From: Gallionella sp.
Lineage (GTDB): Bacteria > Pseudomonadota > Gammaproteobacteria > Burkholderiales > Gallionellaceae
NCBI GenBank assembly: GCA_028714895.1
Contig: JAQTLM010000007.1
Location: 41,685 to 105,684 of the forward strand
DNA length: 64,000 nt
Direction of reading: 5' to 3'
Below the pieces are notes generated by a model. That model saw only the letters and a list, made by a program, of their open reading frames with translations. It ran no database searches and had not been told where the DNA came from. Shown here one piece after another: positions 1 through 64,000 of this stretch; within the stretch, counting starts at the first letter, position 1; every line of letters starts with the position of its first letter. The position numbers were made by a program, and so were the translations under genes.

Positions 1-2
1 TG

Positions 3-626
3 CAAGGCAATCCGGCGATTCAAACCGAGCATATACTCGCCTATGAGGCAGGCTACCGCAGCCAGCTTACCGAGCAGGTGCAGATGGATGTCGCCGCCTT
101 CTATAACGAGCATCGTCATTTAATGACCATCGAGCGCGGGGCGAACTTTCCCGAAGCCGGATACACGGTCATCCCGCTGGTGTTCGGTAACAGGGCAAAT
201 GCGACGACCCACGGTCTGGAATGGAGCGGTAGCTGGCGGCCGGCTGACCGGTGGCAGTTCAAGGCGGCTTGGACATGGCTGAAAATGAATATCCGCCGCG
301 ATGCGGGCAGCACCGATTCCTCGATTGAAACCGAGGTAGGGCGGTCGCCGCAGAACCAGTTCCAGATTCACGTGCTGCATTTCCCGGCTGCCAATGTCGA
401 GCTGGGTACTTCGCTCTACTACGTGGACAGCCTGCCCAGCCTCAACGTACCCGCCTACACCCGGCTGGATGCGCGCATCGGCTGGCGCATCCAGCGTGAT
501 CTGGAACTCAGCCTGACCGGGCGCAACCTGCTCGATCCCGGCCACCCCGAATTCATCAACGTATCAGGGCCGAGAACCAGCGAAGTTCCGCGCAGCCTCT
601 TCGGAGGTGCGACATGGCGATTCTGA
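3..626 (+). CDS. TonB-dependent outer-membrane receptor, C-terminal part (5' truncated by window edge)
   Basis: Frame is open from base 3 (QGNPAIQTEHILAYEAGYR...). Beta-barrel-type segments and a C-terminal aromatic signature ...PRSLFGGATWRF. Confidence 0.85.
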   Translation, partial: QGNPAIQTEHILAYEAGYRSQLTEQVQMDVAAFYNEHRHLMTIERGANFPEAGYTVIPLVFGNRANATTHGLEWSGSWRPADRWQFKAAWTWLKMNIRRDAGSTDSSIETEVGRSPQNQFQIHVLHFPAANVELGTSLYYVDSLPSLNVPAYTRLDARIGWRIQRDLELSLTGRNLLDPGHPEFINVSGPRTSEVPRSLFGGATWRF

Positions 627-1219
627 TGCCGCGCGTCAAACCGTTGCTTGCACGCCGGTTACACGCGGTGGCGATCCGGTTGCTGTGCGGCGTGATGCTG
701 TTGCTCACGCTGACCCCGGCACGCGCCGCCCCGTCCGAATATGAGCTCAAGGCCGCGTTCATTTACCAGATCGCCAGGTTCGTCGAATGGCCGTCCGCTG
801 GTACGCCTGTCAACGCTGGCGTGCCGTTGCGCCTGTGCGTGCTCGGCGGTAATCCATTTGGCCCGGCGCTGGAGTCCATCCGGGGGAAACCGGTCAAGGA
901 ACGGAGAATGGAAGTGTCGCTGCTCGACATGAACGCGGACACCCGTGAATGCGCCATGCTGTTCATCGCCGCTCCGGCGGAAAGACATATCGAACGTATC
1001 ACTGCACTTTCACGCGGTACCGGGATGCTGACGATAGGCGACACGCAAGGATTCACCCAGCGCGGCGTGATGGTCAATTTTTTCTCGCAAGATGGGAAGA
1101 TCCGCTTCGAGGTCAATCTGGATGCCACGCGACATGGCGGCCTGAAAATCAGCTCCAAACTCCTGTCGCTTGCCAGAATCGTCGATTCAGGAATCGTCGA
1201 TTCTGGCGCAACGCACTGA
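626..1219 (+). CDS. YfiR/DUF4154 family periplasmic protein
   Basis: Signal peptide, then SEYELKAAFIYQIARFVEWP and C-terminal RFEVNLDA..GLKISSKLLSLA motifs. ATG overlaps the upstream stop (TGATG). Confidence 0.85.
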   Translation: MPRVKPLLARRLHAVAIRLLCGVMLLLTLTPARAAPSEYELKAAFIYQIARFVEWPSAGTPVNAGVPLRLCVLGGNPFGPALESIRGKPVKERRMEVSLLDMNADTRECAMLFIAAPAERHIERITALSRGTGMLTIGDTQGFTQRGVMVNFFSQDGKIRFEVNLDATRHGGLKISSKLLSLARIVDSGIVDSGATH

Positions 1220-1226
1220 CCTCCCG

Positions 1227-3095
1227 ATGCGGCTGTTCGAAAATCTCCCCATAAAGCGCAAGCTGATGCTTATCGGCCTCGTCACCAACGGCGTGGCGGT
1301 GGTTCTGCTCAGTGTCCTCTTCGGTGTGGGGGAATGGACAAGCTACCGCGACCGGGCGGTAACTACCCTAGCGGTACACGCGGGCATCACCGCCGACAAC
1401 GCGGCGTCCGCCCTGATATTTGCCGACGAAAAAGCTGCGCAGGAGGTGTTGGCGCGGCTGAGTGCCGAAACCAACATTGTCTACGCCGTATTGCAGGAAA
1501 AAAGTGGCGACATTGTCGCCAAATTCGAGGTTCCCGGACGAAAAAAAATTCCAGTCGCTATTCTCGCCTCGGATGAGCACCTGTTTTTTTTAGATCAATT
1601 GGCCTATGCCAAAAACGTGGTTCATTCCGGTGAGACGGTTGGTATCCTGTATCTGCAATCCGATTTGCGGGGTGTCTACTGGGAATTATTCAAAAAGCTG
1701 TTGCTGATCGCCGCTACAATGATACTTTCCTTGGCATTCGCTCTTTTCCTGTTTGCCCGCTTTCAAAAAACCATCAGCGACCCCATTCTGGATATGGCCG
1801 GGGTGATGCGGGACGTCATCACGGAACAGAATTTCGTGGCGCGGGTGGTGTCTCACGGAAAGGATGAAATGGGCATGCTGGCTGGCACCTTCAATATCAT
1901 GCTGGAATACATCCAGTTGCGCGATGCCGAATTGGCGCAATATCGGGAGCATCTGGAGGAAGAAGTCGCGCAGCGCACCGCCAGATTGACCGAAGCGCAG
2001 CGTATCGCCCATCTGGGCGACTGGGAATGGGATATTGTGAACAATACGCTGAATTGGTCTGATGAAATTTACCGTATTTTCGGCCTCACACCACAGCAGT
2101 TTGGAGCCAACTACGAAGCTTTCCTGCAAGCCGTGCATCCCGAAGACCGGCAGTTCGTGGACACCCGGGTTCGTGCGGCACTGGAGCAGATGCATGCCTA
2201 CAGTATTGATCACCGCATCGTGCGCCCGGACGGTTCGGAGCGTTATGTGCATGAGCAGGCGGAGTTGTTCCGTAGCGAGGACGGATGCCCTATCAAAATG
2301 CTGGGAACAGTGCAGGATATCACCGAGCGCAAGCAGGCCGAAGAAGACCTCAGACGATCCAATACCGATCTGGAACAGTTCGCCTATGCCGCATCGCACG
2401 ACATGCGTCAGCCGCTGCGGATGATTTCGAGCTATCTGCAATTACTCGAGTCCGACTTGGCACCTGTCCTCACCGACGAGACGCGGCAGCACCTTCAGTT
2501 CGCAACCGAGGGCGCGAAGCGTATGGATCAGATGCTGATGGCACTGCTCGACTATTCCCGCATTGGCCGCAAGGCCGACACAATGGCCGTAATAGACAGT
2601 CGTGAGATCATGGATGAAGCGCTGCACTACCTGGAACCAGCCATCGAGGAAGCCCAGGCCGATGTCTGTATAAATGGCGTGTGGCCGCACCTTTTCGCCA
2701 ACCGCGACGAAATACTGCGCCTGTTTCAGAACCTGATCGACAACGCCCTGAAATACCGGCTGGCAGGCCAAAAACCGGAGGTCGTCGTTTCGGCGCAGAC
2801 GGTTGGCGGCGAATGGCGCCTGGAAGTACGCGACAACGGTGTAGGCCTGTTGCCAGGCCATGAAGCGCGCTTGTTCAGGGTGTTCGAGCGACTCCAACCG
2901 CGCAGCCGCTACCCCGGCACCGGCATTGGCTTGGCGCTGTGCCGCAAGATTGTCGAGCATCACAAAGGGCGCATTTGGGTGGAATCGCCGGGCGAAAACC
3001 AGGGCTGCACCTTCATCGTCACTCTTCCCGCATCTCTTCCCTCATCGTCTGGTGGAGCATTGATCAACACAAATGTAATTAAGGAAAGCGTATGA
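1227..3095 (+). CDS. Sensor histidine kinase (periplasmic CHASE-type sensor, HAMP, PAS, HisKA, HATPase)
   Basis: Two TM segments, HAMP (DEMGMLAGTFN), PAS, H-box ASHDMRQP, N-box NLIDNALKY, G-boxes DNGVG and GTGIGL. Start chosen at MRLFENLPIKRKL. Confidence 0.9.
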   Translation: MRLFENLPIKRKLMLIGLVTNGVAVVLLSVLFGVGEWTSYRDRAVTTLAVHAGITADNAASALIFADEKAAQEVLARLSAETNIVYAVLQEKSGDIVAKFEVPGRKKIPVAILASDEHLFFLDQLAYAKNVVHSGETVGILYLQSDLRGVYWELFKKLLLIAATMILSLAFALFLFARFQKTISDPILDMAGVMRDVITEQNFVARVVSHGKDEMGMLAGTFNIMLEYIQLRDAELAQYREHLEEEVAQRTARLTEAQRIAHLGDWEWDIVNNTLNWSDEIYRIFGLTPQQFGANYEAFLQAVHPEDRQFVDTRVRAALEQMHAYSIDHRIVRPDGSERYVHEQAELFRSEDGCPIKMLGTVQDITERKQAEEDLRRSNTDLEQFAYAASHDMRQPLRMISSYLQLLESDLAPVLTDETRQHLQFATEGAKRMDQMLMALLDYSRIGRKADTMAVIDSREIMDEALHYLEPAIEEAQADVCINGVWPHLFANRDEILRLFQNLIDNALKYRLAGQKPEVVVSAQTVGGEWRLEVRDNGVGLLPGHEARLFRVFERLQPRSRYPGTGIGLALCRKIVEHHKGRIWVESPGENQGCTFIVTLPASLPSSSGGALINTNVIKESV

Positions 3096-4435
3096 ACGAA
3101 ACTTTCCAGCAAGCCGTTTCGATCCTGGTGATCGAGGATGACCCCGGCGATTTCGGGCTGATCCGTGCGCATGTGCGGCTGTCCAGACTGGGCCTCAGTG
3201 GCGGCAAAGAGCCGCTGACATGGGCGAAAACACTGGCCGATGGCGTAGCCGCAGCACGGAGCAACAAGCCTGATGTCGTGCTGCTCGACCTGTCGCTCCC
3301 CGACTCGGCGGGACTTGCCACGGTGCAGGCGATGCGCACCGCTTTGCCCGGTGTGCCCATCGTGGTGCTGACGGGGCACGACGACAGTGCTCTCGCCGTC
3401 GCCGCCTTGCAAGCCGGCGCTCAGGATTATCTGGTCAAGGGGCAGTACGATCACGATGCGCTGGGTCGCGCGGTGCGTAATGCACTGGTACGCGAGGTAC
3501 TTGAATCACGCTTGCGGCTGTTCGAAGTGGCGCTGAATTCGGTCGCCAGCGGTATCGTCATTACCGACATCAATGCGCATATTCAGTGGGTCAACCCGGC
3601 CTTTACGCAACTGACGGGGTTTTCGCTGGAAGAAACACTGGGACGTAGTCCGGCCGAGTTGACAAAGTCCGGCAAGCATAACCCGGCGTTCTACCAGAAT
3701 ATGTGGGAAACCATTCTGTCCGGTCAGACGTGGCACGGCGAGATTATCAACCGGCGCAAGGATAGCTCCCTCTATGACGAGGCACTCGTCATTGCCCCGG
3801 TAACCGACGGGGATGGAACGATTCGGCATTTTGTCGCCATCATGCAGGACATCACCGAGCGCAAGCAGGCCGAAAAGCAGGTTCGCACACTGGCTTTCTA
3901 TGACGCATTGACGCAACTGCCCAATCGTCGCCTGCTCAACGATCGGCTCGGGCAAACAATGGCCGCTTGCAAACGCAGCGGCCGTTATGGCGCGCTGATG
4001 TTCCTCGATCTGGATAACTTCAAACCGCTCAATGATACATACGGGCATGATGTGGGCGATTTGCTGTTGATCGAGGTAGCGCATCGCCTCACCAGTTGCG
4101 TGCGTGAGGCGGACACTGTTGCGCGTTTCGGTGGCGATGAATTCGTGGTGATGCTCAGTGATCTGGATGCGGATAAAGCTGAATCCACCGCACAAGCCGG
4201 TATCGTTGCGGAAAAAATCCGCGTCACTCTGGCTGAACCATACCTTCTGGCATGCAAGCAAGAGGGTAACGCAGAAGCCATCATCGAGCATCGTTGTGCG
4301 GCGAGCATCGGCGTGGCATTGTTCATCAACCACGAAGCCGGCCCGGAAGAGGTTCTCAAGTGGGCCGACATGGCGATGTATCAGGCGAAAGAGGGCGGGC
4401 GCAACTCGATTCGTTTTTATGCTGCGAAGGATTGA
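3092..4435 (+). CDS. Response regulator / diguanylate cyclase (REC-PAS-GGDEF)
   Basis: REC (VIEDD, LLDLSLPD, QDYLVK), PAS, intact RFGGDEF with RxxD I-site (READ). Overlaps the kinase stop (ATGA). Confidence 0.9.
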   Translation: MNETFQQAVSILVIEDDPGDFGLIRAHVRLSRLGLSGGKEPLTWAKTLADGVAAARSNKPDVVLLDLSLPDSAGLATVQAMRTALPGVPIVVLTGHDDSALAVAALQAGAQDYLVKGQYDHDALGRAVRNALVREVLESRLRLFEVALNSVASGIVITDINAHIQWVNPAFTQLTGFSLEETLGRSPAELTKSGKHNPAFYQNMWETILSGQTWHGEIINRRKDSSLYDEALVIAPVTDGDGTIRHFVAIMQDITERKQAEKQVRTLAFYDALTQLPNRRLLNDRLGQTMAACKRSGRYGALMFLDLDNFKPLNDTYGHDVGDLLLIEVAHRLTSCVREADTVARFGGDEFVVMLSDLDADKAESTAQAGIVAEKIRVTLAEPYLLACKQEGNAEAIIEHRCAASIGVALFINHEAGPEEVLKWADMAMYQAKEGGRNSIRFYAAKD

Positions 4436-4725
4436 ATGTCCGTATAGTTGGCAGGCAAACACTGACTACCATTCCATCGTTCGATGTGCGACTGTCTGCT
4501 TTCGGTTCCAGCGATTGACCGCATTGGGTCAAAGGCCGCACGCCACGGCTGTCTGGTTTTCGGCACCCTGAATAAATTGTGTTATCAAATTAAAACGAAG
4601 CGACAATACCGGCATAACTAAAATGGGATTTCAGAGCTTGTCGCTACTCTGATAACGCAGTGAAACCACTTCGATCCAGTGCCCAGATTTATCGCTCCGG
4701 CGCACCATAAATGCAATGGGTTAGG

Positions 4726-4890
4726 TCAGAAACGACTTAGCCCATTTTTCTTTCCGTGGGGATTTTCATTCCCAAGCTGTTCCCGCAGGATCATGGCAAG
4801 GCTGCGATTCACCCGACTGCCTTCATCCGTGATGCGGTTTAACGCCACCACCAACTCATCAATCTGCACTACCGAGTAATGAGCGGTCAT
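4726..4890 (-). CDS. Putative 54-aa small protein (MTAHYSVVQIDELVVALNRITDEGSRVNRSLAMILREQLGNENPHGKKNGLSRF)
   Basis: Read by hand; below the ORF-track cutoff. ATG at 4890 preceded by ACAAGGT, stop TGA at 4726-4728, co-oriented downstream of folD. Confidence 0.4.
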   Translation of the reverse strand: MTAHYSVVQIDELVVALNRITDEGSRVNRSLAMILREQLGNENPHGKKNGLSRF

Positions 4891-4956
4891 ACCTTGTCGG
4901 GTATGCCGCAGAAGAACGAATACTGATTAAACGATCACGGAAATTCGCTCCATGAT

Positions 4957-5817
4957 TTACTCGCCGAGACCGGATAACCGCTCCGCTGCGCGCACGGCGT
5001 TTGCTACCAGCATGGTGATGGTCATCGGGCCGACACCGCCGGGCACCGGGGTGATCCAGCCGGCGACTTCTTTCGCGGAATCGAAATCCACGTCGCCGCA
5101 CAGCTTGCCGTCTGGCATGCGGTTGATGCCGACGTCGATCACCGCCGCGCCGGGTTTGATCATGCTGCCGGTGATCATCTTTGCCTTGCCGGTGGCGACG
5201 ACGAGGATGTCGGCGTCGCGGGTGTACTTGGCGAGGTCGACGGTCTTGGAGGTGCAGATGGTGACGGTGGCGTTATGTTGCAGCAGCATCAGTGCCATCG
5301 GCTTGCCGACGATGTTGCTGCGCCCGACCACCACGGCATGCTTGCCTTCGATGGACACACCGCATTTTTCCAGCAGCTTCATCGCGCCGTAAGGGGTGCA
5401 GGGGGCAAAGCGCATGTTGCCGGTGACCAGCGCGCCGACGTTCATCGGGTGGAAGCCGTCCACATCCTTGTCCGGGCTGATGGCTTCGAGTACCTTGCTG
5501 GTGTCGATGTGTTTGGGCACGGGCAGTTGCACGAGGATGCCGTGGATCTTCGGGTCGCTGTTCAATTTGGCGATCTTCGCCAACAGCACGGCTTCCGGCG
5601 TATCGGCTGCCATGATGATGTGCTCGGAATGCAGGCCCAGTTCGGCGCAGGCTTTTACCTTGTTGGCGACGTACACCTTGGAGGCGGGGTCTTCGCCGAC
5701 GATGATGACCGCCAGTCCCGGCGTGATGCCGCGCGCCTTCAGCGCATCGGCGCGCTCCTTCCACTCGGCACGTACCTGCTGGGCGATGGTTTTGCCGTCG
5801 ATAATCTGTGCTGTCAT
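4957..5817 (-). CDS. folD: Bifunctional methylenetetrahydrofolate dehydrogenase/cyclohydrolase
   Basis: [41 protein letters not shown] motifs. Confidence 0.97.
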
Positions 5818-5842
5818 GATTTGCTCCCGTTTGTTAAGTGAG

Positions 5843-6385
5843 TTACTTGCCTGAGGATTTATTCTGGTACGCCTTGATGCCTTTCATGATTTCCGTATGA
5901 GCCGCTTCAACCCCTTCCCAGCCGTTGATCTTGACCCACTTGCCCGGTTCCAGGGCTTTGTAGAGTTCGAAGAAATGCTTGATTTGCTCCAGCGTGATTT
6001 TCGGCAAATCCTCGTAAGTCAGAACATCATGGTAAAGCGGCGTCAGTTTGTCGGTGGGCACAGCGATGATCTTGGCATCGCCGCCGCCTTCATCCGACAT
6101 GCTCAACATTCCGACCGGACGGCAGGGGATGATAGCACCATGAATGATAGGAAACGGGGTGACCACCAGCACATCCACCGGGTCACCGTCGTCGGCGATG
6201 GTTTCCGGGATGAAGCCGTAGTTGCACGGATAGCGCATCAGCGATCCGATGAAGCGATCCACCACCAGCACGCCGGAAACCTTGTCTACTTCGTACTTTA
6301 CCGGGTCGGCATGCTTGGGGATTTCAATGATGACATTGCATTCGTAGGGAAGATTGTCGCCGGGGCGCACATTTAACAAACTCAT
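5843..6385 (-). CDS. ppa: Soluble family I inorganic pyrophosphatase
   Basis: [39 protein letters not shown]; catalytic residues present. Confidence 0.95.
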
Positions 6386-6500
6386 ACTTTTCCTTAAGGT
6401 TGGCGAAATAAAAAACGCGTAATTATAAGCGAATCAGGGCGATGCCGCAGGGCCGTATTCGGTTTAGAATGATTCATCTTTATCATTGGGAGGTGATGTC

Positions 6501-7694
6501 ATGGCAACGCAAGCGAAGCTAACCGGCAAAATGGTGATCGGCCAATCGGGCGGCCCCACCGTCGTCATCAACCAATCGCTGGTCGGCGCGGTGCTGGCGG
6601 CGCGCCGGCAGCCCAACATCACCGGCATCCTCGGCGCGCGCCACGGCATTGCTGGCATCATGAAAGAGGATTTTATCGACCTGACCACGCAAAGCGTCGA
6701 GCAGCTCGAGCTGGTCGCCACCACCCCGGCGGCGGCGCTGGGTTCGGTGCGCCTCAAGCCCGGCAAGGCCGAGTGCGAAAAGGTATTCGAGGTGTTCAGG
6801 AAGAACGACGTGCGCTATTTCTTCTACATCGGCGGCAACGATTCCGCCGAGACCGCGCACATCATCGCCGAGATGGCGAAGGAGGCGAATTACGATTTCT
6901 GCACCGTGCATATCCCCAAGACCATCGACAACGATTTGAAAGTCACCGACCACTGCCCGGGCTACGCCTCGGCGGCGCGTTTTGTCGCGCTGGCTTTCAT
7001 GGGCGATGACCGCGACAACCGCGCGTTGCAAGGCGTCAAGGTCAATGTCGTGATGGGGCGCAGCGCCGGGTTCCTGACTGCCGCATCCGCGCTGGCACGC
7101 CAGGCAGCAGACGACGGTCCGCATCTGATCTACCTGCCGGAGCGCGTGTTCGATGTAGAGAAATTCAAGCAGGACGTGCGTGATGCAATGGCGAAATATG
7201 GCCGCTGCGTGATCGCCGCTTCCGAAGGGATTTCCGACAAGGACGGCAACCCGATCTCGACCAGCGGCGAAAAAGACTCGCACGGCAATATCCAGCTTTC
7301 CGGCTCGGGCGCGCTGGGCGACACGCTGGCCGCGCTGGTGAAAGAAGCCTTCCCCGGACAGAAGGTGCGCGTGCGTGCCGACACCTTCGGCTACCTGCAA
7401 CGCTCCTTCCCGACCATCATTGCCGAAGTCGATGCGAGGGAAGCGCGCGCGGTGGGCGACTATGCCGTGAACCACGCCGCCAGCACCGGCCAGCCCGGCT
7501 CCGTGGCGATCCGCCGCCTGAGCAGCAAGCCGTATGCCAGCGAATGCTTCATCACGCCGCTGTCGTCCGTGGCGAAAGTCGCCACCGAGATGAAAGACGA
7601 GTACATCAACGCGGCGGGCAACGACGTGACGCAGGCATGGCTGGATTATGTCGCGCCGCTGGTAGGTGAGTTGCCGAAGATGGGACGTTTGTAG
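6501..7694 (+). CDS. pfp: Pyrophosphate-dependent 6-phosphofructokinase
   Basis: PFK motifs QSGGP and MGR. GGNDS (Asp) and PKTIDND (Lys) are the PPi-type determinants. RBS GGAGGTG before ATG 6501. Confidence 0.88.
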   Translation: MATQAKLTGKMVIGQSGGPTVVINQSLVGAVLAARRQPNITGILGARHGIAGIMKEDFIDLTTQSVEQLELVATTPAAALGSVRLKPGKAECEKVFEVFRKNDVRYFFYIGGNDSAETAHIIAEMAKEANYDFCTVHIPKTIDNDLKVTDHCPGYASAARFVALAFMGDDRDNRALQGVKVNVVMGRSAGFLTAASALARQAADDGPHLIYLPERVFDVEKFKQDVRDAMAKYGRCVIAASEGISDKDGNPISTSGEKDSHGNIQLSGSGALGDTLAALVKEAFPGQKVRVRADTFGYLQRSFPTIIAEVDAREARAVGDYAVNHAASTGQPGSVAIRRLSSKPYASECFITPLSSVAKVATEMKDEYINAAGNDVTQAWLDYVAPLVGELPKMGRL

Positions 7695-7742
7695 AATCTT
7701 TAGGTTACCTCTAATAATTTAGATTTCGTCATTGATAGAACT

Positions 7743-7784
7743 ACTAGCCATTCGACTAAGCCCGCAAGCGGGCAAGTCGCCGGT
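7743..7784. repeat. Hairpin repeat copy 1 (ACTAGCCATTCGACTA..stem-loop..CAAGTCGCCGGT)
   Basis: Shares 16 identical 5' bases and the 3' flank with the copy at 15409; inner stem GCCCGC/GCGGGC. Confidence 0.75.
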
Positions 7785-7799
7785 GTGACGAATTGTTAG

Positions 7800-7992
7800 G
7801 GAAACACCGATTAAATCAAATTGTTGGAATGCACGCTGTTTTTCTCCTCCCCTGACAAGGGGAGGCCGGGAGGGGTTAGGGCTGCAAATTAAGAGTAGTA
7901 AGGCTTACAGCCAAAAGCAAACCCCCTCCAACTCCCCCTTGTCAGGGGGAGAGCGAAACGCCGACTACGCAATCGATTTAATCGGCATTTCC
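7800..7992. mobile_element. 193-bp MITE, IS5-like ends, TTAG target duplication
   Basis: TIRs GGAAACACCGATTAAATC / GATTTAATCGGCATTTCC, flanked by TTAG at 7796-7799 and 7993-7996. Internal inverted pair of CCCCTGACAAGGGG palindromes (7844-7877, 7919-7953). Confidence 0.75.
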
Positions 7993-8051
7993 TTAGAGGT
8001 TCCCTCAGTAATTGCAAAAAGGCCACGCTTTTTCGAGCAGGTAAATCAGGC

Positions 8052-9025
8052 ATGAAAGATAAACAATGCGGTGCATCCGCCGCGAAGGGCAGGGCCGCAC
8101 CTGCCGAAAAAACCGGTTTGCATCCGCGCAATCCGCACCGGGGCCGTTATGACTTCAGGCAGCTCATCGCCTGCAGCCCGGAGCTGGCGGCATTTGTCGC
8201 GACGAATGAGTATGGCGACGAGTCCATCGCTTTCGCCGACCCGGCGGCGGTCAAGGCGCTCAACCGCGCGTTGTTGAAACAGACATACGGCATCACGGGC
8301 TGGGACATTCCGGCGCAGTATCTCTGCCCGCCCATCCCGGGCAGGGCGGACTATCTCCACTATCTCGCCGACCTGCCGGCAGCATCCCGCGCGGCAAATC
8401 CGTCCGGGTGCTCGACATCGGCGTCGGCGCCAACTGCATCTATCCGCTCATCGGCCACCGCGAGTATGGCTGGCAGTTCGTCGGCACCGACATCGATCCG
8501 GCTGCACTCGACAACGCGCAACGTATCCTGGATGCGAACAGCGGATTAAGCGATGCCATCGAACTGCGCCTGCAAACGTCACGCTCGGCGGTCTTCACCG
8601 GCGTGGTGCGGGCGAATGAGATGTTCGACCTCACCCTGTGCAATCCGCCGTTCCATGCATCGCTGGCCGAAGCCAATGCCGGCACGCAGCGCAAATGGAA
8701 AAATCTTGGCAAGGATGCCGCGAGGCAGCCGCTGCTGAATTTCGGCGGGCAGGGCGCGGAGCTGTGGTGTGAGGGGGGCGAGGAGGCTTTCGTATGCCGC
8801 ATGATCGAGGAGAGCGCGCAGCTTCGCGGCAGCTGTCTGTGGTTCACCACGCTGGTCTCGAAGTCGGCCAGCCTGCCCGGCGTTTATCGCGCGCTGAAAC
8901 AAACCGGCGTGCTGGACAGCAGGACGATAGAGATGGCGCAGGGGCAGAAAAAGAGCCGGATCGTGGCGTGGACTTTCCTCGACGAGAGCCGGCAACGCGC
9001 GTGGCGCATGGCGCGCTGGAAATGA
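8052..9025 (+). pseudogene. rlmF: 23S rRNA m6A1618 methyltransferase, frameshifted near 8376
   Basis: N-half ([16 protein letters not shown]) in one frame; C-half ([26 protein letters not shown]) in another. The junction is at GACCTGCCGGCAGC. Confidence 0.85.
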
Positions 9026-9071
9026 TGAATCGGGCACTGGCTCGAGGAAATTACTATGCTAGGCCTTAATT

Positions 9072-10223
9072 TCAACCTACTTCTATAATATCGTTTGGCA
9101 CATCTAAATTGCGCTCTGCGAGATACTCATCGATATTTTGTTCAAAGTAACGAAGCAACATCATGCGGCCAGCCTCTCGATCCTCTAACAGGGCTGCGAC
9201 AATAGCTTCACGGGCATGACTATCCAGTTTCAAGAAGTTATCCCAGTTACTACGGAAGTCATCGAGTGCACGTTGCGAATATCTGGCCCGATAGAATGTT
9301 CCATCATCGAGTACAAGAAATAATTCGTGACGGAATACTCTATCGCCAGAATTTTGGGCACGCACTTCTTGAATTCGTGCGGTTTTAAGCACATCTTCCC
9401 AAGTAAGTTTGGAAAGTAGCAGTTGTCTATGATCAACAAATTTCAACGCAGATATAAACCCAATAAGATGACGAAATTGAACTGCGCCTTTGGCGGTTTC
9501 GCGTAGCGATGGTGTGGCAAGTGATGCAAGCACAACGGCCTTCAGGTCTTCAATTTGCTCTGAGAAATCACGGTAGCGATAAGTTTCTTGTGTCTTTGTG
9601 CGGCTTTCAAAAAGCAGCCGTTGAAACATCTGTGACCATTGACTTGCAAGATGGGTACGAATCTCATCCAGTCGAGAGAAGCCTGTAATACTGTTATCCG
9701 TAATACGATGGCTCAAAAAATTTATGAACTCAAAGATGTACTTCGCTGTTTCTCTTTTTTGAATAGACGGGAAATCCATACCGTCGATGACATCCTTCTT
9801 GTCTTTGTTTTTTTCGTAGACGCGATGGTCATGCAAAACATCCGAGTCGACAAATGTATAGACAGGGATTGACTGCTGAATGGCCTTGAGTACCTCAAGT
9901 TGCGTAATTGATAGCTTTTCCTTTGCTTCAAGAATGCTAGACTTGGTCGAAAGCTGCTCCAATTGAGAAAAATCGAGATTGGCTAAAGCCGAGGGGACGG
10001 CATTTCCACCGAAACGAGAGCCGATGATAAGGATAACCACATCGCAGCCCATTACTTCCTTGAGGCAGCTGTCGTGGGTATGAGAGCGATGATCGAATAG
10101 AATGTCTGAGTGGTCACTCATCACAGGTTCATACCCCATCCCTGAAATGAATGGTCGAAGCTCTGAACGAATTACGTTTAAATCGTAGCAGGTTGATGAT
10201 ACAAAGACTCGCAGTCGTGCCAT
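9072..10223 (-). CDS. DUF4062 domain-containing protein (383 aa)
   Basis: N-terminal RVFVSSTCYDL..R..L..FI..MGYEPVMS...HDSCLKEV..CDVVILIIGSRFG is the DUF4062 pattern. Visibly AT-richer than its neighbours. Confidence 0.8.
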   Translation of the reverse strand: MARLRVFVSSTCYDLNVIRSELRPFISGMGYEPVMSDHSDILFDHRSHTHDSCLKEVMGCDVVILIIGSRFGGNAVPSALANLDFSQLEQLSTKSSILEAKEKLSITQLEVLKAIQQSIPVYTFVDSDVLHDHRVYEKNKDKKDVIDGMDFPSIQKRETAKYIFEFINFLSHRITDNSITGFSRLDEIRTHLASQWSQMFQRLLFESRTKTQETYRYRDFSEQIEDLKAVVLASLATPSLRETAKGAVQFRHLIGFISALKFVDHRQLLLSKLTWEDVLKTARIQEVRAQNSGDRVFRHELFLVLDDGTFYRARYSQRALDDFRSNWDNFLKLDSHAREAIVAALLEDREAGRMMLLRYFEQNIDEYLAERNLDVPNDIIEVG

Positions 10224-10481
10224 GGTGACATCCTCAAAAACTAACGTAAAACTGACAGTGAAGTTTCGTACATACCCAAAATGTTTGCCAAACTCTAGGT
10301 AATTAGTGTTTTACGTAGATTTTCAAAAAAACTGATTGTGTAAACATGCTGTCATTAGGTTAAAAAAACTTCATACCCCCGTTCAAGTAACACGGGGTGC
10401 TATAAATGCATCAAACCGCAATCTAACAGCAAAAAACCTTTTTAGATATTGGCCAAAATAACTAGGCATTCTTGATACAAA

Positions 10482-10511
10482 AAAACAGGGCGGATATTTC
10501 CGCCCTGTTTT
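10482..10511 (-). terminator. Intrinsic terminator of hppA
   Basis: AAAACAGGGCGGA-TATT-TCCGCCCTGTTTT; U-tract on the minus strand. Confidence 0.8.
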
Positions 10512-10529
10512 GCGTTACGACTATCCAGC

Positions 10530-12563
10530 TTAAAGCAACGGCACGATCATCAGCGCGACGATGTTGATGATCTTGATCAGCGGGTTCACGGCGGGGCCGG
10601 CGGTGTCCTTGTAGGGGTCGCCCACGGTGTCGCCGGTGACGGCGGCCTTGTGCGCTTCCGAGCCTTTGCCGCCATAGTTGCCTTCCTCGATATATTTCTT
10701 GGCGTTATCCCATGCGCCGCCGCCGGTGGTCATTGAAATTGCGACGAAGATGCCGGTGATGATGGTGCCGACCAGCACGCCGCCGAGCGCCTGCGCGCCG
10801 AGGGTCAGGCCGACGATCACGGGTACCGCGATGGGCAGCAGTGACGGGACGATCATTTCCCTGATCGCGGCCTTGGTCAGCATATCCACGCAGGTGCCGT
10901 ATTCCGGTTTGCCGGTGCCTTCCATGATGCCGGGGATTTCCTTGAACTGGCGGCGCACTTCCACCACCACCGAACCGGCGGCGCGACCGACTGCTTCCAT
11001 GCCCATCGCGGCGAACAGGTAAGGCACCATGCCGCCGATGAACAGGCCGATGATGACCATGTGGTTCGACAGGTCGAAGGACGTGGTCACGCCCAGTTTG
11101 GCGTCCAGCGCGTGGGTGTAGTCGGCGAAGAGAACCAAAGCCGCCAACCCGGCGGAGCCGATGGCATAGCCTTTGGTGACCGCCTTGGTGGTGTTGCCTA
11201 CCGCGTCCAGCGCATCGGTGATGACGCGCACGTTTTCCGGCAGGTGGGCCATTTCGGCGATGCCGCCGGCGTTATCGGTGATCGGGCCGTAGGCATCCAG
11301 CGCCACGATGATGCCGGCCATCGACAGCATCGAGGTCGCGGCGATGGCGATGCCGTAGAGCCCGGCTAGATGGTACGCGCCCCAGATAGACAGGCACACG
11401 GCGATCACCGGGGCGGCGGTGGCCTTCATCGAAACGCCCAGCCCGGCGATGATGTTGGTGCCATGCCCGGTGGTGGAGGCCTGCGCGATGTGGCGCACCG
11501 GCGCGTATTCGGTCGCGGTGTAGTACTCGGTGATCCACACCATTGCAGCAGTCAGCACCAGACCGATCAGGGTGGCAAAGTACAGGTTCAGCGATGAAAC
11601 CAGTTTGCCGCCGATCATCACGCCGTCGCCGAGCATCATGGTGGTGATCGGGTAGAACGCGACCAGCGCCAGCACGGCGGAGACCGCCAGGCCGCGATAC
11701 AGCGCGTTCATGATCTTGCCGCCTTCGCGCGCCTTGACGAAATAGGTGCCGATGATGGAGGCGATGATGGAGACGCCGCCCAGCACCAGCGGATAAATCA
11801 CCGCCTCGGGAGAGCCGCTGATCATCAGCCCGCCCAGCACCATCGTGGCGATGATGGTCACCGCGTAGGTTTCAAACAGGTCGGCCGCCATGCCGGCGCA
11901 GTCGCCGACGTTGTCGCCGACGTTGTCGGCGATTACCGCAGGATTGCGCGGGTCGTCCTCTGGAATGCCGGCTTCGACCTTGCCCACCAGGTCGGCGCCG
12001 ACGTCAGCGCCCTTGGTGAAAATGCCGCCGCCGAGACGGGCGAAGATGGAAATCAGCGAGCCGCCGAAGGCCAGCCCGACCAGCGCGTGGGTCGCCTGAG
12101 CAGCGTTCGCGCCGGTGGAAGTCAGGAAGGCGTAATAGCCCGCCACGCCCAGCAGCCCCAGACCCACTACCAGCATGCCGGTGATTGCGCCGCCCTTGAA
12201 GGATACGTTCAGCGCCGCGTTCAGGCTTTCTTTGGCCGCTTCGGCGGTGCGCACATTGGCGCGCACCGACACATGCATGCCGATGAAACCTGCCGCTCCG
12301 GAGAGTACCGCACCGATCGCGAAGCCGATGGCGGTTTGCCAGCCCAATGCGAAGAGGATGATGACGAACAATACTGCGCCGACCATGGCGATGGTGGTGT
12401 ATTGCCGGTTCAGGTAGGCGGAGGCGCCTTCCTGAACCGCAGCGGCAATTTCCTGCATTCGCGCGCTGCCGGTTGATTTACTCAGAATCCATTTGATTGA
12501 AGCCACGCCGTACAAGAGCGCCGCCACCGCACACAATAACGCAAATACCAAGCCACCTGACAT
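10530..12563 (-). CDS. hppA: Membrane-bound H+-translocating pyrophosphatase, K+-independent type
   Basis: [20 protein letters not shown] and [10 protein letters not shown] motifs. GNTTKA (Lys) marks K+ independence. Confidence 0.95.
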
Positions 12564-12755
12564 GATTACCCTCCAAGAAGATGAACCAATCAATTACCCC
12601 GACATTTAAGACGCATGTTTAGGGTTACCTGTACTTAACTTCAGGGGCTAGGATACTTTGTATTTTGCGGGAATGACATGGGTATTTTTGAAATACCGCT
12701 TTCCCCGCAATCGGTAATTGCGGGGAAATTCCCATGATTCAAAGGCGAACTGGGA

Positions 12756-14150
<1,395 letters not shown>

Positions 14151-14157
14151 TTAATTC

Positions 14158-14244
14158 GTAGGTTGGGTTAGCGCAGCGTAACCCAACAATCCTTGATGCG
14201 CATTCTGGGGTATGTCGGGTTAGCGCTGCGCTAACCCGACATAC
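14158..14244. repeat. GTAG-family REP doublet (REPIN-like)
   Basis: GTAGGTTGGGTTAGCGCAGCGTAACCCAACA plus inverted partner TGTCGGGTTAGCGCTGCGCTAACCCGACATAC. Confidence 0.8.
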
Positions 14245-14272
14245 CAATAACAAGCGCGTATTTTACGCGAAT

Positions 14273-15385
14273 TTATGAAATATCCGGGTTGAGTCCCTGT
14301 TCGATAATTGCGCCGCCCAGGCAGACCTCGCCGTCGTAGAGCACCACCGACTGTCCTGGTGTGACCGCCCATTGCGGCTGGTTGAACTCGAACGAGCAGC
14401 GGCCGCCGTCCAGTGCCGCGAGATGGCACGGCGCATCGGCCTGCCGGTAGCGTGTCTTGGCACTGTAGGGGTGATTGGGCAGCGGCGCAGTGCCGCTGAT
14501 CCAGTGACTGTCCAGCGCGGTCAGCCGGTTGCTCAACAGCGCCGGATGGTCGTGCCCCTGCACCACGATCAGGCGGTTGTTCGCCATGTCCTTGCCCGCC
14601 ACGAACCACGGTTCGCCGGTGGAATCTTTGTCGCCGCCGATGCCCAGCCCCTGGCGCTGGCCGATGGTATAGAACGACAGCCCGATGTGCTGGCCGACTA
14701 CCTTGCCATCCGGAGTGCGCATCTCGCCGGGCTGGGTTGGCAGATAGCGGTTGAGGAATTCGCGGAACGGACGTTCGCCGATGAAGCAAATGCCGGTGCT
14801 GTCTTTTTTGGCGTAATTGGACAGGCCATGCTGCTCGGCGATCACGCGCACTTCGGACTTCAGCAATTTGCCGAGCGGAAACATCGCATGGCCCAGTTGC
14901 GATTGATTCAGGCGATGCAGGAAGTAACTTTGATCCTTGCTGCCGTCATCAGCCTTGAGCAATTGGAACAAGCCATCCACCTCGCGCACCTGCGCGTAGT
15001 GCCCGGTGGCGATGACATCCGCACCCAGTTGGATGGCATGGTCGAGGAATGCCCTGAACTTGATTTCCGAATTGCACAGGATGTCCGGGTTGGGCGTGCG
15101 CCCGGCTTGGTATTCGCGCAGAAAATGGCTGAATACGCGTTCCTTGTATTCCTCGGCGAAATTCACCGCTTCGATCGGGATGCCGATGGTATCGGCCACC
15201 GACACCGCGTCCAGCAGGTCCTGGCGCGACGAGCAGTATTCATCGCTGTCATCGCCTTCCCAGTTCTTCATGAACAGGCCGATCACCTCATAGCCCTGCT
15301 GCTTGAGCAGCAGCGCGGCAACCGAGGAATCCACGCCGCCGGACATGCCGACGACCACGCGACAGGATTTGAGATTGCCTTTCAC
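14273..15385 (-). CDS. mnmA: tRNA 2-thiouridine synthase
   Basis: [44 protein letters not shown] start inferred. Confidence 0.96.
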
Positions 15386-15408
15386 GTTTGTCCTTTCTGG
15401 GTGAAACA

Positions 15409-15472
15409 ACTAGCCATTCGACTAGGCTGCAAACGCCCGCAGCCAAGTCGCTGGTTATCCCGCTTGCGGGGG
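15409..15472. repeat. Hairpin repeat copy 2 plus CCCGCTTGCGGG hairpin
   Basis: ACTAGCCATTCGACTAGGCTGC-AAACGCCC-GCAGCCAAGTCGCTGGT; same flanks as 7743 with a different inner stem. Confidence 0.75.
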
Positions 15473-15502
15473 AAAGTTAGATAGGGGGAACGAGCTTGCT
15501 CG

Positions 15503-15949
15503 TTAGTCATAATGGGTGATGAGTTCCAGCGGGAAGCGTTTGCCGGCGAGGTAATCTTCGATGCAGCGCAGAACCAGCGGGCTGCGATGACGTGCTTGTG
15601 TGGCGCGGATTTCATCGGGCGTCAGCCACACGGCTTGCAGGATGCCGGTATCCAGTTTACGGGCCGCATCATGCCCGGCGATTGCGCCGGTGAAGGCGAA
15701 GCGCAGGTAGGTTGTGTCCGATTCCGGCGAATGCCAGTGATAAATACCGAGCAGATGCTGCGGGGTAAAGGAATACGCCGATTCTTCCAGTACTTCGCGC
15801 GCTACCGCGGCCAGCAATGATTCATCGGCTTCAAGATGCCCGGCAGGCTGGTTGAAGCGCACCCCTTGCGAGGTTTCTTCCTCAACCAGCAGAAATTTTT
15901 CATCGCGCTCAATGACGGCGGCGACGGTGACGTTCGGTTTCCAGATCAT
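15503..15949 (-). CDS. nudJ: NUDIX hydrolase (NudJ-like)
   Basis: WKPNVTVAAVIE, NQPAGHLE, Nudix box REVLEES. Position upstream of mnmA is typical. Confidence 0.8.
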   Translation of the reverse strand: MIWKPNVTVAAVIERDEKFLLVEEETSQGVRFNQPAGHLEADESLLAAVAREVLEESAYSFTPQHLLGIYHWHSPESDTTYLRFAFTGAIAGHDAARKLDTGILQAVWLTPDEIRATQARHRSPLVLRCIEDYLAGKRFPLELITHYD

Positions 15950-15967
15950 TTTTTACTCTGTAAAAAC

Positions 15968-15997
15968 AAAAAAGGCAGGGTCACCCCTGCCTTCTTT
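15968..15997. terminator. Intrinsic terminator after the Ala/Lys-rich gene
   Basis: AAGGCAGGG-TCAC-CCCTGCCTT with flanking A/T tracts. Confidence 0.7.
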
Positions 15998-16019
15998 AAA
16001 CGTATGCGTATTACTTGTA

Positions 16020-16319
16020 TTACTTGGCAGCAGCGTCAGCCTTTTCAGCCTTTTTTGCCTTTTTTGCCTTTTTTGCCTTTTTTGCTGGCTTGGCTTCTGC
16101 TTTCTTTTCTTCAGTCTTGGCAGCTGGCTTAGCTTCTTCTTTCTTGGCTTCTACTTTAGCAGGAGCAGCAGCAGGAGCTGCAGCTTTAGCAGGGGCAGCA
16201 GCGGCAGCAGCGGCAGCAGCAGGAGCAGCAGCCTTGGCAGGAGCTGCGTCAGCAGCAACAGCGGAGAAAGAAACAGCAACGAATACGGCGGCGATCAGTG
16301 CGGATAACAGTTTGCTCAT
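16020..16319 (-). CDS. Exported low-complexity Ala/Lys/Pro-rich protein
   Basis: Signal peptide MSKLLSALIAAVFVAVSFSAVA, PAKAAA repeats and an AKK tail. Confidence 0.75.
   Translation of the reverse strand: MSKLLSALIAAVFVAVSFSAVAADAAPAKAAAPAAAAAAAAAPAKAAAPAAAPAKVEAKKEEAKPAAKTEEKKAEAKPAKKAKKAKKAKKAEKADAAAK
16048..16085. repeat. 9-bp tandem repeat (GCCTTTTTT)x4 encoding AKK repeats
   Basis: Four exact units read directly. Confidence 0.9.
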
Positions 16320-16431
16320 TGTAAGCTCCAATATTTAAGTAGATTAATAAACGTTTATGACACTACTGTGTCGGTGAATATAACGCACTGCACATTCGTT
16401 TGGTTGACACCGCAAAACGGCATTGGTTATG

Positions 16432-16518
16432 TGGTGCCGGGGGGGGGAATCGAACCCCCACGTCCTCGCGGACACCGGATTTTGAGTCCGGCACGTCTAC
16501 CAGTTCCATCACCCCGGC
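16432..16518 (-). tRNA. tRNA-Leu(CAA)
   Basis: GCCGGGG acceptor stem, D-loop GGTAGAC, anticodon arm CCGGA-CTCAAAA-TCCGG, long variable arm, GTTCGA, CCA end. Confidence 0.95.
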
Positions 16519-16594
16519 CAAGCGGGGCGCATTATCCATGAATCAACCGGCCACATCAACTACAATCCCGCCTTCGAAAATTCCGTCGTTGTTC

Positions 16595-17617
16595 ATGCGT
16601 ACCGATAAATTTGATTTTGCCCTGCCGGAACGGCTGATCGCGCAGCACCCGCCCGAGCGGCGCGGCGCCAGCCGCTTGCTGTATGCGCACGGCGGTGCGC
16701 TGGAAGATTGCCGCTTTGCCGACCTGTTGCGGCTGGTCAGGCCGGACGATGTGCTGGTGCTGAACGACACGCGCGTGATCAAGGCGCGGTTGTTCGGTAG
16801 CAAGGACAGCGGCGGCAAGATCGAGGTATTGATCGAGCGCGTGCTGAACGAGCATGAGGTGCTGGCGCAAGTGCGCGCCAGCCATGCGCCGAAAGCGGGC
16901 AGTCGTCTGCTGTTGGAGGAAACCTTGACTGTAGAGGTGCTGGGGCGTGAGGGTGAATTTTTCCGTCTGCGCTTTGCCGGGGAGGAGCCTGTGCTGGCGT
17001 TACTCGAACGCCATGGCAGTTTGCCCCTGCCGCCCTATATTACCCACGCGGCGGATGCCAAGGACGAGCAACGCTACCAGACGGTGTTCGCGCGCGCGGC
17101 AGGCGCGGTGGCGGCGCCCACGGCGGGGCTGCATTTCGACGAGGCCATGCTGCAAGCCTTGCGCGACAAGGGGGTGCGGATCGCCTGTGTCACGCTGCAT
17201 GTTGGCGCCGGAACGTTCCAGCCGGTGCGCGCCGAATATATCCGCGAGCATGCCATGCACAGCGAGTGTTATGAGATTCTGCAGGCCACCGTGGATGCGA
17301 TAGCGCAGGCGCACGGCGCAGGTGGGCGAGTGATTGCGGTGGGGACGACCAGTTTGCGCGCGCTGGAGAGCGCTGCCCAATCAGGGGAGTTGCAGGCAGG
17401 TGCAGGCGAGACGCGCATCTTCATCACGCCGGGCTACCGTTTTCGCGTGGTGGATATGCTGCTGACCAATTTTCACTTGCCAAAATCCACGCTGCTGATG
17501 CTGGTGTGCGCGTTCGGCGGGATGGAGCAAATGCTGGCGGCGTACCGCCATGCGGTTACAAATGAATATCGTTTCTTCAGTTACGGGGATGCGATGCTGA
17601 TTGATAGAAGCGCTTAA
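16595..17617 (+). CDS. queA: S-adenosylmethionine:tRNA ribosyltransferase-isomerase
   Basis: [63 protein letters not shown]. Confidence 0.97.
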
Positions 17618-18730
<1,113 letters not shown>

Positions 18731-18790
18731 AGATGCTCCGCGCTTCGTGTTAGAATGCGCGCCTTTTGATTTAACCTCGGAGATTGAATA

Positions 18791-19117
18791 ATGTTTATCA
18801 GTAATGCTTATGCTGAAGCGGCCGCACCGGTGCAGGGCGCCGGTATCATGGATTTTCTCCCGCTGATTGTTCTGGCTGCGGTATTTTATTTTTTCATACT
18901 GCGCCCGCAAAGCAAGCGCGCCAAGGAGCAAAAGGCCATGGTTGAAGCGTTACAGCGCGGCGACGAGGTCGTAACGACGGGCGGTGAAGTGGGTCGCATC
19001 AGTAAAGTGTTCGAGCAATATGTGGGCGTAGAACTTGCCGAGAACATCGAAGTGACGGTGCAGAAGTCTGCAATTCAGATCGTGTTGCCCAAGGGAACCA
19101 TCAAGTCCATTAAATAA
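18791..19117 (+). CDS. yajC: Preprotein translocase subunit YajC
   Basis: YFFILRPQSKR, GDEVVTTGG; canonical position. Confidence 0.95.
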   Translation: MFISNAYAEAAAPVQGAGIMDFLPLIVLAAVFYFFILRPQSKRAKEQKAMVEALQRGDEVVTTGGEVGRISKVFEQYVGVELAENIEVTVQKSAIQIVLPKGTIKSIK

Positions 19118-19177
19118 CCCCCCGGCAATCGGTATTCTCCGGCAGGAACTGTTGCGCGCGTTAATCGAGAGGTTTCA

Positions 19178-20989
19178 ATGAACCGTTATCCATTGTGGAA
19201 ATATCTGCTGATTCTGGCCGTGTTGCTGGCCGGGTTGATTTACGCCTTGCCGAATTTTTATGGCGAATCGCCCGCTGTGCAGGTATCGCCGTTGCGCGCC
19301 AGTCTGAAGGCGGATGCCGCATTGCGGGAGCGCGTGGAAAAAGCCCTGAAGGCAGCCAGTCTTAGCCCGGAAGTGGTCGCGCTGGACGGCAACAGCGTCA
19401 AGGCGCGCTTCGCCGATACCGATAACCAGCTGAAAGCCAAGGACGTGCTGATCAGCCGGTTGGGCGAAGACTATATGGTCGCGCTCAATTTATTGTCGCG
19501 TTCGCCACGGTGGCTGACCAATCTTTATGCGCTGCCGATGTATCTTGGTCTGGACTTGCGCGGTGGTGTGCATTTCCTGTTGCAAGTTGATATGAAAGCC
19601 GCGCTGGGCAAGGCGCTTGAAGCCTCTACCGGCGATATCCGCAGCACGTTGCGCGATCAGAAAATCGCTTACTCCGGCGTCAGCCGCGAAGGCAATATGC
19701 TGTTGGTGAAGTTTCGCGATACCGACGCGCGCAGCAAGGGTGAAGCGGAAATCAAGCAACATTTTACCGATTACGCTCTGAGCGCCAAAGAGGCTGGTGG
19801 CGAGTTCGTGTTGCAGGCGACACTCAAGCCGGAAGCCGAACGGCGTATTCAGGATTCAGCCGTGCAGCAGAACCTGCTGACCTTGCGCAATCGCGTGAAC
19901 GAGCTGGGCGTGGCCGAACCGGTGATCCAGCAGCAGGGCGCGGATCGCGTGGTGGTGCAACTGCCCGGCGTGCAGGACACTGCGCGCGCCAAGGATATTC
20001 TGGGACGCACCGCGACGCTGGAAGTGCGCATGGTCGATGATGAGCATCAAATCAGCCCGGGTGCGGCCGCACCGTTCGGCACCGAGATGTTCAAGGATCG
20101 CGACGGCAATATGCTGCTGGTGAAGAAGCAAGTGATCCTTACCGGCGAGCGCATCAACGATGCGCAGCCCGGTTTTGACAGCCGCAACAACGAACCTGCC
20201 GTACATATCAACCTGGATGGCGTAGGTGCGCGCAAATTCAAGGAAGCGTCACGCGAGAATGTCGGCAAGCGCATGGCAATTATCCTGTTTGAAAAAGGCA
20301 AGGGCGAAATCGTCACCGCACCGGTCATCCGCGAGGAAATTGGCGGCGGGCGCGTGCAGATTAGCGGCAAGATGAGTACCGTGGAAGCGCAGGATACCTC
20401 GTTGCTGCTGCGTGCCGGCGCGCTGGCGGCGCCGATGGAAATCATCGAGGAGCGCACCGTCGGACCCAGCCTCGGTGCGGACAATATCAAGCGCGGCTTT
20501 GATTCCACCAAGATCGGCTTCATCATGGTTGCGGTATTCATGATTGCCTACTACCTGATGTTCGGCACAATTTCGGTGCTGGCGCTGGGGGCGAATCTGC
20601 TGTTGCTGGTGGCGCTGCTGTCCATGCTGCAAGCCACGCTCACCTTGCCCGGCATGGCGGGCATCGCGCTGACGCTGGGGATGGCGATTGACGCGAACGT
20701 GCTGATCAACGAACGCGTCCGCGAAGAGCTGCGCAACGGCGTCACGCCGCAGGCCGCGATTCATGCCGGATATGACCGTGCGTTCGGCACTATTCTTGAC
20801 TCCAACGCCACCACGCTGATTGCCGGGATTGCGCTATTCATGTTCGGTTCAGGCCCGATCAAGGGGTTTGCGGTGGTGCTGTGCCTGGGCATCCTGACGT
20901 CGATGTTCAGCGCGGTACTGATTTCGCGCGCGCTGGTGAATCTGATTTATGGCCGCAAGGTGCGCCTCGCCAAAGTGGCGATCGGTTAA
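19178..20989 (+). CDS. secD: Protein translocase subunit SecD
   Basis: MNRYPLWK, LGLDLRGGVHF, RVNELGVAEP, ERTVGPSLG, AIDANVLINER. Confidence 0.97.
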   Translation: MNRYPLWKYLLILAVLLAGLIYALPNFYGESPAVQVSPLRASLKADAALRERVEKALKAASLSPEVVALDGNSVKARFADTDNQLKAKDVLISRLGEDYMVALNLLSRSPRWLTNLYALPMYLGLDLRGGVHFLLQVDMKAALGKALEASTGDIRSTLRDQKIAYSGVSREGNMLLVKFRDTDARSKGEAEIKQHFTDYALSAKEAGGEFVLQATLKPEAERRIQDSAVQQNLLTLRNRVNELGVAEPVIQQQGADRVVVQLPGVQDTARAKDILGRTATLEVRMVDDEHQISPGAAAPFGTEMFKDRDGNMLLVKKQVILTGERINDAQPGFDSRNNEPAVHINLDGVGARKFKEASRENVGKRMAIILFEKGKGEIVTAPVIREEIGGGRVQISGKMSTVEAQDTSLLLRAGALAAPMEIIEERTVGPSLGADNIKRGFDSTKIGFIMVAVFMIAYYLMFGTISVLALGANLLLLVALLSMLQATLTLPGMAGIALTLGMAIDANVLINERVREELRNGVTPQAAIHAGYDRAFGTILDSNATTLIAGIALFMFGSGPIKGFAVVLCLGILTSMFSAVLISRALVNLIYGRKVRLAKVAIG

Positions 20990-21022
20990 GCCGCTTTGGG
21001 CAGCTTTTAAGGAATAGATAAC

Positions 21023-21955
21023 ATGGAATTCTTCAGGATCAAACGCGACATCCCGTTCATGAGCTATGGGCGTTACACCACCGCCATTTCGCTGGTGACG
21101 TTCCTGTTCGCGGTGTTTTTTCTCGCCACCAAGGGGCTGAATTTCGGCGTGGATTTTACCGGCGGCACGGTGATTGAGGTGCATTACGCACAGCCTGCCG
21201 ATCTTGCCAAAGTGCGCGAACAGCTTGCCGCTACCGGCTTGCCGGACGCGCTGGTGCAGAATTTCGGCTCCAGCCACGATGTGCTGATCCAGGTGCCGCT
21301 CAAGCAGAATCTCGCCGGCGCGAAATTGAGTGAACAGGTGATGGATGGGCTGCACAAACAGGATACCAGCGTGGAAATGCGCCGCGTGGAATTCGTCGGC
21401 CCTCAGGTCGGCAAGGATCTGGTGGAGAACGGCGCGCTGGCCTTGCTGCTGGTCAGCCTGGGTATCGTCGGTTATCTGTGGCTGCGCTTCGAATGGAAGT
21501 TCGGGTTGTCCGCCATCATCGCCAACCTGCATGACGTGATCATCATCCTCGGCTTCTTTGCCTTCTTCCAATGGGAATTTTCGTTGTCCGTGCTGGCGGC
21601 GGTGCTGGCGGTGCTGGGCTATTCGGTGAACGAATCGGTGGTGGTGTTCGACCGGATCCGCGAAAACTTTCGCACCATGCGCAAGGCCGAAGTGGCCGAA
21701 ATTATCGATAACGCGATCACCCGCACCATGTCGCGCACCATCATTACCCACGGCTGTACGCAGATGATGGTCGGTGCGATGCTGTTCCTCGGCGGCGAAA
21801 CGCTGCATTACTTTGCCATGGCACTGACCATTGGTATCCTGTTCAGCATCTATTCTTCGGTGCTGGTCGCCAGCCCGTTGCTGATGCTGCTCGGCGTGTC
21901 GCGCGAGGACTTTATCAAGCCGGAGAAGACCGAAGCCGAGGAGGTCCTTCCATAG
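21023..21955 (+). CDS. secF: Protein translocase subunit SecF
   Basis: NFGVDFTGG, EFVGPQVG, HDVII, GYSVNESVVVFDRIRE. Confidence 0.97.
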   Translation: MEFFRIKRDIPFMSYGRYTTAISLVTFLFAVFFLATKGLNFGVDFTGGTVIEVHYAQPADLAKVREQLAATGLPDALVQNFGSSHDVLIQVPLKQNLAGAKLSEQVMDGLHKQDTSVEMRRVEFVGPQVGKDLVENGALALLLVSLGIVGYLWLRFEWKFGLSAIIANLHDVIIILGFFAFFQWEFSLSVLAAVLAVLGYSVNESVVVFDRIRENFRTMRKAEVAEIIDNAITRTMSRTIITHGCTQMMVGAMLFLGGETLHYFAMALTIGILFSIYSSVLVASPLLMLLGVSREDFIKPEKTEAEEVLP

Positions 21956-21958
21956 CTT

Positions 21959-22606
21959 ATGGATTTGCTTGCCGCATTCATCGACATCATCCTGCATCTG
22001 GACGCTCACCTGCTGGCGCTCACCCAGCAATACGGCATATGGGTATACGCCATCCTGTTCCTGATCATCTATTGCGAGACCGGACTGGTGGTGATGCCCT
22101 TTCTGCCCGGCGATTCGCTGCTGTTTGTGGCGGGTGCGCTGTGCGGTTTGGGCGCGTTGCGGCTGGAATGGCTTGCGCCGCTGCTGATGCTGGCGGCGTT
22201 CGGCGGCGACAACACCAATTACTGGATCGGCAGGTTGATCGGGCTGCGCTTGCTGAAGCGCACGAACGGGCTCATCAAGCGCGAACACATCGACAAGACC
22301 CACGCCTTCTATGAGAAGCATGGCGGCAAAACTATCCTGTTCGCGCGCTTCCTGCCTATCGTCCGCACTTTTGCACCGTTCGTGGCGGGTATCGGGCTGA
22401 TGCGCTACCGTCTGTTCATGCTGTTCAGCGCGCTGGGCAGCCTGGCGTGGATCGGCAGTCTTACCGTGGCGGGTTATTTTTTCGGCAACATCCCGGTTAT
22501 CAAAAACAACCTCACCCTGATGATTCTCGGCATCATCGCCATCTCGTTCCTGCCCGCCATCCGCGAATTCATCCGCCACCGTCGCCAGACTAGGGTGGCG
22601 CGTTAG
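21959..22606 (+). CDS. dedA: DedA family membrane protein
   Basis: ETGLVVMPFLPGDSLLF, GDNTNYWIG, ARFLPIVRTFAPFVAG. Confidence 0.9.
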   Translation: MDLLAAFIDIILHLDAHLLALTQQYGIWVYAILFLIIYCETGLVVMPFLPGDSLLFVAGALCGLGALRLEWLAPLLMLAAFGGDNTNYWIGRLIGLRLLKRTNGLIKREHIDKTHAFYEKHGGKTILFARFLPIVRTFAPFVAGIGLMRYRLFMLFSALGSLAWIGSLTVAGYFFGNIPVIKNNLTLMILGIIAISFLPAIREFIRHRRQTRVAR

Positions 22607-22730
22607 TGCCGGGTACCCTACGGTGGCGGCCATGGCCAACATTTTGAAACAATTATGTTTGAACATTTGGGTGGATGCCAAGTCATAATGCCGTCCCGTG
22701 ATTAACGGGGGTTTACAAAGGAGCGAAAAA

Positions 22731-23456
22731 ATGAAGAAAAGTCTGTTGGTATTGAGCCTGATTTCCTTGTATGGCAGCGCATTCGCGGCGGATTTCACCG
22801 ACACCGCGCGCGTGGTTTCCAGTACCCCGATCTACGAACGTGTTACGGAACCGAAGCGCGAGTGCTGGACGGAAACCGTGCAGGTCGCGCCTAAAGAACG
22901 CTCCATGGGCGGCGCGGTAGTCGGCGGTGTCGCCGGCGGCCTGCTGGGTAGCCAGGTTGGCGGGGGCAAAGGCAGTACGGCTGCGACCGGCGCCGGTGCG
23001 GTGGCCGGTGCGGTGATCGGCGACCGTGTGTCCAACCCGGACAGCAACCGTTCCGCAACCGGCGCGGTAGTCGGCGGTGTGGCTGGCGCGTTGCTGGGCA
23101 GCCAGATTGGCGGCGGCACGGGTAACAAGGCCGCAACTGCAGCGGGTGGTATTGCCGGTGTGATGATTGGTGATCGTGTCGCCAACCCGGATCAGCCGCG
23201 TACCGAACAAGTGGAGCGCTGCCGCCAAGTTGATTCCAGCCGCGAAGTGATCAAGGGCTACAACGTGACCTACCGCTACAACGGACAGGACATCACCACC
23301 ACTCTGCCGTACCAACCCGGCTCGACTATCCGTGTGGGTGTGAGCGTCATCGATGATCAACAAGGCCAACGTTATGAAGAGCCGCAAAAACGGCGTAATG
23401 AAGGGCTACAAGGTCGACGTTATGAAGGTCGTAGTGATAGACCTAATTATCAGTAA
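22731..23456 (+). CDS. Exported glycine-zipper 2TM protein (YcfJ-like) with tandem zippers
   Basis: Signal peptide, ARVVSSTP, two GAVVGGVAG.LLGSQ.GGG.G..AAT repeats, GYNVTYRYNG. Confidence 0.85.
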   Translation: MKKSLLVLSLISLYGSAFAADFTDTARVVSSTPIYERVTEPKRECWTETVQVAPKERSMGGAVVGGVAGGLLGSQVGGGKGSTAATGAGAVAGAVIGDRVSNPDSNRSATGAVVGGVAGALLGSQIGGGTGNKAATAAGGIAGVMIGDRVANPDQPRTEQVERCRQVDSSREVIKGYNVTYRYNGQDITTTLPYQPGSTIRVGVSVIDDQQGQRYEEPQKRRNEGLQGRRYEGRSDRPNYQ

Positions 23457-23465
23457 TTGCTACTT

Positions 23466-23494
23466 AAAAAAGCCCGGCTTAGTCCGGGCTTTTT
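23466..23494. terminator. Bidirectional intrinsic terminator
   Basis: AAAAAAGCCCGG-CTTAGT-CCGGGCTTTTT between convergent genes. Confidence 0.85.
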
Positions 23495-23496
23495 AC

Positions 23497-23584
23497 CGCT
23501 ATGTGGTAGCTGTTGCACTTTCCCCATCCCGGCAGACTAATGAATCTGCTGGGACGGGGAAAGTGCAACAGCTACCACATAGCG
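23497..23584. repeat. 88-bp palindrome (40-bp arms, 2 mismatches, 8-nt loop)
   Basis: CGCTATGTGGTAGCTGTTGCACTTTCCCCATCCCGGCAGA / TCTGCTGGGACGGGGAAAGTGCAACAGCTACCACATAGCG. Confidence 0.92.
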
Positions 23585-23603
23585 CTTTGTTCGCTAGCGG
23601 GAA

Positions 23604-23629
23604 TTAGCCGAATCTGCCGGTAATGTAGT
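23604..23629 (-). repeat. Orphan synonymous copy of the pstB 3' end (YITGRFG-stop)
   Basis: 22/26 identity to 23680-23705; all 4 differences are at third codon positions. Confidence 0.85.
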
Positions 23630-23679
23630 GGCTACGGCATAACCTGAAGGTAAGTCTGCGCCGCTACATAACAGGCAGG

Positions 23680-24468
23680 TTAACCAAATCTGCCTGTTAT
23701 GTAGTCCTCGGTTTCCTTGCGTTTCGGGTTGGTGAACACCGTGCTGGTGTCGCCGAACTCGATCAAATCCCCCAGATACATATAGGCGGTGAAATCGGAG
23801 ACGCGCGCGGCTTGCTGCATGTTGTGCGTGACGATGACGATGGTGAAGTCTTCCTTCAGTTCGTCGATCAGTTTTTCGATGTGCGCGGTCGAGATCGGGT
23901 CGAGCGCCGAGGTCGGTTCATCCAGCAGCAAAACTTGCGGCTTGACGGCGATGGCGCGCGCGATGCACAGGCGCTGCTGCTGCCCGCCGGACAGGCTGGT
24001 GCCGCTTTGTTTGAGCTTGTCCTTGGCTTCAGTCCACAGCGCGGCTTTGCGCAATGCCCATTCGACACGCTCATCCATGTCATTCTTGCTGAGACTTTCA
24101 TACAGTTTTACGCCAAACGCGATATTGTCGTAAATCGACATCGGGAACGGAGTGGGCTTCTGGAACACCATGCCAATCTTGGCGCGCAGCATGTTCAGGT
24201 CCTGCTTTTTGTCGAGGATATTTTCGCCGTCCAGCAGGATTTCCCCGGCGGCTTTCTGCTTGGGGTAGAGCTGATACATGCGGTTGAAGGTACGCAACAG
24301 TGTGGATTTGCCGCAACCGGACGGGCCGATGAAGGCGGTCACCATTTTTTCGGCGATGCTCAGGTTGATGTCCTTGAGCGCGCGGTAGTCCCCGTAATAA
24401 AAGTTGAGATCCCTGACAATTATCTTTGGGACGGTTATTTTTGGATTGGCGATGTTTTCGGCAGTCAT
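23680..24468 (-). CDS. pstB: Phosphate ABC transporter ATP-binding protein
   Basis: [51 protein letters not shown]. Confidence 0.97.
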
Positions 24469-24480
24469 TTGTGAACCTTG

Positions 24481-25326
24481 TTAATGAGAGGCGGCCTTTT
24501 GCCGGAACAGCACGCGCGCCAGGATATTGAGTGTCAGTACGCTAAGGGTAATCAGCAGCGCGCCGGCCCATGCCAATTTTTGCCAGTCTTCATAAGGGCT
24601 CATGGCGAACTGGAAAATCACCACCGGCAAGTTCGCCATCGGCTGGTTCATATTGCTGTTCCAGAACTGGTTGTTCAGCGCGGTGAACAGCAGCGGCGCG
24701 GTTTCGCCGCTGATGCGCGCGATGGCCAGCATCACGCCGGTGATAATTCCGGCACGCGCGGCGCGCAAGGTGACGAAGTTGATGATTTTCCATTGCGGCG
24801 CGCCGAGTGCCGCTGCCGCTTCGCGCAGCGTGGTCGGCACCAGGCGCAACATGTTTTCGGTGGTGCGGATGACGATGGGAATGACGATGATGGATAACGC
24901 TAACGCGCCTGCCCAACCGGAAAAATGCTTGATGTGAACGACATAAACTTCGTACACGAATAATCCGATGACAATGGAGGGCGCGGAGAGCAATACGTCG
25001 TTGATGAAGCGCGTGATCGGGGCGAGCCAGCCGCGCTGGCCGAATTCGGCCAGATAGGTTCCGGCCAAAATACCGATGGGGGTGCCGATCAGCGTGCCGA
25101 CCAGCGTCATCATCAGGCTGCCGGCAATGGCGTTGAGCAGTCCGCCGCTGCTGCCCGGTGGCGGGGTCATCTGCGCGAACACTACCGGGGCGAGCGCAGG
25201 CAAGCCATGCTCCAGCAATGTCCATAGAATCCAGCACAGCCAAAACAGGCCGAATGCCATGGCCAGTATTGAGATGGCGAGGCCGACGGCGTTGATGATG
25301 CGGCGGCGCGTATAGAGGCTCAGCAT
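24481..25326 (-). CDS. pstA: Phosphate ABC transporter permease PstA
   Basis: Start MLSLYTRRR inside the longer ORF; [32 protein letters not shown]. Confidence 0.95.
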
Positions 25327-25328
25327 GG

Positions 25329-26291
25329 TTACGAGACCTGCCCTTCGCGTTGCCCGAGCTTGTAGAGCATGTAGCGCGCGAGCGACAAGACCACAAAGGT
25401 GATGAAGAACAGGATCAGGCCGAGTTCGATCAGCGCGGAGGTATAGAGCTCCCCGTAGGCCTCGGTGAATTCGTTGGCGAGCGCCGAGGCAATACTGTTG
25501 CCCGGCATCAATAAGGATTTGCTCAGTTCGTGCGAATTGCCGATGACGAAGGTGACGGCCATTGTTTCGCCCAGCGCGCGTCCCAATCCCAGCATGATGC
25601 CGCCGACCACGCCGATCTTGGTGTAGGGCAGCACAACTTTCCACATGACTTCCCAAGTGGTTGCACCCAAGCCATAGGCCGATTCTTTCAGCAAGGTGGG
25701 TACTACTTCGAACACGTCGCGCATCACCGACGCGATAAACGGGATCACCATGATGGCAAGAATAATGCCGGCGGCCAGCATGCCGATGCCCATCGGCGGG
25801 CCGGAGAAGAGCGGACCGATGTACGGCATCGTGCCGATATGGTCGTTGAGCCAGGGCTCGACATGATCGGCAAACAGCGGCGCAAACACGAACAATCCCC
25901 ACATGCCGTAGATGATGCTGGGAATGCCCGCCAGCAATTCGATGGCGACACCGAGTGGGCGGCGCAGAATGCGCGGTGATAGTTCAGTCAGAAAAATGGC
26001 GATGCCGAAGCTGACCGGAATGGCGATCAGCAGCGCGATAGCGGAGGTGACCAGCGTGCCGACTATCGGGATCAGCGCGCCGAATTTGTCGTTGACCGGG
26101 TCCCAATCAGAACTGGTCAGGAAGCCGAAGCCAAACGTATGGATGGCAGGCATGCTGCCCACCAACAGTGAGCCGATGATGGCGGCGAGCAAAATCAGTA
26201 CGCCAAATGCCGAGACGCGCGTCAGATTGCGGAACAGCAGGTCCAATACGGTGTGCCGTTTAAGGCTTGCTTCGCGTAAAAACATCGGCAT
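25329..26291 (-). CDS. pstC: Phosphate ABC transporter permease PstC
   Basis: [38 protein letters not shown]. Confidence 0.95.
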
Positions 26292-26316
26292 AATTTGAGT
26301 TAGTCAATAAAAAATA

Positions 26317-26336
26317 GCGGGGGCAAGAACCCCCGC
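26317..26336 (-). terminator. Hairpin between pstS and pstC (terminator or mRNA stabiliser)
   Basis: GCGGGGG-CAAGAA-CCCCCGC; T-rich tail on the minus strand. Confidence 0.55.
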
Positions 26337-26359
26337 GATTATAACTTGGGAATACCGGT

Positions 26360-27409
26360 TTATTGCACCAATGCCTTGCCGGTTGCGTCCTTGATTTGTG
26401 CTTTCCATGCGGCACGAATCAGTTTTACGACATTTTCCGGTAGTGGCACGTAATCCAGGTCGGCAGCCAGTTTGCCGCCCTTGTCATAAGTCCAGTCAAA
26501 GAACTTCAGCACTTCCTTGCCGGCTTCCGGTTTTTCCTGCACCTTGTGCATCAGCACGAAAGTCGCGCCGCTGATCGGCCAGCTTTCCTTGCCCGCCTCG
26601 TCGGTCAGGATTTTATAGAAACCCGGTGCCTTGTCCCATTGCGCGCCGGCGGCGGCAGCCTTGAAACTGCGATCCTCCGGCTTGATGAATTGGCCGTCGC
26701 GATTCTTCATCTGCACGGTATTCATCTTGTTTTGCAGCGCGTAGGCATACTCCACATATCCGATAGTGTTCTTCATCCGTTGCACGTTGGCAGCCACACC
26801 TTCGTTGCCTTTTCCGCCGATCCCGGCTTTCCAGGAAACTGCGGTGCTTTCACCCACGGCAGATTTCCATTCGGCGCTGACTTTGGACAGGTAGTTGGTG
26901 AAGATGAAGGTGGTGCCGGAACCATCCGAGCGATGCACCACCGTGATATTGTCGGCGGGCAGCTTGAGGTCCTTGTTCAGCGCCACCAGCGCGGGGTCAT
27001 TCCATTTGGTGATCTTGCCCAGGTAGATATTGGCCAGCGTCGCGCCATCCAGTTTCAATTGGCCTGCGCCGATGTCCTTTATATTGACCACCGGAACCAC
27101 GCCGCCGATCACGGTCGGGAACTGCATCAGGCCGTTCTTGTCGAGTTCTTCCGGTTTGAGCGGCATATCGGACGCGCCGAAATCCACGGTCTTGGCGGTG
27201 ATCTGCTTGATGCCGCCGCCGGAGCCGATGGACTGGTAATTCATGCCCACGCCGGTCTGCGCCTTATATGCTTCGGCCCATTTGGCATAGATCGGATAAG
27301 GGAAGGTCGCGCCCGCGCCGGTGATGCCGGTTGCCCGGCTCGCGCCGGCGCAAGCCAGCGCAGCGGCGGCCGTGATGACGATGACGAATTGTCTGAGTTT
27401 GCCGTTCAT
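26360..27409 (-). CDS. pstS: Phosphate ABC transporter substrate-binding protein
   Basis: TGAGATFPYP, YQSIGSGGG, DFGASD, RSDGSGTT, IGYVEYAYA. Confidence 0.97.
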   Translation of the reverse strand: MNGKLRQFVIVITAAAALACAGASRATGITGAGATFPYPIYAKWAEAYKAQTGVGMNYQSIGSGGGIKQITAKTVDFGASDMPLKPEELDKNGLMQFPTVIGGVVPVVNIKDIGAGQLKLDGATLANIYLGKITKWNDPALVALNKDLKLPADNITVVHRSDGSGTTFIFTNYLSKVSAEWKSAVGESTAVSWKAGIGGKGNEGVAANVQRMKNTIGYVEYAYALQNKMNTVQMKNRDGQFIKPEDRSFKAAAAGAQWDKAPGFYKILTDEAGKESWPISGATFVLMHKVQEKPEAGKEVLKFFDWTYDKGGKLAADLDYVPLPENVVKLIRAAWKAQIKDATGKALVQ

Positions 27410-27503
27410 AGTGCCTCCATGATGTGTTTGTTGCAGCCGGTGTTGCCGCCAACCGGGGTAAGCCGGCAACGCTTTGATGCGGAGCGCATGTTAGGGCGTT
27501 TGT

Positions 27504-27521
27504 ATGACAGGATTGTTACAG
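27504..27521 (-). promoter_or_regulatory. Pho box (PhoB site) upstream of pstS
   Basis: Minus strand CTGTAAC-AATC-CTGTCAT (7-4-7 direct repeat), followed by a TAACAT -10-like element. Confidence 0.85.
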
Positions 27522-27552
27522 GCTGAGAAATAGCGGAAATGCAAAATTCAGG

Positions 27553-27581
27553 TTGAACATTCCGGATTCATTCGGTAGAAT
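27553..27581 (+). promoter_or_regulatory. Sigma70-type promoter of rpmB-rpmG
   Basis: TTGAAC-17 nt-TAGAAT. Confidence 0.65.
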
Positions 27582-27615
27582 CCGCGCTCTTTTGAAAATC
27601 GGTTGGAGTAGAGCT

Positions 27616-27852
27616 ATGGCACGTGTCTGTCAAGTGACGGGAAAAGGCCCGATGACTGGGAACAATGTTTCCCATGCAAATAACAAAACCAAGCGTCGTT
27701 TCTTGCCTAATCTGCAACGTCGCCGCTTCTGGGTTGAAAGTGAAAATCGCTGGGTCAGCTTGCGCTTGACCAATGCAGCGCTGCGCACCATCGACAAGAA
27801 TGGTATCGACGCAGTGTTGTTCGAGATTCGCGCCCGTGGCGTGAACGTTTAA
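27616..27852 (+). CDS. rpmB: 50S ribosomal protein L28
   Basis: [29 protein letters not shown]. Confidence 0.97.
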
Positions 27853-27864
27853 GGAGGCTGGAAA

Positions 27865-28020
27865 ATGCGCGAAAAGATCAAACTTGAATCCAGTGCCGGC
27901 ACCGGTCACTTTTACACTACGACCAAGAACAAGCGCACCACACCGGGAAAGATCGAAATGAAGAAGTTTGATCCCAAGGTACGCAAGCACGTCATGTACA
28001 AGGAAACCAAGCTGAAGTAA
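27865..28020 (+). CDS. rpmG: 50S ribosomal protein L33 (51 aa, Zn-free type)
   Basis: Hand translation [51 protein letters not shown]; RBS AAGGAGG. Confidence 0.97.
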
Positions 28021-28041
28021 TTCGGCCCGGCTTCACAGTAC

Positions 28042-28069
28042 AAAAAAACCCGCTCAGGCGGGTTTTTTT
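28042..28069. terminator. Bidirectional intrinsic terminator
   Basis: AAAAAAACCCGC-TCAG-GCGGGTTTTTTT. Confidence 0.88.
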
Positions 28070-28093
28070 GTTTTCGGCCCTGCGTGAACTGTA

Positions 28094-28645
28094 TCAGGCA
28101 GTGTGCTTTTTCACCCATACGACATACTGGTCCATCCAGTTTTGCAGGAATTTTTTGCTGCCTGCCCCGATGTTACCGGCCTCGTCAAACAATCCCTCTT
28201 TTACCTGGATAAATGCTTCGGGTTGTCCAAGCGTCGGGATGTCCAGAGTCGCGAGAATGTTGCGCAAATGCTGTTGTGCCATGGCCGTGCCGGTCGCACC
28301 GGGCGAAGCGCCCAACACACCGGCGGGCTTGCCCGCCCAAGCGCTCTGGCCATAGGGGCGCGAGGCATGATCGATTGCGTTTTTGAGTACGCCGGGGATT
28401 GAGCGGTTGTATTCGGGAGTGACGAACAGCAGACCCTGGGCAGCCACGATTTCAGCCTTCAGCCGCTTGACGGATTCGGCCTGGTTCGCGTCATCGTCCT
28501 GGTTGTAAAGCGGCAAGTCGCCGATTTGCACTTGCTTGAACGAGAACTCCGGCGGTGCCAATCTTGCAACGGCGCTCGCCAGCTTGCGGTTGAACGAATC
28601 CTGACGAAGGCTTCCGACGACAACGGTGATTTGGTATTTGCTCAT
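28094..28645 (-). CDS. NADPH-dependent FMN reductase (ChrR/YieF-like flavoprotein)
   Basis: GSLRQDSFN, TPEYNRSIPGVLKNAID, ASPGATG. Confidence 0.9.
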   Translation of the reverse strand: MSKYQITVVVGSLRQDSFNRKLASAVARLAPPEFSFKQVQIGDLPLYNQDDDANQAESVKRLKAEIVAAQGLLFVTPEYNRSIPGVLKNAIDHASRPYGQSAWAGKPAGVLGASPGATGTAMAQQHLRNILATLDIPTLGQPEAFIQVKEGLFDEAGNIGAGSKKFLQNWMDQYVVWVKKHTA

Positions 28646-28765
28646 GACGATCTCCTGTAAAGGTTATAGACGTATTGGCTGTGCTCCGTGCTTTACTGCG
28701 TGTGTTAATAAAATGGTAGCGCAGATGGCGTTCCACCTTTGCTGCGCATGATGGGCAAACTCCGG

Positions 28766-29554
28766 CTATTTATGCGGAGCGGCGCTGAATGTCATCACAA
28801 ATTTCCACTGCGTAACAGGGGAGGTGCGGTATATCGCATGCTTTGTGGCATTGTCGAACTCGTAGGTGACGTCCCCCGACGTCCCGGACAACATCTCGTT
28901 CGCAGCCTTCTTGAGCGTCTCGCTGCCCAATTCCCGTGGGTCCAGGAAGTGCCGATCCGTCCTGCTGTGAAGGGTGGTCAGGCCGTTCGGGGCCATGGCG
29001 AAAAAGGCGGCATCTGCCCGAAGGTCGAAGGCGGAACCGATCTGATCGGAGAGCCTGTCAAGAAAAAGCGATGCGCCGATCGCGCCGACAACCTTGCCGT
29101 TCTTCTTGATGGGAACTGCGATCACGGCGGAACGCTGGCCGGTGCTTTTGCTGACGACCAGCGCGCCGGTGATATTCATGCCCGCCATGAGATCCGGGAA
29201 ATAGTTCCGGTCGCTCAGCTTCACATTCATGAGTCCTTGGTCGACGGTGTAATAGATCCCGTCGGGACGGACATACCAGACGATGAGCCCATCATCCGAT
29301 TTCTGATAACCACTCAGCAGGCCCTTCATGCTATCCCACTTGCCTGATCTCCCCTCAGCCGTGGAGGCCAATATTTCGAGGCTCCGTTGAACGGAGCCGA
29401 TGCGCAAGTCCGTGTAAGACATAAAGGCGGACAGCAGGCTTTGCGCATCCTTCCCCGGAGATGGCCTGGCCTCCGACGGGGGCTGGGCGAAGACGAGAGC
29501 CGGCATCACAAGCATGAACAAAATGATGCCCAGAAAAAAGTCTTTCTTGATCAT
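28766..29554 (-). CDS. Exported stand-alone Cache-domain protein
   Basis: Signal peptide; dCache-like motifs DRNYF, ALVVSKSTGQRSAVIAVPI..GKVVGAIG, TTLHSRTD; no cytoplasmic output domain. Confidence 0.7.
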   Translation of the reverse strand: MIKKDFFLGIILFMLVMPALVFAQPPSEARPSPGKDAQSLLSAFMSYTDLRIGSVQRSLEILASTAEGRSGKWDSMKGLLSGYQKSDDGLIVWYVRPDGIYYTVDQGLMNVKLSDRNYFPDLMAGMNITGALVVSKSTGQRSAVIAVPIKKNGKVVGAIGASLFLDRLSDQIGSAFDLRADAAFFAMAPNGLTTLHSRTDRHFLDPRELGSETLKKAANEMLSGTSGDVTYEFDNATKHAIYRTSPVTQWKFVMTFSAAPHK

Positions 29555-29785
29555 ATTTTTCCCCTCCTTGGAATAGCAGGCACTGGCCTGAACAGATGGC
29601 GTTGCAACGGCTAAAACTCAAGGAACAGTCCTGAAGCAACATGTTCTTTATAGCTTGTTTATCAAGAATTTGGAACCTGCCCGGAAGAGCGTATCACCGT
29701 TTCCTCGGCAGGTTTGTTTTTTGTAATGGCTGCGGCAAGGATTCAGTGCGGTGGCTTATGAAGAGTGGCAAGCCTTTTTTGACCT

Positions 29786-29873
29786 GTAGCCCGGATGAAG
29801 CGAAGCGGAATCCGGGGGAGCAGTGGGCGTATCCGAAAGTGCTCCGGATTGCATTGCATTTCATCCGGGCTAC
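29786..29873. repeat. GTAG-family REP doublet; supplies the stop codon of the 29870 gene
   Basis: GTAGCCCGGATGAAGCGAAGCGGAATCCGGG ... CCGGATTGCATTGCATTTCATCCGGGCTAC. Confidence 0.82.
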
Positions 29874-30151
29874 GCTCGCTTGGCATAGTTTCCAACCCAA
29901 CTGACCAGAATGCCAGAGCATACCGCCAGCACAAGACATATAAGCGGGTAATGCCACCACTCCAGATGCAACCTGCCTGACTTTTCAATTAAGGCAAGCC
30001 CAACTGTCATAAGCAAAGGAATTTGGATAATGGAAGCACCAAAGACCGGAACCTGACCTAGAGCGCCGCCCTCGGTCACATAGCTTGTTCGCAGATTAAA
30101 TACCAGCACCAGCAAAGCTATTAGCAGGAGAAAAATTCCAAGCATGAGCAT
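29870..30151 (-). CDS. Small hypothetical membrane protein (about 3 TM)
   Basis: 93-aa hydrophobic ORF in an AT-richer segment; no family recognised. Confidence 0.55.
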   Translation of the reverse strand: MLMLGIFLLLIALLVLVFNLRTSYVTEGGALGQVPVFGASIIQIPLLMTVGLALIEKSGRLHLEWWHYPLICLVLAVCSGILVSWVGNYAKRA

Positions 30152-30179
30152 ATTTTTCTAAACTACTTGGAAAGACGCC

Positions 30180-30527
30180 TTAACCCTGCACCCAGGCCAG
30201 CGCCTCATCGTAATCGTTGAACACCTCAATGTCGGCGTCGATGAACAGACGCGACAGCCAGGCTTGCCAGGTGAGCCATTGGTCGGTGGTGACCACGGCG
30301 ATCTTGCTGAAGTCGTGGTTGTGTTCGCGGCTGAAGAATTTGATTTCCTCCCATGCGACATCCACGGTGTAGTCGATCATTCCGCGCAGGTCGAACAGCA
30401 GGTTCAGCGGGCCGGGGGACTTGAGCTTGTACAGCGATTGTTCCTCGAAAGTCTTGAAATCGGCAAGGGTGAATTCGCCGATCACGGCGACGTTGACGAG
30501 GTTGTCGGTTTGTTCGATGGTGATCAT
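30180..30527 (-). CDS. SpoIIAA-like (STAS/SEC14) domain protein
   Basis: LLFDLRGM, WEEIKF, KIAVVTTDQW, IEVF..YDEALAW; start overlaps the upstream stop. Confidence 0.8.
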   Translation of the reverse strand: MITIEQTDNLVNVAVIGEFTLADFKTFEEQSLYKLKSPGPLNLLFDLRGMIDYTVDVAWEEIKFFSREHNHDFSKIAVVTTDQWLTWQAWLSRLFIDADIEVFNDYDEALAWVQG

Positions 30528-31384
30528 GTTGTTCCTTCTTTTGGCGGGTGTTGAGGTGACAGGCGCAAGCTTAGCACACCGCTGGCGATGATGAACGCCA
30601 TGCCCAGCCAACTGCCCAGGCTGAGGGTCTCGTCCCACAGCAGCATGCCGAACAGGCTGGCGAACACGATGGTGCTGTAGGCCAGGCTGCCGACCACCAG
30701 CGTCCTGCCGGTGCGGTAAGCGCGCGTCATGGCGAGTTGCGCGAGGGTGGCGGAACTGCCCAGCCCGAGCAGGATGGCGAAGCCTTCAAGCGTGATCGCA
30801 TGCACGGTGCCAAACAGCATCCAGACGCCGCTGCCGAGGGTGGCGATCAGGCTGAAATAGAGCACGGTGCGCGTGTCCGGTTCGCCGATCATGGCGAGCT
30901 GTTTGACGTTGAGGTACGCGACCCCGGCGAGGAAGCCGGAGATCAGTCCGAGCAGGCCGGGCAGCAGTTGGTCCTGCTGGAGCGTCGGTTGCAGCAGCAA
31001 CACCACGCCGCAGAACCCCATGCCGATCGCGATGGTCAGCGGCAGGTGGAAACGATCCTTGAACACCAGCATGGTGAGGAGGGTGAGGAACAGCGGCGCG
31101 GTGTAGTTGAGCGTGACGGCGGTGGCGAGCGGCAGCACGGTGATGCAGTAGAAGAACAGCGCGAGGGCTACCGAGCCGGAAATGCCGCGCCACAAGTGGT
31201 TGCGCCAGTGTTGCGTGGCAACGCCGATGTGTTGCTGGCGCATGATGCCGTACACCAGCAGCAGGCCGAAAAACGAGCGGTAGAACACCAGCTCAACATA
31301 CGAAAAGTGCGCCGCGCCGAGCTTGACGAACACCCCCATGCAGCCGAACAGCAATCCGGCGACCAGCATCCAGGATGATTTCAT
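30524..31384 (-). CDS. DMT (EamA) family transporter
   Basis: About 10 TM; ELVFYRS, PLATAVTLNYTAPLF, AQLAMTRAY. Confidence 0.88.
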   Translation of the reverse strand: MKSSWMLVAGLLFGCMGVFVKLGAAHFSYVELVFYRSFFGLLLVYGIMRQQHIGVATQHWRNHLWRGISGSVALALFFYCITVLPLATAVTLNYTAPLFLTLLTMLVFKDRFHLPLTIAIGMGFCGVVLLLQPTLQQDQLLPGLLGLISGFLAGVAYLNVKQLAMIGEPDTRTVLYFSLIATLGSGVWMLFGTVHAITLEGFAILLGLGSSATLAQLAMTRAYRTGRTLVVGSLAYSTIVFASLFGMLLWDETLSLGSWLGMAFIIASGVLSLRLSPQHPPKEGTT

Positions 31385-31452
31385 GCGGGGTTACTCATTA
31401 GGTGGTTTCTTGGGCATTGCCTTATTTATAGAGCCGGCCATTAAATAGTTTT

Positions 31453-31555
31453 GTAGGCTGGCGGTGAGGCACGAACCCCAGCCGCTTCGACAGGCTCAGG
31501 ACAGGCATGTTCGAGGTCACCAAACGCTGGGGTTCGTGCCTCTCCGCCAGCCTAC
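31453..31555. repeat. GTAG REP doublet (30-bp arms, 1 mismatch) with an embedded CTTCGACAGGCTCAG repeat
   Basis: GTAGGCTGGCGGTGAGGCACGAACCCCAGC ... GCTGGGGTTCGTGCCTCTCCGCCAGCCTAC. Confidence 0.85.
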
Positions 31556-31721
31556 GGTATAGCGCCCTTTCAACCGGTTTAACGGTAGGCTCAATAATTT
31601 GCTGATTTTATGAGCATGAGGGGCGCGGATTCTCCGCGAATTTTTTGCACGGGGCAATATAAATTGGCTCAGTCAGGGTGGGTTGGGTAAAATGCCAGTC
31701 TTTCGCAACGCAGAGATAGAG

Positions 31722-32009
31722 ATGGTTATGGCTGGCCAATTGAAAAAGTCAGGGGCGCAAAAAACAGTCGGCTTCGAGTCGGCCATGACCGAGCTCGAGC
31801 AGATTGTCGCCGACATGGAGGCGGGCAAGTTGCCGCTGGAAGATTCGCTGGCAGCCTATAAACGCGGCGCGGAATTGTTGTCGTTCTGCCGCTCCAAACT
31901 GGAAGATGCGCAGCAGCAGGTGAGCGTGCTGGAGAACGGCGTGCTGAAGGATTTTTCCGCCACCGGCGAAGCAGGTCAGGCCGCTTCGACAGGCTCAGGG
32001 CAGGGCTGA
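31722..32009 (+). CDS. xseB: Exodeoxyribonuclease VII small subunit
   Basis: FESAMTELEQIV..ME.G.LPLEDSL..YKRG..L...C..KL..AQQQV; canonical xseB-ispA-dxs order. Confidence 0.93.
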   Translation: MVMAGQLKKSGAQKTVGFESAMTELEQIVADMEAGKLPLEDSLAAYKRGAELLSFCRSKLEDAQQQVSVLENGVLKDFSATGEAGQAASTGSGQG

Positions 32010-32899
32010 TGCGCGCTGATTTTCAGAGCTGGGTCGCCGCGCATCAGGCGCGCTTCGAGGAGGTGCTGCGCGGGTTGCTGCCGCGTGCGGAGATCGCGCC
32101 GCAGCGCTTGCATGAGGCGATGCGCTACGCGGTGCTGGACGGCGGCAAGCGCGTGCGCCCGCTGCTGGCGTTTGCTGCGGGCGAACTGGCCGGCGCGGAT
32201 ACAGCGCGAGTGGATATTGCCGCCGCCGCCGTCGAGCTGATTCACGCCTATTCGCTGGTGCATGACGATATGCCGTGCATGGACGACGACGTGCTGCGCC
32301 GCGGCAAGCCGACCTGCCATGTGCAATACGACGAAGCGACCGCGCTGCTGGTCGGCGACAGCCTGCAAACGCTGGCGTTCCAGCTGCTCGCCGAGCATCG
32401 CCTGAACGACGAAGCGGCGCGCCAGCTGGAAATGGTCAAGCTGCTCGCGCTGGCTTCCGGCTCGCGCGGCATGGCGGGCGGGCAGGCGATCGACCTGGCC
32501 AGCGTGGGCAAATCGCTCACGCTCCCCGAACTGGAATTCATGCATATCCACAAGACCGGCGCGCTGATCCGTGCCGCCGTGTTGCTCGGTGCCCAATGCG
32601 GGTCGGTCTCTGCGGAACAACTGGATCGGCTGGATCATTTCGGCAAGCTGATCGGCCTCGCGTTCCAGGTGGTGGACGACGTGCTCGACTGCGAGGCGGA
32701 TACCGCGACGCTGGGCAAGACGGCGGGCAAGGACGCGGACAACGACAAGCCGACCTATGTCAGCCTGCTCGGCATCCAGGGCGCGCGCGACATGGCGCAG
32801 CGGCTGCATCGCGAGGCGCTGGAAACCCTGGCCGGATTCGGCGATGAAGCGCAACGCCTGCGCGAGCTCGCCGATTTCATCGTATTGAGAAAGTTCTGA
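32009..32899 (+). CDS. ispA: Farnesyl diphosphate synthase
   Basis: [39 protein letters not shown]. Confidence 0.95.
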
Positions 32900-34764
32900 T
32901 GCGCCCCTTGCTGACTTCCATCAATCTCCCGGATGATTTGCGCAAGCTGGAGCGCGCGCAGTTGCCGCAACTCGCCGCCGAGCTGCGCTGCTTTCTGATC
33001 GAGTCGGTGAGCAAGACCGGCGGGCATTTGTCTTCCAACCTCGGCACGGTCGAGCTGACCATCGCATTGCATTACATCTACCATACGCCGGACGACCGGC
33101 TGGTATGGGACGTGGGGCACCAGACCTACGCGCACAAGATACTCACCGGCCGGCGCGAAGCGATGGGCAAGTTGCGCATGGCGGGCGGCATCGCCGGTTT
33201 CCCGAAGCGCGACGAAAGCCCTTACGACGCCTTTGGCACCGGGCATTCCAGCACGTCGATTTCGGCGGCGCTGGGCATGGCGGTCGCGGCGCAACTGGAA
33301 AATTCCGAGCGGCGCGCGGTGGCGATTATCGGCGATGGCGCGCTGACCGGCGGGATGGCCTTCGAGGCGCTCAACAATGCCGGCGCGCTCGATGCCAATT
33401 TGCTGGTCGTCCTCAATGACAACGATATGTCCATTTCGCGGCCGGTCGGCGCGCTGAATAATTATCTGGCCAGGCTGATGTCGGGGCGCTTTTATGCGGC
33501 GATGCGGCGTGGCAGCGAGAAAATGCTCAAGGGGATGCCGCCGGTGCTGGAGTTCGCCAAACGCGCTGAAGAACACGTCAAGGGCATGGTGACCCCCGGT
33601 ACGCTGTTCGAGGAATTCGGCTTCAACTACATCGGGCCGGTCGACGGGCATGATCTGGATGTGCTGCTGGACACGCTGGGCAATATCCGCCAGCTCAGTG
33701 GCCCGCAGTTCCTGCATGTGGTCACACAAAAGGGCAGGGGCTACGCACATGCCGAGCAGGACTGTGTTTTGTATCACGGCGTAAGCAAGTTTGACCCGGC
33801 CAATGGCATTACTCCTGCCAAAGACAATGTCGGAGAGCAGGCCGTCAAACCCACTTATGCCGAGGTATTCGGACAGTGGCTGTGCGACATGGCGGCGCAG
33901 GACGAGCGGCTGGTCGGCATCACGCCGGCGATGTGCGAAGGCTCCGGAATGGGGGAGTTCGCCGAACGTTTTCCGGCGCGCTATTTCGACGTGGGTATTG
34001 CCGAACAGCACGCACTGACGTTTGCCGCCGGTTTGGCCTGCGATGGTTACAAGCCGGTGGTGGCGATCTATTCGACCTTTTTGCAGCGCGCCTACGATCA
34101 ACTCATCCACGACATCGCGATCCAGAACCTGCCGGTGGTATTGGCGATCGATCGCGGCGGGCTGGTCGGTGCGGACGGCGCGACCCATGCGGGCAGCTTC
34201 GATCTTTCCTATTTGCGCTGCATTCCCAATATGACGGTGATGGCGCCTGCTGACGAGGACGAATGCCGCCAGATGCTCTACACCGCGTTCCGGCTGAATA
34301 CACCGAGCGCGGTGCGCTATCCGCGCGGCTGCGGCCCCGGCGTGGCGGTCAACCAGGAGATGCGCGCCTTGCCGGTGGGCAAAGGCGAGTTGCGCCGTGA
34401 AGGCAAGCGTGTGGCGATCCTGGCCTTCGGTTCGATGCTGGCCCCCGCGCTGGCTGCCGCCGAACAACTGGATGCGACGGTGGCCAACATGCGATTCGTC
34501 AAGCCGCTGGATACCGAGCTGGTGCTGCGCCTGGCGCGCGAACATGAACTGCTGGTGACGGTGGAAGAGAACGCCGTGCAGGGCGGTGCGGGCAGCGCGG
34601 TGGCGGAGTGTCTGCAGCAGCATGGCGTCGCCGTGCCGCTGCTGCAACTCGGTTTGCCGGATCGCTTCATCGATCAGGGCGAGCACGCGCAGATGCTGGC
34701 GGATTGCGGCCTGGATGCCGCCGGGCTGGCCGCTGCCATCAAGGGATCGAGGATCGGTGATTGA
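32899..34764 (+). CDS. dxs: 1-deoxy-D-xylulose-5-phosphate synthase
   Basis: [49 protein letters not shown]. Confidence 0.97.
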
Positions 34765-34808
34765 GTTAAACCAATTACTCGCTCCACAATCCCCGACCCT
34801 CGATCCTC
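34742..34808. repeat. Imperfect inverted repeat built of GATCGAG heptamers
   Basis: GGGATCGAGGATCGGTGATTG ... CAATCCCCGACCCTCGATCCTC; the left arm forms the last dxs codons. Confidence 0.6.
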
Positions 34809-34846
34809 TATATAATTCCGATCACTAACTATTGAGAGAGGCTGCC

Positions 34847-35650
34847 ATGAATGCCCTCATAAAAACTCCCATCGCTGATGTGCAAAGTTCCGCCGATACG
34901 CGCCATCTGGCGATCAATCGTGTCGGCATCAAGGGTATCCGCCATCCGGTCAGGGTGAAAGACAAGAGCATCGGCGTGCAGCACACCATCGCCACCTTCA
35001 ACATGTATGTGCATCTGCCGCATAACTTCAAGGGCACGCACATGTCGCGTTTCGTCGAGATACTCAACGAGCATGAACGCGAAATCTCCGTGGAATCCTT
35101 CGAGAGTATTTTGCATGAGATGGTAATCCGCCTGGAAGCGCAGTCCGGCTACATTGAAATGAGTTTCCCGTATTTTGTGAACAAAACGGCGCCGGTATCC
35201 GGCGTGCATAGCCTGCTCGATTACGACGTGACGCTGATCGGTGAAGTCGTCGACGGTAAGGCGCGCGTCACGATGAAGGTCGTGGTGCCCGTCACCAGCC
35301 TGTGCCCCTGCTCCAAAAAGATTTCCGAACGCGGCGCGCATAACCAGCGTTCGCACGTCACGCTCACGCTGCGCACCAACCGTTTTGTCTGGATCGAAGA
35401 AGTGGTGCGCATCGCCGAGGAACAGGCCTCCTGCGAACTGTTCGGCCTGCTGAAGCGGCCGGATGAGAAATTCGTCACCGAGCGCGCCTACGACAACCCC
35501 AAGTTTGTCGAGGACATGGTGCGCGACGTCGCGGCAGTGCTGAATGCCGATGAGCGCATCGATGCTTTCATTGTGGAATCGGAGAATTTTGAATCGATCC
35601 ACAACCATTCGGCCTATGCGCTGATCGAGCGCGATAAAACGAAAGATTGA
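34847..35650 (+). CDS. folE2: GTP cyclohydrolase IB
   Basis: [50 protein letters not shown]. Confidence 0.95.
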
Positions 35651-35710
35651 TGATTGTGAAGCGAGGGTTGTGCAATAACCGCTGCTCTGTTTTTCACTCG
35701 CCCCTCAATC

Positions 35711-35734
35711 CACGCTCCTCGATCCTCGATCCTG
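35711..35734. repeat. CCTCGAT heptamer run (partner family of 34742)
   Basis: CACGCTCCTCGATCCTCGATCCTG. Confidence 0.55.
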
Positions 35735-35742
35735 TTTAACAA

Positions 35743-36450
35743 ATGAAGCCCATCGCCATCTTCCGCCATGCCGCCGCCGAAGGCCCCGGCTATCTCGCCG
35801 AATTCCTCGATATGCAACAAATTCCGTGGCGGTTGATCGCTATCGATGCGGGCGATGCCGTGCCGCGTTCTGCGGAGGCCTATTCCGGGCTGGTGTTCAT
35901 GGGCGGGCCGATGAGCGTCAACGACGCGTTGCCGTGGATAGCGCCGGCGCTGGCATTGATCTGTGATGCGGTAGCCAGGGATATTCCCGTGCTGGGGCAT
36001 TGCCTCGGCGGGCAATTGATCTCCAAGGCATTGGGCGGCACGGTATCGCGCAACCCGGTGAAGGAAATCGGCTGGGGCGAAGTGACGGTAACGGACAACG
36101 ACAGCGCACGTAACTGGTTTGGCGCGGTACGAAATTTTCAGGCATTCCACTGGCATGGTGAAACCTTCAGCCTGCCGCAAGGCGCGACGCTTCTGCTGTC
36201 CAGTGCCTATTGCACCAACCAGGCCTGGGCCATCGGCAAGCACCTCGCGCTGCAATGCCACGTCGAGATGACCGCTGCAATGATCGTTTCCTGGTGCGAA
36301 ATCGGTGCGGATGAAATTGCCGCCGGCAAGAACAGCCCGGCGGTGCAATCCGCCAGCGAAATGCAGCGGCACATGGCGGAAGAACTGCCGCACCTGCGGG
36401 AAGTCGCGACGCGGCTCTACACACACTGGATCGCCGGATTGCCTGACTAG
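35743..36450 (+). CDS. Type 1 glutamine amidotransferase domain protein
   Basis: GGPMSVND, GHCLGGQ (nucleophile Cys), FHWHGETF, QCHVE (His-x-Glu). Confidence 0.88.
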   Translation: MKPIAIFRHAAAEGPGYLAEFLDMQQIPWRLIAIDAGDAVPRSAEAYSGLVFMGGPMSVNDALPWIAPALALICDAVARDIPVLGHCLGGQLISKALGGTVSRNPVKEIGWGEVTVTDNDSARNWFGAVRNFQAFHWHGETFSLPQGATLLLSSAYCTNQAWAIGKHLALQCHVEMTAAMIVSWCEIGADEIAAGKNSPAVQSASEMQRHMAEELPHLREVATRLYTHWIAGLPD

Positions 36451-36572
36451 GCCGGATTATCTAGGCATTTCGGCATATTGACTATGCGATGGGTGCGGGT
36501 TAGGGTGCGCTGCGGGGTTGTTGTGTTTATCCCCGTTGATCCATCGCCACCACTAACTATAAGGAGATTTAC

Positions 36573-36905
36573 ATGAAAAAAATGATCGTACTGGCTTGTC
36601 TGGGTTTTGCATTTACCGTGTCTGCTCCGGCTTTTGCGGCAGGCGAGAAGATGAAGGGTTGCAGCAAGGAAGCGACGGGCATGAAGGGGGATGAACGCAA
36701 GGCGTTCATGAAGAAATGCCTGTCCAAGGATTACACGCTGAAAGCCGACACGGCGGGAGCCAAACCAGCCGCGAGTGCCGCAACCCCCGCTGCCGCACCT
36801 GTCACGCAACAGGATAAGATGAAAAAGTGCAATGCCGATGCCAAGACCAAGGAATTGAAGGGCGATGAACGCAAGAAATTCATGAGTACCTGCCTGAAGG
36901 GCTAA
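36573..36905 (+). CDS. PsiF-repeat exported protein
   Basis: Signal peptide; two KMKxC..A....KGDERKxFM..CL repeats with an Ala/Pro linker. Confidence 0.85.
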   Translation: MKKMIVLACLGFAFTVSAPAFAAGEKMKGCSKEATGMKGDERKAFMKKCLSKDYTLKADTAGAKPAASAATPAAAPVTQQDKMKKCNADAKTKELKGDERKKFMSTCLKG

Positions 36906-36926
36906 GAGCCATCCATTGAACCGGGG

Positions 36927-36949
36927 AACGCGCCGCAAGGCGCGTTTTT
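36927..36949 (+). terminator. Intrinsic terminator
   Basis: AACGCGCC-GCAA-GGCGCGTT followed by TTT. Confidence 0.8.
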
Positions 36950-37038
36950 CATTGCCGCCAAGGTTTCCTAAATTGCCGCAGTGTATAATCTGCATTCCTT
37001 TGCGTGGCCGTATCGCGCTCCAATTCGTTAAAGATTGC

Positions 37039-38385
37039 ATGATTAAAAAACTCTTCAAACGCGTATTCCGTAAATCAGCAAAAGTCAGATCATCAGGGAA
37101 TGCGCAGGTGATCCCGTTCGAATTGCATGGCGTGCCGCGCGAGCAGATCAGTTACGGCGCGCAGAAAGTCACCGACGGCCTGCAGGCGGCCGGCTATCAG
37201 GCCTATGTGGTCGGCGGTGCAGTGCGCGATCTGCTGCTGAAGCGCATCCCCAAGGATTTCGATGTGGCGACCGATGCCACACCGGAGGAGGTGCGCCGCG
37301 TGTTCCGCCGTTCGCGCATCATCGGACGGCGCTTCCGGCTGGTGCATGTGATGTTCGGCGAAGAGGTGGTCGAAGTTTCCACCTTCCGGAGCATGATCGA
37401 AGCCGAAGATGCGCAGACCGACGAGCATGGCCGCCTGCTGCGCGACAACCAGTTCGGCGACCGGGAGCAGGATGCGGCGCGGCGCGATTTCACCGCCAAC
37501 GCACTGTTCTATGATCCGTCCACCCAGGAGATTTTCGACTATCACAATGGCTATGCCGATACCCGCAAACACCTGCTGCGCATGATCGGCGACCCGCTGG
37601 TACGCTACCGCGAAGATCCGGTGCGGATGGTGCGTGCGGTACGTTTGTCTGCCAAGCTGGGCATGCAGATCGATGCCGCAACTGCCGCGCCGATCGCCGG
37701 GATGAAAAATTTGCTCGACAACGTGCCGCAGTCGCGTTTGCTCGATGAAGTGTTGAAGATGCTGTTGTCCGGGCATTCGGTGGAATGCATCCAGCAATTG
37801 CGCAAGATGAACTTGCATCATGGCCTGCTGCCGTTGCTGGATGTGATTTTAGAACAACCGATGGGCGAGAAATTCGTCATGCTGGCGCTGCGCAATACCG
37901 ATGAACGTCTCAGTCAGGACAAGACGGTTTCGCCCGCATTCCTGTTTGCCGCATTGCTCTGGCATGAGGTGCTGGCGGCATGGAATTTGCGGGTGCAGCA
38001 GGGCGAACGCCCGGTGGGCGCAATGCACGAGGCGATGGATGAGGTGCTGGCTAGGCAGAAGGAGCAGCTTGCCATTCCGCATCGCCATGATGCGGTGATG
38101 AAAGAAATCTGGCTGCTGCAGCAACGCTTCGAGCAACGCGCCGGACAACGCACGTTCCGTTTGCTCGAGCAGCCGCGCTTCCGCGCCGGGTTCGACTTTT
38201 TGTTGCTGCGCTGCGCCAGCGGCGAAGTGGATCAAGAGCTCGGGTTGTGGTGGGATGAATTTCAGGATGCCAGTGCCGAACGGCAGGCGGAAATGCTGCA
38301 GCCGGAACAGGCCGGAGATAAAAAACGCCGCCGCAAGCCGCGCAAAAAACCGCAAGCCGCCGCAGCGGAAGTGACGGCAGCATAA
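37039..38385 (+). CDS. pcnB: Poly(A) polymerase I
   Basis: VGGAVRDLL, PKDFDVAT, IIGRRFRLVHV, DAARRDFTANAL, EDPVRM, RFRAGFDFLLLR; basic C-terminal tail. Confidence 0.95.
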   Translation: MIKKLFKRVFRKSAKVRSSGNAQVIPFELHGVPREQISYGAQKVTDGLQAAGYQAYVVGGAVRDLLLKRIPKDFDVATDATPEEVRRVFRRSRIIGRRFRLVHVMFGEEVVEVSTFRSMIEAEDAQTDEHGRLLRDNQFGDREQDAARRDFTANALFYDPSTQEIFDYHNGYADTRKHLLRMIGDPLVRYREDPVRMVRAVRLSAKLGMQIDAATAAPIAGMKNLLDNVPQSRLLDEVLKMLLSGHSVECIQQLRKMNLHHGLLPLLDVILEQPMGEKFVMLALRNTDERLSQDKTVSPAFLFAALLWHEVLAAWNLRVQQGERPVGAMHEAMDEVLARQKEQLAIPHRHDAVMKEIWLLQQRFEQRAGQRTFRLLEQPRFRAGFDFLLLRCASGEVDQELGLWWDEFQDASAERQAEMLQPEQAGDKKRRRKPRKKPQAAAAEVTAA

Positions 38386-38400
38386 TCCTCAGGAACTGAA

Positions 38401-38536
38401 TTGGCCACGGATGCACACTGATTATTACGGATAAAATAAGACATTATGAGAAATCTATCACTCACCCGGATGACGTTCGGCGCAAGGAAGGTAGCCCATT
38501 GATAATCCGTGTATATCTGTGTTCATCCGTGGCTAA
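38401..38536. repeat. Imperfect inverted-repeat element between pcnB and folK
   Basis: TTGGCCACGGATGCACACTGAT ... ATCTGTGTTCATCCGTGGCTAA. Confidence 0.65.
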
Positions 38537-38554
38537 ATTGCTTTTTCTTGGATA

Positions 38555-39043
38555 ATGCCGCACATCGCCTTCATCGGGCTGGGCAGCAATCTGGAAGACC
38601 CGCGCAGCCAATTGCAACGCGCCTTCGCAGAGCTTGATGGGTTGCCGGAGACGCGCCTCATCGCCCGTTCGTCGTTGTACCGCAGCGCGCCGCTGGGCTA
38701 TCCGGATCAGCCGGAGTTCGTGAATGCAGTAGCGGAAATCGCAACGGCCCTGACCCCGCAAGCCTTACTGCAAGCCTTGCTGCAAATCGAACATCGGCAT
38801 GGCCGCGAGCGCACCTTTCGCAATGCGCCGCGCACCCTGGATCTGGATGTGCTGCTGTATGACGATACGCAACTGCATGAGCACGGTTTGACCATTCCGC
38901 ACCCGCAGATGCACTTGCGCGCCTTCGTGCTGCAACCGCTGCTGGAGATTGCGCCGGATGCCGGCATACCCGGGGTAGGCCAGGCCGGGATGGCTTTAAA
39001 AAGATGCCAGGATCAAGTGTTGGAGATGCTCGATGCTGCCTGA
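38555..39043 (+). CDS. folK: 2-amino-4-hydroxy-6-hydroxymethyldihydropteridine diphosphokinase
   Basis: IGLGSNL, SSLYRSAP, FVNAV, PRTLDLDVLL, PHPQMHLRAFVL. Confidence 0.96.
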   Translation: MPHIAFIGLGSNLEDPRSQLQRAFAELDGLPETRLIARSSLYRSAPLGYPDQPEFVNAVAEIATALTPQALLQALLQIEHRHGRERTFRNAPRTLDLDVLLYDDTQLHEHGLTIPHPQMHLRAFVLQPLLEIAPDAGIPGVGQAGMALKRCQDQVLEMLDAA

Positions 39044-39671
39044 TAAGTACCGCTATGTGGTAGTGGAAGGGCCGATCGGCGCAGGTAAGACCAGCCTGGC
39101 GCGCCGCCTCGCGCAACATACCGGCGCCGTGGCGCTGCTGGAAAAACCGGATGAAAATCCCTTTCTTGCCAGGTTCTACCAGGATCCGCCGCGCCATGCG
39201 CTGGCGACGCAATTGTTTTTCCTGTTCCAGCGCGGCAATGAAGTGCGCGACCTGGCGCAGATGGATCTATTCCGCGCGAGCACCGTGGCGGATTACCTGT
39301 TCGACAAGGATCCACTATTTGCGCGGCTTAACCTGAACGACGCAGAGTTCGCGCTATACCAGCAGATTTACCGCACTCTGCAATTGCAGGTCCCCGTGCC
39401 GGATCTGGTGATCTATTTGCAGGCCGCGCCGGAAACGCTGGCGGAACGCGTGCGCCGCCGCGCCCAGCCTTATGAACAAACCATTTCTGATGATTATTTG
39501 CTGCGCGTGGCACAAGGCTACAGCGATTTCTTTTATCATTACGAGGCGGCTCCGGTGCTGATGGTGAACACCGAACACCTGAACTTTGAGGATGAAGACG
39601 AAGATTTCACTTTGCTGTTGCGGCGCATCGAGGAAATGCGCGGGCCGCGCGAGTTTTTTAGTCGGGGATGA
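39033..39671 (+). CDS. Deoxynucleoside kinase family protein
   Basis: VEGPIGAGKTSL, ENPFL, TQLFFL, PDLVIYLQA. Confidence 0.88.
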   Translation: MLPDKYRYVVVEGPIGAGKTSLARRLAQHTGAVALLEKPDENPFLARFYQDPPRHALATQLFFLFQRGNEVRDLAQMDLFRASTVADYLFDKDPLFARLNLNDAEFALYQQIYRTLQLQVPVPDLVIYLQAAPETLAERVRRRAQPYEQTISDDYLLRVAQGYSDFFYHYEAAPVLMVNTEHLNFEDEDEDFTLLLRRIEEMRGPREFFSRG

Positions 39672-39743
39672 TTGGAGCGGGTTGGCGGTTTCATCACCTA
39701 ACCCAACCTGCAAAACCACAGGAATACACTTTAGCCGGGGAAT

Positions 39744-40538
39744 ATGATGCGAACCACTTTGACTACATTGCAAGCGATGCGCGGCAAGGACGAGAAAATC
39801 GCCGTGCTGACCTGCTATGACGCGAGCTTCGCCGCGCTGCTCGAAGCACAGGGCGTAGACGTGCTGCTGGTTGGCGATTCGCTCGGCATGGTGCTGCAGG
39901 GGCACGAAACCACGCTGCCGGTTTCGCTGGACGACATGGTTTACCACACCGCTTGCGTGGCGCGCGGCGCCAAGCAGGTGTTCATCATCGGCGACATGCC
40001 GTTCGGTACGTTCCAGATCAGCCCGCAGGAAACCTTTGCGCATGCCGCAAAGTTGATGGCGGCGGGCGCGCAGATGGTCAAGCTGGAAGGCGGTATCGAG
40101 ATGGCCGAAACGGTGGATTTTCTCACCGGGCGCGGTATTCCGGTATGCGGGCATATCGGGCTGACCCCGCAATCGGTGCACCAGATGGGCGGCTACCGCG
40201 TGCAGGGCAGGGAGCCTGTCGCTGCGCAGCAATTGCTGGAGGATGCGGTGGCGCTGGAGCAGGCAGGTGCGGGGATGCTGGTGCTGGAAACCATACCCGC
40301 GTTGTTGGCGGCGGAGATCACCGCCGCGCTTTCCATCCACACCATTGGCATCGGTGCGGGCGCAGCCTGTTCCGGCCAAGTGCTGGTGCTGTACGACATG
40401 CTGGACATCTATCCGGGCAAGAAGGCGCGCTTTGCGAAAAACTACCTGCAGGGCGTGGGCAGCATCGCGGCGGCGGTGAAAAATTACGTTGCCGAGGTAA
40501 AGGCAGGCAGCTTCCCGGCGCAGGAACATAGTTTTTAA
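39744..40538 (+). CDS. panB: 3-methyl-2-oxobutanoate hydroxymethyltransferase
   Basis: [42 protein letters not shown]. Confidence 0.97.
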
Positions 40539-41386
40539 TGCAAGTCATCCATACCATCGCCGCACTGCGCGCACGGCTGGGTACCGAGCGTTCCGTCGCA
40601 TTTGTGCCGACCATGGGCAACCTGCACGAAGGTCATCTCAACCTGGTGAGGCAGGCGCGCGAGCATGGCAGTTGTGTGGTGGCGAGTATTTTTGTCAATC
40701 CGCTGCAATTTGGCCCGTCCGAGGATTTCGACAAGTACCCGCGCACTCTGGAGGCGGACTGCGCCAAGTTGCAAGGGCTGGCGGATGCGGTATTCGCGCC
40801 GTCGATCAACGAGATGTATCCGACCCAGCAAACCGTGTTCATCGAGCCGCCGCCGATTGCCAACGAGCTGTGTGGCGCATCCCGTCCGGGGCATTTCCGC
40901 GGCATGGCGACCGTGGTGCTGAAGCTGCTCAACATCGTGCAGCCGCAGATCGCGCTGTTCGGCCAGAAGGATTACCAGCAACTGCACATCATCCGGCAAC
41001 TGGCCGCGCAACTGGATTTGCCGGTGCGTATCGTCGGCGGGGAGACGGTGCGCGCGGCGGACGGCCTAGCGCTGAGTTCGCGCAACCAGTACCTGAACGA
41101 GAGCGAGCGTAGCGAAGCGGTTTTCCTGTACCGGACGCTGCAAGGGATCAGGCAGGCCATTTTGCAGGGCGAGCACGATTTTGAACAATTGCAGAAACGG
41201 GCGGTCGAAGTCCTTGCTGCAAGGGGCTGGCTGGTGGATTACGTGGCGGTGCGTAACCAGTCCGACTTGCAGCCGGCCGGCCCCGTAAAAAGTGATCTGG
41301 CGCAGCGCGAACTGGTGATATTGGCGGCGGCCAGACTGGGCAATACCCGCCTGCTGGACAATGTCGAGGTTTGCCTTGTTGATTGA
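40538..41386 (+). CDS. panC: Pantoate-beta-alanine ligase
   Basis: VPTMGNLHEGH, FVNPLQF, RPGHFRG, FGQKDYQQ, GLALSSRN. Confidence 0.97.
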   Translation: MQVIHTIAALRARLGTERSVAFVPTMGNLHEGHLNLVRQAREHGSCVVASIFVNPLQFGPSEDFDKYPRTLEADCAKLQGLADAVFAPSINEMYPTQQTVFIEPPPIANELCGASRPGHFRGMATVVLKLLNIVQPQIALFGQKDYQQLHIIRQLAAQLDLPVRIVGGETVRAADGLALSSRNQYLNESERSEAVFLYRTLQGIRQAILQGEHDFEQLQKRAVEVLAARGWLVDYVAVRNQSDLQPAGPVKSDLAQRELVILAAARLGNTRLLDNVEVCLVD

Positions 41387-41443
41387 TTACTTGGCCGATT
41401 GATTGCTATATAATCCGCACCCTGCCGGAAAGGGAAGTACTAC

Positions 41444-41824
41444 ATGCAAAGAATCATGCTTAAAGCCAAGCTGCACCGGGTGCGTGTCACGCACTCCGAG
41501 TTGCACTATGAAGGTTCCTGCGCAATCGACGACGATTTGCTGGACGCCGCCGATATCAAGGAATATCAGCAGATTGATATTTACAACGTCACCAATGGCG
41601 AGCGTTTCACCACCTATGCAATCCGCGCGCAGCGCGGTTCTGGCGTGATTTCCGTGAATGGCGCGGCCGCGCATAAAGCCAATCCGGGTGATATCTTGAT
41701 CATCGCCACCTATGCCATGTACTCCGAACTGGAACTACAAAAATTCCATCCGCAACTCGTCTATGTGGACGAGCACAACCGCATCATCGCGCAGCGCGAC
41801 CGGATTGCCGTCCAGGCAGCCTGA
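41444..41824 (+). CDS. panD: Aspartate 1-decarboxylase
   Basis: [12 protein letters not shown] cleavage site, [14 protein letters not shown]. Confidence 0.96.
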
Positions 41825-41863
41825 CACCGAAAGCCGCGCTCACTGGGGTTAGCCTCTGACGGG

Positions 41864-44800
41864 ATGATGGATATTCAGAAGATAGCTAGCCGGTACCCCG
41901 CTGCGGTAGCAATCGCCTTATTCCTTAATTTCGTTATTCTTATTGGTGCGGCGAGCTATGTCCTGATCGATAAGTTCGAGGTGATTGAGAAAACCCGCGC
42001 GTTCGAAAATTTGCATAGTATCGGCAAGCTCAAGGCCGGCCAGATTCAGCAATATCTTCAGACACGCAAGGGTGATGCGGTTATCGTCTCGGGATTATTG
42101 AGTAATTCCGCAGTTCAACGTTGGCTGAAGAATCCGTCCGGCGATATGCCCGATGCAGTGCGGCAGTCACTGGACATTATCGGCGCAATCTATCAATTGG
42201 GCGGGTTGCAACTGCTGGACGATAAAGCGAATATCCGTTATAGCAACGGGCAATATGCGAAATTGTCCGAAACGGGGAAATCCCTGGCATTGCAGGTAAT
42301 TCATAAAAACTCTCTCAACCTTTCACCGATCTACTTCGGCGACCCGTCCGCCCCGGACAAGCCGTTGCTGGATGTTTTTGCTCCCCTGATAAACCCGGAT
42401 ACCTCGTCTGTTATGGGCGTGCTGGTGCTGCGCGACGATTTACGTTTCCTGTTTTCCCTGATCCAGTCTTGGCCGATTGAAAGCAAGACCGGCGAAACCT
42501 TGCTGGTCACCAGGGACGGCAGCGATGTGCTGTTCCTGAATGAATTACGTTACAAAAAGAGTACTGCGCTTAATCTTCGCCTGCCGATAACAATCAGTGA
42601 TAGTGGGCATATTATTCCAACAGTAGAAATGCTGGAGAAGGGTTATTACGGCGCATTAGAGGCCTTCGACTACCGCGATAAGCCGGTGTTGGCCTATAAC
42701 ATTGCCGTGCCGGATACCTCATGGGGGATGGTGGTCAAGATGGATACGGACGAGGTGCTGGAGCATGTCCGGCGCCTGCAAATAATCGTCTGGATCATTG
42801 CCACATTTTTTATGCTGGGCGCCGGAGCCGTTCTGTGGATATGGTGGAAAAAACAAAAAATCGAACGGCTGGCGCACGATCAATTGGCCAGTGTGGCGGC
42901 AGATTTGCGCATTTCCTCGATTGCCTTCGAAACACACGAGGCGATTATAATTACCGATTGCCATCCGAAAATATTGCGGGTCAACCAGGCGTTCCAGGAC
43001 ATTACCGGCTATACGGCAGAGGAAGTCATCGGCCATAACCCCAACATACTCAGCGCAGAGAGGAAACCCAAAGCTTTTTATGAGGAAATGTGGGCGACCA
43101 TCTTCCGTGAAGGGAGATGGAGCGGGGAAATGCTGGATAAGCGCAAGAACGGCGAGATTTATCCGAAGTGGCTGACAATTACGGCCGTTACCGCGCCGGA
43201 TGGCACGCTCACTAATTACGTCGGTTCGTTTTTCGATATTACGGAGCGCAAGAAAGCAGAGGAGGCATTGCGTGATTCTCGCGAGAGCCTGCATCGCGTG
43301 CTCAATTCGTTAGTTGAAGGTGTCTATGGGGTAGATACCGATGGCAACAGTACCTTCGTCAACCAGTCATGCCTGCGAATGCTGGGTTACCAGAACGATA
43401 ATGAATTGCTTGGCAAAAACATACACGAACTCATTCATCATTCTTATTCCGATGGCAGCCCGTATTCGGTAAGTGAATGCAAAATATATCACGCTCATCG
43501 AACCAATCAAACAGCCAATGTTTCTGATGAGGTGTTTTGGCGTAAGGACGGCACCGCGATCCCGGTTGAATACTGGTCACGTCCTATCGCAACTGACGGC
43601 GTGGTAACAGGTTCAATAGTCACCTTTATTGACATCACTGCGCGCAAGAAAGCGGAAGAAGAAATCAACCGCCTCGCTTTCTTCGATCCGCTGACCAGCC
43701 TGCCCAATCGCCGCCTGTTGCTTGACCGTCTGCAACATGCATTGGCAAGCAGCGCGCGCAGCGGCAGGCATGGCGCGATCATGTTCATCGATCTCGATAA
43801 CTTCAAGGTAATCAATGACACTAGAGGGCATGATTACGGCGATTTGTTATTGGTCGAAATAGCGCGGCGCCTGCAGTCCTGTGTGCGCGAAGGCGATACG
43901 GTGGCCCGGCTTGGCGGCGATGAATTCGTGGTGATGCTGGAAGACCTGGGGAGCCATGCGGAACAGGCTGCGGCGCAGGCCGATGAAGTGGGCGAAAAAA
44001 TCCGCGCGGCCATCAATCAACCCTGCCTAGTCAAGGAATGCGAATTTCATAGCACAGCCAGCATCGGGGTCAACCTGTTTGTCGACCGTGAGACCACGGC
44101 GGAAACATTGCTTAAATATGCAGACATCGCCATGTATCAGGCGAAGGGGTCAGGCCGGAATGCCGTGCGTTTCTTCGATCCGGACATGCAAGCCGTCCTG
44201 GAAACGCGCACTACCCTGGAATCGGATTTGCACCGCGCGCTGGCCGAGCGGCAATTCAGCCTTTATTATCAGGCGCAGATTGACGATGCCGGCCACATTC
44301 TCGGCGCCGAGGCGCTGGTGCGCTGGATTCATCCGCAGCGCGGCATAGTTTCTCCCGCCCAGTTCATTCCCATCGCTGAAGAGAATTCGCTGATTCTTGA
44401 CATTGGCCATTGGGTGCTTGAAACGGCTTGCCGACAGCTCGCCTTATGGGGCAATAACGAGCAGAAATGCAACCTGACGCTTGCCGTGAACGTTAGCGCC
44501 CGGCAATTTAAATTGGTCAATTTTGTGGACAAGGTGGCGGAAGTCATAGAGAACCATCGTATTAACCCGTCGCGCCTGAAGCTGGAACTGACCGAGAGCG
44601 TGGTGCTGGAGAATGTGGCCGATATTGTGACAAAAATGCATGCGTTGAAAGCGCTTGGAGTCGGGTTGTCGATGGACGATTTCGGTACGGGCTATTCATC
44701 GTTGTCCTATCTGAAACAGTTGCCGCTCGATCAACTAAAAATAGACCGGAGTTTTGTGCGTGATATTGTAACTGACCCAAACGATGCCGTGATGGTGCGA

Positions 44801-44971
44801 ACTATCATCGATATGGCACACAATTTCCGCTTGAACATCATTGCCGAAGGCGTAGAAACCGAGGCGCAACTGGATTTCCTCAAGCGGCATGGCTGTATGG
44901 CGTATCAGGGTTATTTGTTCAGCAAGCCCGTACCGGTGGCGGAATTTGAAGCGTTGCTGGGCGGGTTGTAG
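41864..44971 (+). CDS. Cache-like sensor / PAS-PAS / GGDEF-EAL c-di-GMP enzyme
   Basis: Two TM segments around a Cache-like domain (DYRDKPVLAY..VPDTSWGMVVK), two PAS, RLGGDEF, EAL, DDFGTGYSSL. Confidence 0.9.
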   Translation: MMDIQKIASRYPAAVAIALFLNFVILIGAASYVLIDKFEVIEKTRAFENLHSIGKLKAGQIQQYLQTRKGDAVIVSGLLSNSAVQRWLKNPSGDMPDAVRQSLDIIGAIYQLGGLQLLDDKANIRYSNGQYAKLSETGKSLALQVIHKNSLNLSPIYFGDPSAPDKPLLDVFAPLINPDTSSVMGVLVLRDDLRFLFSLIQSWPIESKTGETLLVTRDGSDVLFLNELRYKKSTALNLRLPITISDSGHIIPTVEMLEKGYYGALEAFDYRDKPVLAYNIAVPDTSWGMVVKMDTDEVLEHVRRLQIIVWIIATFFMLGAGAVLWIWWKKQKIERLAHDQLASVAADLRISSIAFETHEAIIITDCHPKILRVNQAFQDITGYTAEEVIGHNPNILSAERKPKAFYEEMWATIFREGRWSGEMLDKRKNGEIYPKWLTITAVTAPDGTLTNYVGSFFDITERKKAEEALRDSRESLHRVLNSLVEGVYGVDTDGNSTFVNQSCLRMLGYQNDNELLGKNIHELIHHSYSDGSPYSVSECKIYHAHRTNQTANVSDEVFWRKDGTAIPVEYWSRPIATDGVVTGSIVTFIDITARKKAEEEINRLAFFDPLTSLPNRRLLLDRLQHALASSARSGRHGAIMFIDLDNFKVINDTRGHDYGDLLLVEIARRLQSCVREGDTVARLGGDEFVVMLEDLGSHAEQAAAQADEVGEKIRAAINQPCLVKECEFHSTASIGVNLFVDRETTAETLLKYADIAMYQAKGSGRNAVRFFDPDMQAVLETRTTLESDLHRALAERQFSLYYQAQIDDAGHILGAEALVRWIHPQRGIVSPAQFIPIAEENSLILDIGHWVLETACRQLALWGNNEQKCNLTLAVNVSARQFKLVNFVDKVAEVIENHRINPSRLKLELTESVVLENVADIVTKMHALKALGVGLSMDDFGTGYSSLSYLKQLPLDQLKIDRSFVRDIVTDPNDAVMVRTIIDMAHNFRLNIIAEGVETEAQLDFLKRHGCMAYQGYLFSKPVPVAEFEALLGGL

Positions 44972-44995
44972 GGGTACAGCGCGCTGCGCCCCTAC
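44968..44995. repeat. GTAG REP providing the stop codon of the upstream gene
   Basis: GTAGGGGTACAGCGCGCTGCGCCCCTAC; TAG is 44969-44971. Confidence 0.75.
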
Positions 44996-45225
44996 TGCCT
45001 TGGCGTATCGCCCTCTGTGCCTGCCCTTGTTGCATGTAAGGCAATACGCAGTGCCGAGGGAAATAGCCTGCCTTTTTGCACCTAATCGTCAATTCGATTT
45101 TGATTGGGGTTGGTTACGATACATCTTGTTGAAACTTTACGAAAGTTTGCCGCCTATGGCGGCAAAATTATGTTCAGGTATCGGATGCTTAGATTCAAAT
45201 ATAACTATAAAACTGGAGGAAAATA

Positions 45226-47208
45226 ATGACACATTCGACAATCGTGCAACGCCTTACCCTGCTGACGGCGGTGCCTGTGATAGCGCTGATCTTGTCTTCG
45301 GGAATGCTGATTTGGGACAGCTTCGGCCGTTACCAAAGCGCGGTCCAGGCGCGCAGCATTATGGAGGTGGCGGTGGCGGCGGGCGATCTGATCCATCCCA
45401 TGCAGGTCGAGCGCGGTTTTACGGCCGGTTTTGTCCAGTCAAAAGGGGAAAAATTTGCGGATATGCTGCCAGGGCTTCGCGCCAAAACCGATGAGAAACT
45501 GGCGGCTTACAAGCGGTTTGTCGAGGGGATCGATACTGCTGCAATGCCGAAATTGAAAAAGGCCGTCGAAGAGGCGCAGCGCGGGTTGGAGGGGTTGGCC
45601 AGTACGCGCGACCAGGCTAATCGCTATACCATCCCTGCCGGGGAAGCATCCGCTTATTTTACCAATACCATTGGCTATCTCTTGGAGGTGATGAGCACCG
45701 CTGCCGAGTACAACAGCGACGCGGCCATCGCGAAGAAGCTGCTGACGTATCATATTTTTTCAAACGCCAAGGAAAACGCCGGGCAGGAGCGGGCGCAGAC
45801 AACACCGGCATTTTTCGCCAACAAGGTTGACCCCACGCAATATCGCGTCATTCTGTCAAAGATACACAAGCAGGAGGCCTATCTGGATTCGTTCATAGAC
45901 TCCGCGAGCGACGAGGAAGAGGCAGCGTTAAAGAAAGTGCTCGACGGGGAGGCGGCGCAGGATGTGCAGCGCATGCGTACTGTCATGGCCGAGCGCTCTG
46001 CGCAGGGCGGGTTCGATGTAGATTCGGCCGTGTGGCTCAAGCGCATCACCGACAAGATCAACGGGTTTTATGAAGTCGAGCAATTGATCACAAAAAATAT
46101 CAATAACGATGTCAATCATCTGTTGTCTGCCAGCCGCACGCTCCTGGTGACGCAACTGATCCTGGCGGCACTGGCGATTGCAATTGCCGTCGTAGTATCG
46201 GTATGGGTGGCGCGCAGCGTAAACCGTCCGCTAACGGCGGTTGTCGATGCGGCCGAGTATGCGGTTGCGCATGACGATTTCACCCGCGGCATTCCCGAGG
46301 AAGGCACGCAGGAAACGGTGCGCGTCGGGCAGGCGATCAATCATCTGATGGAAAAATTCCGCAACATCATTTCGCATACTACCCGCTCCAGCGAAGGCAT
46401 CGCCGACGCATCCGGCGAACTGGCTATTTCAAGCGGCCAGGTTAACAAAAGTTCGTCCGCACAGGCAGATGCCGCCTCATCGGTCGCCGCCGCTGTTGAG
46501 GAAGTATCTGTGAGCGTCAGTGAAACCGCCGCAAATGCCCGCACTGCGGGCGAGATTGTCGAGAAATCCCGCGCCGGAACCGAAAGGGCGCTCGCTGTCA
46601 TGACCGAGACGGTGCAAAACGTGAATGGTATCGCCGCACTGATCCGCGAGTCGGGTAGCAACGTGGGGCGACTCGACGAGAGTTCCAAGAGGATCGGCGG
46701 TATCGTTCAGGTGATCAAAGAAGTTGCCGACCAGACCAACCTGCTGGCATTGAATGCCGCGATTGAAGCAGCGCGCGCTGGCGAGCAGGGAAGAGGTTTC
46801 GCGGTCGTGGCGGACGAAGTGCGTAAGCTTGCCGAGCGCACGTCAAAGGCAACTACGGAGATCGCTTCGCTTATCGGCGATATCCAGAACCATATCGGCG
46901 AGACCGTCACAGGGATGCAACAGGCCAATATTCAGGTTGCGGAAAGCCTTGAACTCGTCGGCAGAACAGAGACTGCGTTACATCGCATCGGCGACGATTC
47001 GCGCGAGGTGGCGAGCAATGTCCAGAGCATTGCCGATGCGGTGCGCGAACAGGATGTCGCCATCCAGCAGGTTGCGGCAAACGTCGAGAAAATCGCCCAG
47101 ATGGCTGAGGAGAACAGCGCTACGGCTGCATCGAGCAGCGATACGGCGATCCAGCTTGACAGGCTGTCCGGTGTGCTCAAGGACTCGGTAGCCCGCTTCA
47201 AGGTCTGA
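45226..47208 (+). CDS. Methyl-accepting chemotaxis protein with NIT (nitrate/nitrite-sensing) domain
   Basis: HPMQVERG and AGQERA NIT motifs, HAMP, signalling hairpin [34 protein letters not shown]. Confidence 0.9.
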
Positions 47209-47236
47209 TCCAATTCGCAATCAATAGTGAAATATT

Positions 47237-47313
47237 GTAGGGGCGCGATTCATCGCGCCCCTACTGGGTTATTGGAATAACTCATTTGCCCGTGCGAATA
47301 AATTCGCACCGAC
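47237..47313. repeat. REP pair between convergent genes
   Basis: GTAGGGGCGCGATTCATCGCGCCCCTAC and GTGCGAATAAATTCGCACCGAC, followed by a CCAA run. Confidence 0.7.
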
Positions 47314-47346
47314 CAACCAACCAACCAGCAATTGCTGCTGTCTGGA

Positions 47347-50223
47347 TTAATGGGTCAAATCAAGAACGCCAAGTTTGCCGCGCCAGGCAACGCTTTTGGA
47401 TAAATAACTCATCCGCAGAATATCGGCAAACTCCGTTGCCGGAACCGGCCTGCTGAAATAATACCCCTGCACCACATCGCATGAGTGCAGACGGAGGAAC
47501 GCCAACTGGTCAGCTGTTTCCACGCCTTCGGCAATGGTTCTGAGATTAAGTCCTTGCGCCATATTGATGATGGCGGTGGTGATGGCCGCATCGTCCGGAT
47601 TGGTAGTGATGTCCCTTACAAATGACTGGTCGATTTTCAGGTAATCAATCGGGAAATGCTTTAAGTAACTCAAGCTGGAATATCCGGTGCCAAAATCGTC
47701 AATGGATATGTGCACGCCCATCTCCTTGAAGCGATTGAGCGTGGCAATTGCGGAATTGGTATTACTCATGACCAATCCCTCGGTCAACTCCAGTTCAAGG
47801 TAATGCGGATCAAGCCCGGTATCGCTGAGTACCTTGCTGATTAACTGGCACAGGTTTTGTTGACGGAACTGGACAGCAGACAGGTTGACCGCAATTGAAA
47901 TAGGCGGAAGTTCGGCCTTCTGCCATGCCATGTTTTGCCGGCATGCCTCATTCAGGATCCATTCTCCCAAAGGGACAATCAACCCGCTTTCTTCCGCGAC
48001 GGGGATAAATTTTGCCGGGGAAATCAGTCCTGCAGTCGGATGATTCCACCTGATGAGTGCTTCGGCTCCAATGATGTGGCCCGTCTTTATGTCCACCTGC
48101 GGTTGGTAATGCAGCACAAATTGACCGTGTTCTAAGGCCTTGCGCAGATCCGACTCAATAAACAGTTTTTCCGCTACCTTCGTCTTCATGTCCGCGACAA
48201 AGAATTTGAAATCGTTCCGGCCATTTTCCTTGGTGTGGTACATCGCGGAGTCTGCATTCATGATCAGCGATTCCCGGTCAGTGCCGTCTTCCGGGTAAAC
48301 ACTGATTCCTATGCTTGGAGTGGCGCGGATATTGTGCCCCTCGACTTCATAGGGCTGGCTCAGGGAATGCAGCATTTTCCGCGCCACCGTCAAGATGTTG
48401 CCGGTTTCCGCCATGCCATCCAGAACCACAACAAATTCGTCGCCACCCATTCGTGCCACGGTGTCCACCTCGCGTACGCATTCCTTAAGGCGCGTCGCCA
48501 CAGATTTCAGCAGTTGATCGCCGATCGAATGGCCAAGCGCATCGTTGATGTTCTTGAAGCGATCCATATCCAGAAACAGAACCGCGCACTTGTAGCCGGA
48601 GCGTTTTGCATGCGCTATCGCCAGATCAAGCCGGTCTGATAGCAAGGCGCGATTGGGAAGGTCGGTCAGCGTGTCATAGTATGCAAGGCGCTGGATCCGT
48701 TCTGCCGCGCTGATATCGCCGGTGATATCGCTGAAGACGGCTATGTAATTGGTTGTGTCCTGTGACAGGTTCTTTACTGCGGTTATTTTCAGCCATTCGG
48801 GATAAATTTCCCCGTTTTTGCGCTTGTTCCATATCTCGCCTTGCCAGTGCCCGTTTTCCTGGATGGAAGCCCACATAACCCGGTAATATTCCGCGTCATG
48901 CCGCCCCGATTGCAGGATTTTGGGGTTTTTGCCGACAACCTCTGCCGCCGGGTAGCCGGTTATGGTAGTGAAAGCCTCGTTGACGGTGATAATCGCGCCC
49001 CGGGCATCGGTGATGGTAATGGCATCCCTGCTGCTTTCAAATACTTGGGCGGACAATTGCAATTGTTCCCCGGCCTTTTTAAGATCGTCGATAGTCATGC
49101 TCAGCTTGTTGTTTACAAACCTTAATTTTTTTGAGCCCAGCTCCAGGCGCCGGATCCCACTGGCGATGGACTTGCTTGCCCATCGTGCCAAGTAAGCCAG
49201 AAGAACGATACCCGCGATGGAAAAGGCCAGGTTCAAGTAAAACCATTTGTATTGCCGCTCCAGTCTGGAATCCAGACTTGTTTTTACAAGATTGTTGGTG
49301 ACATTAAGAAGCGCATAGCCATTTTTTACAGGCACTGAAAATTTTGAAAAAAGCTGGTCTGCTTTGACTTCCGGGTGGGGTGGAGAGGCGATCTCATCGG
49401 TCAGCCTAAATACATCGTTGATGTTTTGTTCCAGCTCAGGTGAAAACTTGCCAATCTTGGCGCCGAGTTCCGGACTCGTAGTTGTAACAGCAGCCAAATC
49501 GTGCTGAATATGTTCCAAGGCTTCCATTATATGTGCCTTCAAATTATTCAGGTTTGCTTTGTCCTCATTGGCAATTCTTTCGTGAGGCATGACAGCCATC
49601 ACGCCGGCTCGTAGCCGGCCCAAGTGCTCGATTAGATTGGGAATGGCAAAAGTGGTCAGGTTGCCCAGATGATTGATGCCGATATCCCGGTCGGTAGTCA
49701 ACCCGGAATGGTCCGAAATATCGCCTAACAGATGGATGGCCTTGTTGATCCGGACGCTATGCAAATCGAAACTCTCTTTCGCGGAGAGGCTGGCGGACCG
49801 CGCCTGCAATGTTTGCCATTCGGTTTTTATGAGAGTCCAATTACCGTTGTCGGTGGAATTCAGTATAAAGCCGGCTTTGGCGGGTAATGCGTCGACAGTT
49901 TTGATTTGTGCATCGATCTGCACCTCTTCGGCAATGATCGTTTCCTTGAGGAATGAATTTCCGCTCAAATAACCGGCAGTCAGACCGCGATGCAGTTGCA
50001 AATGCTCTATTGCTCGGGTGATTTGATGGGAATATTCCAGCCCAGCTATTTCGTTTTGAACGGTTTTTATTTCTATATATGAGTTACTGAGAAGATTAAA
50101 ATTAAATAGCACAATGACTACAATCAACATTCCCGTTACGGCGAATATGTTGCGCGTTGGGTTGTTTCGGGTAGGGGGAAGTACAGCGTGTGGCTGCTTT
50201 GATCGTAGATTTTGTTTTTTCAT
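47347..50223 (-). CDS. NIT-like sensor / PAS / GGDEF-EAL c-di-GMP enzyme
   Basis: IEHLQLHRGLTAGYLSG (NIT-like), PAS, RMGGDEF, AEALIRW, DDFGTGYSSL. Confidence 0.88.
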   Translation of the reverse strand: MKKQNLRSKQPHAVLPPTRNNPTRNIFAVTGMLIVVIVLFNFNLLSNSYIEIKTVQNEIAGLEYSHQITRAIEHLQLHRGLTAGYLSGNSFLKETIIAEEVQIDAQIKTVDALPAKAGFILNSTDNGNWTLIKTEWQTLQARSASLSAKESFDLHSVRINKAIHLLGDISDHSGLTTDRDIGINHLGNLTTFAIPNLIEHLGRLRAGVMAVMPHERIANEDKANLNNLKAHIMEALEHIQHDLAAVTTTSPELGAKIGKFSPELEQNINDVFRLTDEIASPPHPEVKADQLFSKFSVPVKNGYALLNVTNNLVKTSLDSRLERQYKWFYLNLAFSIAGIVLLAYLARWASKSIASGIRRLELGSKKLRFVNNKLSMTIDDLKKAGEQLQLSAQVFESSRDAITITDARGAIITVNEAFTTITGYPAAEVVGKNPKILQSGRHDAEYYRVMWASIQENGHWQGEIWNKRKNGEIYPEWLKITAVKNLSQDTTNYIAVFSDITGDISAAERIQRLAYYDTLTDLPNRALLSDRLDLAIAHAKRSGYKCAVLFLDMDRFKNINDALGHSIGDQLLKSVATRLKECVREVDTVARMGGDEFVVVLDGMAETGNILTVARKMLHSLSQPYEVEGHNIRATPSIGISVYPEDGTDRESLIMNADSAMYHTKENGRNDFKFFVADMKTKVAEKLFIESDLRKALEHGQFVLHYQPQVDIKTGHIIGAEALIRWNHPTAGLISPAKFIPVAEESGLIVPLGEWILNEACRQNMAWQKAELPPISIAVNLSAVQFRQQNLCQLISKVLSDTGLDPHYLELELTEGLVMSNTNSAIATLNRFKEMGVHISIDDFGTGYSSLSYLKHFPIDYLKIDQSFVRDITTNPDDAAITTAIINMAQGLNLRTIAEGVETADQLAFLRLHSCDVVQGYYFSRPVPATEFADILRMSYLSKSVAWRGKLGVLDLTH

Positions 50224-50394
50224 GAGTAACTTCCTGAAGCTGTTGTTGATTCCTGCCGGTTCAAGGTTAAGCCAGAAATCTGCTGCAGGTGCGACCCGCC
50301 AAGCGCGTGAAGCCTCTCATCGCGAGGGAGGTAAAATTTCATTTTCTTTTTGTTACATATGTTTAATTATGCACTTAAAAAATATTTGCGGTAT

Positions 50395-50409
50395 GCGGCA
50401 AATTGTCGC
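50395..50409. promoter_or_regulatory. Candidate RegR/RegA-type box in a 35-bp palindrome
   Basis: GCGGC-AAATT-GTCGC matches the GCGGC-N5-GTCGC pattern known for alphaproteobacterial RegR; lies upstream of tpiA. Confidence 0.35.
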
Positions 50410-50584
50410 ATGCCGCAAACGCATAATCGCGCCGCCGGGTATTTTAATACCCGGCATTCTGTCGTGCAGTCATGCACGCCAATCCAACTTCAATTGCACT
50501 CAAATTATGCACGGTTCGTTTCATTGACCGTTCTTTCGTTCACAGGTAGGATTGCGCACTTTAATGCTTATCGGGTTAATTACG

Positions 50585-51340
50585 GTGCGTCGCAAATTGG
50601 TTGCCGGAAACTGGAAGATGTACGGCTCGTTGGTTCAAAACGCCGAGTTGCTGGATGCCGTACATAGCGGGATGGAACAAATCCGGAATGTCGATTGCGC
50701 GGTTTGCGTGCCATTCCCTTATTTGTCCCAAGCGCAGCAAAAACTGTCCGGTAGCGCGGTGAAATGGGGCGCGCAGGATGTGCATCAACTGGAAAAAGGC
50801 GCCTATACCGGCGAGGTATCCGCCGCGATGTTGCGCGATTTCGGTTGTAGCTATGTAATCGTCGGACACTCGGAGCGGCGCGCTTACTATAATGAGAGCC
50901 ACCGTTTGGTGGCTGAGAAATTCCTGGTGGCGCAGCAAGCGGGGATTACGCCTATTCTGTGCGTAGGCGAGACGCTGGAGCAGCGCGAAAGCGGTATTAC
51001 CGAGAGCGTGGTTGCCGGGCAGTTGGATGCGCTGATACAGTTGGGCGGGGCCCAAGCGTTGCATAATGCGGTGGTGGCTTATGAGCCGGTATGGGCAATC
51101 GGCACCGGAAAAACCGCCACTGCAGCGCAGGCGCAGGCGATGCATGCGTTTATCCGCCAGCGTGTAGCATCTCATGATAGTCAGGTTGCAGCGGAGTTGT
51201 GTATACTCTACGGCGGTAGCGTGAAGGCGAATAACGCGGTAGAGCTGTTTGCAATGCCGGATATTGATGGTGGGTTAATCGGCGGGGCTTCCTTGGTGGC
51301 TGATGAATTTCTGGCGATCTGTCGCGCCGGGCAGACTTGA
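50585..51340 (+). CDS. tpiA: Triosephosphate isomerase
   Basis: VAGNWKM, GAYTGE, IVGHSERR, VAYEPVWAIGTG, LYGGSV, GGLIGGASL. GTG start inferred. Confidence 0.97.
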   Translation: MRRKLVAGNWKMYGSLVQNAELLDAVHSGMEQIRNVDCAVCVPFPYLSQAQQKLSGSAVKWGAQDVHQLEKGAYTGEVSAAMLRDFGCSYVIVGHSERRAYYNESHRLVAEKFLVAQQAGITPILCVGETLEQRESGITESVVAGQLDALIQLGGAQALHNAVVAYEPVWAIGTGKTATAAQAQAMHAFIRQRVASHDSQVAAELCILYGGSVKANNAVELFAMPDIDGGLIGGASLVADEFLAICRAGQT

Positions 51341-51402
51341 TTTTGTTTTTGGTATAGTATTTTGGTATAGTATTTCAAATATAGTGCGTTTAGGAGTGGC
51401 GT

Positions 51403-51747
51403 GTGGAAACATTGGTTTGGGTAGTGCATGTTTTGACGGCTGTGGTGCTGATCGGTTTGGTGCTGATGCAGCATGGCAAGGGTGCCGACATGGGGGCGGC
51501 GTTCGGCACCGGTTCGGCAGGCAGCTTGTTCGGTTCCAGCGGCTCCGCGAATTTTCTCAGCCGCAGCACGGCAGTCGCTGCGACGCTATTTTTTATCACC
51601 AGCTTGGCGTTGACTTATATTTATTCCCACCCCACGCAGCAGCAAGGGGTGATGGATAAAGTGAAGCCGGTCGCCACTCAGGCAACTCCGGTCATGCCTG
51701 CGGCTAACCCTGCCGATGACTCGAAGTCCAGGGAGATTCCAAAATAA
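51403..51747 (+). CDS. secG: Preprotein translocase subunit SecG
   Basis: LMQHGKGADMGAAFG.GS..SLFGSSG..NFLSR.T. Confidence 0.95.
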   Translation: METLVWVVHVLTAVVLIGLVLMQHGKGADMGAAFGTGSAGSLFGSSGSANFLSRSTAVAATLFFITSLALTYIYSHPTQQQGVMDKVKPVATQATPVMPAANPADDSKSREIPK

Positions 51748-51776
51748 TTTCTGCCCGAAAGTTTTTTTAGCACATT

Positions 51777-51863
<87 letters not shown>

Positions 51864-51968
51864 GAATATAAATATAAGCCGGCACAACAGCTTGCCGGCG
51901 CAATTAAATAATTAAAAAGTGATTCTGGGCGAACCAGCGAATCACAACAGACCGAGGGAGGAAGCTCA

Positions 51969-52325
51969 ATGTTGGAAAATTATTTTCCGGTGCTGCTGTT
52001 CATCTTTATTGGCATCGTGATGGGCGTGGCTCCTGTAGTGCTGGGCAAGCTGGTATCGCCCCATCGCCCCGATAGCAGAAAAAATTCTCCCTATGAATGC
52101 GGCTTTGAGGCTTTTGAAGACGCGCGCATGAAATTCGACGTGCGCTATTACCTCGTCGCCATCCTGTTCATCCTGTTCGATCTTGAAATCGCCTTTCTCT
52201 TCCCATGGGCGATTGTGCTCAAGGAAATCGGCACCTTCGGTTTTGTTTCCATGATGATCTTTTTGGCCATCCTCGTGGTTGGCTTTATCTACGAATGGAT
52301 GAAAGGAGCACTGGAATGGGAATAG
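51969..52325 (+). CDS. nuoA: NADH-quinone oxidoreductase subunit A
   Basis: [33 protein letters not shown]. Confidence 0.97.
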
Positions 52326-52792
52326 AAGGCATTCTGGAAAAGAGTGTCGTCACCACGACGCTTGATACCATCATCAATTACACTCGTACCGGATCGCTGT
52401 GGCCGATGACCTTCGGGCTGGCCTGTTGCGCCGTGGAAATGATGCATGCCGGTGCAGCGCGTTACGACCTGGATCGTTTCGGTGTGGTGTTCCGCCCCAG
52501 CCCGCGCCAGTCTGACGTGATGGTGGTGGCAGGAACACTATGCAACAAAATGGCGCCTGCGTTGCGCAAGGTGTATGACCAGATGGCCGAGCCGCGCTGG
52601 GTGATTTCCATGGGTTCATGCGCGAACGGCGGCGGTTATTACCACTACTCCTATTCGGTGGTGCGCGGCTGCGACCGTATCGTGCCGGTGGACGTGTATG
52701 TGCCGGGTTGCCCGCCGACAGCCGAGGCCCTGCTGTATGGCGTCATCCAGTTGCAAAACAAGATCAAACGAACCAATACCATTGCGCGTTAG
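52316..52792 (+). CDS. nuoB: NADH-quinone oxidoreductase subunit B
   Basis: [28 protein letters not shown]. Confidence 0.97.
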
Positions 52793-52801
52793 GGTTGAAC
52801 T

Positions 52802-53392
52802 ATGGCTGCTGATTTGAGTACGTTGCGTACCAGTCTGACGGGTTTGCTTGGCGACAAGCTGACCGGTATGGAGGAAAGACTGGGCGAGTTGACCGTGGTG
52901 GTCAAGGCTGCCGGGATGCTGGGCGCGCTGACGCGCCTGCGCGATGCGGCAGGCTTCGAGCAGATGATCGACCTGTGCGGCGTGGATTACTCCGCTTACG
53001 GCGATGGTGCGTGGGAAGGCCGGCGCTTCGCGATCGTCTATCACCTGTTGTCGGTGGCGCATAACACGCGCCTGCGGGTGCGTATCTTTGCCGAGGAAGA
53101 TGATTTTCCGTTGCTGGAATCCGTGACGGACATCTGGCCTTGCGCCAACTGGTATGAGCGCGAGGCCTTCGACCTGTATGGCATCGTGTTCACCGGGCAT
53201 CCCGACTTGCGCCGCATCCTGACTGACTATGGCTTTGTCGGTAATCCGTTCCGCAAGGATTTCCCGTTGTCCGGCCATGTGGAAATGCGCTACGACCCGG
53301 AACAGCAGCGCGTGGTGTATCAGTCGGTGTCGATCGAGCCGCGCGAAGTGACGCCGCGCATCATACGTGAAGAAAACTACGGTCGTAATTGA
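52802..53392 (+). CDS. nuoC: NADH-quinone oxidoreductase subunit C
   Basis: [39 protein letters not shown]. Confidence 0.96.
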
Positions 53393-53402
53393 GGACGCGG
53401 TC

Positions 53403-53528
53403 ATGGCTGAGATAAAAAACTACACAATGAATTTTAGTTACGGCCGCCCTGCGGGCTTAACTTGTTTGCACAAGTTAGCCTTCACTGAAATGCATGGTGA
53501 ACGCACGTTGAACCTGGTGTCGAGATAG
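53403..53528 (+). other. 41-codon ORF beginning with a duplicate of the nuoD N-terminus and running through a hairpin-rich insert
   Basis: [41 protein letters not shown]. First 33 nt are 31/33 identical to 53537-53569 with synonymous differences. Own GAGG RBS. Confidence 0.8.
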
Positions 53529-53536
53529 GCGGAGTT

Positions 53537-54790
53537 ATGGCAGAGATAAAAAACTACACCATGAATTTTGGGCCGCAGCATCCTTCCGCGCACGGGGTGT
53601 TGCGCTTGGTGCTGGAGCTGGACGGCGAGGTCATCGAGCGTGCCGATCCGCATATCGGGTTGTTGCACCGCGGCACCGAGAAGCTGGTCGAGCACAAGAC
53701 CTATCTGCAATCCCTGCCCTACATGGATCGGCTCGATTATGTTTCGATGCTGAGCAACGAGCATGCCTATGTGATGGCGGTCGAGAAGCTGGCGGGCATC
53801 GAGGTGCCGTTGCGCGCGCAGTACATCCGTGTGATGTATGACGAAATTACCCGTATCCTCAATCACCTGCTATGGCTGGGTGCGCACGGGCTGGATATTG
53901 GCGCGATGACCGTGTTCCTGTATTGCTTCCGCGAACGCGAGGATTTGTTCGACGCTTATGAAGCAGTATCCGGTGCGCGCATGCACGCGGCCTATTACCG
54001 TCCGGGCGGCGTGTATCGCGATCTGCCGGACTCCATGCCGCAATACCAGCCATCGAAAATCCACAATGCCGCAGCGGTAAAAAAGCTCAACGAAAACCGC
54101 CAAGGCTCGCTGCTCGATTTTCTGGAAGATTTCACCAATCGCTTCCCTGCCTATGTGGATGAATATGAAACGCTGCTGACCGACAACCGCATCTGGAAGC
54201 AGCGCACTGTCGGCATCGGCGTAGTCACGCCGGAGCGCGCATTGGCGCTGGGCTTTACCGGCCCGATGCTGCGTGGCTCAGGGGTGGAATGGGATTTACG
54301 CAAGAAGCAACCTTATGAAGTCTATGACCGCATCGAGTTCGATATTCCGGTCGGCAAGACCGGCGACTCCTATGACCGTTATCTGGTACGCGTCGAGGAG
54401 ATGCGCCAGGCCAACCGCATCATCAAGCAATGCATCGCCTGGCTGCGTAGCAACCCCGGTCCGGTGATGACCGATAATTTCAAGTTTGCGCCGCCCAAGC
54501 GCGAAGCGATGAAGCAGAACATGGAGGAATTGATCCATCACTTCAAGCTGTTCAGCGAAGGGATGCATGTGCCGGTCGGCGAGGCCTATGCGGCGGTGGA
54601 ACATCCCAAGGGCGAGTTCGGCATTTACCTGATTTCCGACGGTGCGAACAAACCTTATCGCATGAAGATACGTGCGCCCGGTTTTGCACACATGGCCGGG
54701 CTGGATGAAATGGTGCGCGGTCACATGATTGCCGACGTGGTGACCATTCTCGGCACACAGGACATAGTTTTTGGTGAGGTAGACCGCTGA
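53537..54790 (+). CDS. nuoD: NADH-quinone oxidoreductase subunit D
   Basis: [39 protein letters not shown]. Confidence 0.97.
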
Positions 54791-54792
54791 TG

Positions 54793-54932
54793 AACACCCC
54801 TATAAATCCGTTTGTCGGGCGAATCGCGGTGTCGCGTGCTCGCTCATTCCTCGTCTATCAATGTGATATGCCTCGTCATTCGCTGCGCGGCTTCTTGCGC
54901 TTCATCCCGAAAAACAAATTTCTAGGGGTGTT
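54793..54932. mobile_element. 140-bp MITE-like element between nuoD and nuoE
   Basis: 27-bp imperfect TIRs AACACCCCTATAAATCCGTTTGTCGGG / CCCGAAAAACAAATTTCTAGGGGTGTT; no clean TSD. Confidence 0.75.
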
Positions 54933-54936
54933 ATAA

Positions 54937-55416
54937 ATGTTGCCGGAACAAATACAAGCAAAAATCAACCGCGAGTTGAAGAAATATCCGGCGGACCAGA
55001 AACAGTCTGCGGTGATGGCCGCATTGCGTTTTGTGCAGGACGAAAAGGGCTGGATTGCCGCCGAGGACATGGCGGATGTTGCGGCCTACCTCGGCATGCC
55101 GAAAATGGCGGTATACGAGGTGGCGACCTTCTATCACATGTACAACCTCAAGCCGATGGGCAAGCACACCATCACCGTCTGCACCAATCTGTCCTGTACG
55201 CTGGGCGGGGCAGGGGATACTGTGGCATATCTGCAAGCCAAGCTGGGTATCGGTTTTGGCGAAGTTTCCGCAGACGGCAGGTTTGGACTGCGCGAAGGCG
55301 AATGCATGGGGGCATGCAAGGATGCGCCGCTGTTCACCGTGAACAACAAAAAACTTTGCGGTCGTTTGAGCAAAGAGAATATCGATCAAATTTTGGCGGA
55401 ACTGGACCAATCATGA
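54937..55416 (+). CDS. nuoE: NADH-quinone oxidoreductase subunit E
   Basis: [14 protein letters not shown] and ECMGAC 2Fe-2S ligands. Confidence 0.95.
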
Positions 55417-56693
55417 AAAACACTGGCATGAGAGGCCCGGTCATTCTCACCACGATGGATTTCGACCAGCCCTGGACGCTGGAAAACTATCTCAAGGTCG
55501 GCGGTTACCAGGCATTGCGCAAGGTGCTGACCGAGAAAATGTCGCCCGATGCGATTATTTCCGAAGTCAAGCTGTCGGCGTTGCGCGGACGCGGCGGCGC
55601 GGGCTTCCCGACCGGGCTGAAGTGGAGCTTCATGCCCAAAAACTACGATGGCGACAAATATATCGTCTGTAATACCGACGAGGGCGAGCCGGGCACTTGC
55701 AAGGATTGGGACATCCTGCGCTACAACCCGCACTTGCTCATCGAAGGCATGGCGATCGCCGCCTATACGATGGGAGTCAAGACCGGCTACAACTACGTGC
55801 ATGGCGAAATCTTCGAAGCCTACGAACGCATGGAGGAAGCCTGCGAACTGGCGCGCGCCGCCGGCTATCTGGGCGACAATATCATGGGCACGGATTTCTG
55901 TTTCGACCTGCACAATCATCTGGGTTATGGTGCCTATGTCTGTGGCGAAGAAACTGCACTGCTGGAATCCATTGAAGGCAAGAAAGGCCAGCCGCGCTTC
56001 AAGCCGCCTTTTCCCGCGACCTTCGGCCTGTACGGCAAACCGACCACCATCAACAACACTGAGACTTTCGCCAGTATCCCGTACATCATCAACAACGGCG
56101 GGCAGAAGTTTCTGGAATTGGGCAAACCGAACAACGGCGGCACCAAGCTGTTTTCCGTATCCGGCCACGTGAACAATCCGGGCAACTTCGAAGTGCCGAT
56201 GGGTACGCCGTTCAGCGAACTGTTGAAAATGGCGGGCGGGGTGCGCAACGGCCATACGCTCAAGGCGGTAATTCCCGGCGGCTCGTCGATGCCGGTACTG
56301 CCCGGCGCGGTCATGATGGATCTGACCATGGACTACGATTCCATCTCCAAGGCGGGTTCCGGCCTGGGCAGCGGTGCGGTGATCGTGATGGACGAAACGA
56401 CCTGTATGGTGCGCGCGCTGGAGCGCCTGTCCTATTTTTATTATGAGGAATCCTGCGGGCAATGCACGCCGTGCCGCGAAGGTACCGGCTGGCTATATCG
56501 CATCGTGCATCGCATCGAGCATGGCGAAGGCCGCAAGGAAGATCTGGATTTGCTGTTGAGTGTGGGCGAAAACCTTGCCGGGCGCACTATTTGCGCGTTG
56601 GGCGAGGCGGCGGTTTGGCCGGTGCAGGGGATGCTCAGGCATTTCCGCGACGAATTTGAATATCACATCGAACACAAGCGTTGCTTGGTGTAA
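55413..56693 (+). CDS. nuoF: NADH-quinone oxidoreductase subunit F
   Basis: [41 protein letters not shown]. Confidence 0.97.
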
Positions 56694-56714
56694 AGCTGAC
56701 AGGTCAGGTGCGTA

Positions 56715-59054
56715 ATGATCAACATTGAAATTGACGGCAAGCTGGTAGAAATCGGGCGCGGTTCCACTGTGATGGACGCAGCGCACAAGGCGGGCATTCA
56801 TATTCCGCATTTTTGCTACCACAAGAAACTGTCCATCGCCGCCAGTTGCCGCATGTGTCTGGTCGAGGTGGAAAAGGCCCCCAAGCCGCTGCCTGCCTGT
56901 GCGACACCGGCTGCCGATGGCATGAAAGTCCATACCCATTCCGAGTTGGCAGTCAAGGCGCAACAGGGCGTGATGGAGTTTTTGCTGATCAACCACCCGC
57001 TGGATTGCCCGGTTTGCGACCAAGGCGGCGAGTGTCAGTTGCAGGATGTGGCAATGGGCTATGGCGCGCCAGCATCGCGCTACAGCGAAGAAAAACGCAT
57101 CGTGATGCACAAGGATATCGGCGCACTGATTTCCACCAGGGAAATGAGCCGCTGCATCCAGTGCACGCGCTGCGTGCGCTTTGGACAGGAAATCGCTGGC
57201 ATGATGGAACTGGGCATGGCGTTCCGCGGCGAACATGCCGAAATCATGAGTTTTGTGGACAGTTCGGTGGATTCCGAACTGTCCGGTAATATGATCGACC
57301 TGTGCCCGGTCGGCGCATTGACCAGCAAGCCATTCCGCTACACCGCGCGCAGCTGGGAGCTGTCGCGGCGCAAGTCGGTCAGCCCGCATGATGGCCTGGG
57401 CTCCAACCTGGCGGTGCAGGTGAAGAACCACAAGGTGATGCGCGTCCTGCCGATCGAAAACGAAGCCGTCAACGAATGCTGGATTTCCGACAAGGACCGT
57501 TTCAGCTATGAAGGGCTGAATTCTGCGGAGCGTTTGACCAAGCCGATGCTCAAGCAGGACGGCAAGTGGGTTGAGGTCGAATGGCAAGTTGCGCTGGAAT
57601 ACGTGGCGAAAGGTTTGCACCAGATCGCCTGTGGCGCCGGAGCGGATCAGGTCGCTGCACTGGCGACGCCGCACAGCACACTGGAAGAACTCTACCTGTT
57701 GCAGAAACTCATGCGCGGCCTGGGCAGCGGCAATGTCGATTTCCGCCTGCGCCAGTCCGATTTCAGCATGGACGGCAAGCAAGCCGGTGCGCCGTGGCTG
57801 GGTATGCCGGTTGCCGACATCAATACCCGCGACCGCCTGCTGATCGTCGGCAGCTTCCTGCGCAAGGATCACCCTTTGCTGGCGCAGCGTGTGCGCCAAG
57901 CCGTCAAGCACGGCGCGCAAGCCAATATCGTGCATGCCACTGATGACGACCTGCTGATGCCTGTTGCCAACAAGGCCATCGTCGCGCCGGGCGAACTGGT
58001 GAACGTGCTGGCACAAATCCTCAAGGCGCTGGCTGCCGAGAAGCAGGGCAGCGCGCAGGGTGTCGAGAATGTCACAGTCGGCAGCGAGGCCGCCGCCATC
58101 GCCAAGAGCCTGGCAAGCGGCGAACGCGCCGCAGTGTTGCTGGGCAATTTCGCACAGCAACATCCACAGGCGGCGCAACTCGCCGTATTGGCGGAACGGA
58201 TCGCCGCATTGTGCGGCGCAAAATTCGGCTTCCTCGGCGAGGCGGCCAATAGCGTCGGCGGCTATCTCGCTGGGGCGGTGCCGTTCGGCGGTGCTGTGCA
58301 AGGCATGAATGCCGCACAGATGGTTGCATCGCCGCGCAAGGCGTACCTCCTGCTGAATGTCGAGCCGGAGCTGGATATGCACGACCCACAACAGGCGATG
58401 GCTGCGATGTACGCCGCCGATATGGTGGTGGCCTTGTCCGCCTACAAGCACCATGCGACCGATTACGCTGATGTGCTGTTGCCGATCGCGCCGTTTACCG
58501 AAACTTCAGGCACGTTTGTCAACACCGAGGGGCGTGTGCAAAGTTTCAAGGGCGCGGTCAAGCCGCTCGGCGAAGCGCGTCCGGCCTGGAAGGTGCTGCG
58601 TGTCTTGGGCAATCTACTCGACGCGAGCGGTTTCGATTACGATTCCAGCGAAGCAGTGCGCGATGAAGCGCTCGGCATGCAGGAAGTTGGCGGCAAACTG
58701 AATAACCATCTGGACGTTGCATTGCAGAATACCGCCGCTACCAAGGCGCAGGGATTGCAGCGTGTGGCCGATGTGCCGATCTACTCGACTGATGGGCTGG
58801 TGCGCCGTGCTGCCTCGCTACAGAAGACCCACGATGCCGTAATTCCGTGCGTGACGATGCATGGCAGCGAGTTGCAGAAACTGGGCGTGCAATCCGGCGA
58901 CACCGTGAAGGTGACCCAGGGCAGGGCAGCGGTGCGCCTTGCGGTGCAGGCGGATGACATTATGCCTGCCGGTACCGCGCGTGTGGCGGCGGGCCATCCG
59001 GCTACGGCGGAACTGGGCGCGATGTTTGGAACAATCACTGTGGAGCGCGCATGA
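56715..59054 (+). CDS. nuoG: NADH-quinone oxidoreductase subunit G
   Basis: [50 protein letters not shown]. Confidence 0.97.
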
Positions 59055-60091
59055 TGGAATTGCTGCAAACTTTGCAACAGGCCGGGCTTGAACTGCTCGG
59101 CCCGGCTTGGTTGCCGATCTGGACGATAGTAAAGATCATGGTCATCACGGTGCCGATCATGCTTACGGTCGCCTACCTGACGCTGGCGGAACGCAAGGTC
59201 ATCGGCTACATGCAGATTCGTATCGGCCCGAATCGCGTCGGCCCCTACGGCTTGCTGCAACCGCTCGCCGACGGTGCGAAGTTGCTGTTCAAGGAAATCA
59301 TCATTCCGAGCGGCTCGAACAAATTCCTGTTCATCGCGGCACCTATTTTGGGATTGGCGCCGGCTTTGGCGGCATGGGCGGTGATGCCGTTCAGCGAAGG
59401 GATGGTGCTGACTAATGTCAATGCCGGGCTGTTGTACATCCTGGCGATGACTTCGCTATCGGTGTACGGCATCATCATCGCCGGCTGGGCATCCAACTCC
59501 AAGTATGCCTTCATCGGCGCAGTTCGTTCCGTCGCACAGATCGTGTCATATGAAATCGCGATGGGTTTTGCGCTGGTGTGCGTGCTGATGGCTTCACAAA
59601 GCATGAATGTGGGCGACATCGTGCGCGGCCAGCAAGGCAGCCTCGGTATGCTGAACTGGTATTTCATCCCGCTGTTCCCGATGTTCCTGGTGTATCTGAT
59701 TTCCGGCGTGGCGGAAACCAACCGCGCGCCGTTCGACATGGCGGAAGGCGAGTCGGAAATCGTCGCGGGTTTCCATGTGGAATATTCCGGCATGGCGTTC
59801 GCGATGTTCTTCCTGGCCGAATACGCCAACATGATCCTGATCTCCTTCCTCACCGCGATCATGTTTCTGGGTGGCTGGTTGTCACCTGTGCCTTTCCTGC
59901 CGGACAGCTTCATCTGGCTGCTGGCCAAGGCTTCCTTCTTCCTGTTTCTGTTCCTGTGGTTGCGCGCGACCTTCCCGCGCTATCGCTATGACCAACTGAT
60001 GCGGCTGGGCTGGAAAGTATTCATCCCGCTCACCATCATCTGGGTGGTAGTGGTTGCCGTGTGGATGCAAACCCCGTATTGGCTGTGGTAG
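59051..60091 (+). CDS. nuoH: NADH-quinone oxidoreductase subunit H
   Basis: [49 protein letters not shown]. Confidence 0.97.
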
Positions 60092-60115
60092 GGGCGTGAT
60101 TAACCGCGCCCCTGC
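60088..60115. repeat. GTAG REP providing the nuoH stop codon
   Basis: GTAGGGGCGTGATTAACCGCGCCCCTGC; TAG is 60089-60091. Confidence 0.7.
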
Positions 60116-60142
60116 AAGGATACCCATACAAAGATATAAGAC

Positions 60143-60631
60143 ATGGAAAAAATAACAAACTTCTTCAAAACCTTCCTGCTCTATGAGTTGGTCAAGGGCA
60201 TGGCGCTGACCGGGCGGTATTTCTTCGCGCGCAAAATCACCGTGCAATACCCCGAAGAGAAGACCCCGCAGAGCTTCCGTTTCCGCGGGCTGCACGCGCA
60301 GCGCCGCTACGCCAACGGCGAAGAGCGCTGTATCGGCTGCAAGCTTTGCGAGGCGGTGTGCCCGGCTTTGGCGATCAAGATCGAAGTGGCGGAGCGCGAG
60401 GACGGTACGCGCCGCACCACGCAATATGACATCGATCTGTACAAATGCATCTTTTGCGGCTTCTGCGAGGAGTCCTGCCCGGTGGATGCGATCGTCGAAA
60501 CGCGCATGTTCGAGTACCACGGCGAAAAGCCCGGCGACCTGTATTACACCAAGCCGATGTTGCTGGCGATGGGCGACAAACATGAAGAGCAAATCGCCAA
60601 GGATCGTGCGGCGGATGCCAAGTACCGATAA
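60143..60631 (+). CDS. nuoI: NADH-quinone oxidoreductase subunit I
   Basis: [12 protein letters not shown] and [12 protein letters not shown]. Confidence 0.97.
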
Positions 60632-60643
60632 GAGGACAGCAAG

Positions 60644-61243
60644 ATGAATTTCGAGACCATCATGTTTTATGTGTTTGCGGCGCTGATCGTGTTTTCGGCA
60701 TTGCGCGTGATCACCGCACACAACCCGGTGCATGCGGTGCTGTTCCTGGTGCTGGCGTTCATCAGCTCAGCAGGCATCTGGATATTGCTGGAAGCGGAAT
60801 TCCTCGCCATCACGCTGGTGCTGGTGTATGTCGGCGCGGTGATGGTGCTGTTCCTGTTCGTGGTGATGATGCTCGACATCAATCTGGTGCGGATGCGTGA
60901 AGGCATCTGGCGCTGGCTGCCGTTCGGCGCAGCATTGGCCGGCTTGATGGCGTTCGAGATGATTTGGGTGCTGGGTTCCTCAGGGACGCCGGCTGGCAAG
61001 TCGGCCATCAAGCATGCGGCCGATTACAGCAATACCAAGGAGCTGGGCAGGTTGATCTATACCGAGTATGTGTATCCGTTCGAGATTGCCGCAGTGTTGT
61101 TGCTGGTGGCGATGGTGGCGGCGATTGCGCTGACCCTGCGCCGCCGCAAGGATGCCAAGTCGCAGGTGGTAGCCGAGCAGGTCGCGGTGAAGAAGGCGGA
61201 TCGTTTGCGCATTGTGAAGATGCAGGCCGAACGCAAAGAATGA
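60644..61243 (+). CDS. nuoJ: NADH-quinone oxidoreductase subunit J
   Basis: [38 protein letters not shown]. Confidence 0.96.
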
Positions 61244-61265
61244 ACCAATCAAGGGAGTGGGAAGC

Positions 61266-61571
61266 GTGTTAACACTGTCGCATTATCTGGTACTGAGCGC
61301 CGTGCTGTTTGCCATCGGCGTGGTCGGCATTTTCCTGAACCGCAAGAACCTGATCGTGCTGCTGATGGCGATCGAGATGATGCTGCTGGCGGTAAACACC
61401 AATTTTGTGGCGTTCTCGCATTACCTGAACGATACCGCCGGCCAGGTGTTCGTGTTTTTCATCCTGACCGTGGCCGCTGCCGAGGCCGCCATCGGCCTGG
61501 CGATACTGGTGGTGCTGTTCCGCAACCTGAACACCATCAATGTTGACGATCTCGACAGCCTGAAAGGGTAA
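61266..61571 (+). CDS. nuoK: NADH-quinone oxidoreductase subunit K
   Basis: [30 protein letters not shown] start inferred. Confidence 0.96.
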
Positions 61572-63628
61572 TGGGCATGACTATGCAGAATTTGTATCTG
61601 TTGGTTCCTTTGGCTCCGCTGGTCGGGGCGATTGCCGCCGGACTGTTCGGAAAGTGCCTGGGACGCGCCTGGTCGCACCGCATCACCATCGCGCTGGTGG
61701 CGGTTTCGTTTTTTGCGTCGCTGGCGATTTTCAACGATGTGCTGGCGGGCCATGTGTTCAACGGCCCGGTCTATACCTGGCTGATTTCCGGTGATACCAG
61801 CTTTCAGGTGGGTTTCCTGATCGACCGCCTGACCGTGATGATGATGCTGGTGGTGACTTTCGTCTCGCTGATGGTGCACATCTATACCATCGGCTACATG
61901 GAAGAGGATGACGGTTACCAGCGCTTCTTCAGCTACATCTCGCTGTTCACCTTCTCGATGCTGATGCTGGTGATGGCGAACAACTTCATGCAGCTGTTCT
62001 TCGGCTGGGAAGCGGTGGGGCTGGTTTCCTACCTGCTGATCGGCTTCTGGTACAAGAAGGACACGGCAATCTACGCCAACCTCAAGGCCTTCCTAGTGAA
62101 CCGCGTCGGCGATTTCGGCTTCCTGCTCGGCATCGGCTTGGTGCTGATGGTGTTCGGTACGCTGGACTATGCTGCGGTATTCGCCAATGCCGCCAGCCAC
62201 GCCAAAGATATGGCTCCGATTCCCGGCGTATCATGGAACATGATGTCGGCGATCTGCATCCTTCTGTTCATCGGCGCGATGGGCAAATCGGCACAGTTCC
62301 CGCTACATGTCTGGCTGCCCGATTCGATGGAAGGCCCGACCCCGATCTCAGCGCTGATCCATGCCGCAACCATGGTGACCGCCGGTATTTTTATGGTGGC
62401 GCGTATGTCGCCGCTGTATGAGTTGTCGGAAACGGCGCTGTCGTTCGTGATGGTCATCGGCGCGATTACCGCGCTGTTTATGGGTTTTCTCGGTATCATC
62501 CAGAACGATATCAAGCGCGTGATCGCGTATTCCACGTTATCGCAGCTCGGCTACATGACAGTGGCGCTCGGCGCGTCGGCCTATTCGGTGGCGATCTTCC
62601 ACCTGATGACCCACGCGTTTTTCAAGGCGCTGTTGTTCCTCGCCGCCGGCAGCGTGATCATCGCCATGCACCACAACCAGGACATCCGCTACATGGGCGG
62701 CCTGCGGAAATATATGCCGATTACCTGGATCACTTCGCTGATCGGCTCGCTGGCGCTGATCGGTACGCCGTTCTTCTCCGGTTTCTACTCCAAGGACAGC
62801 ATTATCGAAGCGGTGGAATATTCCCATCTGCCCGGCTCCGGTTTTGCCTACTTTGCGGTGATGGCCGGAGTGTTCGTCACCGCCTTCTATTCGTTCCGCA
62901 TGTACTTCCTGGTATTCCACGGCAAGGAACGGTATGACGAAGCACCGCATGACGAACATCACGCCGTTGACGTGCATGCGCACGACGCACATGAGCATGA
63001 TGACCACGCCTCTGCAAGCGATGCGCATGACGATCATGGCCATCACGGCGGCAAGCCGCACGAGACGCCGTGGGTGGTGACGCTGCCGCTGATCCTGCTG
63101 GCCATTCCCTCCGTGCTAATCGGCTATATTGCTATCGAACCTATGCTGTATGGCGGCTATTTCGGCGACGCTATTTACATCAGCCAAGCCCATCATGCGC
63201 TCGCCGACATGAGTGATGAATTTCACGGCGCTGCGGAGATGGCATTGCATTCGTTCACTTCTGAACCTTTTATTCTGGCTCTGGCAGGAGTGGTGTCGTC
63301 ATGGTTCTTCTACATGAAGCGCCCTGATATCCCCGCTGCGATTCAAAAGCGCTTCCAGTTCATCTACACCTTGCTCGATAACAAGTATTACTTCGACCGC
63401 TTCAACGACTGGTTCTTTGCCGGCGGCGCGCGCGGTGCGAGCGGCTTGCTGTGGAAGTTCGGCGACGTGAAGCTGATTGACGGGTTGATGGTGAACGGCA
63501 CGGCGAAACTGGTCGGGATGTTCTCCGGTGTGATGCGGCGTCTGCAGTCCGGCTATATCTACCACTATGCTTTTTCCATGATCATCGGCGTATTCGTGCT
63601 GCTGACCGTGCGAACCTGGTTTGAATAG
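61571..63628 (+). CDS. nuoL: NADH-quinone oxidoreductase subunit L
   Basis: WEAVGLVSYLLIGF, GKSAQFPLHVWLPDSMEGPTP, HLMTHAFFKALLF; His-rich loop. Confidence 0.97.
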   Translation: MGMTMQNLYLLVPLAPLVGAIAAGLFGKCLGRAWSHRITIALVAVSFFASLAIFNDVLAGHVFNGPVYTWLISGDTSFQVGFLIDRLTVMMMLVVTFVSLMVHIYTIGYMEEDDGYQRFFSYISLFTFSMLMLVMANNFMQLFFGWEAVGLVSYLLIGFWYKKDTAIYANLKAFLVNRVGDFGFLLGIGLVLMVFGTLDYAAVFANAASHAKDMAPIPGVSWNMMSAICILLFIGAMGKSAQFPLHVWLPDSMEGPTPISALIHAATMVTAGIFMVARMSPLYELSETALSFVMVIGAITALFMGFLGIIQNDIKRVIAYSTLSQLGYMTVALGASAYSVAIFHLMTHAFFKALLFLAAGSVIIAMHHNQDIRYMGGLRKYMPITWITSLIGSLALIGTPFFSGFYSKDSIIEAVEYSHLPGSGFAYFAVMAGVFVTAFYSFRMYFLVFHGKERYDEAPHDEHHAVDVHAHDAHEHDDHASASDAHDDHGHHGGKPHETPWVVTLPLILLAIPSVLIGYIAIEPMLYGGYFGDAIYISQAHHALADMSDEFHGAAEMALHSFTSEPFILALAGVVSSWFFYMKRPDIPAAIQKRFQFIYTLLDNKYYFDRFNDWFFAGGARGASGLLWKFGDVKLIDGLMVNGTAKLVGMFSGVMRRLQSGYIYHYAFSMIIGVFVLLTVRTWFE

Positions 63629-63630
63629 TT

Positions 63631-63687
63631 GTAGGTCGGGCTTCAGCCCGACATGGTGGGGCAGCGTCGGGTTGAAGCCCGACCTAC
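63631..63687. repeat. GTAG REP doublet between nuoL and nuoM
   Basis: GTAGGTCGGGCTTCAGCCCGACA ... CGTCGGGTTGAAGCCCGACCTAC. Confidence 0.85.
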
Positions 63688-63704
63688 AATAAAGGAATAA
63701 CAGC

Positions 63705-64000
63705 ATGATTTTTGGATTACCCGTAATTAGTGTTGCGATCTGGCTGCCGATCATCTTCGGCATCTTGGTGTTGGCCACCGGTGATGACAAGAACGCTCCG
63801 CTGGCGCGCATCTTGGCCTTGGTCGGCTCAACGCTCGGTTTCCTGGTGACGATTCCGCTCTATACCGGCTTTGTGCGCGACACTTCCGAGATGCAGTTCG
63901 TCGAATTGCATGACTGGATCGCGCGCTTCAACATCCACTATCACCTCGGCGTTGACGGCATCTCGGTGCTGTTCGTTCTGCTCACCGCTTTTTTTACGCC
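63705..64000 (+). CDS. nuoM: NADH-quinone oxidoreductase subunit M (3' truncated by window edge)
   Basis: MIFGLPVISVAIWLP..., MQFVE..DWI.RFNIHYHLGVDGIS; follows nuoL. Confidence 0.92.
   Translation, partial: MIFGLPVISVAIWLPIIFGILVLATGDDKNAPLARILALVGSTLGFLVTIPLYTGFVRDTSEMQFVELHDWIARFNIHYHLGVDGISVLFVLLTAFFT

Follow-up and report, generated by a model that had tools for sequence, protein, structure and literature searches.

Introduction

REP, BIME and REPIN sequences are short (about 35-60 nt) imperfect palindromes that occur in many copies per genome, mostly just 3' of genes and often in mosaic hairpin arrays, and that display strand-specific conserved features without any coding capacity of their own. 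All these traits are shared by L, the conserved hairpin of the locus described here, where two copies of a gene end (DR1 and DR2) enclose L and an inverted copy of that end (H'). Unlike REP and REPIN-RAYT systems, L has neither a GTAG nor a CGTC head of its own, and no RAYT was seen in the window or recurrently near L. One account of REPs reports copies that overlap a stop codon or are situated within a gene, but not a duplicated, recoded terminus accompanied by an inverted copy (PMC3733652).

The attP sites of phages and ICEs, as well as CIMEs, provide a second parallel. There too, a diverged incoming end restores the gene, the old end persists beyond the insert as a direct repeat, and units may accrete in tandem. 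These elements place kilobases between their repeats, whereas the present locus has about 50 bp, lacks an integrase, cargo and an invariant core, and harbors an additional inverted copy of the target; its conserved part, a dispersed hairpin repeat, is also encountered in places devoid of flanking repeats.

Gene hybrids of fungal mitochondria have been reported for atp6 in Allomyces and for atp6, atp9, cox2 and nad3 in Glomus (PMC3630166). As at our locus, an in-frame, horizontally acquired C-terminus precedes a native C*-terminus displaced downstream, and the differences between both are largely synonymous (PMC3630166). In these hybrids, mobility is driven by a LAGLIDADG or GIY-YIG homing endonuclease and involves about 1 kb, whereas the cassette resides in bacterial hosts and consists of hairpins only, and no ORF fits into 50 bp.

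IS200/IS605 and PATE elements resemble the cassette by their hairpin ends, the lack of a short target-site duplication, a precise site and a fixed orientation, and the choice of their target by pairing beside the hairpin foot could be a plausible parallel for H'. Their 4-5-nt 5' target, the absence of a target copy and the transposase gene of autonomous copies set them apart; the L-bearing units show 20-60 nt of target on both sides and no conserved 4-5-nt target of the IS200/IS605 style. Finally, integron attC arrays also form stacks of short units in which the latest arrival adjoins the expressed position, and their imperfect hairpins similarly exhibit unpaired central bases and a variable tip. 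The cassette differs in that its unit boundaries lack R''/R' cores (RYYYAAC / GTTRRRY), TAAC/GTTA being confined in L to the foot of the variable tip, in the absence of intI and attI, and in carrying gene ends instead of genes. An attC reading was tried and rejected for its missing core sites, as were a dif/Xer reading (poor resemblance to dif arms) and a DGR reading (differences not specific to adenines).

Here we report that a hairpin cassette of 76 bp probably entered the end of pstB in a Gallionella genome with its own replacement terminus, displacing the old end. We found no earlier description of such a cassette in the literature.

Organization of the pstB end

The window, i.e., the whole stretch of DNA analysed, comprises 64,000 nucleotides of Gallionella sp. 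The features discussed below are given in window positions.

23680..24468, minus strand: pstB coding sequence, ABC ATPase of the PstSCAB phosphate transporter (ORF list and translation; Pfam ABC_tran)
24484-27409, upstream of pstB: pstA, pstC and pstS (two ORFs with Pfam BPD_transp_1; ORF 26363-27409 with PBP_like_2)
23680..23705, minus strand: DR1, cassette-borne functional pstB terminus, ACTACATAACAGGCAGATTTGGTTAA
23679..23689, minus strand: 11-nt loop of the stop-codon hairpin, including TAA, ATTTGGTTAAC (repeat analysis and minimum-energy folds)
23664..23678, minus strand: H', inverted copy of the first 15 nt of DR1, abutting L, CTGCCTGTTATGTAG
23629..23663, minus strand: L, conserved 35-nt imperfect hairpin, CGGCGCAGACTTACCTTCAGGTTATGCCGTAGCCA, with the parts CGGCGCAGAC-TTACCTTCAGGTTA-TGCCGTAGCCA
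23604..23629, minus strand: DR2, the orphan, previous pstB terminus (direct-repeat comparison with DR1), ACTACATTACCGGCAGATTCGGCTAA

The PstB protein, for which an exact-sequence look-up returned no record, ends in ...EDYITGRFG*, with its TAA stop codon at 23680-23682. DR1 begins with the third base of the Asp codon and closes with the stop codon, and the last eight codons of pstB are located on the hairpin-forming insert. Read from the pstB end, the order is DR1-H'-L-DR2. Both direct repeats (23680-23705 and 23604-23629) measure 26 nt, start 76 nt apart and are identical at 22 of 26 positions, the four differences (ATA/ATT, ACA/ACC, TTT/TTC and GGT/GGC) being all synonymous. DR2, whose first base is also the terminal A of L (23629), is untranslated and out of the pstB frame, with an offset of 76 nt. 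The inverted repeat (23664-23678 vs. 23690-23704) is complementary at 15/15 positions, or over 18 nt at 94%, and leaves TTTGGTTAA, stop codon included, inside the 11-nt loop; the 5' arm of this hairpin corresponds to the initial 15-16 nt of DR1. H' is moreover able to pair with DR2 at 13 of 15 positions. The first-pass annotation of the window had already recognized the twin ends and the perfect inverted copy that puts the stop codon in a loop, and both were recovered at the same positions.

Such a triplet is hardly expected by chance: a 15-mer with up to three mismatches should be present in 0.86 copies per 64 kb, and three were observed within 100 bp. The fold of the 117-nt region yields z-scores of -4.0 as DNA and -3.9 as RNA, and the hairpins DR1:H' and L are both flush with the ends of the unit. 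Positions 23630-23705 form a single 76-bp cassette made of DR1, H' and L and placed between bases 2 and 3 of the Asp codon of ...EDYITGRFG*, the exact limits of the inserted segment being set by repeat boundaries only, with no empty site in a near-identical genome. The insert of 50 bp initially proposed fits the distance between the twin ends (15-nt H' plus 35-nt L), whereas the unit of turnover also includes DR1.

pstB ends in related genomes

About 45 other species, among them members of Gallionellaceae, Thiobacillus, Rubrivivax and Curvibacter, have the DR1-H'-L-DR2 arrangement at their pstB, as seen mostly in metagenome-assembled genomes; the isolate Thiobacillus thioparus DSM 505 carries the cassette as well. 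Nine of the first 20 relatives examined presented the same layout and junction, and the filled sites (about 45) have the identical junction GA|YTACAT. Empty pstB sites, suggested by the first-pass annotation as a check, do exist in other relatives, e.g., at L002, which has the second-nearest pstB body (this and similar labels designate relatives' loci in the comparison). Contigs from public runs confirmed the cassette of the window, and no empty pstB site of near-identical populations was present among them. For Thiobacillus, paralogous ABC ATPases masked the arrangement in such data.

A total of 199 differences separate DR1 from DR2 in 40 loci, distributed 25/13/161 over the codon positions (p = 3e-43), i.e., a divergence of 50% at wobble positions and of 6% at positions 1 and 2. 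The reading YITGRFG* is preserved by the orphan in 36 of 40 alignable loci, and its unpaired tail is conserved equally with the part that can pair with H'; the intergenic DNA beside orphans is unalignable between the same genomes. In most loci, the only block common to DR1 and DR2 is TACAT, and even this block varies (TATAT). In Rubrivivax and Curvibacter, the orphan retains an ATGA overlap with phoU, and at Rubrivivax-type loci it bears the phoU start codon and Shine-Dalgarno sequence.

The DR1:H' stem is paired in 95.4% of cells across 19 loci and exhibits 55 double-sided changes vs. 15.7 in shuffled data, none of 500 shuffles reaching the observed value. At variable positions, H' agrees with DR1 in 63 of 70 cases and with DR2 in 29 of 70, the latter being the chance level. 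H' therefore belongs with DR1, since it covaries with the codon choices of DR1 and not with those of DR2.

Exchange of whole units is apparent from several pairs of loci. L016 and L398, from genomes 95% identical, share about 170 nt at 100% identity and then differ at all wobble positions along a final stretch of about 42 nt. Unit 2 is common to L010 and L203, whereas their unit 1 is entirely different. The rare codons ATA and ACA of the window's DR1 are also present in L203. The window and L428 share 40 of 41 nt over DR1 and H', with pstB bodies 85.9% identical. As one unit is thus present in genomes with far-apart pstB bodies, units move between lineages. The left boundary of the foreign tract varies among loci, the break lying 0-18 nt upstream of DR1. 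Cassettes at pstB are often stacked in two to three units that hold differing L variants, and the orphan therefore represents the functional end that preceded the present one, which need not be the ancestral end. As judged from these alignments, DR1, H' and L act as one replaceable 76-bp unit, and comparison of the stacks indicates that the newest units adjoin the gene, older ones being shifted downstream, where they decay by indels.

In the window, DR2 differs by 3 nt from the native end of the empty site L002, and DR1 by 6; the same DR2 and the orphan of L439, the nearest relative, differ at 2 of 24 positions. A general rule that DR1 is foreign and DR2 native was considered and rejected, as it fits the window only and both repeats do not generally differ in this respect. 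Neither repeat bears a clear signal of host phylogeny, whether compared with the nearest empty relative, a test in which some "empty" controls were misclassified, or by pairwise correlation with the divergence of the bodies. Without any transfer, part of the synonymous divergence could also stem from DR1 and H' changing rapidly and in concert inside their hairpin.

L, a dispersed hairpin family

Betaproteobacterial genomes contain at least 119 loci with an exact match to the core of L, with several copies per genome and a single one in the window. L is a dispersed REP/MITE-like family of imperfect hairpins of roughly 35-60 nt, present in Gallionellaceae and other Betaproteobacteria. The first-pass annotation had overlooked that the 35 nt at 23629-23663 are a conserved hairpin of this family. 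Among the matches listed, 96 copies yield the consensus GTTK|CGGYGNAGAC...GTCGNARCCA|MAA. Positions 4 and 32 covary (C-G in 56, T-A in 27, T.G in 8 and a mismatch in 5; n = 96), and the internal loop is a symmetric and strand-specific CGNAG/CGNAG. Unit boundaries read ...GTAR|CGGYG and ...RCCA|YTAC. GTAG/CTAC was examined as a possible REP head and discarded, since these motifs adjoin L at pstB alone, where the GAY-TAC (Asp-Tyr) codons give rise to them, other copies having GTTK/MAA. The host genome also contains classical GTAG...CTAC REP-like palindromes, and the other REP-like palindromes of the window (14154, 29786, 31453 and 63629) are devoid of any gene-end duplication.

Direct repeats flank 29 of 117 L copies among the matches listed, vs. 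3 of 117 controls, and DR2 begins 0 nt past L. A locus-specific flank hairpin is present in just 8-15% of the L copies among these matches. With flanking repeats in about 25% of copies and a flank hairpin in 8-15%, the replacement of termini is therefore only one part of the behaviour of L. Copies of the family lie in either orientation to the adjacent genes, with a weak sense bias (45 vs. 33), and L is therefore not strictly a 3'-UTR element.

Recoded duplicates of other gene termini, which the first-pass annotation proposed to search for, were indeed encountered: a replacement end followed by an orphan is also found at acs-like, pheS, hisC-like and enoyl-CoA-hydratase-family genes. At an acs-like gene (L334), 10/10 differences are synonymous, at pheS the orphan retains the overlap with pheT, and at a hisC-like gene the L units form tandem arrays. 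Similarly, a tRNA-Ser gene associated with L has its 5' half duplicated. The sequences 5' of the insertion junction (GAAG, GAGG, CTTG, TTCG, GATG, ACTG) share only ...G|A.

Searches for the means of dispersal gave negative results. L had no match in phage, plasmid and IMG/VR collections, and hence no sign of a vehicle or of a cargo-bearing version. The larger, cargo-bearing variants envisaged by the first-pass annotation were not seen in relatives, since DNA between the repeats consists, in about 45 species, of hairpin modules only, in arrays of up to about 260 bp without any gene. No integrase, transposase or RT gene was present among the 53 window ORFs of at least 110 aa, in line with the absence of an integrase noted previously, nor was a Y1 transposase or RAYT among these ORFs. 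Clustering of ORFs around the 119 L loci listed returned only housekeeping or spurious families and no recurrent transposase-like ORF, so that the recombinase or RT that might have co-occurred with the cassette was encountered neither in the window nor recurrently near these loci. A loose linker pattern (CGGCGCAGAC..CGGARCCA) searched in genome contigs gave just chance matches in unrelated phyla. Rfam searches of window positions 23300-23900 gave sub-threshold hits to generic miRNA-type hairpins, none on L. These hits lie on an 88-nt palindrome neighbouring L.

Discussion

The most likely reading of these data is the arrival of a cassette that replaced the pstB terminus. That the insert brought a replacement end, as suggested in the first-pass annotation, is supported by the empty sites and about 45 filled ones, by the saturation of synonymous sites and by the cassette swaps, and the comparison equally supports the presence of both direct and inverted target copies on the insert. 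The insertion is tolerated because the gene-proximal copy preserves the reading frame. Neither an enzyme nor a mobile intermediate of the cassette was found, which counts against this reading.

We infer the mechanism of movement as follows. In a primary event, L would be placed in a target, of which 20-60 nt would be duplicated. The stem beside L might then be extended to an inverted copy of the adjoining target, giving rise to H', which is always flush with L and measures 8-21 nt. Such a self-folding unit could subsequently spread and be exchanged through recombination, with a left junction situated in the gene body, as in a homologous crossover, and a right junction exactly at L|DR2. This right junction might be produced by pairing of H' with the target, by Campbell-style integration of a small circle bearing DR, or by out-of-register homologous recombination between arrays.

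More tentatively, L-cassettes may represent undescribed, ORF-less and self-folding homing elements, L being a strand-transfer site and H' a programmable DNA guide, a possibility that we consider doubtful. The 8-21-nt H' would be complementary to the target and set the element exactly 5' of the matching sequence, and the element would supply the codons that rebuild the gene end, or the start or 5' half at other loci. One hairpin with different H' could in this way address pstB, acs, pheS, hisC, enoyl-CoA hydratase and tRNA-Ser, and build stacks with the newest unit first.

If a cassette indeed replaces gene ends, the "bring your own gene end" strategy of phages, ICEs and mitochondrial homing-endonuclease elements would work at a scale of about 76 bp and without any gene, and tiny repeats could harmlessly occupy the ends of coding sequences in essential genes that are highly conserved. 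In pstB, acs, pheS, hisC and other genes of these bacteria, the final 8-20 codons would undergo horizontal replacement and synonymous saturation, which would distort gene trees and dS estimates. Neighbouring orphan gene ends and tRNA halves would be by-products and not independent pseudogenes. Should H' guide insertion, this would constitute a simple nucleic-acid-guided targeting system.

Several other explanations have to be weighed against the replacement of the terminus by a cassette. L and DR1:H' might be the end hairpins of a PATE/REP-type element moved by a trans-encoded HUH/Y1 enzyme of IS200/IS605 or RAYT type, a single-stranded DNA circle being excised and pasted by base pairing. Such transposition, although unlikely, would agree with the two flush hairpins of the unit, the strand-specific conserved features, the precise junction, the identical units in tandem and the lack of a short fixed-length target duplication. 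The classical GTAG...CTAC palindromes of the same genome would also fit, and H' beside the hairpin foot may be compared with the pairing between guide and cleavage site in IS608, reportedly established in work by Guynet, Ton-Hoang and Dyda. On the contrary, a Y1 transposase or RAYT was found neither in the window nor recurrently near L (119 loci listed), a GTAG or CGTC head is missing from L itself, and no tetranucleotide is conserved 5' of the insertion point, where ...G|A alone is common. Target stretches of 20-60 nt are not a component of IS200/IS605 elements, and the left edge of the foreign tract is variable.

A conserved, vertically inherited cis-acting RNA, composed of the stop hairpin, L and an alternative H' arm, is an improbable source of the pattern. 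It would tune termination, mRNA stability or, with phoU next, translational coupling, and the changes would reflect compensatory evolution and not mobility. The strong covariation of the DR1:H' stem and of L positions 4/32, the strand-specific internal loop of L, a fold more stable than that of shuffled sequence, the pairing of H' with DR2 at 13/15 positions in the window and the phoU start codon and Shine-Dalgarno sequence on the Rubrivivax-type orphan all argue for such an RNA. However, the arrangement is patchy among close relatives, 95%-identical genomes have differing cassettes and distant ones share the same, and stacks of 2-3 units hold different L variants. Moreover, the match of H' to DR2 at variable positions is merely at chance level, the tail of the orphan that cannot pair is conserved as much as the pairable head, and L occurs in both orientations, at many unrelated loci and without an Rfam match. 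An RNA-level effect following insertion is compatible with these observations.

Site-specific integration of a phage, island or cis-mobilisable element bearing a homologous attP, with the copies as attL and attR, the pstB 3' end as attB and a deleted interior leaving a CIME-like remnant, appears highly improbable. Recoded direct repeats of a gene 3' end are its classic signature, the L family also targets a tRNA gene, and tandem accretion of units recalls CIME/ICE arrays. Yet in about 45 species only hairpin modules of at most about 260 bp, never a gene, lie between the copies, the window has no integrase, and DR1 and DR2 lack an invariant identical core, TACAT being usual and TATAT a variant. 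L is also missing from the phage, plasmid and IMG/VR collections, and the conserved part is a 35-nt hairpin scattered at repeat-free loci as well.

A purely local tandem duplication or template switch in one ancestor, followed by ordinary divergence without mobility, is scarcely credible and, as an account of the whole pattern, already contradicted. A direct-inverted-direct triplet may result from two template switches at a palindrome, and the identical or near-identical repeats at tRNA-Ser, in hisC arrays and at L331 fit in-situ duplication as the primary event. However, an unconstrained orphan cannot remain intact at 50% wobble divergence, the intergenic DNA adjacent to orphans is unalignable between the same genomes, sister genomes differ in cassette while distant ones share one, and conserved L lies at 119 or more unrelated loci. 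Relatives do not display the random decay by which the first-pass annotation would have recognized a simple duplication.

Since the hairpin over the stop codon is part of the cassette, it is not a regulatory device evolved by pstB. It probably still acts as an mRNA 3' stem-loop, and an intrinsic terminator is located farther downstream, at 23467-23494.

The pstB terminus of the window

In the window, pstB, which encodes the ABC ATPase of the PstSCAB phosphate transporter, ends in a duplicated terminus organized as follows (gene sense):

23680-24468, minus: pstB, protein C-terminus ...EDYITGRFG*
23705-23680, minus: DR1, the functional terminus, ACTACATAACAGGCAGATTTGGTTAA, preceded by GAG G and the junction
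between DR1 and H': a single C
23678-23664, minus: H', an inverted copy of the start of DR1, CTGCCTGTTATGTAG
23663-23629, minus: L, an imperfect hairpin linker of 35 nt, CGGCGCAGACTTACCTTCAGGTTATGCCGTAGCC(A), the last A being common to the start of DR2
23629-23604, minus: DR2, the untranslated orphan of a former terminus, (A)CTACATTACCGGCAGATTCGGCTAA

DR1, H' and L together form a 76-bp cassette. The direct repeat (26 nt) has 22 identities and its four mismatches are all synonymous, while H' and DR1 are complementary at 15 of 15 positions and enclose the stop codon in an 11-nt loop; the recoded duplicate and inverted copy described in the first-pass annotation were thus borne out. By chance, 0.86 occurrences of this 15-mer with up to three mismatches are expected in the 64 kb, and folding of the region is about 4 standard deviations more stable than that of shuffled sequence. 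No U-tract was found 3' of this hairpin, and the actual terminator is bidirectional (23467-23494), ahead of a convergent glycine-zipper protein gene.

Between the orphan and the terminator lies a near-perfect palindrome (23497-23584; 40-nt arms, 95% complementary, 8-nt centre). It is polymorphic for presence, as contigs of two groundwater metagenomes, otherwise about 99% identical to the window and retaining the pstB cassette, join 23495 to 23585 (89 nt skipped). The target duplication is at most 1 nt, a search of the window and of 1.4 Mb of related loci revealed no further copy, and the centre, CCCAGCAGATTCATTAGTCTGCCGGG, faintly resembles the loop of the pstB-end hairpin.

Distribution of the cassette at pstB

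Judged by its pstB protein, the window falls within the Gallionellaceae/Nitrosomonadales. Among the 20 closest genomes, 11 present a plain pstB end, and nine share the layout of the window, in which the gene end is followed by an inverted copy starting 0-1 nt past the stop, then by a CGGYGNAGRC-[hairpin]-GYCGNARCCA linker and finally by YTACATNACNGGNMGNTTYGGNTRR once more. The first-pass annotation had proposed a search of relatives for empty sites and larger, cargo-bearing versions; empty and filled sites do coexist, and cargo-bearing versions were not found. The layout extends to distant Burkholderiales, Rubrivivax for instance, in which phoU follows pstB and the orphan preserves the ancestral ATGA overlap of stop and start.

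Searching with the L/orphan junction as anchor retrieved 49 loci, of which about 45 are genuine pstB cases; Curvibacter, one Rhodocyclaceae MAG and an isolate, Thiobacillus thioparus DSM 505, are among them. The junction invariably falls between bases 2 and 3 of the Asp codon, and H', with a length of 8-21 nt, is invariably flush with L. Stacks of two or three units with differing linker variants are common (loci L205, L415, L416, L422, L426, L430 and L438 of other genomes).

Two loci, L412 (Gallionella sp. TF_12) and L441 (Gallionellales RIFCSPLOWO2_02_FULL_59_110), carry L, a pstB-end orphan and a partial inverted copy with no pstB gene upstream within the available DNA; either the array was split from pstB by rearrangement or the cassette sits at a non-pstB site.

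Divergence of the two termini

Orphans were located by the junction alone in 45 distinct pstB loci. Small indels have frameshifted five of them; in the other 40, DR1 and orphan show 199 differences, distributed 25/13/161 over the three codon positions (p = 3e-43), with many first-position changes being CGN/AGR Arg. Divergence is 50% at wobble and 6% at positions 1 and 2. Local tandem duplication followed by random, non-synonymous decay is not what the relatives show. The orphan still reads YITGRFG* in 36 of the 40 loci, conservation is equal in its head and in its tail, which lacks a partner for pairing, and the adjoining intergenic DNA is unalignable between the same genomes. Since an unconstrained orphan could not survive intact to synonymous saturation beside unalignable flanks, these sequences indicate that DR1 and DR2 must have diverged as working gene ends in separate lineages, the orphan having been only briefly idle.

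At 70 variable positions, H' is complementary to DR1 in 63 and to DR2 in 29 (chance level), and every variable column of the DR1:H' stem covaries across 19 loci, which argues that DR1 and H' move or evolve as one unit.

Turnover and transfer of cassettes

L016 and L398 (95% identical) match at 100% over about 170 nt and then disagree at every wobble position of the last ~42 nt, with the break about 15 nt upstream of DR1. L398 reads [B:H'B-L-A] and L016 [A'-H'A-L'-B:H'B], the shared B hairpin differing by one compensated pair. L010 and L203 (94.7% identical) have unit 2 in common, including the same 2-nt deletion, and entirely different first units. The window and L428 share 40 of 41 nt of DR1+H', compared with 85.9% identity between their pstB bodies and 63.5% at third positions. 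Synonymous divergence may be increased by concerted change in the hairpin, in which one arm acquires a mutation that the other then copies. Such change can account neither for the foreign sequence that precedes the hairpin in L016/L398 nor for the cassette common to the window and L428.

Against L439, the nearest pstB body (92.9%), orphans differ at 2 of 24 positions and DR1s at 5 of 24. In L002, the second nearest (92.6%), the site is empty and the native end is 3 nt from the window orphan and 6 nt from its DR1. Across all loci, DR1 and DR2 alike follow the host tree poorly, which fits stacking, the orphan being the end previously used and displaced by the latest cassette.

In L002 (Gallionellales RIFCSPLOWO2_02_FULL_57_47; region ~2290-2480), 97 nt from the interior of pstB recur as an orphan some 90 nt past the stop of the gene, directly after a REP-like GTAG/CTAC palindrome; this is a further gene-fragment duplication adjoining a hairpin repeat.

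L as a dispersed repeat at other genes

A scan with the window-type core, GACTNACCTTYAGGTTA..CGNARCCA, matched at least 119 loci, several per genome; among the matches listed, nearly all belong to Gallionellaceae, Sideroxydans, Thiobacillus and other Betaproteobacteria, and the majority are unrelated to pstB. The consensus, GTTK|CGGYGNAGAC-TAACCTTYAGGTTA-TGTCGNARCCA|MAA, contains an internal loop, CGNAG/CGNAG, that is symmetric and strand-specific; positions 4 and 32 show covariation. Rfam and the plasmid, phage and IMG/VR collections contain no match to L. Both orientations with respect to adjacent genes are represented, L is frequently one module within larger mosaic repeats, and the window has a single copy.

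Among the matches listed, significant direct repeats flank 29 of 117 copies, against 3 of 117 with mismatched flanks. In the recurrent layout, 0-6 nt or the terminator of the gene itself separate the gene end and stop codon from H'. H', complementary to the repeat start, abuts L, and L is followed, at 0 nt in the gene-end cases, by an orphan end running on into native downstream DNA. Four genes besides pstB show this layout: an acs-like gene (L334; 10 of 10 differences synonymous, including two first-position Leu changes), pheS (ATGA overlap with pheT retained by the orphan), a hisC-like aminotransferase (tandem arrays; junction to hisB retained by the orphan) and an enoyl-CoA-hydratase-family gene (five genomes; differences overwhelmingly synonymous). 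In tRNA-Ser(UGA), an L-containing module lies within the anticodon loop of a truncated copy ahead of a complete tRNA, and the duplication there thus concerns the 5' half. Judged by sequence comparison, L is a dispersed hairpin repeat recurrently associated with terminus replacement in conserved genes. The earlier idea of an insert carrying a replacement terminus was essentially right, and extends well beyond pstB.

In L308, L335, L358 and L363, two or three identical tandem units of hisC-like end (56 nt) plus L precede a diverged native end, which points to unequal crossing-over or to a single unit having been acquired repeatedly. The tRNA-Ser(UGA) loci come from several Gallionellaceae (L282, L309, L324, L343, L366, L373; also L325, L305): the truncated copy spans positions 1-46, with a CAAC..GTTG hairpin and L inside the anticodon loop, a promoter-like spacer of 25-86 nt precedes the complete tRNA, and the 5' halves are 100% identical within a genome and different between genomes. 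Two Thiobacillus MAG loci, L284 and L370, have L at the start of a gene on the minus strand, with a short inverted piece flush against L and, on each side of it, a copy of the ribosome-binding site plus ATGCATCC(A/C)GC(A/T)TTT (MHPAF...); the architecture therefore seems to replace gene starts also.

The window further contains four classical REPIN-like palindromes with GTAG...CTAC ends (14154-14248, 29786-29873, 31453-31555 and 63629-63689; for example TTGTAGGTCGGGCTTCAGCCCGAC...GTCGGGTTGAAGCCCGACCTACAA), which are not of the L family and show no gene-end duplication.

Possible mechanism and known systems

The right cassette junction is precise and the left boundary variable, as in homologous crossover; stacks have the newest unit first, and cassettes are shared across distant hosts. 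The absence of an integrase noted earlier holds for the 64-kb window, where no transposase or RT gene was found either among 53 ORFs of at least 110 aa, and no recurrent enzyme gene adjoins L among the 119 loci listed. A primary event may insert L while duplicating 20-60 nt, which fits the flanking repeats, identical at tRNA-Ser and hisC arrays and nearly identical at L331. The stem beside L would then extend into an inverted copy of the adjoining target, and the compact two-hairpin unit would spread. It might do so through homologous recombination, out of register, between arrays or with incoming DNA; through a small circle bearing a DR that integrates in the Campbell manner; or through strand transfer guided by pairing of H' with the target, a route that we consider less likely than not.

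We rated the element as a REP/MITE-like repeat combined with att-like terminus replacement. As in att-site integrative elements and mitochondrial mobile-ORF "gene hybrids" (PMC3630166), the inserted terminus is in frame and the old one displaced, but the pstB cassette has neither a gene nor an invariant core. L resembles REP/BIME-type repeats in overall appearance, but lacks a GTAG or CGTC head, and no RAYT gene was found in the window or recurrently near L; duplicated, recoded termini are not described in a REP survey (PMC3733652). IS200/IS605 (short 5' target, no target copy), attC (core sites) and Rfam families failed on the defining features tested. We did not find the arrangement described in open-access text, although an earlier description is possible.

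Elsewhere in the window, an RlmF-type RNA methyltransferase (Pfam Methyltransf_10; 8052-9022) is split into two ORFs, 8052-8546 and 8621-9022, covering profile positions 2-101 and 178-299, which could reflect a frameshift, a pseudogene or a sequencing error.

Follow-up and report, generated by a model that had tools for sequence, protein, structure and literature searches.

The junction between nuoC and nuoD in this Gallionella sp. contig raises a simple question: why does the beginning of nuoD occur twice, and what is the sequence that separates the two copies? Within the window (the whole stretch of 64,000 nucleotides analysed), a 36-nt direct repeat, the only one that a k-mer self-scan gave in the vicinity, places GTCATGGCTGAGATAAAAAACTACACAATGAATTTT at 53400-53435 and GTTATGGCAGAGATAAAAAACTACACCATGAATTTT at 53534-53569, 134 nt apart and with 33 of 36 bases matching. 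Two differences fall in coding sequence (GCT/GCA and ACA/ACC), both of them synonymous, as a first-pass annotation made from the sequence alone had described. The other features reported there are also present: a decoy ORF that opens at the first copy and stops just ahead of the true start (Table 1), a separate Shine-Dalgarno sequence for each copy (GAGGA, overlapping the end of nuoC, for copy 1 and AGGCGGAG for the true start), and a foldable insert, in which a repeat search recovered the hairpin TAACTTGT/ACAAGTTA (53458-53465/53470-53477) and a GCCC/GGGC stem is present.

Two explanations had been offered for this arrangement: the scar of a micro-element which targets gene termini and regenerates the gene, or a uORF/attenuator. 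The comparative data uphold the gene-regenerating element, and the insert probably belongs to a family of mobile elements that are miniature (about 60-150 nt), non-coding and site-specific. It is an intact member of this widespread family and not a scar, and the functional copy is the element-borne copy 2, not the displaced copy 1. The cargo-bearing variants that were also envisaged do not appear among the more than 140 copies listed, whose units all measure 60-150 nt.

Table 1. Features of the nuoC-nuoD junction and of the pstB 3' end, in window coordinates
Feature	Position	Strand	Basis or remark
nuoC	52802..53392	+	stop TGA 53390-53392; ORF list; Pfam Complex1_30kDa, E 5.8e-44
uORF, 41 aa, through the element	53403..53528	+	TAG 53526-53528, 8 nt before nuoD ATG
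c1, displaced host copy of nuoD codons 1-11, now uORF start	53403..53435	+	T at left junction
Inserted unit, 134 nt (core + anti + spacer + c2)	53436..53569	+	conservation boundaries
Three-way-junction core, 51 nt	53436..53486	+	model R1, 83.3 bits, E 3.7e-20 (window 53432-53490)
anti GAAATGCATGGTG, inverted copy of c2 end CACCATGAATTTT	53487..53499	+	repeat search; alifold
Spacer with uORF stop and Shine-Dalgarno AGGCGGAG of true nuoD start	53500..53536	+	sequence
c2, element-borne nuoD codons 1-11, copy in use	53537..53569	+	T at right junction
nuoD	53537..54790	+	ORF list; Pfam Complex1_49kDa, E 9e-118
pstB c1, displaced host 3' end	23604..23629	+	minus strand reads HYITGRFG*
pstB reduced core GGCTACGGCATAACCTGAAGGTAAGTCTGCGCC, without H1, short H2	23630..23662	+	R1 match 23626-23666
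pstB anti GCTACATAACAGGCAG, complement of c2 end	23663..23678	+	18-bp hairpin, DNA fold z = -5.2
pstB c2, element-borne functional 3' end	23680..23705	+	minus strand reads (D)YITGRFG*; Pfam ABC_tran for gene

The unit has four parts in the order 5'-core-anti-spacer-c2-3': a three-way-junction core of ~51 nt, an inverted copy (anti) of the 11-18 nt preceding the junction, a spacer, and a replacement gene terminus (c2). At nuoD its limits are sharp, conservation changing abruptly at 53436 and 53569 in pairwise comparisons, and in contigs with an empty site the base at 53435 is joined straight to GGSCCGCAGCA. The core reads AGT TAC GGC C, then stem H1 (GCCC-TGC-GGGC, 53446-53456), a T, stem H2 (TAACTTGT-TTGC-ACAAGTTA, 53458-53477) and GCC TTC ACT, and its DNA fold has a z of -4.2. 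The first G of anti faces the junction T in a T.G wobble, and the pairing of anti with c2 shows compensatory changes in alifold. The spacer shares 35 of 37 bases with that of L183, whose flanks are 72-80% identical. In the window c2 adjoins the gene body as the functional terminus and c1 is displaced; in relatives c1 varies by host and is decayed in some (L017, L031, L091, L161, L173).

The hosts of the family are iron- and methyl-oxidising Betaproteobacteria. A survey of nuoC-nuoD junctions, the check that had been proposed for this locus, found the same architecture in 7 of 80 related genomes (GTDB) and empty sites in close relatives. A gene-independent core pattern matched more than 120 metagenome contigs, at the 5' ends of nuoD and ruvC and at the 3' ends of ftsW (antisense strand), proB and glmS, and the covariance model built on the core (R1) added the 5' end of murG, the interior of nuoC (L001, where a 60-nt in-frame insertion adds 20 codons) and the pstB site of the window. 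The make-up of this metagenome sample depends on the exact 22-nt core pattern used, and copy counts are those among the matches listed. The unit sits directly after a T, within the coding sequence of a conserved housekeeping gene and close to one of its ends, with c2 facing the gene body in every case and the host c1 pushed aside; thus, the element supplies the gene start at nuoD, murG and ruvC, and the gene end at ftsW, proB, glmS and pstB. Both orientations relative to transcription occur, about half of the eight target genes carrying it antisense to the transcript. In the window, the G-rich + strand (GC skew +0.05) carries both copies, and at dcw loci the ftsW- and murG-type copies are oppositely oriented ~120 nt apart. 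Tandem arrays are frequent, with up to 5 units, and in L160 two different elements stand in tandem at nuoD, each anti fitting its own c2. In 4 metagenomes occupied and empty sites occur together, the element reaching 5-45% of flank depth. No autonomous copy, enzyme, excision product or circle product was observed among the copies listed. The core subtype follows the target class (AGT/ACT at nuoD, GGC/GCC at ftsW), which indicates that jumps to new sites must be rare. An apparent retargeting from nuoD to ruvC (L109) was rejected, since its upstream genes are nuoABC, which makes a chimeric assembly joined at the core the likeliest origin.

The parallel drawn by the first-pass annotation with the 3' end of pstB is also supported: the case exists in the same window at 23604-23705, with identical architecture and the gene on the minus strand. 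BLAST of the nuoD insert within the window returned no copy besides the repeat itself, and the relation surfaced through the covariance model only; the R1 score of the pstB core is marginal (22.5 bits; E 0.014 over 592 kb and 0.0016 in the window, filters off) and supports the kinship of both inserts. A third R1 match in the window, at 37353-37408, is a chance match to ordinary pcnB coding sequence. At pstB, c1 and c2 differ by four synonymous codon changes and by a fifth base in the stop codon region, and c2 adjoins the gene body at 23706. The reduced core has GGCTACGGCATAAC in common with the variants without H1 (L044, L198), while GCTACATAACAGGCAG pairs with CTGCCTGTTATGTAGT and the junction follows a T, with the T.G pair present.

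Covariation of the insert, another of the proposed checks, was found to be strong in the core. Pairing is kept in 95.5% of cells, with 10 pairs showing double changes and 64 doubly changed cells; none of 500 shuffles reached the observed value, and slid controls fell to 22-57%. The junction T.G (pair 4-71, U.G) is present in 41 of 42 cores regardless of gene direction: the target ends in TTTT, TTGT, TAGT or CTTT, and only the final T, with its opposite G, is constant. At discriminating positions anti is complementary to c2 over c1, both in nuoD copies (31 vs 3) and in ftsW copies (150 vs 24). In L160 and L185 insertion tolerated 2-4 mismatches of anti to the host target, and this makes a strict guide model less likely.

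The two copies of each terminus are also separated by recoding. Codon differences between c1 and c2 amount to 83 synonymous and 34 non-synonymous at nuoD (16 of the 34 coming from two decayed copies) and to 187 and 47, respectively, at ftsW, while c2 of murG is recoded by AGC>TCT and CGT>AGG. Moreover, element and c2 are 94-97% identical across contigs whose flanks are only 72-88% identical, again with sharp boundaries. Since anti tracks c2 and not c1, the differences between c1 and c2 are mostly synonymous, and element and c2 are more alike than their flanks, we infer from these comparisons that the elements spread horizontally, inserting precisely after the T. Spread could run instead via recombination after DNA uptake, and selection, not recent transfer, could partly explain the high conservation of element and c2.

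Furthermore, the unit remains translatable. At nuoD the uORF frame is open in all 28 distinct copies (the other two frames in 0 and 3 of them), its stop lying -13 to +17 nt from the true ATG, and elsewhere such uORFs are annotated as hypothetical proteins of 38-48 aa. Between ftsW and murG, where unit lengths are nearly all 2 mod 3, the decoy ORF reads through in 31 of 32 copies and ends exactly on the next NTGA, an overlapping stop/start, in 28 of 32. Open frames ending at the true start fit with the preservation of translational coupling: ribosomes coming off nuoC would read the decoy ORF and meet its stop at or beside the true start of nuoD. A protein search with the 41-aa uORF gave only 33 clusters, all of small uORFs, and the peptide appeared in no larger protein, which indicates that in-frame fusions in the uORF frame are rare.

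These open frames are also an argument for a cis-regulatory leader, in which a uORF/attenuator and RNA structure would tune nuoD-N relative to nuoA-C, and the nuoD start would be duplicated because its 5' coding sequence is needed as a pairing partner for the regulatory stem. The stop beside the true start would agree with this, as would the covariation of anti with nuoD codons 6-11, which the anti:c2 pairing would mask. However, the core is present at seven further sites, at gene ends or inside genes, and in half of these it runs antisense to the mRNA. In addition, the strand specificity of the junction T.G holds for either gene direction, presence and absence differ among close relatives and co-occurring strains, units form arrays of up to five, and the uORF peptide varies where the stems covary. 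As a primary identity the leader is thus unlikely and largely refuted; what stands of the uORF/attenuator proposal is a secondary property of an element that is not specific to nuo.

A scar or miniature of an integrase-borne island, the core being the remnant of an att site (attP with a replacement gene end), is likewise improbable. Islands do typically bring a replacement terminus for the conserved gene they interrupt (SXT at prfC, tRNA-gene islands), and glmS 3', a classical integration hotspot, is among the targets; but no unit above about 150 nt and no integrase occur among the more than 140 copies listed, a single structured core serves unrelated targets where integrase att sites are target-specific, plasmids, phages and viral contigs gave no match, and the arrays are tandem and uniform. 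Independent local template switches (direct-inverted-direct duplications), one per gene end and involving nothing mobile, would leave the order c1, anti, c2 as their classical replication footprint, and the pstB copy has very little core; this origin is nonetheless very doubtful in view of the homologous, covarying 51-nt core common to loci and hosts, the synonymous recoding of c2 against c1 (with six-fold Ser and Arg switches) and the near-identical units in divergent hosts. Finally, the misassembly which had been named as a possible refutation is excluded at the window locus: although the common core does yield chimeric short-read joins (L109 fuses nuoABC to ruvC) and unitigs branch at 53490, 7 independent GTDB genomes and dozens of metagenome contigs share the architecture, and genomes, contigs and unitigs from unrelated samples cover the whole nuoD unit with 0-3 differences, among them Logan contigs from 4 unrelated metagenomes that span the element (X5, 53427-53583, 0 differences; X1, 53370-53628, 3 differences).

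Taking the insert as a mobile element, a route of insertion may be outlined. The element would arrive horizontally at the same conserved site in new hosts and insert precisely at the junction after the T. Less confidently, its active form may be a folded single strand of fixed polarity, in which anti would serve as splint or guide, lining up the 5' end of the element with the end of the target (or with that of the c2 it carries) across the conserved T.G wobble. Processing of the strand would fall to an enzyme acting in trans, most plausibly a HUH/rolling-circle single-strand nuclease-ligase as in IS200/IS605 or IS91. It is possible, and here proposed tentatively, that the family represents a new class of guide-directed homing element, made of scaffold, splint and spare terminus and processed by an enzyme not yet tied to mobile DNA. 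In such a class the folded scaffold of ~50 nt and the target-complementary splint of 11-18 nt would direct single-strand insertion after the T.G-marked position, the element would earn its keep through the recoded spare terminus and its translatability, the processing enzyme might be host-encoded, and retargeting could in principle follow from altering anti and c2. Other chemistries were considered and rejected: target-primed reverse transcription by sequence geometry, neither unit strand having a 3' end complementary to the nicked target; a TnpB/Cas12-like guide RNA by the lack of a conserved motif on the TAM/PAM side (right flanks GGGCC, CATAATC, CCGGCG and others); a hammerhead by the absence of CUGANGA, GAAA being present; and staggered-cut target duplication by the repeat length, which varies from 13 to 51 nt with gene context, and by the recoding between copies.

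A permissive Rfam 15 scan of 53300-53700 gave only a chance snoRNA match at E 7, and no known ribozyme, riboswitch or leader; searches of viral contigs, plasmids and phages with the core or the unit had no match, and a full-text literature search found no description of the family. It is apparently undescribed, in line with the candidacy that the nuoD and pstB inserts had been given as an undescribed system. If the reading is correct, selfish elements barely above tRNA length inhabit essential conserved genes of bacteria (complex I, the cell-division cluster, phosphate uptake, glmS) and persist there because they supply a recoded substitute for the gene end and stay translatable. To our knowledge, the replacement-terminus strategy is otherwise known only in large integrase-borne islands and in engineered cleave-and-rescue gene drives. 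The family would account for many hypothetical proteins of 38-48 aa and for long gaps within tightly coupled operons, would provide natural cases of translational coupling rebuilt after insertion, and calls for caution by annotators and assemblers over chimeric joins via the common core. Moreover, scaffold plus splint and the wobble-marked junction hint at a base-pairing-directed insertion chemistry, which would be useful if programmable.

Several known systems share part of this anatomy. In IS608 and ISDra2 the cleavage site is read by base pairing with a resettable internal guide, a role comparable to that proposed for anti. Like IS200/IS605 and the PATEs (Y1 HUH), the present elements have a folded hairpin on one strand and would insert directly 3' of a short T-ending target with no true target-site duplication. 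Unlike IS200/IS605, they have one conserved three-way junction in place of two subterminal hairpins (the left part alone is conserved, the right-end hairpin being target-derived), a guide of 11-18 nt instead of 4-5 nt, a right end that is a copy of the target, both orientations at adjacent sites, and no TnpA found among the copies listed; the opposite orientations at neighbouring dcw sites argue against a strict lagging-strand rule as in IS608. Gene-regenerating integrative elements include SXT/R391 at the prfC 5' end, islands at tRNA/tmRNA 3' ends, and Tn7 at glmS. They share with the family conserved housekeeping targets, a substitute terminus and a direct repeat with synonymous differences, but they span 10-500 kb with integrase or transposase and cargo, whereas the units described here have 60-150 nt, no ORF of their own and one core for many targets.

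As in P1/internal guide of group I introns and EBS-IBS of group II, an internal segment pairs directly 5' of the insertion point, and as in group I the last target base is U/T in a G wobble (41 of 42 cores). The 134-nt unit lacks, however, the catalytic core P3-P9 and gave no such Rfam match at E <= 10, and in contrast to introns it is not spliced out, and the gene relies instead on the spare terminus with its new start. With integron attC and CTX-phage attP the elements share a strand-specific fold that mimics a target duplex, and tandem arrays. H2 resembles only the attC R''/R' box pair (GCTTAAC...GTTAGCC); unlike in attC, where the crossover lies in GTT, the junction here is ~20 nt outside H2, and coding sequences serve as targets. 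No integrase or attI was found in the nuo, dcw, pst, proB and glmS contexts.

The nearest description is that of Rickettsia palindromic elements (RPEs) and intragenic MITE-like repeats (MITE review, PMC10969869). Like RPEs and intragenic ERIC and Correia elements, the family is small, structured and non-coding, and lies inside protein genes, translatable and tolerated as extra peptide. RPEs are set apart here by description: neither a replacement gene terminus nor an inverted target copy is reported for them, they occur in Alphaproteobacteria, and they are not confined to a few conserved sites. A classical MITE was rejected, as there are no terminal inverted repeats and the flanking repeats, of 26-51 nt, are gene-derived and synonymously different, not a 2-10 bp duplication. 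A REP/REPIN was also rejected: the core starts with RGYTNC, CTAC precedes the stems, and copies are intragenic at few fixed sites. A true GTAG palindrome is present elsewhere in the window, at 31441-31545.

The start of nuoD is present twice in the window, as a direct repeat of 36 nt with 33 matches (53400-53435 and 53534-53569, 134 nt apart) behind the end of nuoC at 53392. The outer copy (c1) opens an ORF of 41 aa (ATG 53403, stop 53526-53528), referred to here as the uORF, which closes 8 nt before the true nuoD ATG at 53537. Two differences from the copy abutting the gene body (c2) fall in the coding part, both synonymous; the insert contains the hairpin TAACTTGT/ACAAGTTA as well as the GCCC/GGGC stem, and the identities of NuoC and NuoD are backed by Pfam. 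The duplicated 5' end was therefore accurately described in the first-pass annotation.

Segments of the two element copies (window positions; 'anti' is the inverted copy of the c2 end)
Site	Segment	Position
nuoD	c1	53403-53435
nuoD	core	53436-53486
nuoD	anti	53487-53499
nuoD	spacer	53500-53536
nuoD	c2	53537-53569
pstB	c1	23604-23629
pstB	reduced core	23630-23662
pstB	anti	23663-23678
pstB	c2	23680-23705

A NuoD scan with one genome per species provided 80 Betaproteobacterial loci, the best match being 94% identical and from Gallionella. In most of them nuoC and nuoD overlap (ATGGCTGA) or are separated by 0-10 nt, and the layout of the window (first nuoD start, insert of about 100 nt, real start) is found in seven (L001, L006, L009, L017, L031, L041 and L044), belonging to Gallionella, Sideroxydans, a Methylophilaceae and two unclassified MAGs. 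The site is empty in the equally close relatives L002, L003 and L004. The inserts of the occupied loci are homologous to each other and share a covarying fold, and the feature is not confined to the genome of the window. Two further loci look like decayed remnants: L011 (2926-3000) retains spacer-like sequence (CATTGTTCGTTGTGAACGCGCGCTGCAAC) with the core absent, and L032 (2944-3000) a partial first nuoD start. More generally, the junction is a hotspot: other Betaproteobacteria have unrelated small inserts of 60-140 nt there (L062, with the palindrome GTCATTCCAGCGAAAGCTGGAATCC; L014, with GTGAAACG repeats; L024, L042, L052, L054, L055, L064 and L069).

RNAalifold on the nuoD inserts yields a three-way junction whose closing helix joins the c1 end to a downstream segment, which also pairs with c2, compensatory changes being present in both pairings. 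In the core (consensus RGY TNC GRC, hairpins H1 and H2, GYC TNC RCY), 95.5% of cells are paired and 10 pairs carry double changes, among them some in the closing helix (AGT/ACT, GGC/GCC, GGT/ACC, AGC/GCT) and elsewhere (GGC/GCC vs GAC/GTC; GCCC/GGGC vs GTCC/GGAC); none of 500 shuffles reaches the observed values, and slid controls are 22-57% paired. DNA folding of the c1 end, core and 'anti' gives a cloverleaf (z = -4.2), and the anti:c2 stem is also obtained. On the core-folding strand the order is the same at every site: c1 ending in T, core, 'anti', spacer, c2 ending in T, gene body. 'Anti' starts with G, usually as GAAA, and is the reverse complement of the final 11-18 nt of c2, the junction T standing opposite its first G in 41 of 42 cores. 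Since c2 adjoins the gene body at every site, elements at 5' ends are sense and those at 3' ends antisense to the gene.

The same core is found at other genes. An exact-match scan of metagenome contigs with the central hairpin only (GGRCTTAACTTGN6CAAGTYAGYC) gave more than 120 contigs among the matches listed, a sample (at least 120) conditioned on the exact core pattern. Many of these listed matches lie at nuoD; the most numerous class, at the ftsW-murG junction, has the core on the other strand from the genes, and further sites are proB and glmS (both at the 3' end) and ruvC (at the 5' end). R1, a covariance model built from the core, added three contexts: the 5' part of murG (H1-less variants, sense strand), the interior of nuoC in L001, where a 60-nt variant (2431-2490) inserts 20 residues in frame (SSDVTHETGLVSTETRKARF) between EGKRF and AVVYHLLS, and the pstB 3' end of the window. 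At the dcw locus (L163 3570-3860; L090; L178) three kinds of copy can coexist, namely antisense ftsW-3' elements, sense murG-5' elements with the H1-less core, inserted after the target GGCCACATTTTT, and tandem repeats of each; arrays reach five 105-nt units (contig L143). Contig L109 (1-1767), in which nuoA-B-C and the decoy nuoD start are joined to the ruvC 5' end via the shared core, is probably an assembly chimera; even so, it demonstrates a ruvC-targeted copy whose core is of the nuoD type.

The pstB insert had been likened to that of nuoD on inspection, a parallel that holds in that R1 picks it up with matching architecture. The match (23626-23666, + strand) has E-values, rough as they are with R1, of 0.014 over 592 kb and 0.0016 within the window with filters off, and assignment to the family draws on this weak score together with the architecture. 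The four codons differing between c1 and c2 all do so synonymously, and the anti:c2 stem comprises 18 bp (DNA folding, z = -5.2). Downstream of this element (23500-23600) lies a palindrome with 40-nt arms (CGCTATGTGGTAGCTGTTGCACTTTCCCCGTCCC...) and, after it, a typical intrinsic terminator. The ORF adjoining pstB contains an exact 21-nt repeat (22910-22930 and 23060-23080, 150 nt apart), probably an internal duplication of a PhoU-like gene.

Which copy belongs to the element can be read from four results, all of which make c2 element-borne and c1 the host's own terminus. Firstly, 'anti' tracks c2: discriminating positions favour c2 over c1 by 31 to 3 at nuoD and by 150 to 24 at ftsW. Secondly, codon differences between c1 and c2 are mainly synonymous, with 83 synonymous to 34 non-synonymous at nuoD (16 of the 34 from two decayed copies) and 187 to 47 at ftsW; in murG they include switches such as Ser AGC/TCT and Arg CGT/AGG. 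This is the pattern of orthologous termini with a history as true coding sequence in different lineages, and not that of a duplication left to decay neutrally. Thirdly, identity between contigs is 94-97% over element and c2 but 72-88% over the nuoC and nuoD flanks, the fall coming within a few bases of both junctions; from these contrasts we infer horizontal transfer. Fourthly, of the two different elements that stand in tandem at nuoD in L160, each has an 'anti' matching its own c2. Taken together, these results point to precise insertion, after a T, of a unit of core, 'anti', spacer and c2 from another lineage; neither recombination with long co-converted flanks nor staggered-cut duplication fits them.

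Occupied and empty sites, the latter with 53435 joined directly to GGSCCGCAGCA, both occur in Logan contigs from each of four unrelated metagenomes, with element depth at 5-45% of flank depth. Co-occurring strains are thus still gaining or losing the element, and misassembly of the window locus, a concern raised at the outset, is excluded.

All 28 distinct nuoD copies have a stop-free c1 frame across the whole element, against 0 and 3 of the 28 for the two alternative frames; the end of the uORF falls between -13 and +17 nt relative to the true ATG, also where the spacers are unrelated. At ftsW-murG, where a decoy murG start remains behind the new ftsW end, 31 of 32 copies have an open frame from this start across the antisense element, and in 28 of the 32 that frame stops exactly at the NTGA overlapping the real murG start, which requires the unit lengths observed, almost all 2 mod 3 (116, 101, 110, 113, 122, 140, 146). 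The uORF pointed out in the first-pass annotation is accordingly real and under selection. The proposal of a nuo-specific attenuator does not stand, the likely role being to keep termination-reinitiation coupling in operons of originally overlapping genes. Gene callers annotate the uORFs as hypothetical proteins of 38-48 aa; no larger protein carrying the peptide was found in a protein search.

No match to the nuoD insert was found in Rfam 15, none to the element in plasmids, phages or viral contigs, and literature searches turned up no description. The element lacks features that define a classical MITE, a REP, an attC site, a group I intron and an integrase scar. The closest systems in behaviour are Rickettsia palindromic elements, as translated intragenic repeats, and large integrative elements regenerating prfC, tRNA or glmS-adjacent sites; in chemistry, they are the guide pairing of IS200/IS605 and the U.G-closed P1 helix of group I introns. 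It is filed with small non-autonomous mobile elements, as an undescribed variant, and its insertion chemistry has a substantial chance of being new.

Architecture, strand-specific fold, precise junctions after T, 'anti'-c2 linkage, terminus replacement, open frames, tandem arrays and polymorphic occupancy are established. As regards mechanism, the linear unit would fold with its 3' end (c2...T) and 5' end (RGY...) side by side on a splint, RCY-G-anti, to which the host target would also anneal, if less perfectly. This resembles the single-strand nick-and-join geometry of the HUH enzymes of IS200/IS605, IS91 and rolling-circle replicons. In HUH-type reactions, cutting at a site is followed by strand displacement up to the next occurrence of that site, which frees a circle that then inserts again. 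Nick-and-join would explain both why 'anti' must match c2, for release of the unit, and why the host target may differ from 'anti' at 2-4 positions (L160 and contig L185); such an HUH-like mechanism is a possible candidate, though less likely than not, and no enzyme for it turned up. Elements facing opposite ways at adjacent dcw sites make a strict lagging-strand rule less likely; both window copies sit on the G-rich + strand, two being too few to matter. Retargeting would be rare, since each target has its own core subtype.

Finally, a REPIN-like perfect palindrome lies at 31441-31545 (start GTAGGCTGGCGG, loop CAGCCGCTTCGACAGGCTCAGGACAGGC), its loop being about 27/29 identical to the xseB 3' end 499 nt downstream (31973-32003; tail ..GQAASTGSGQG and stop), so that xseB may be another gene end sharing sequence with a repeat element.
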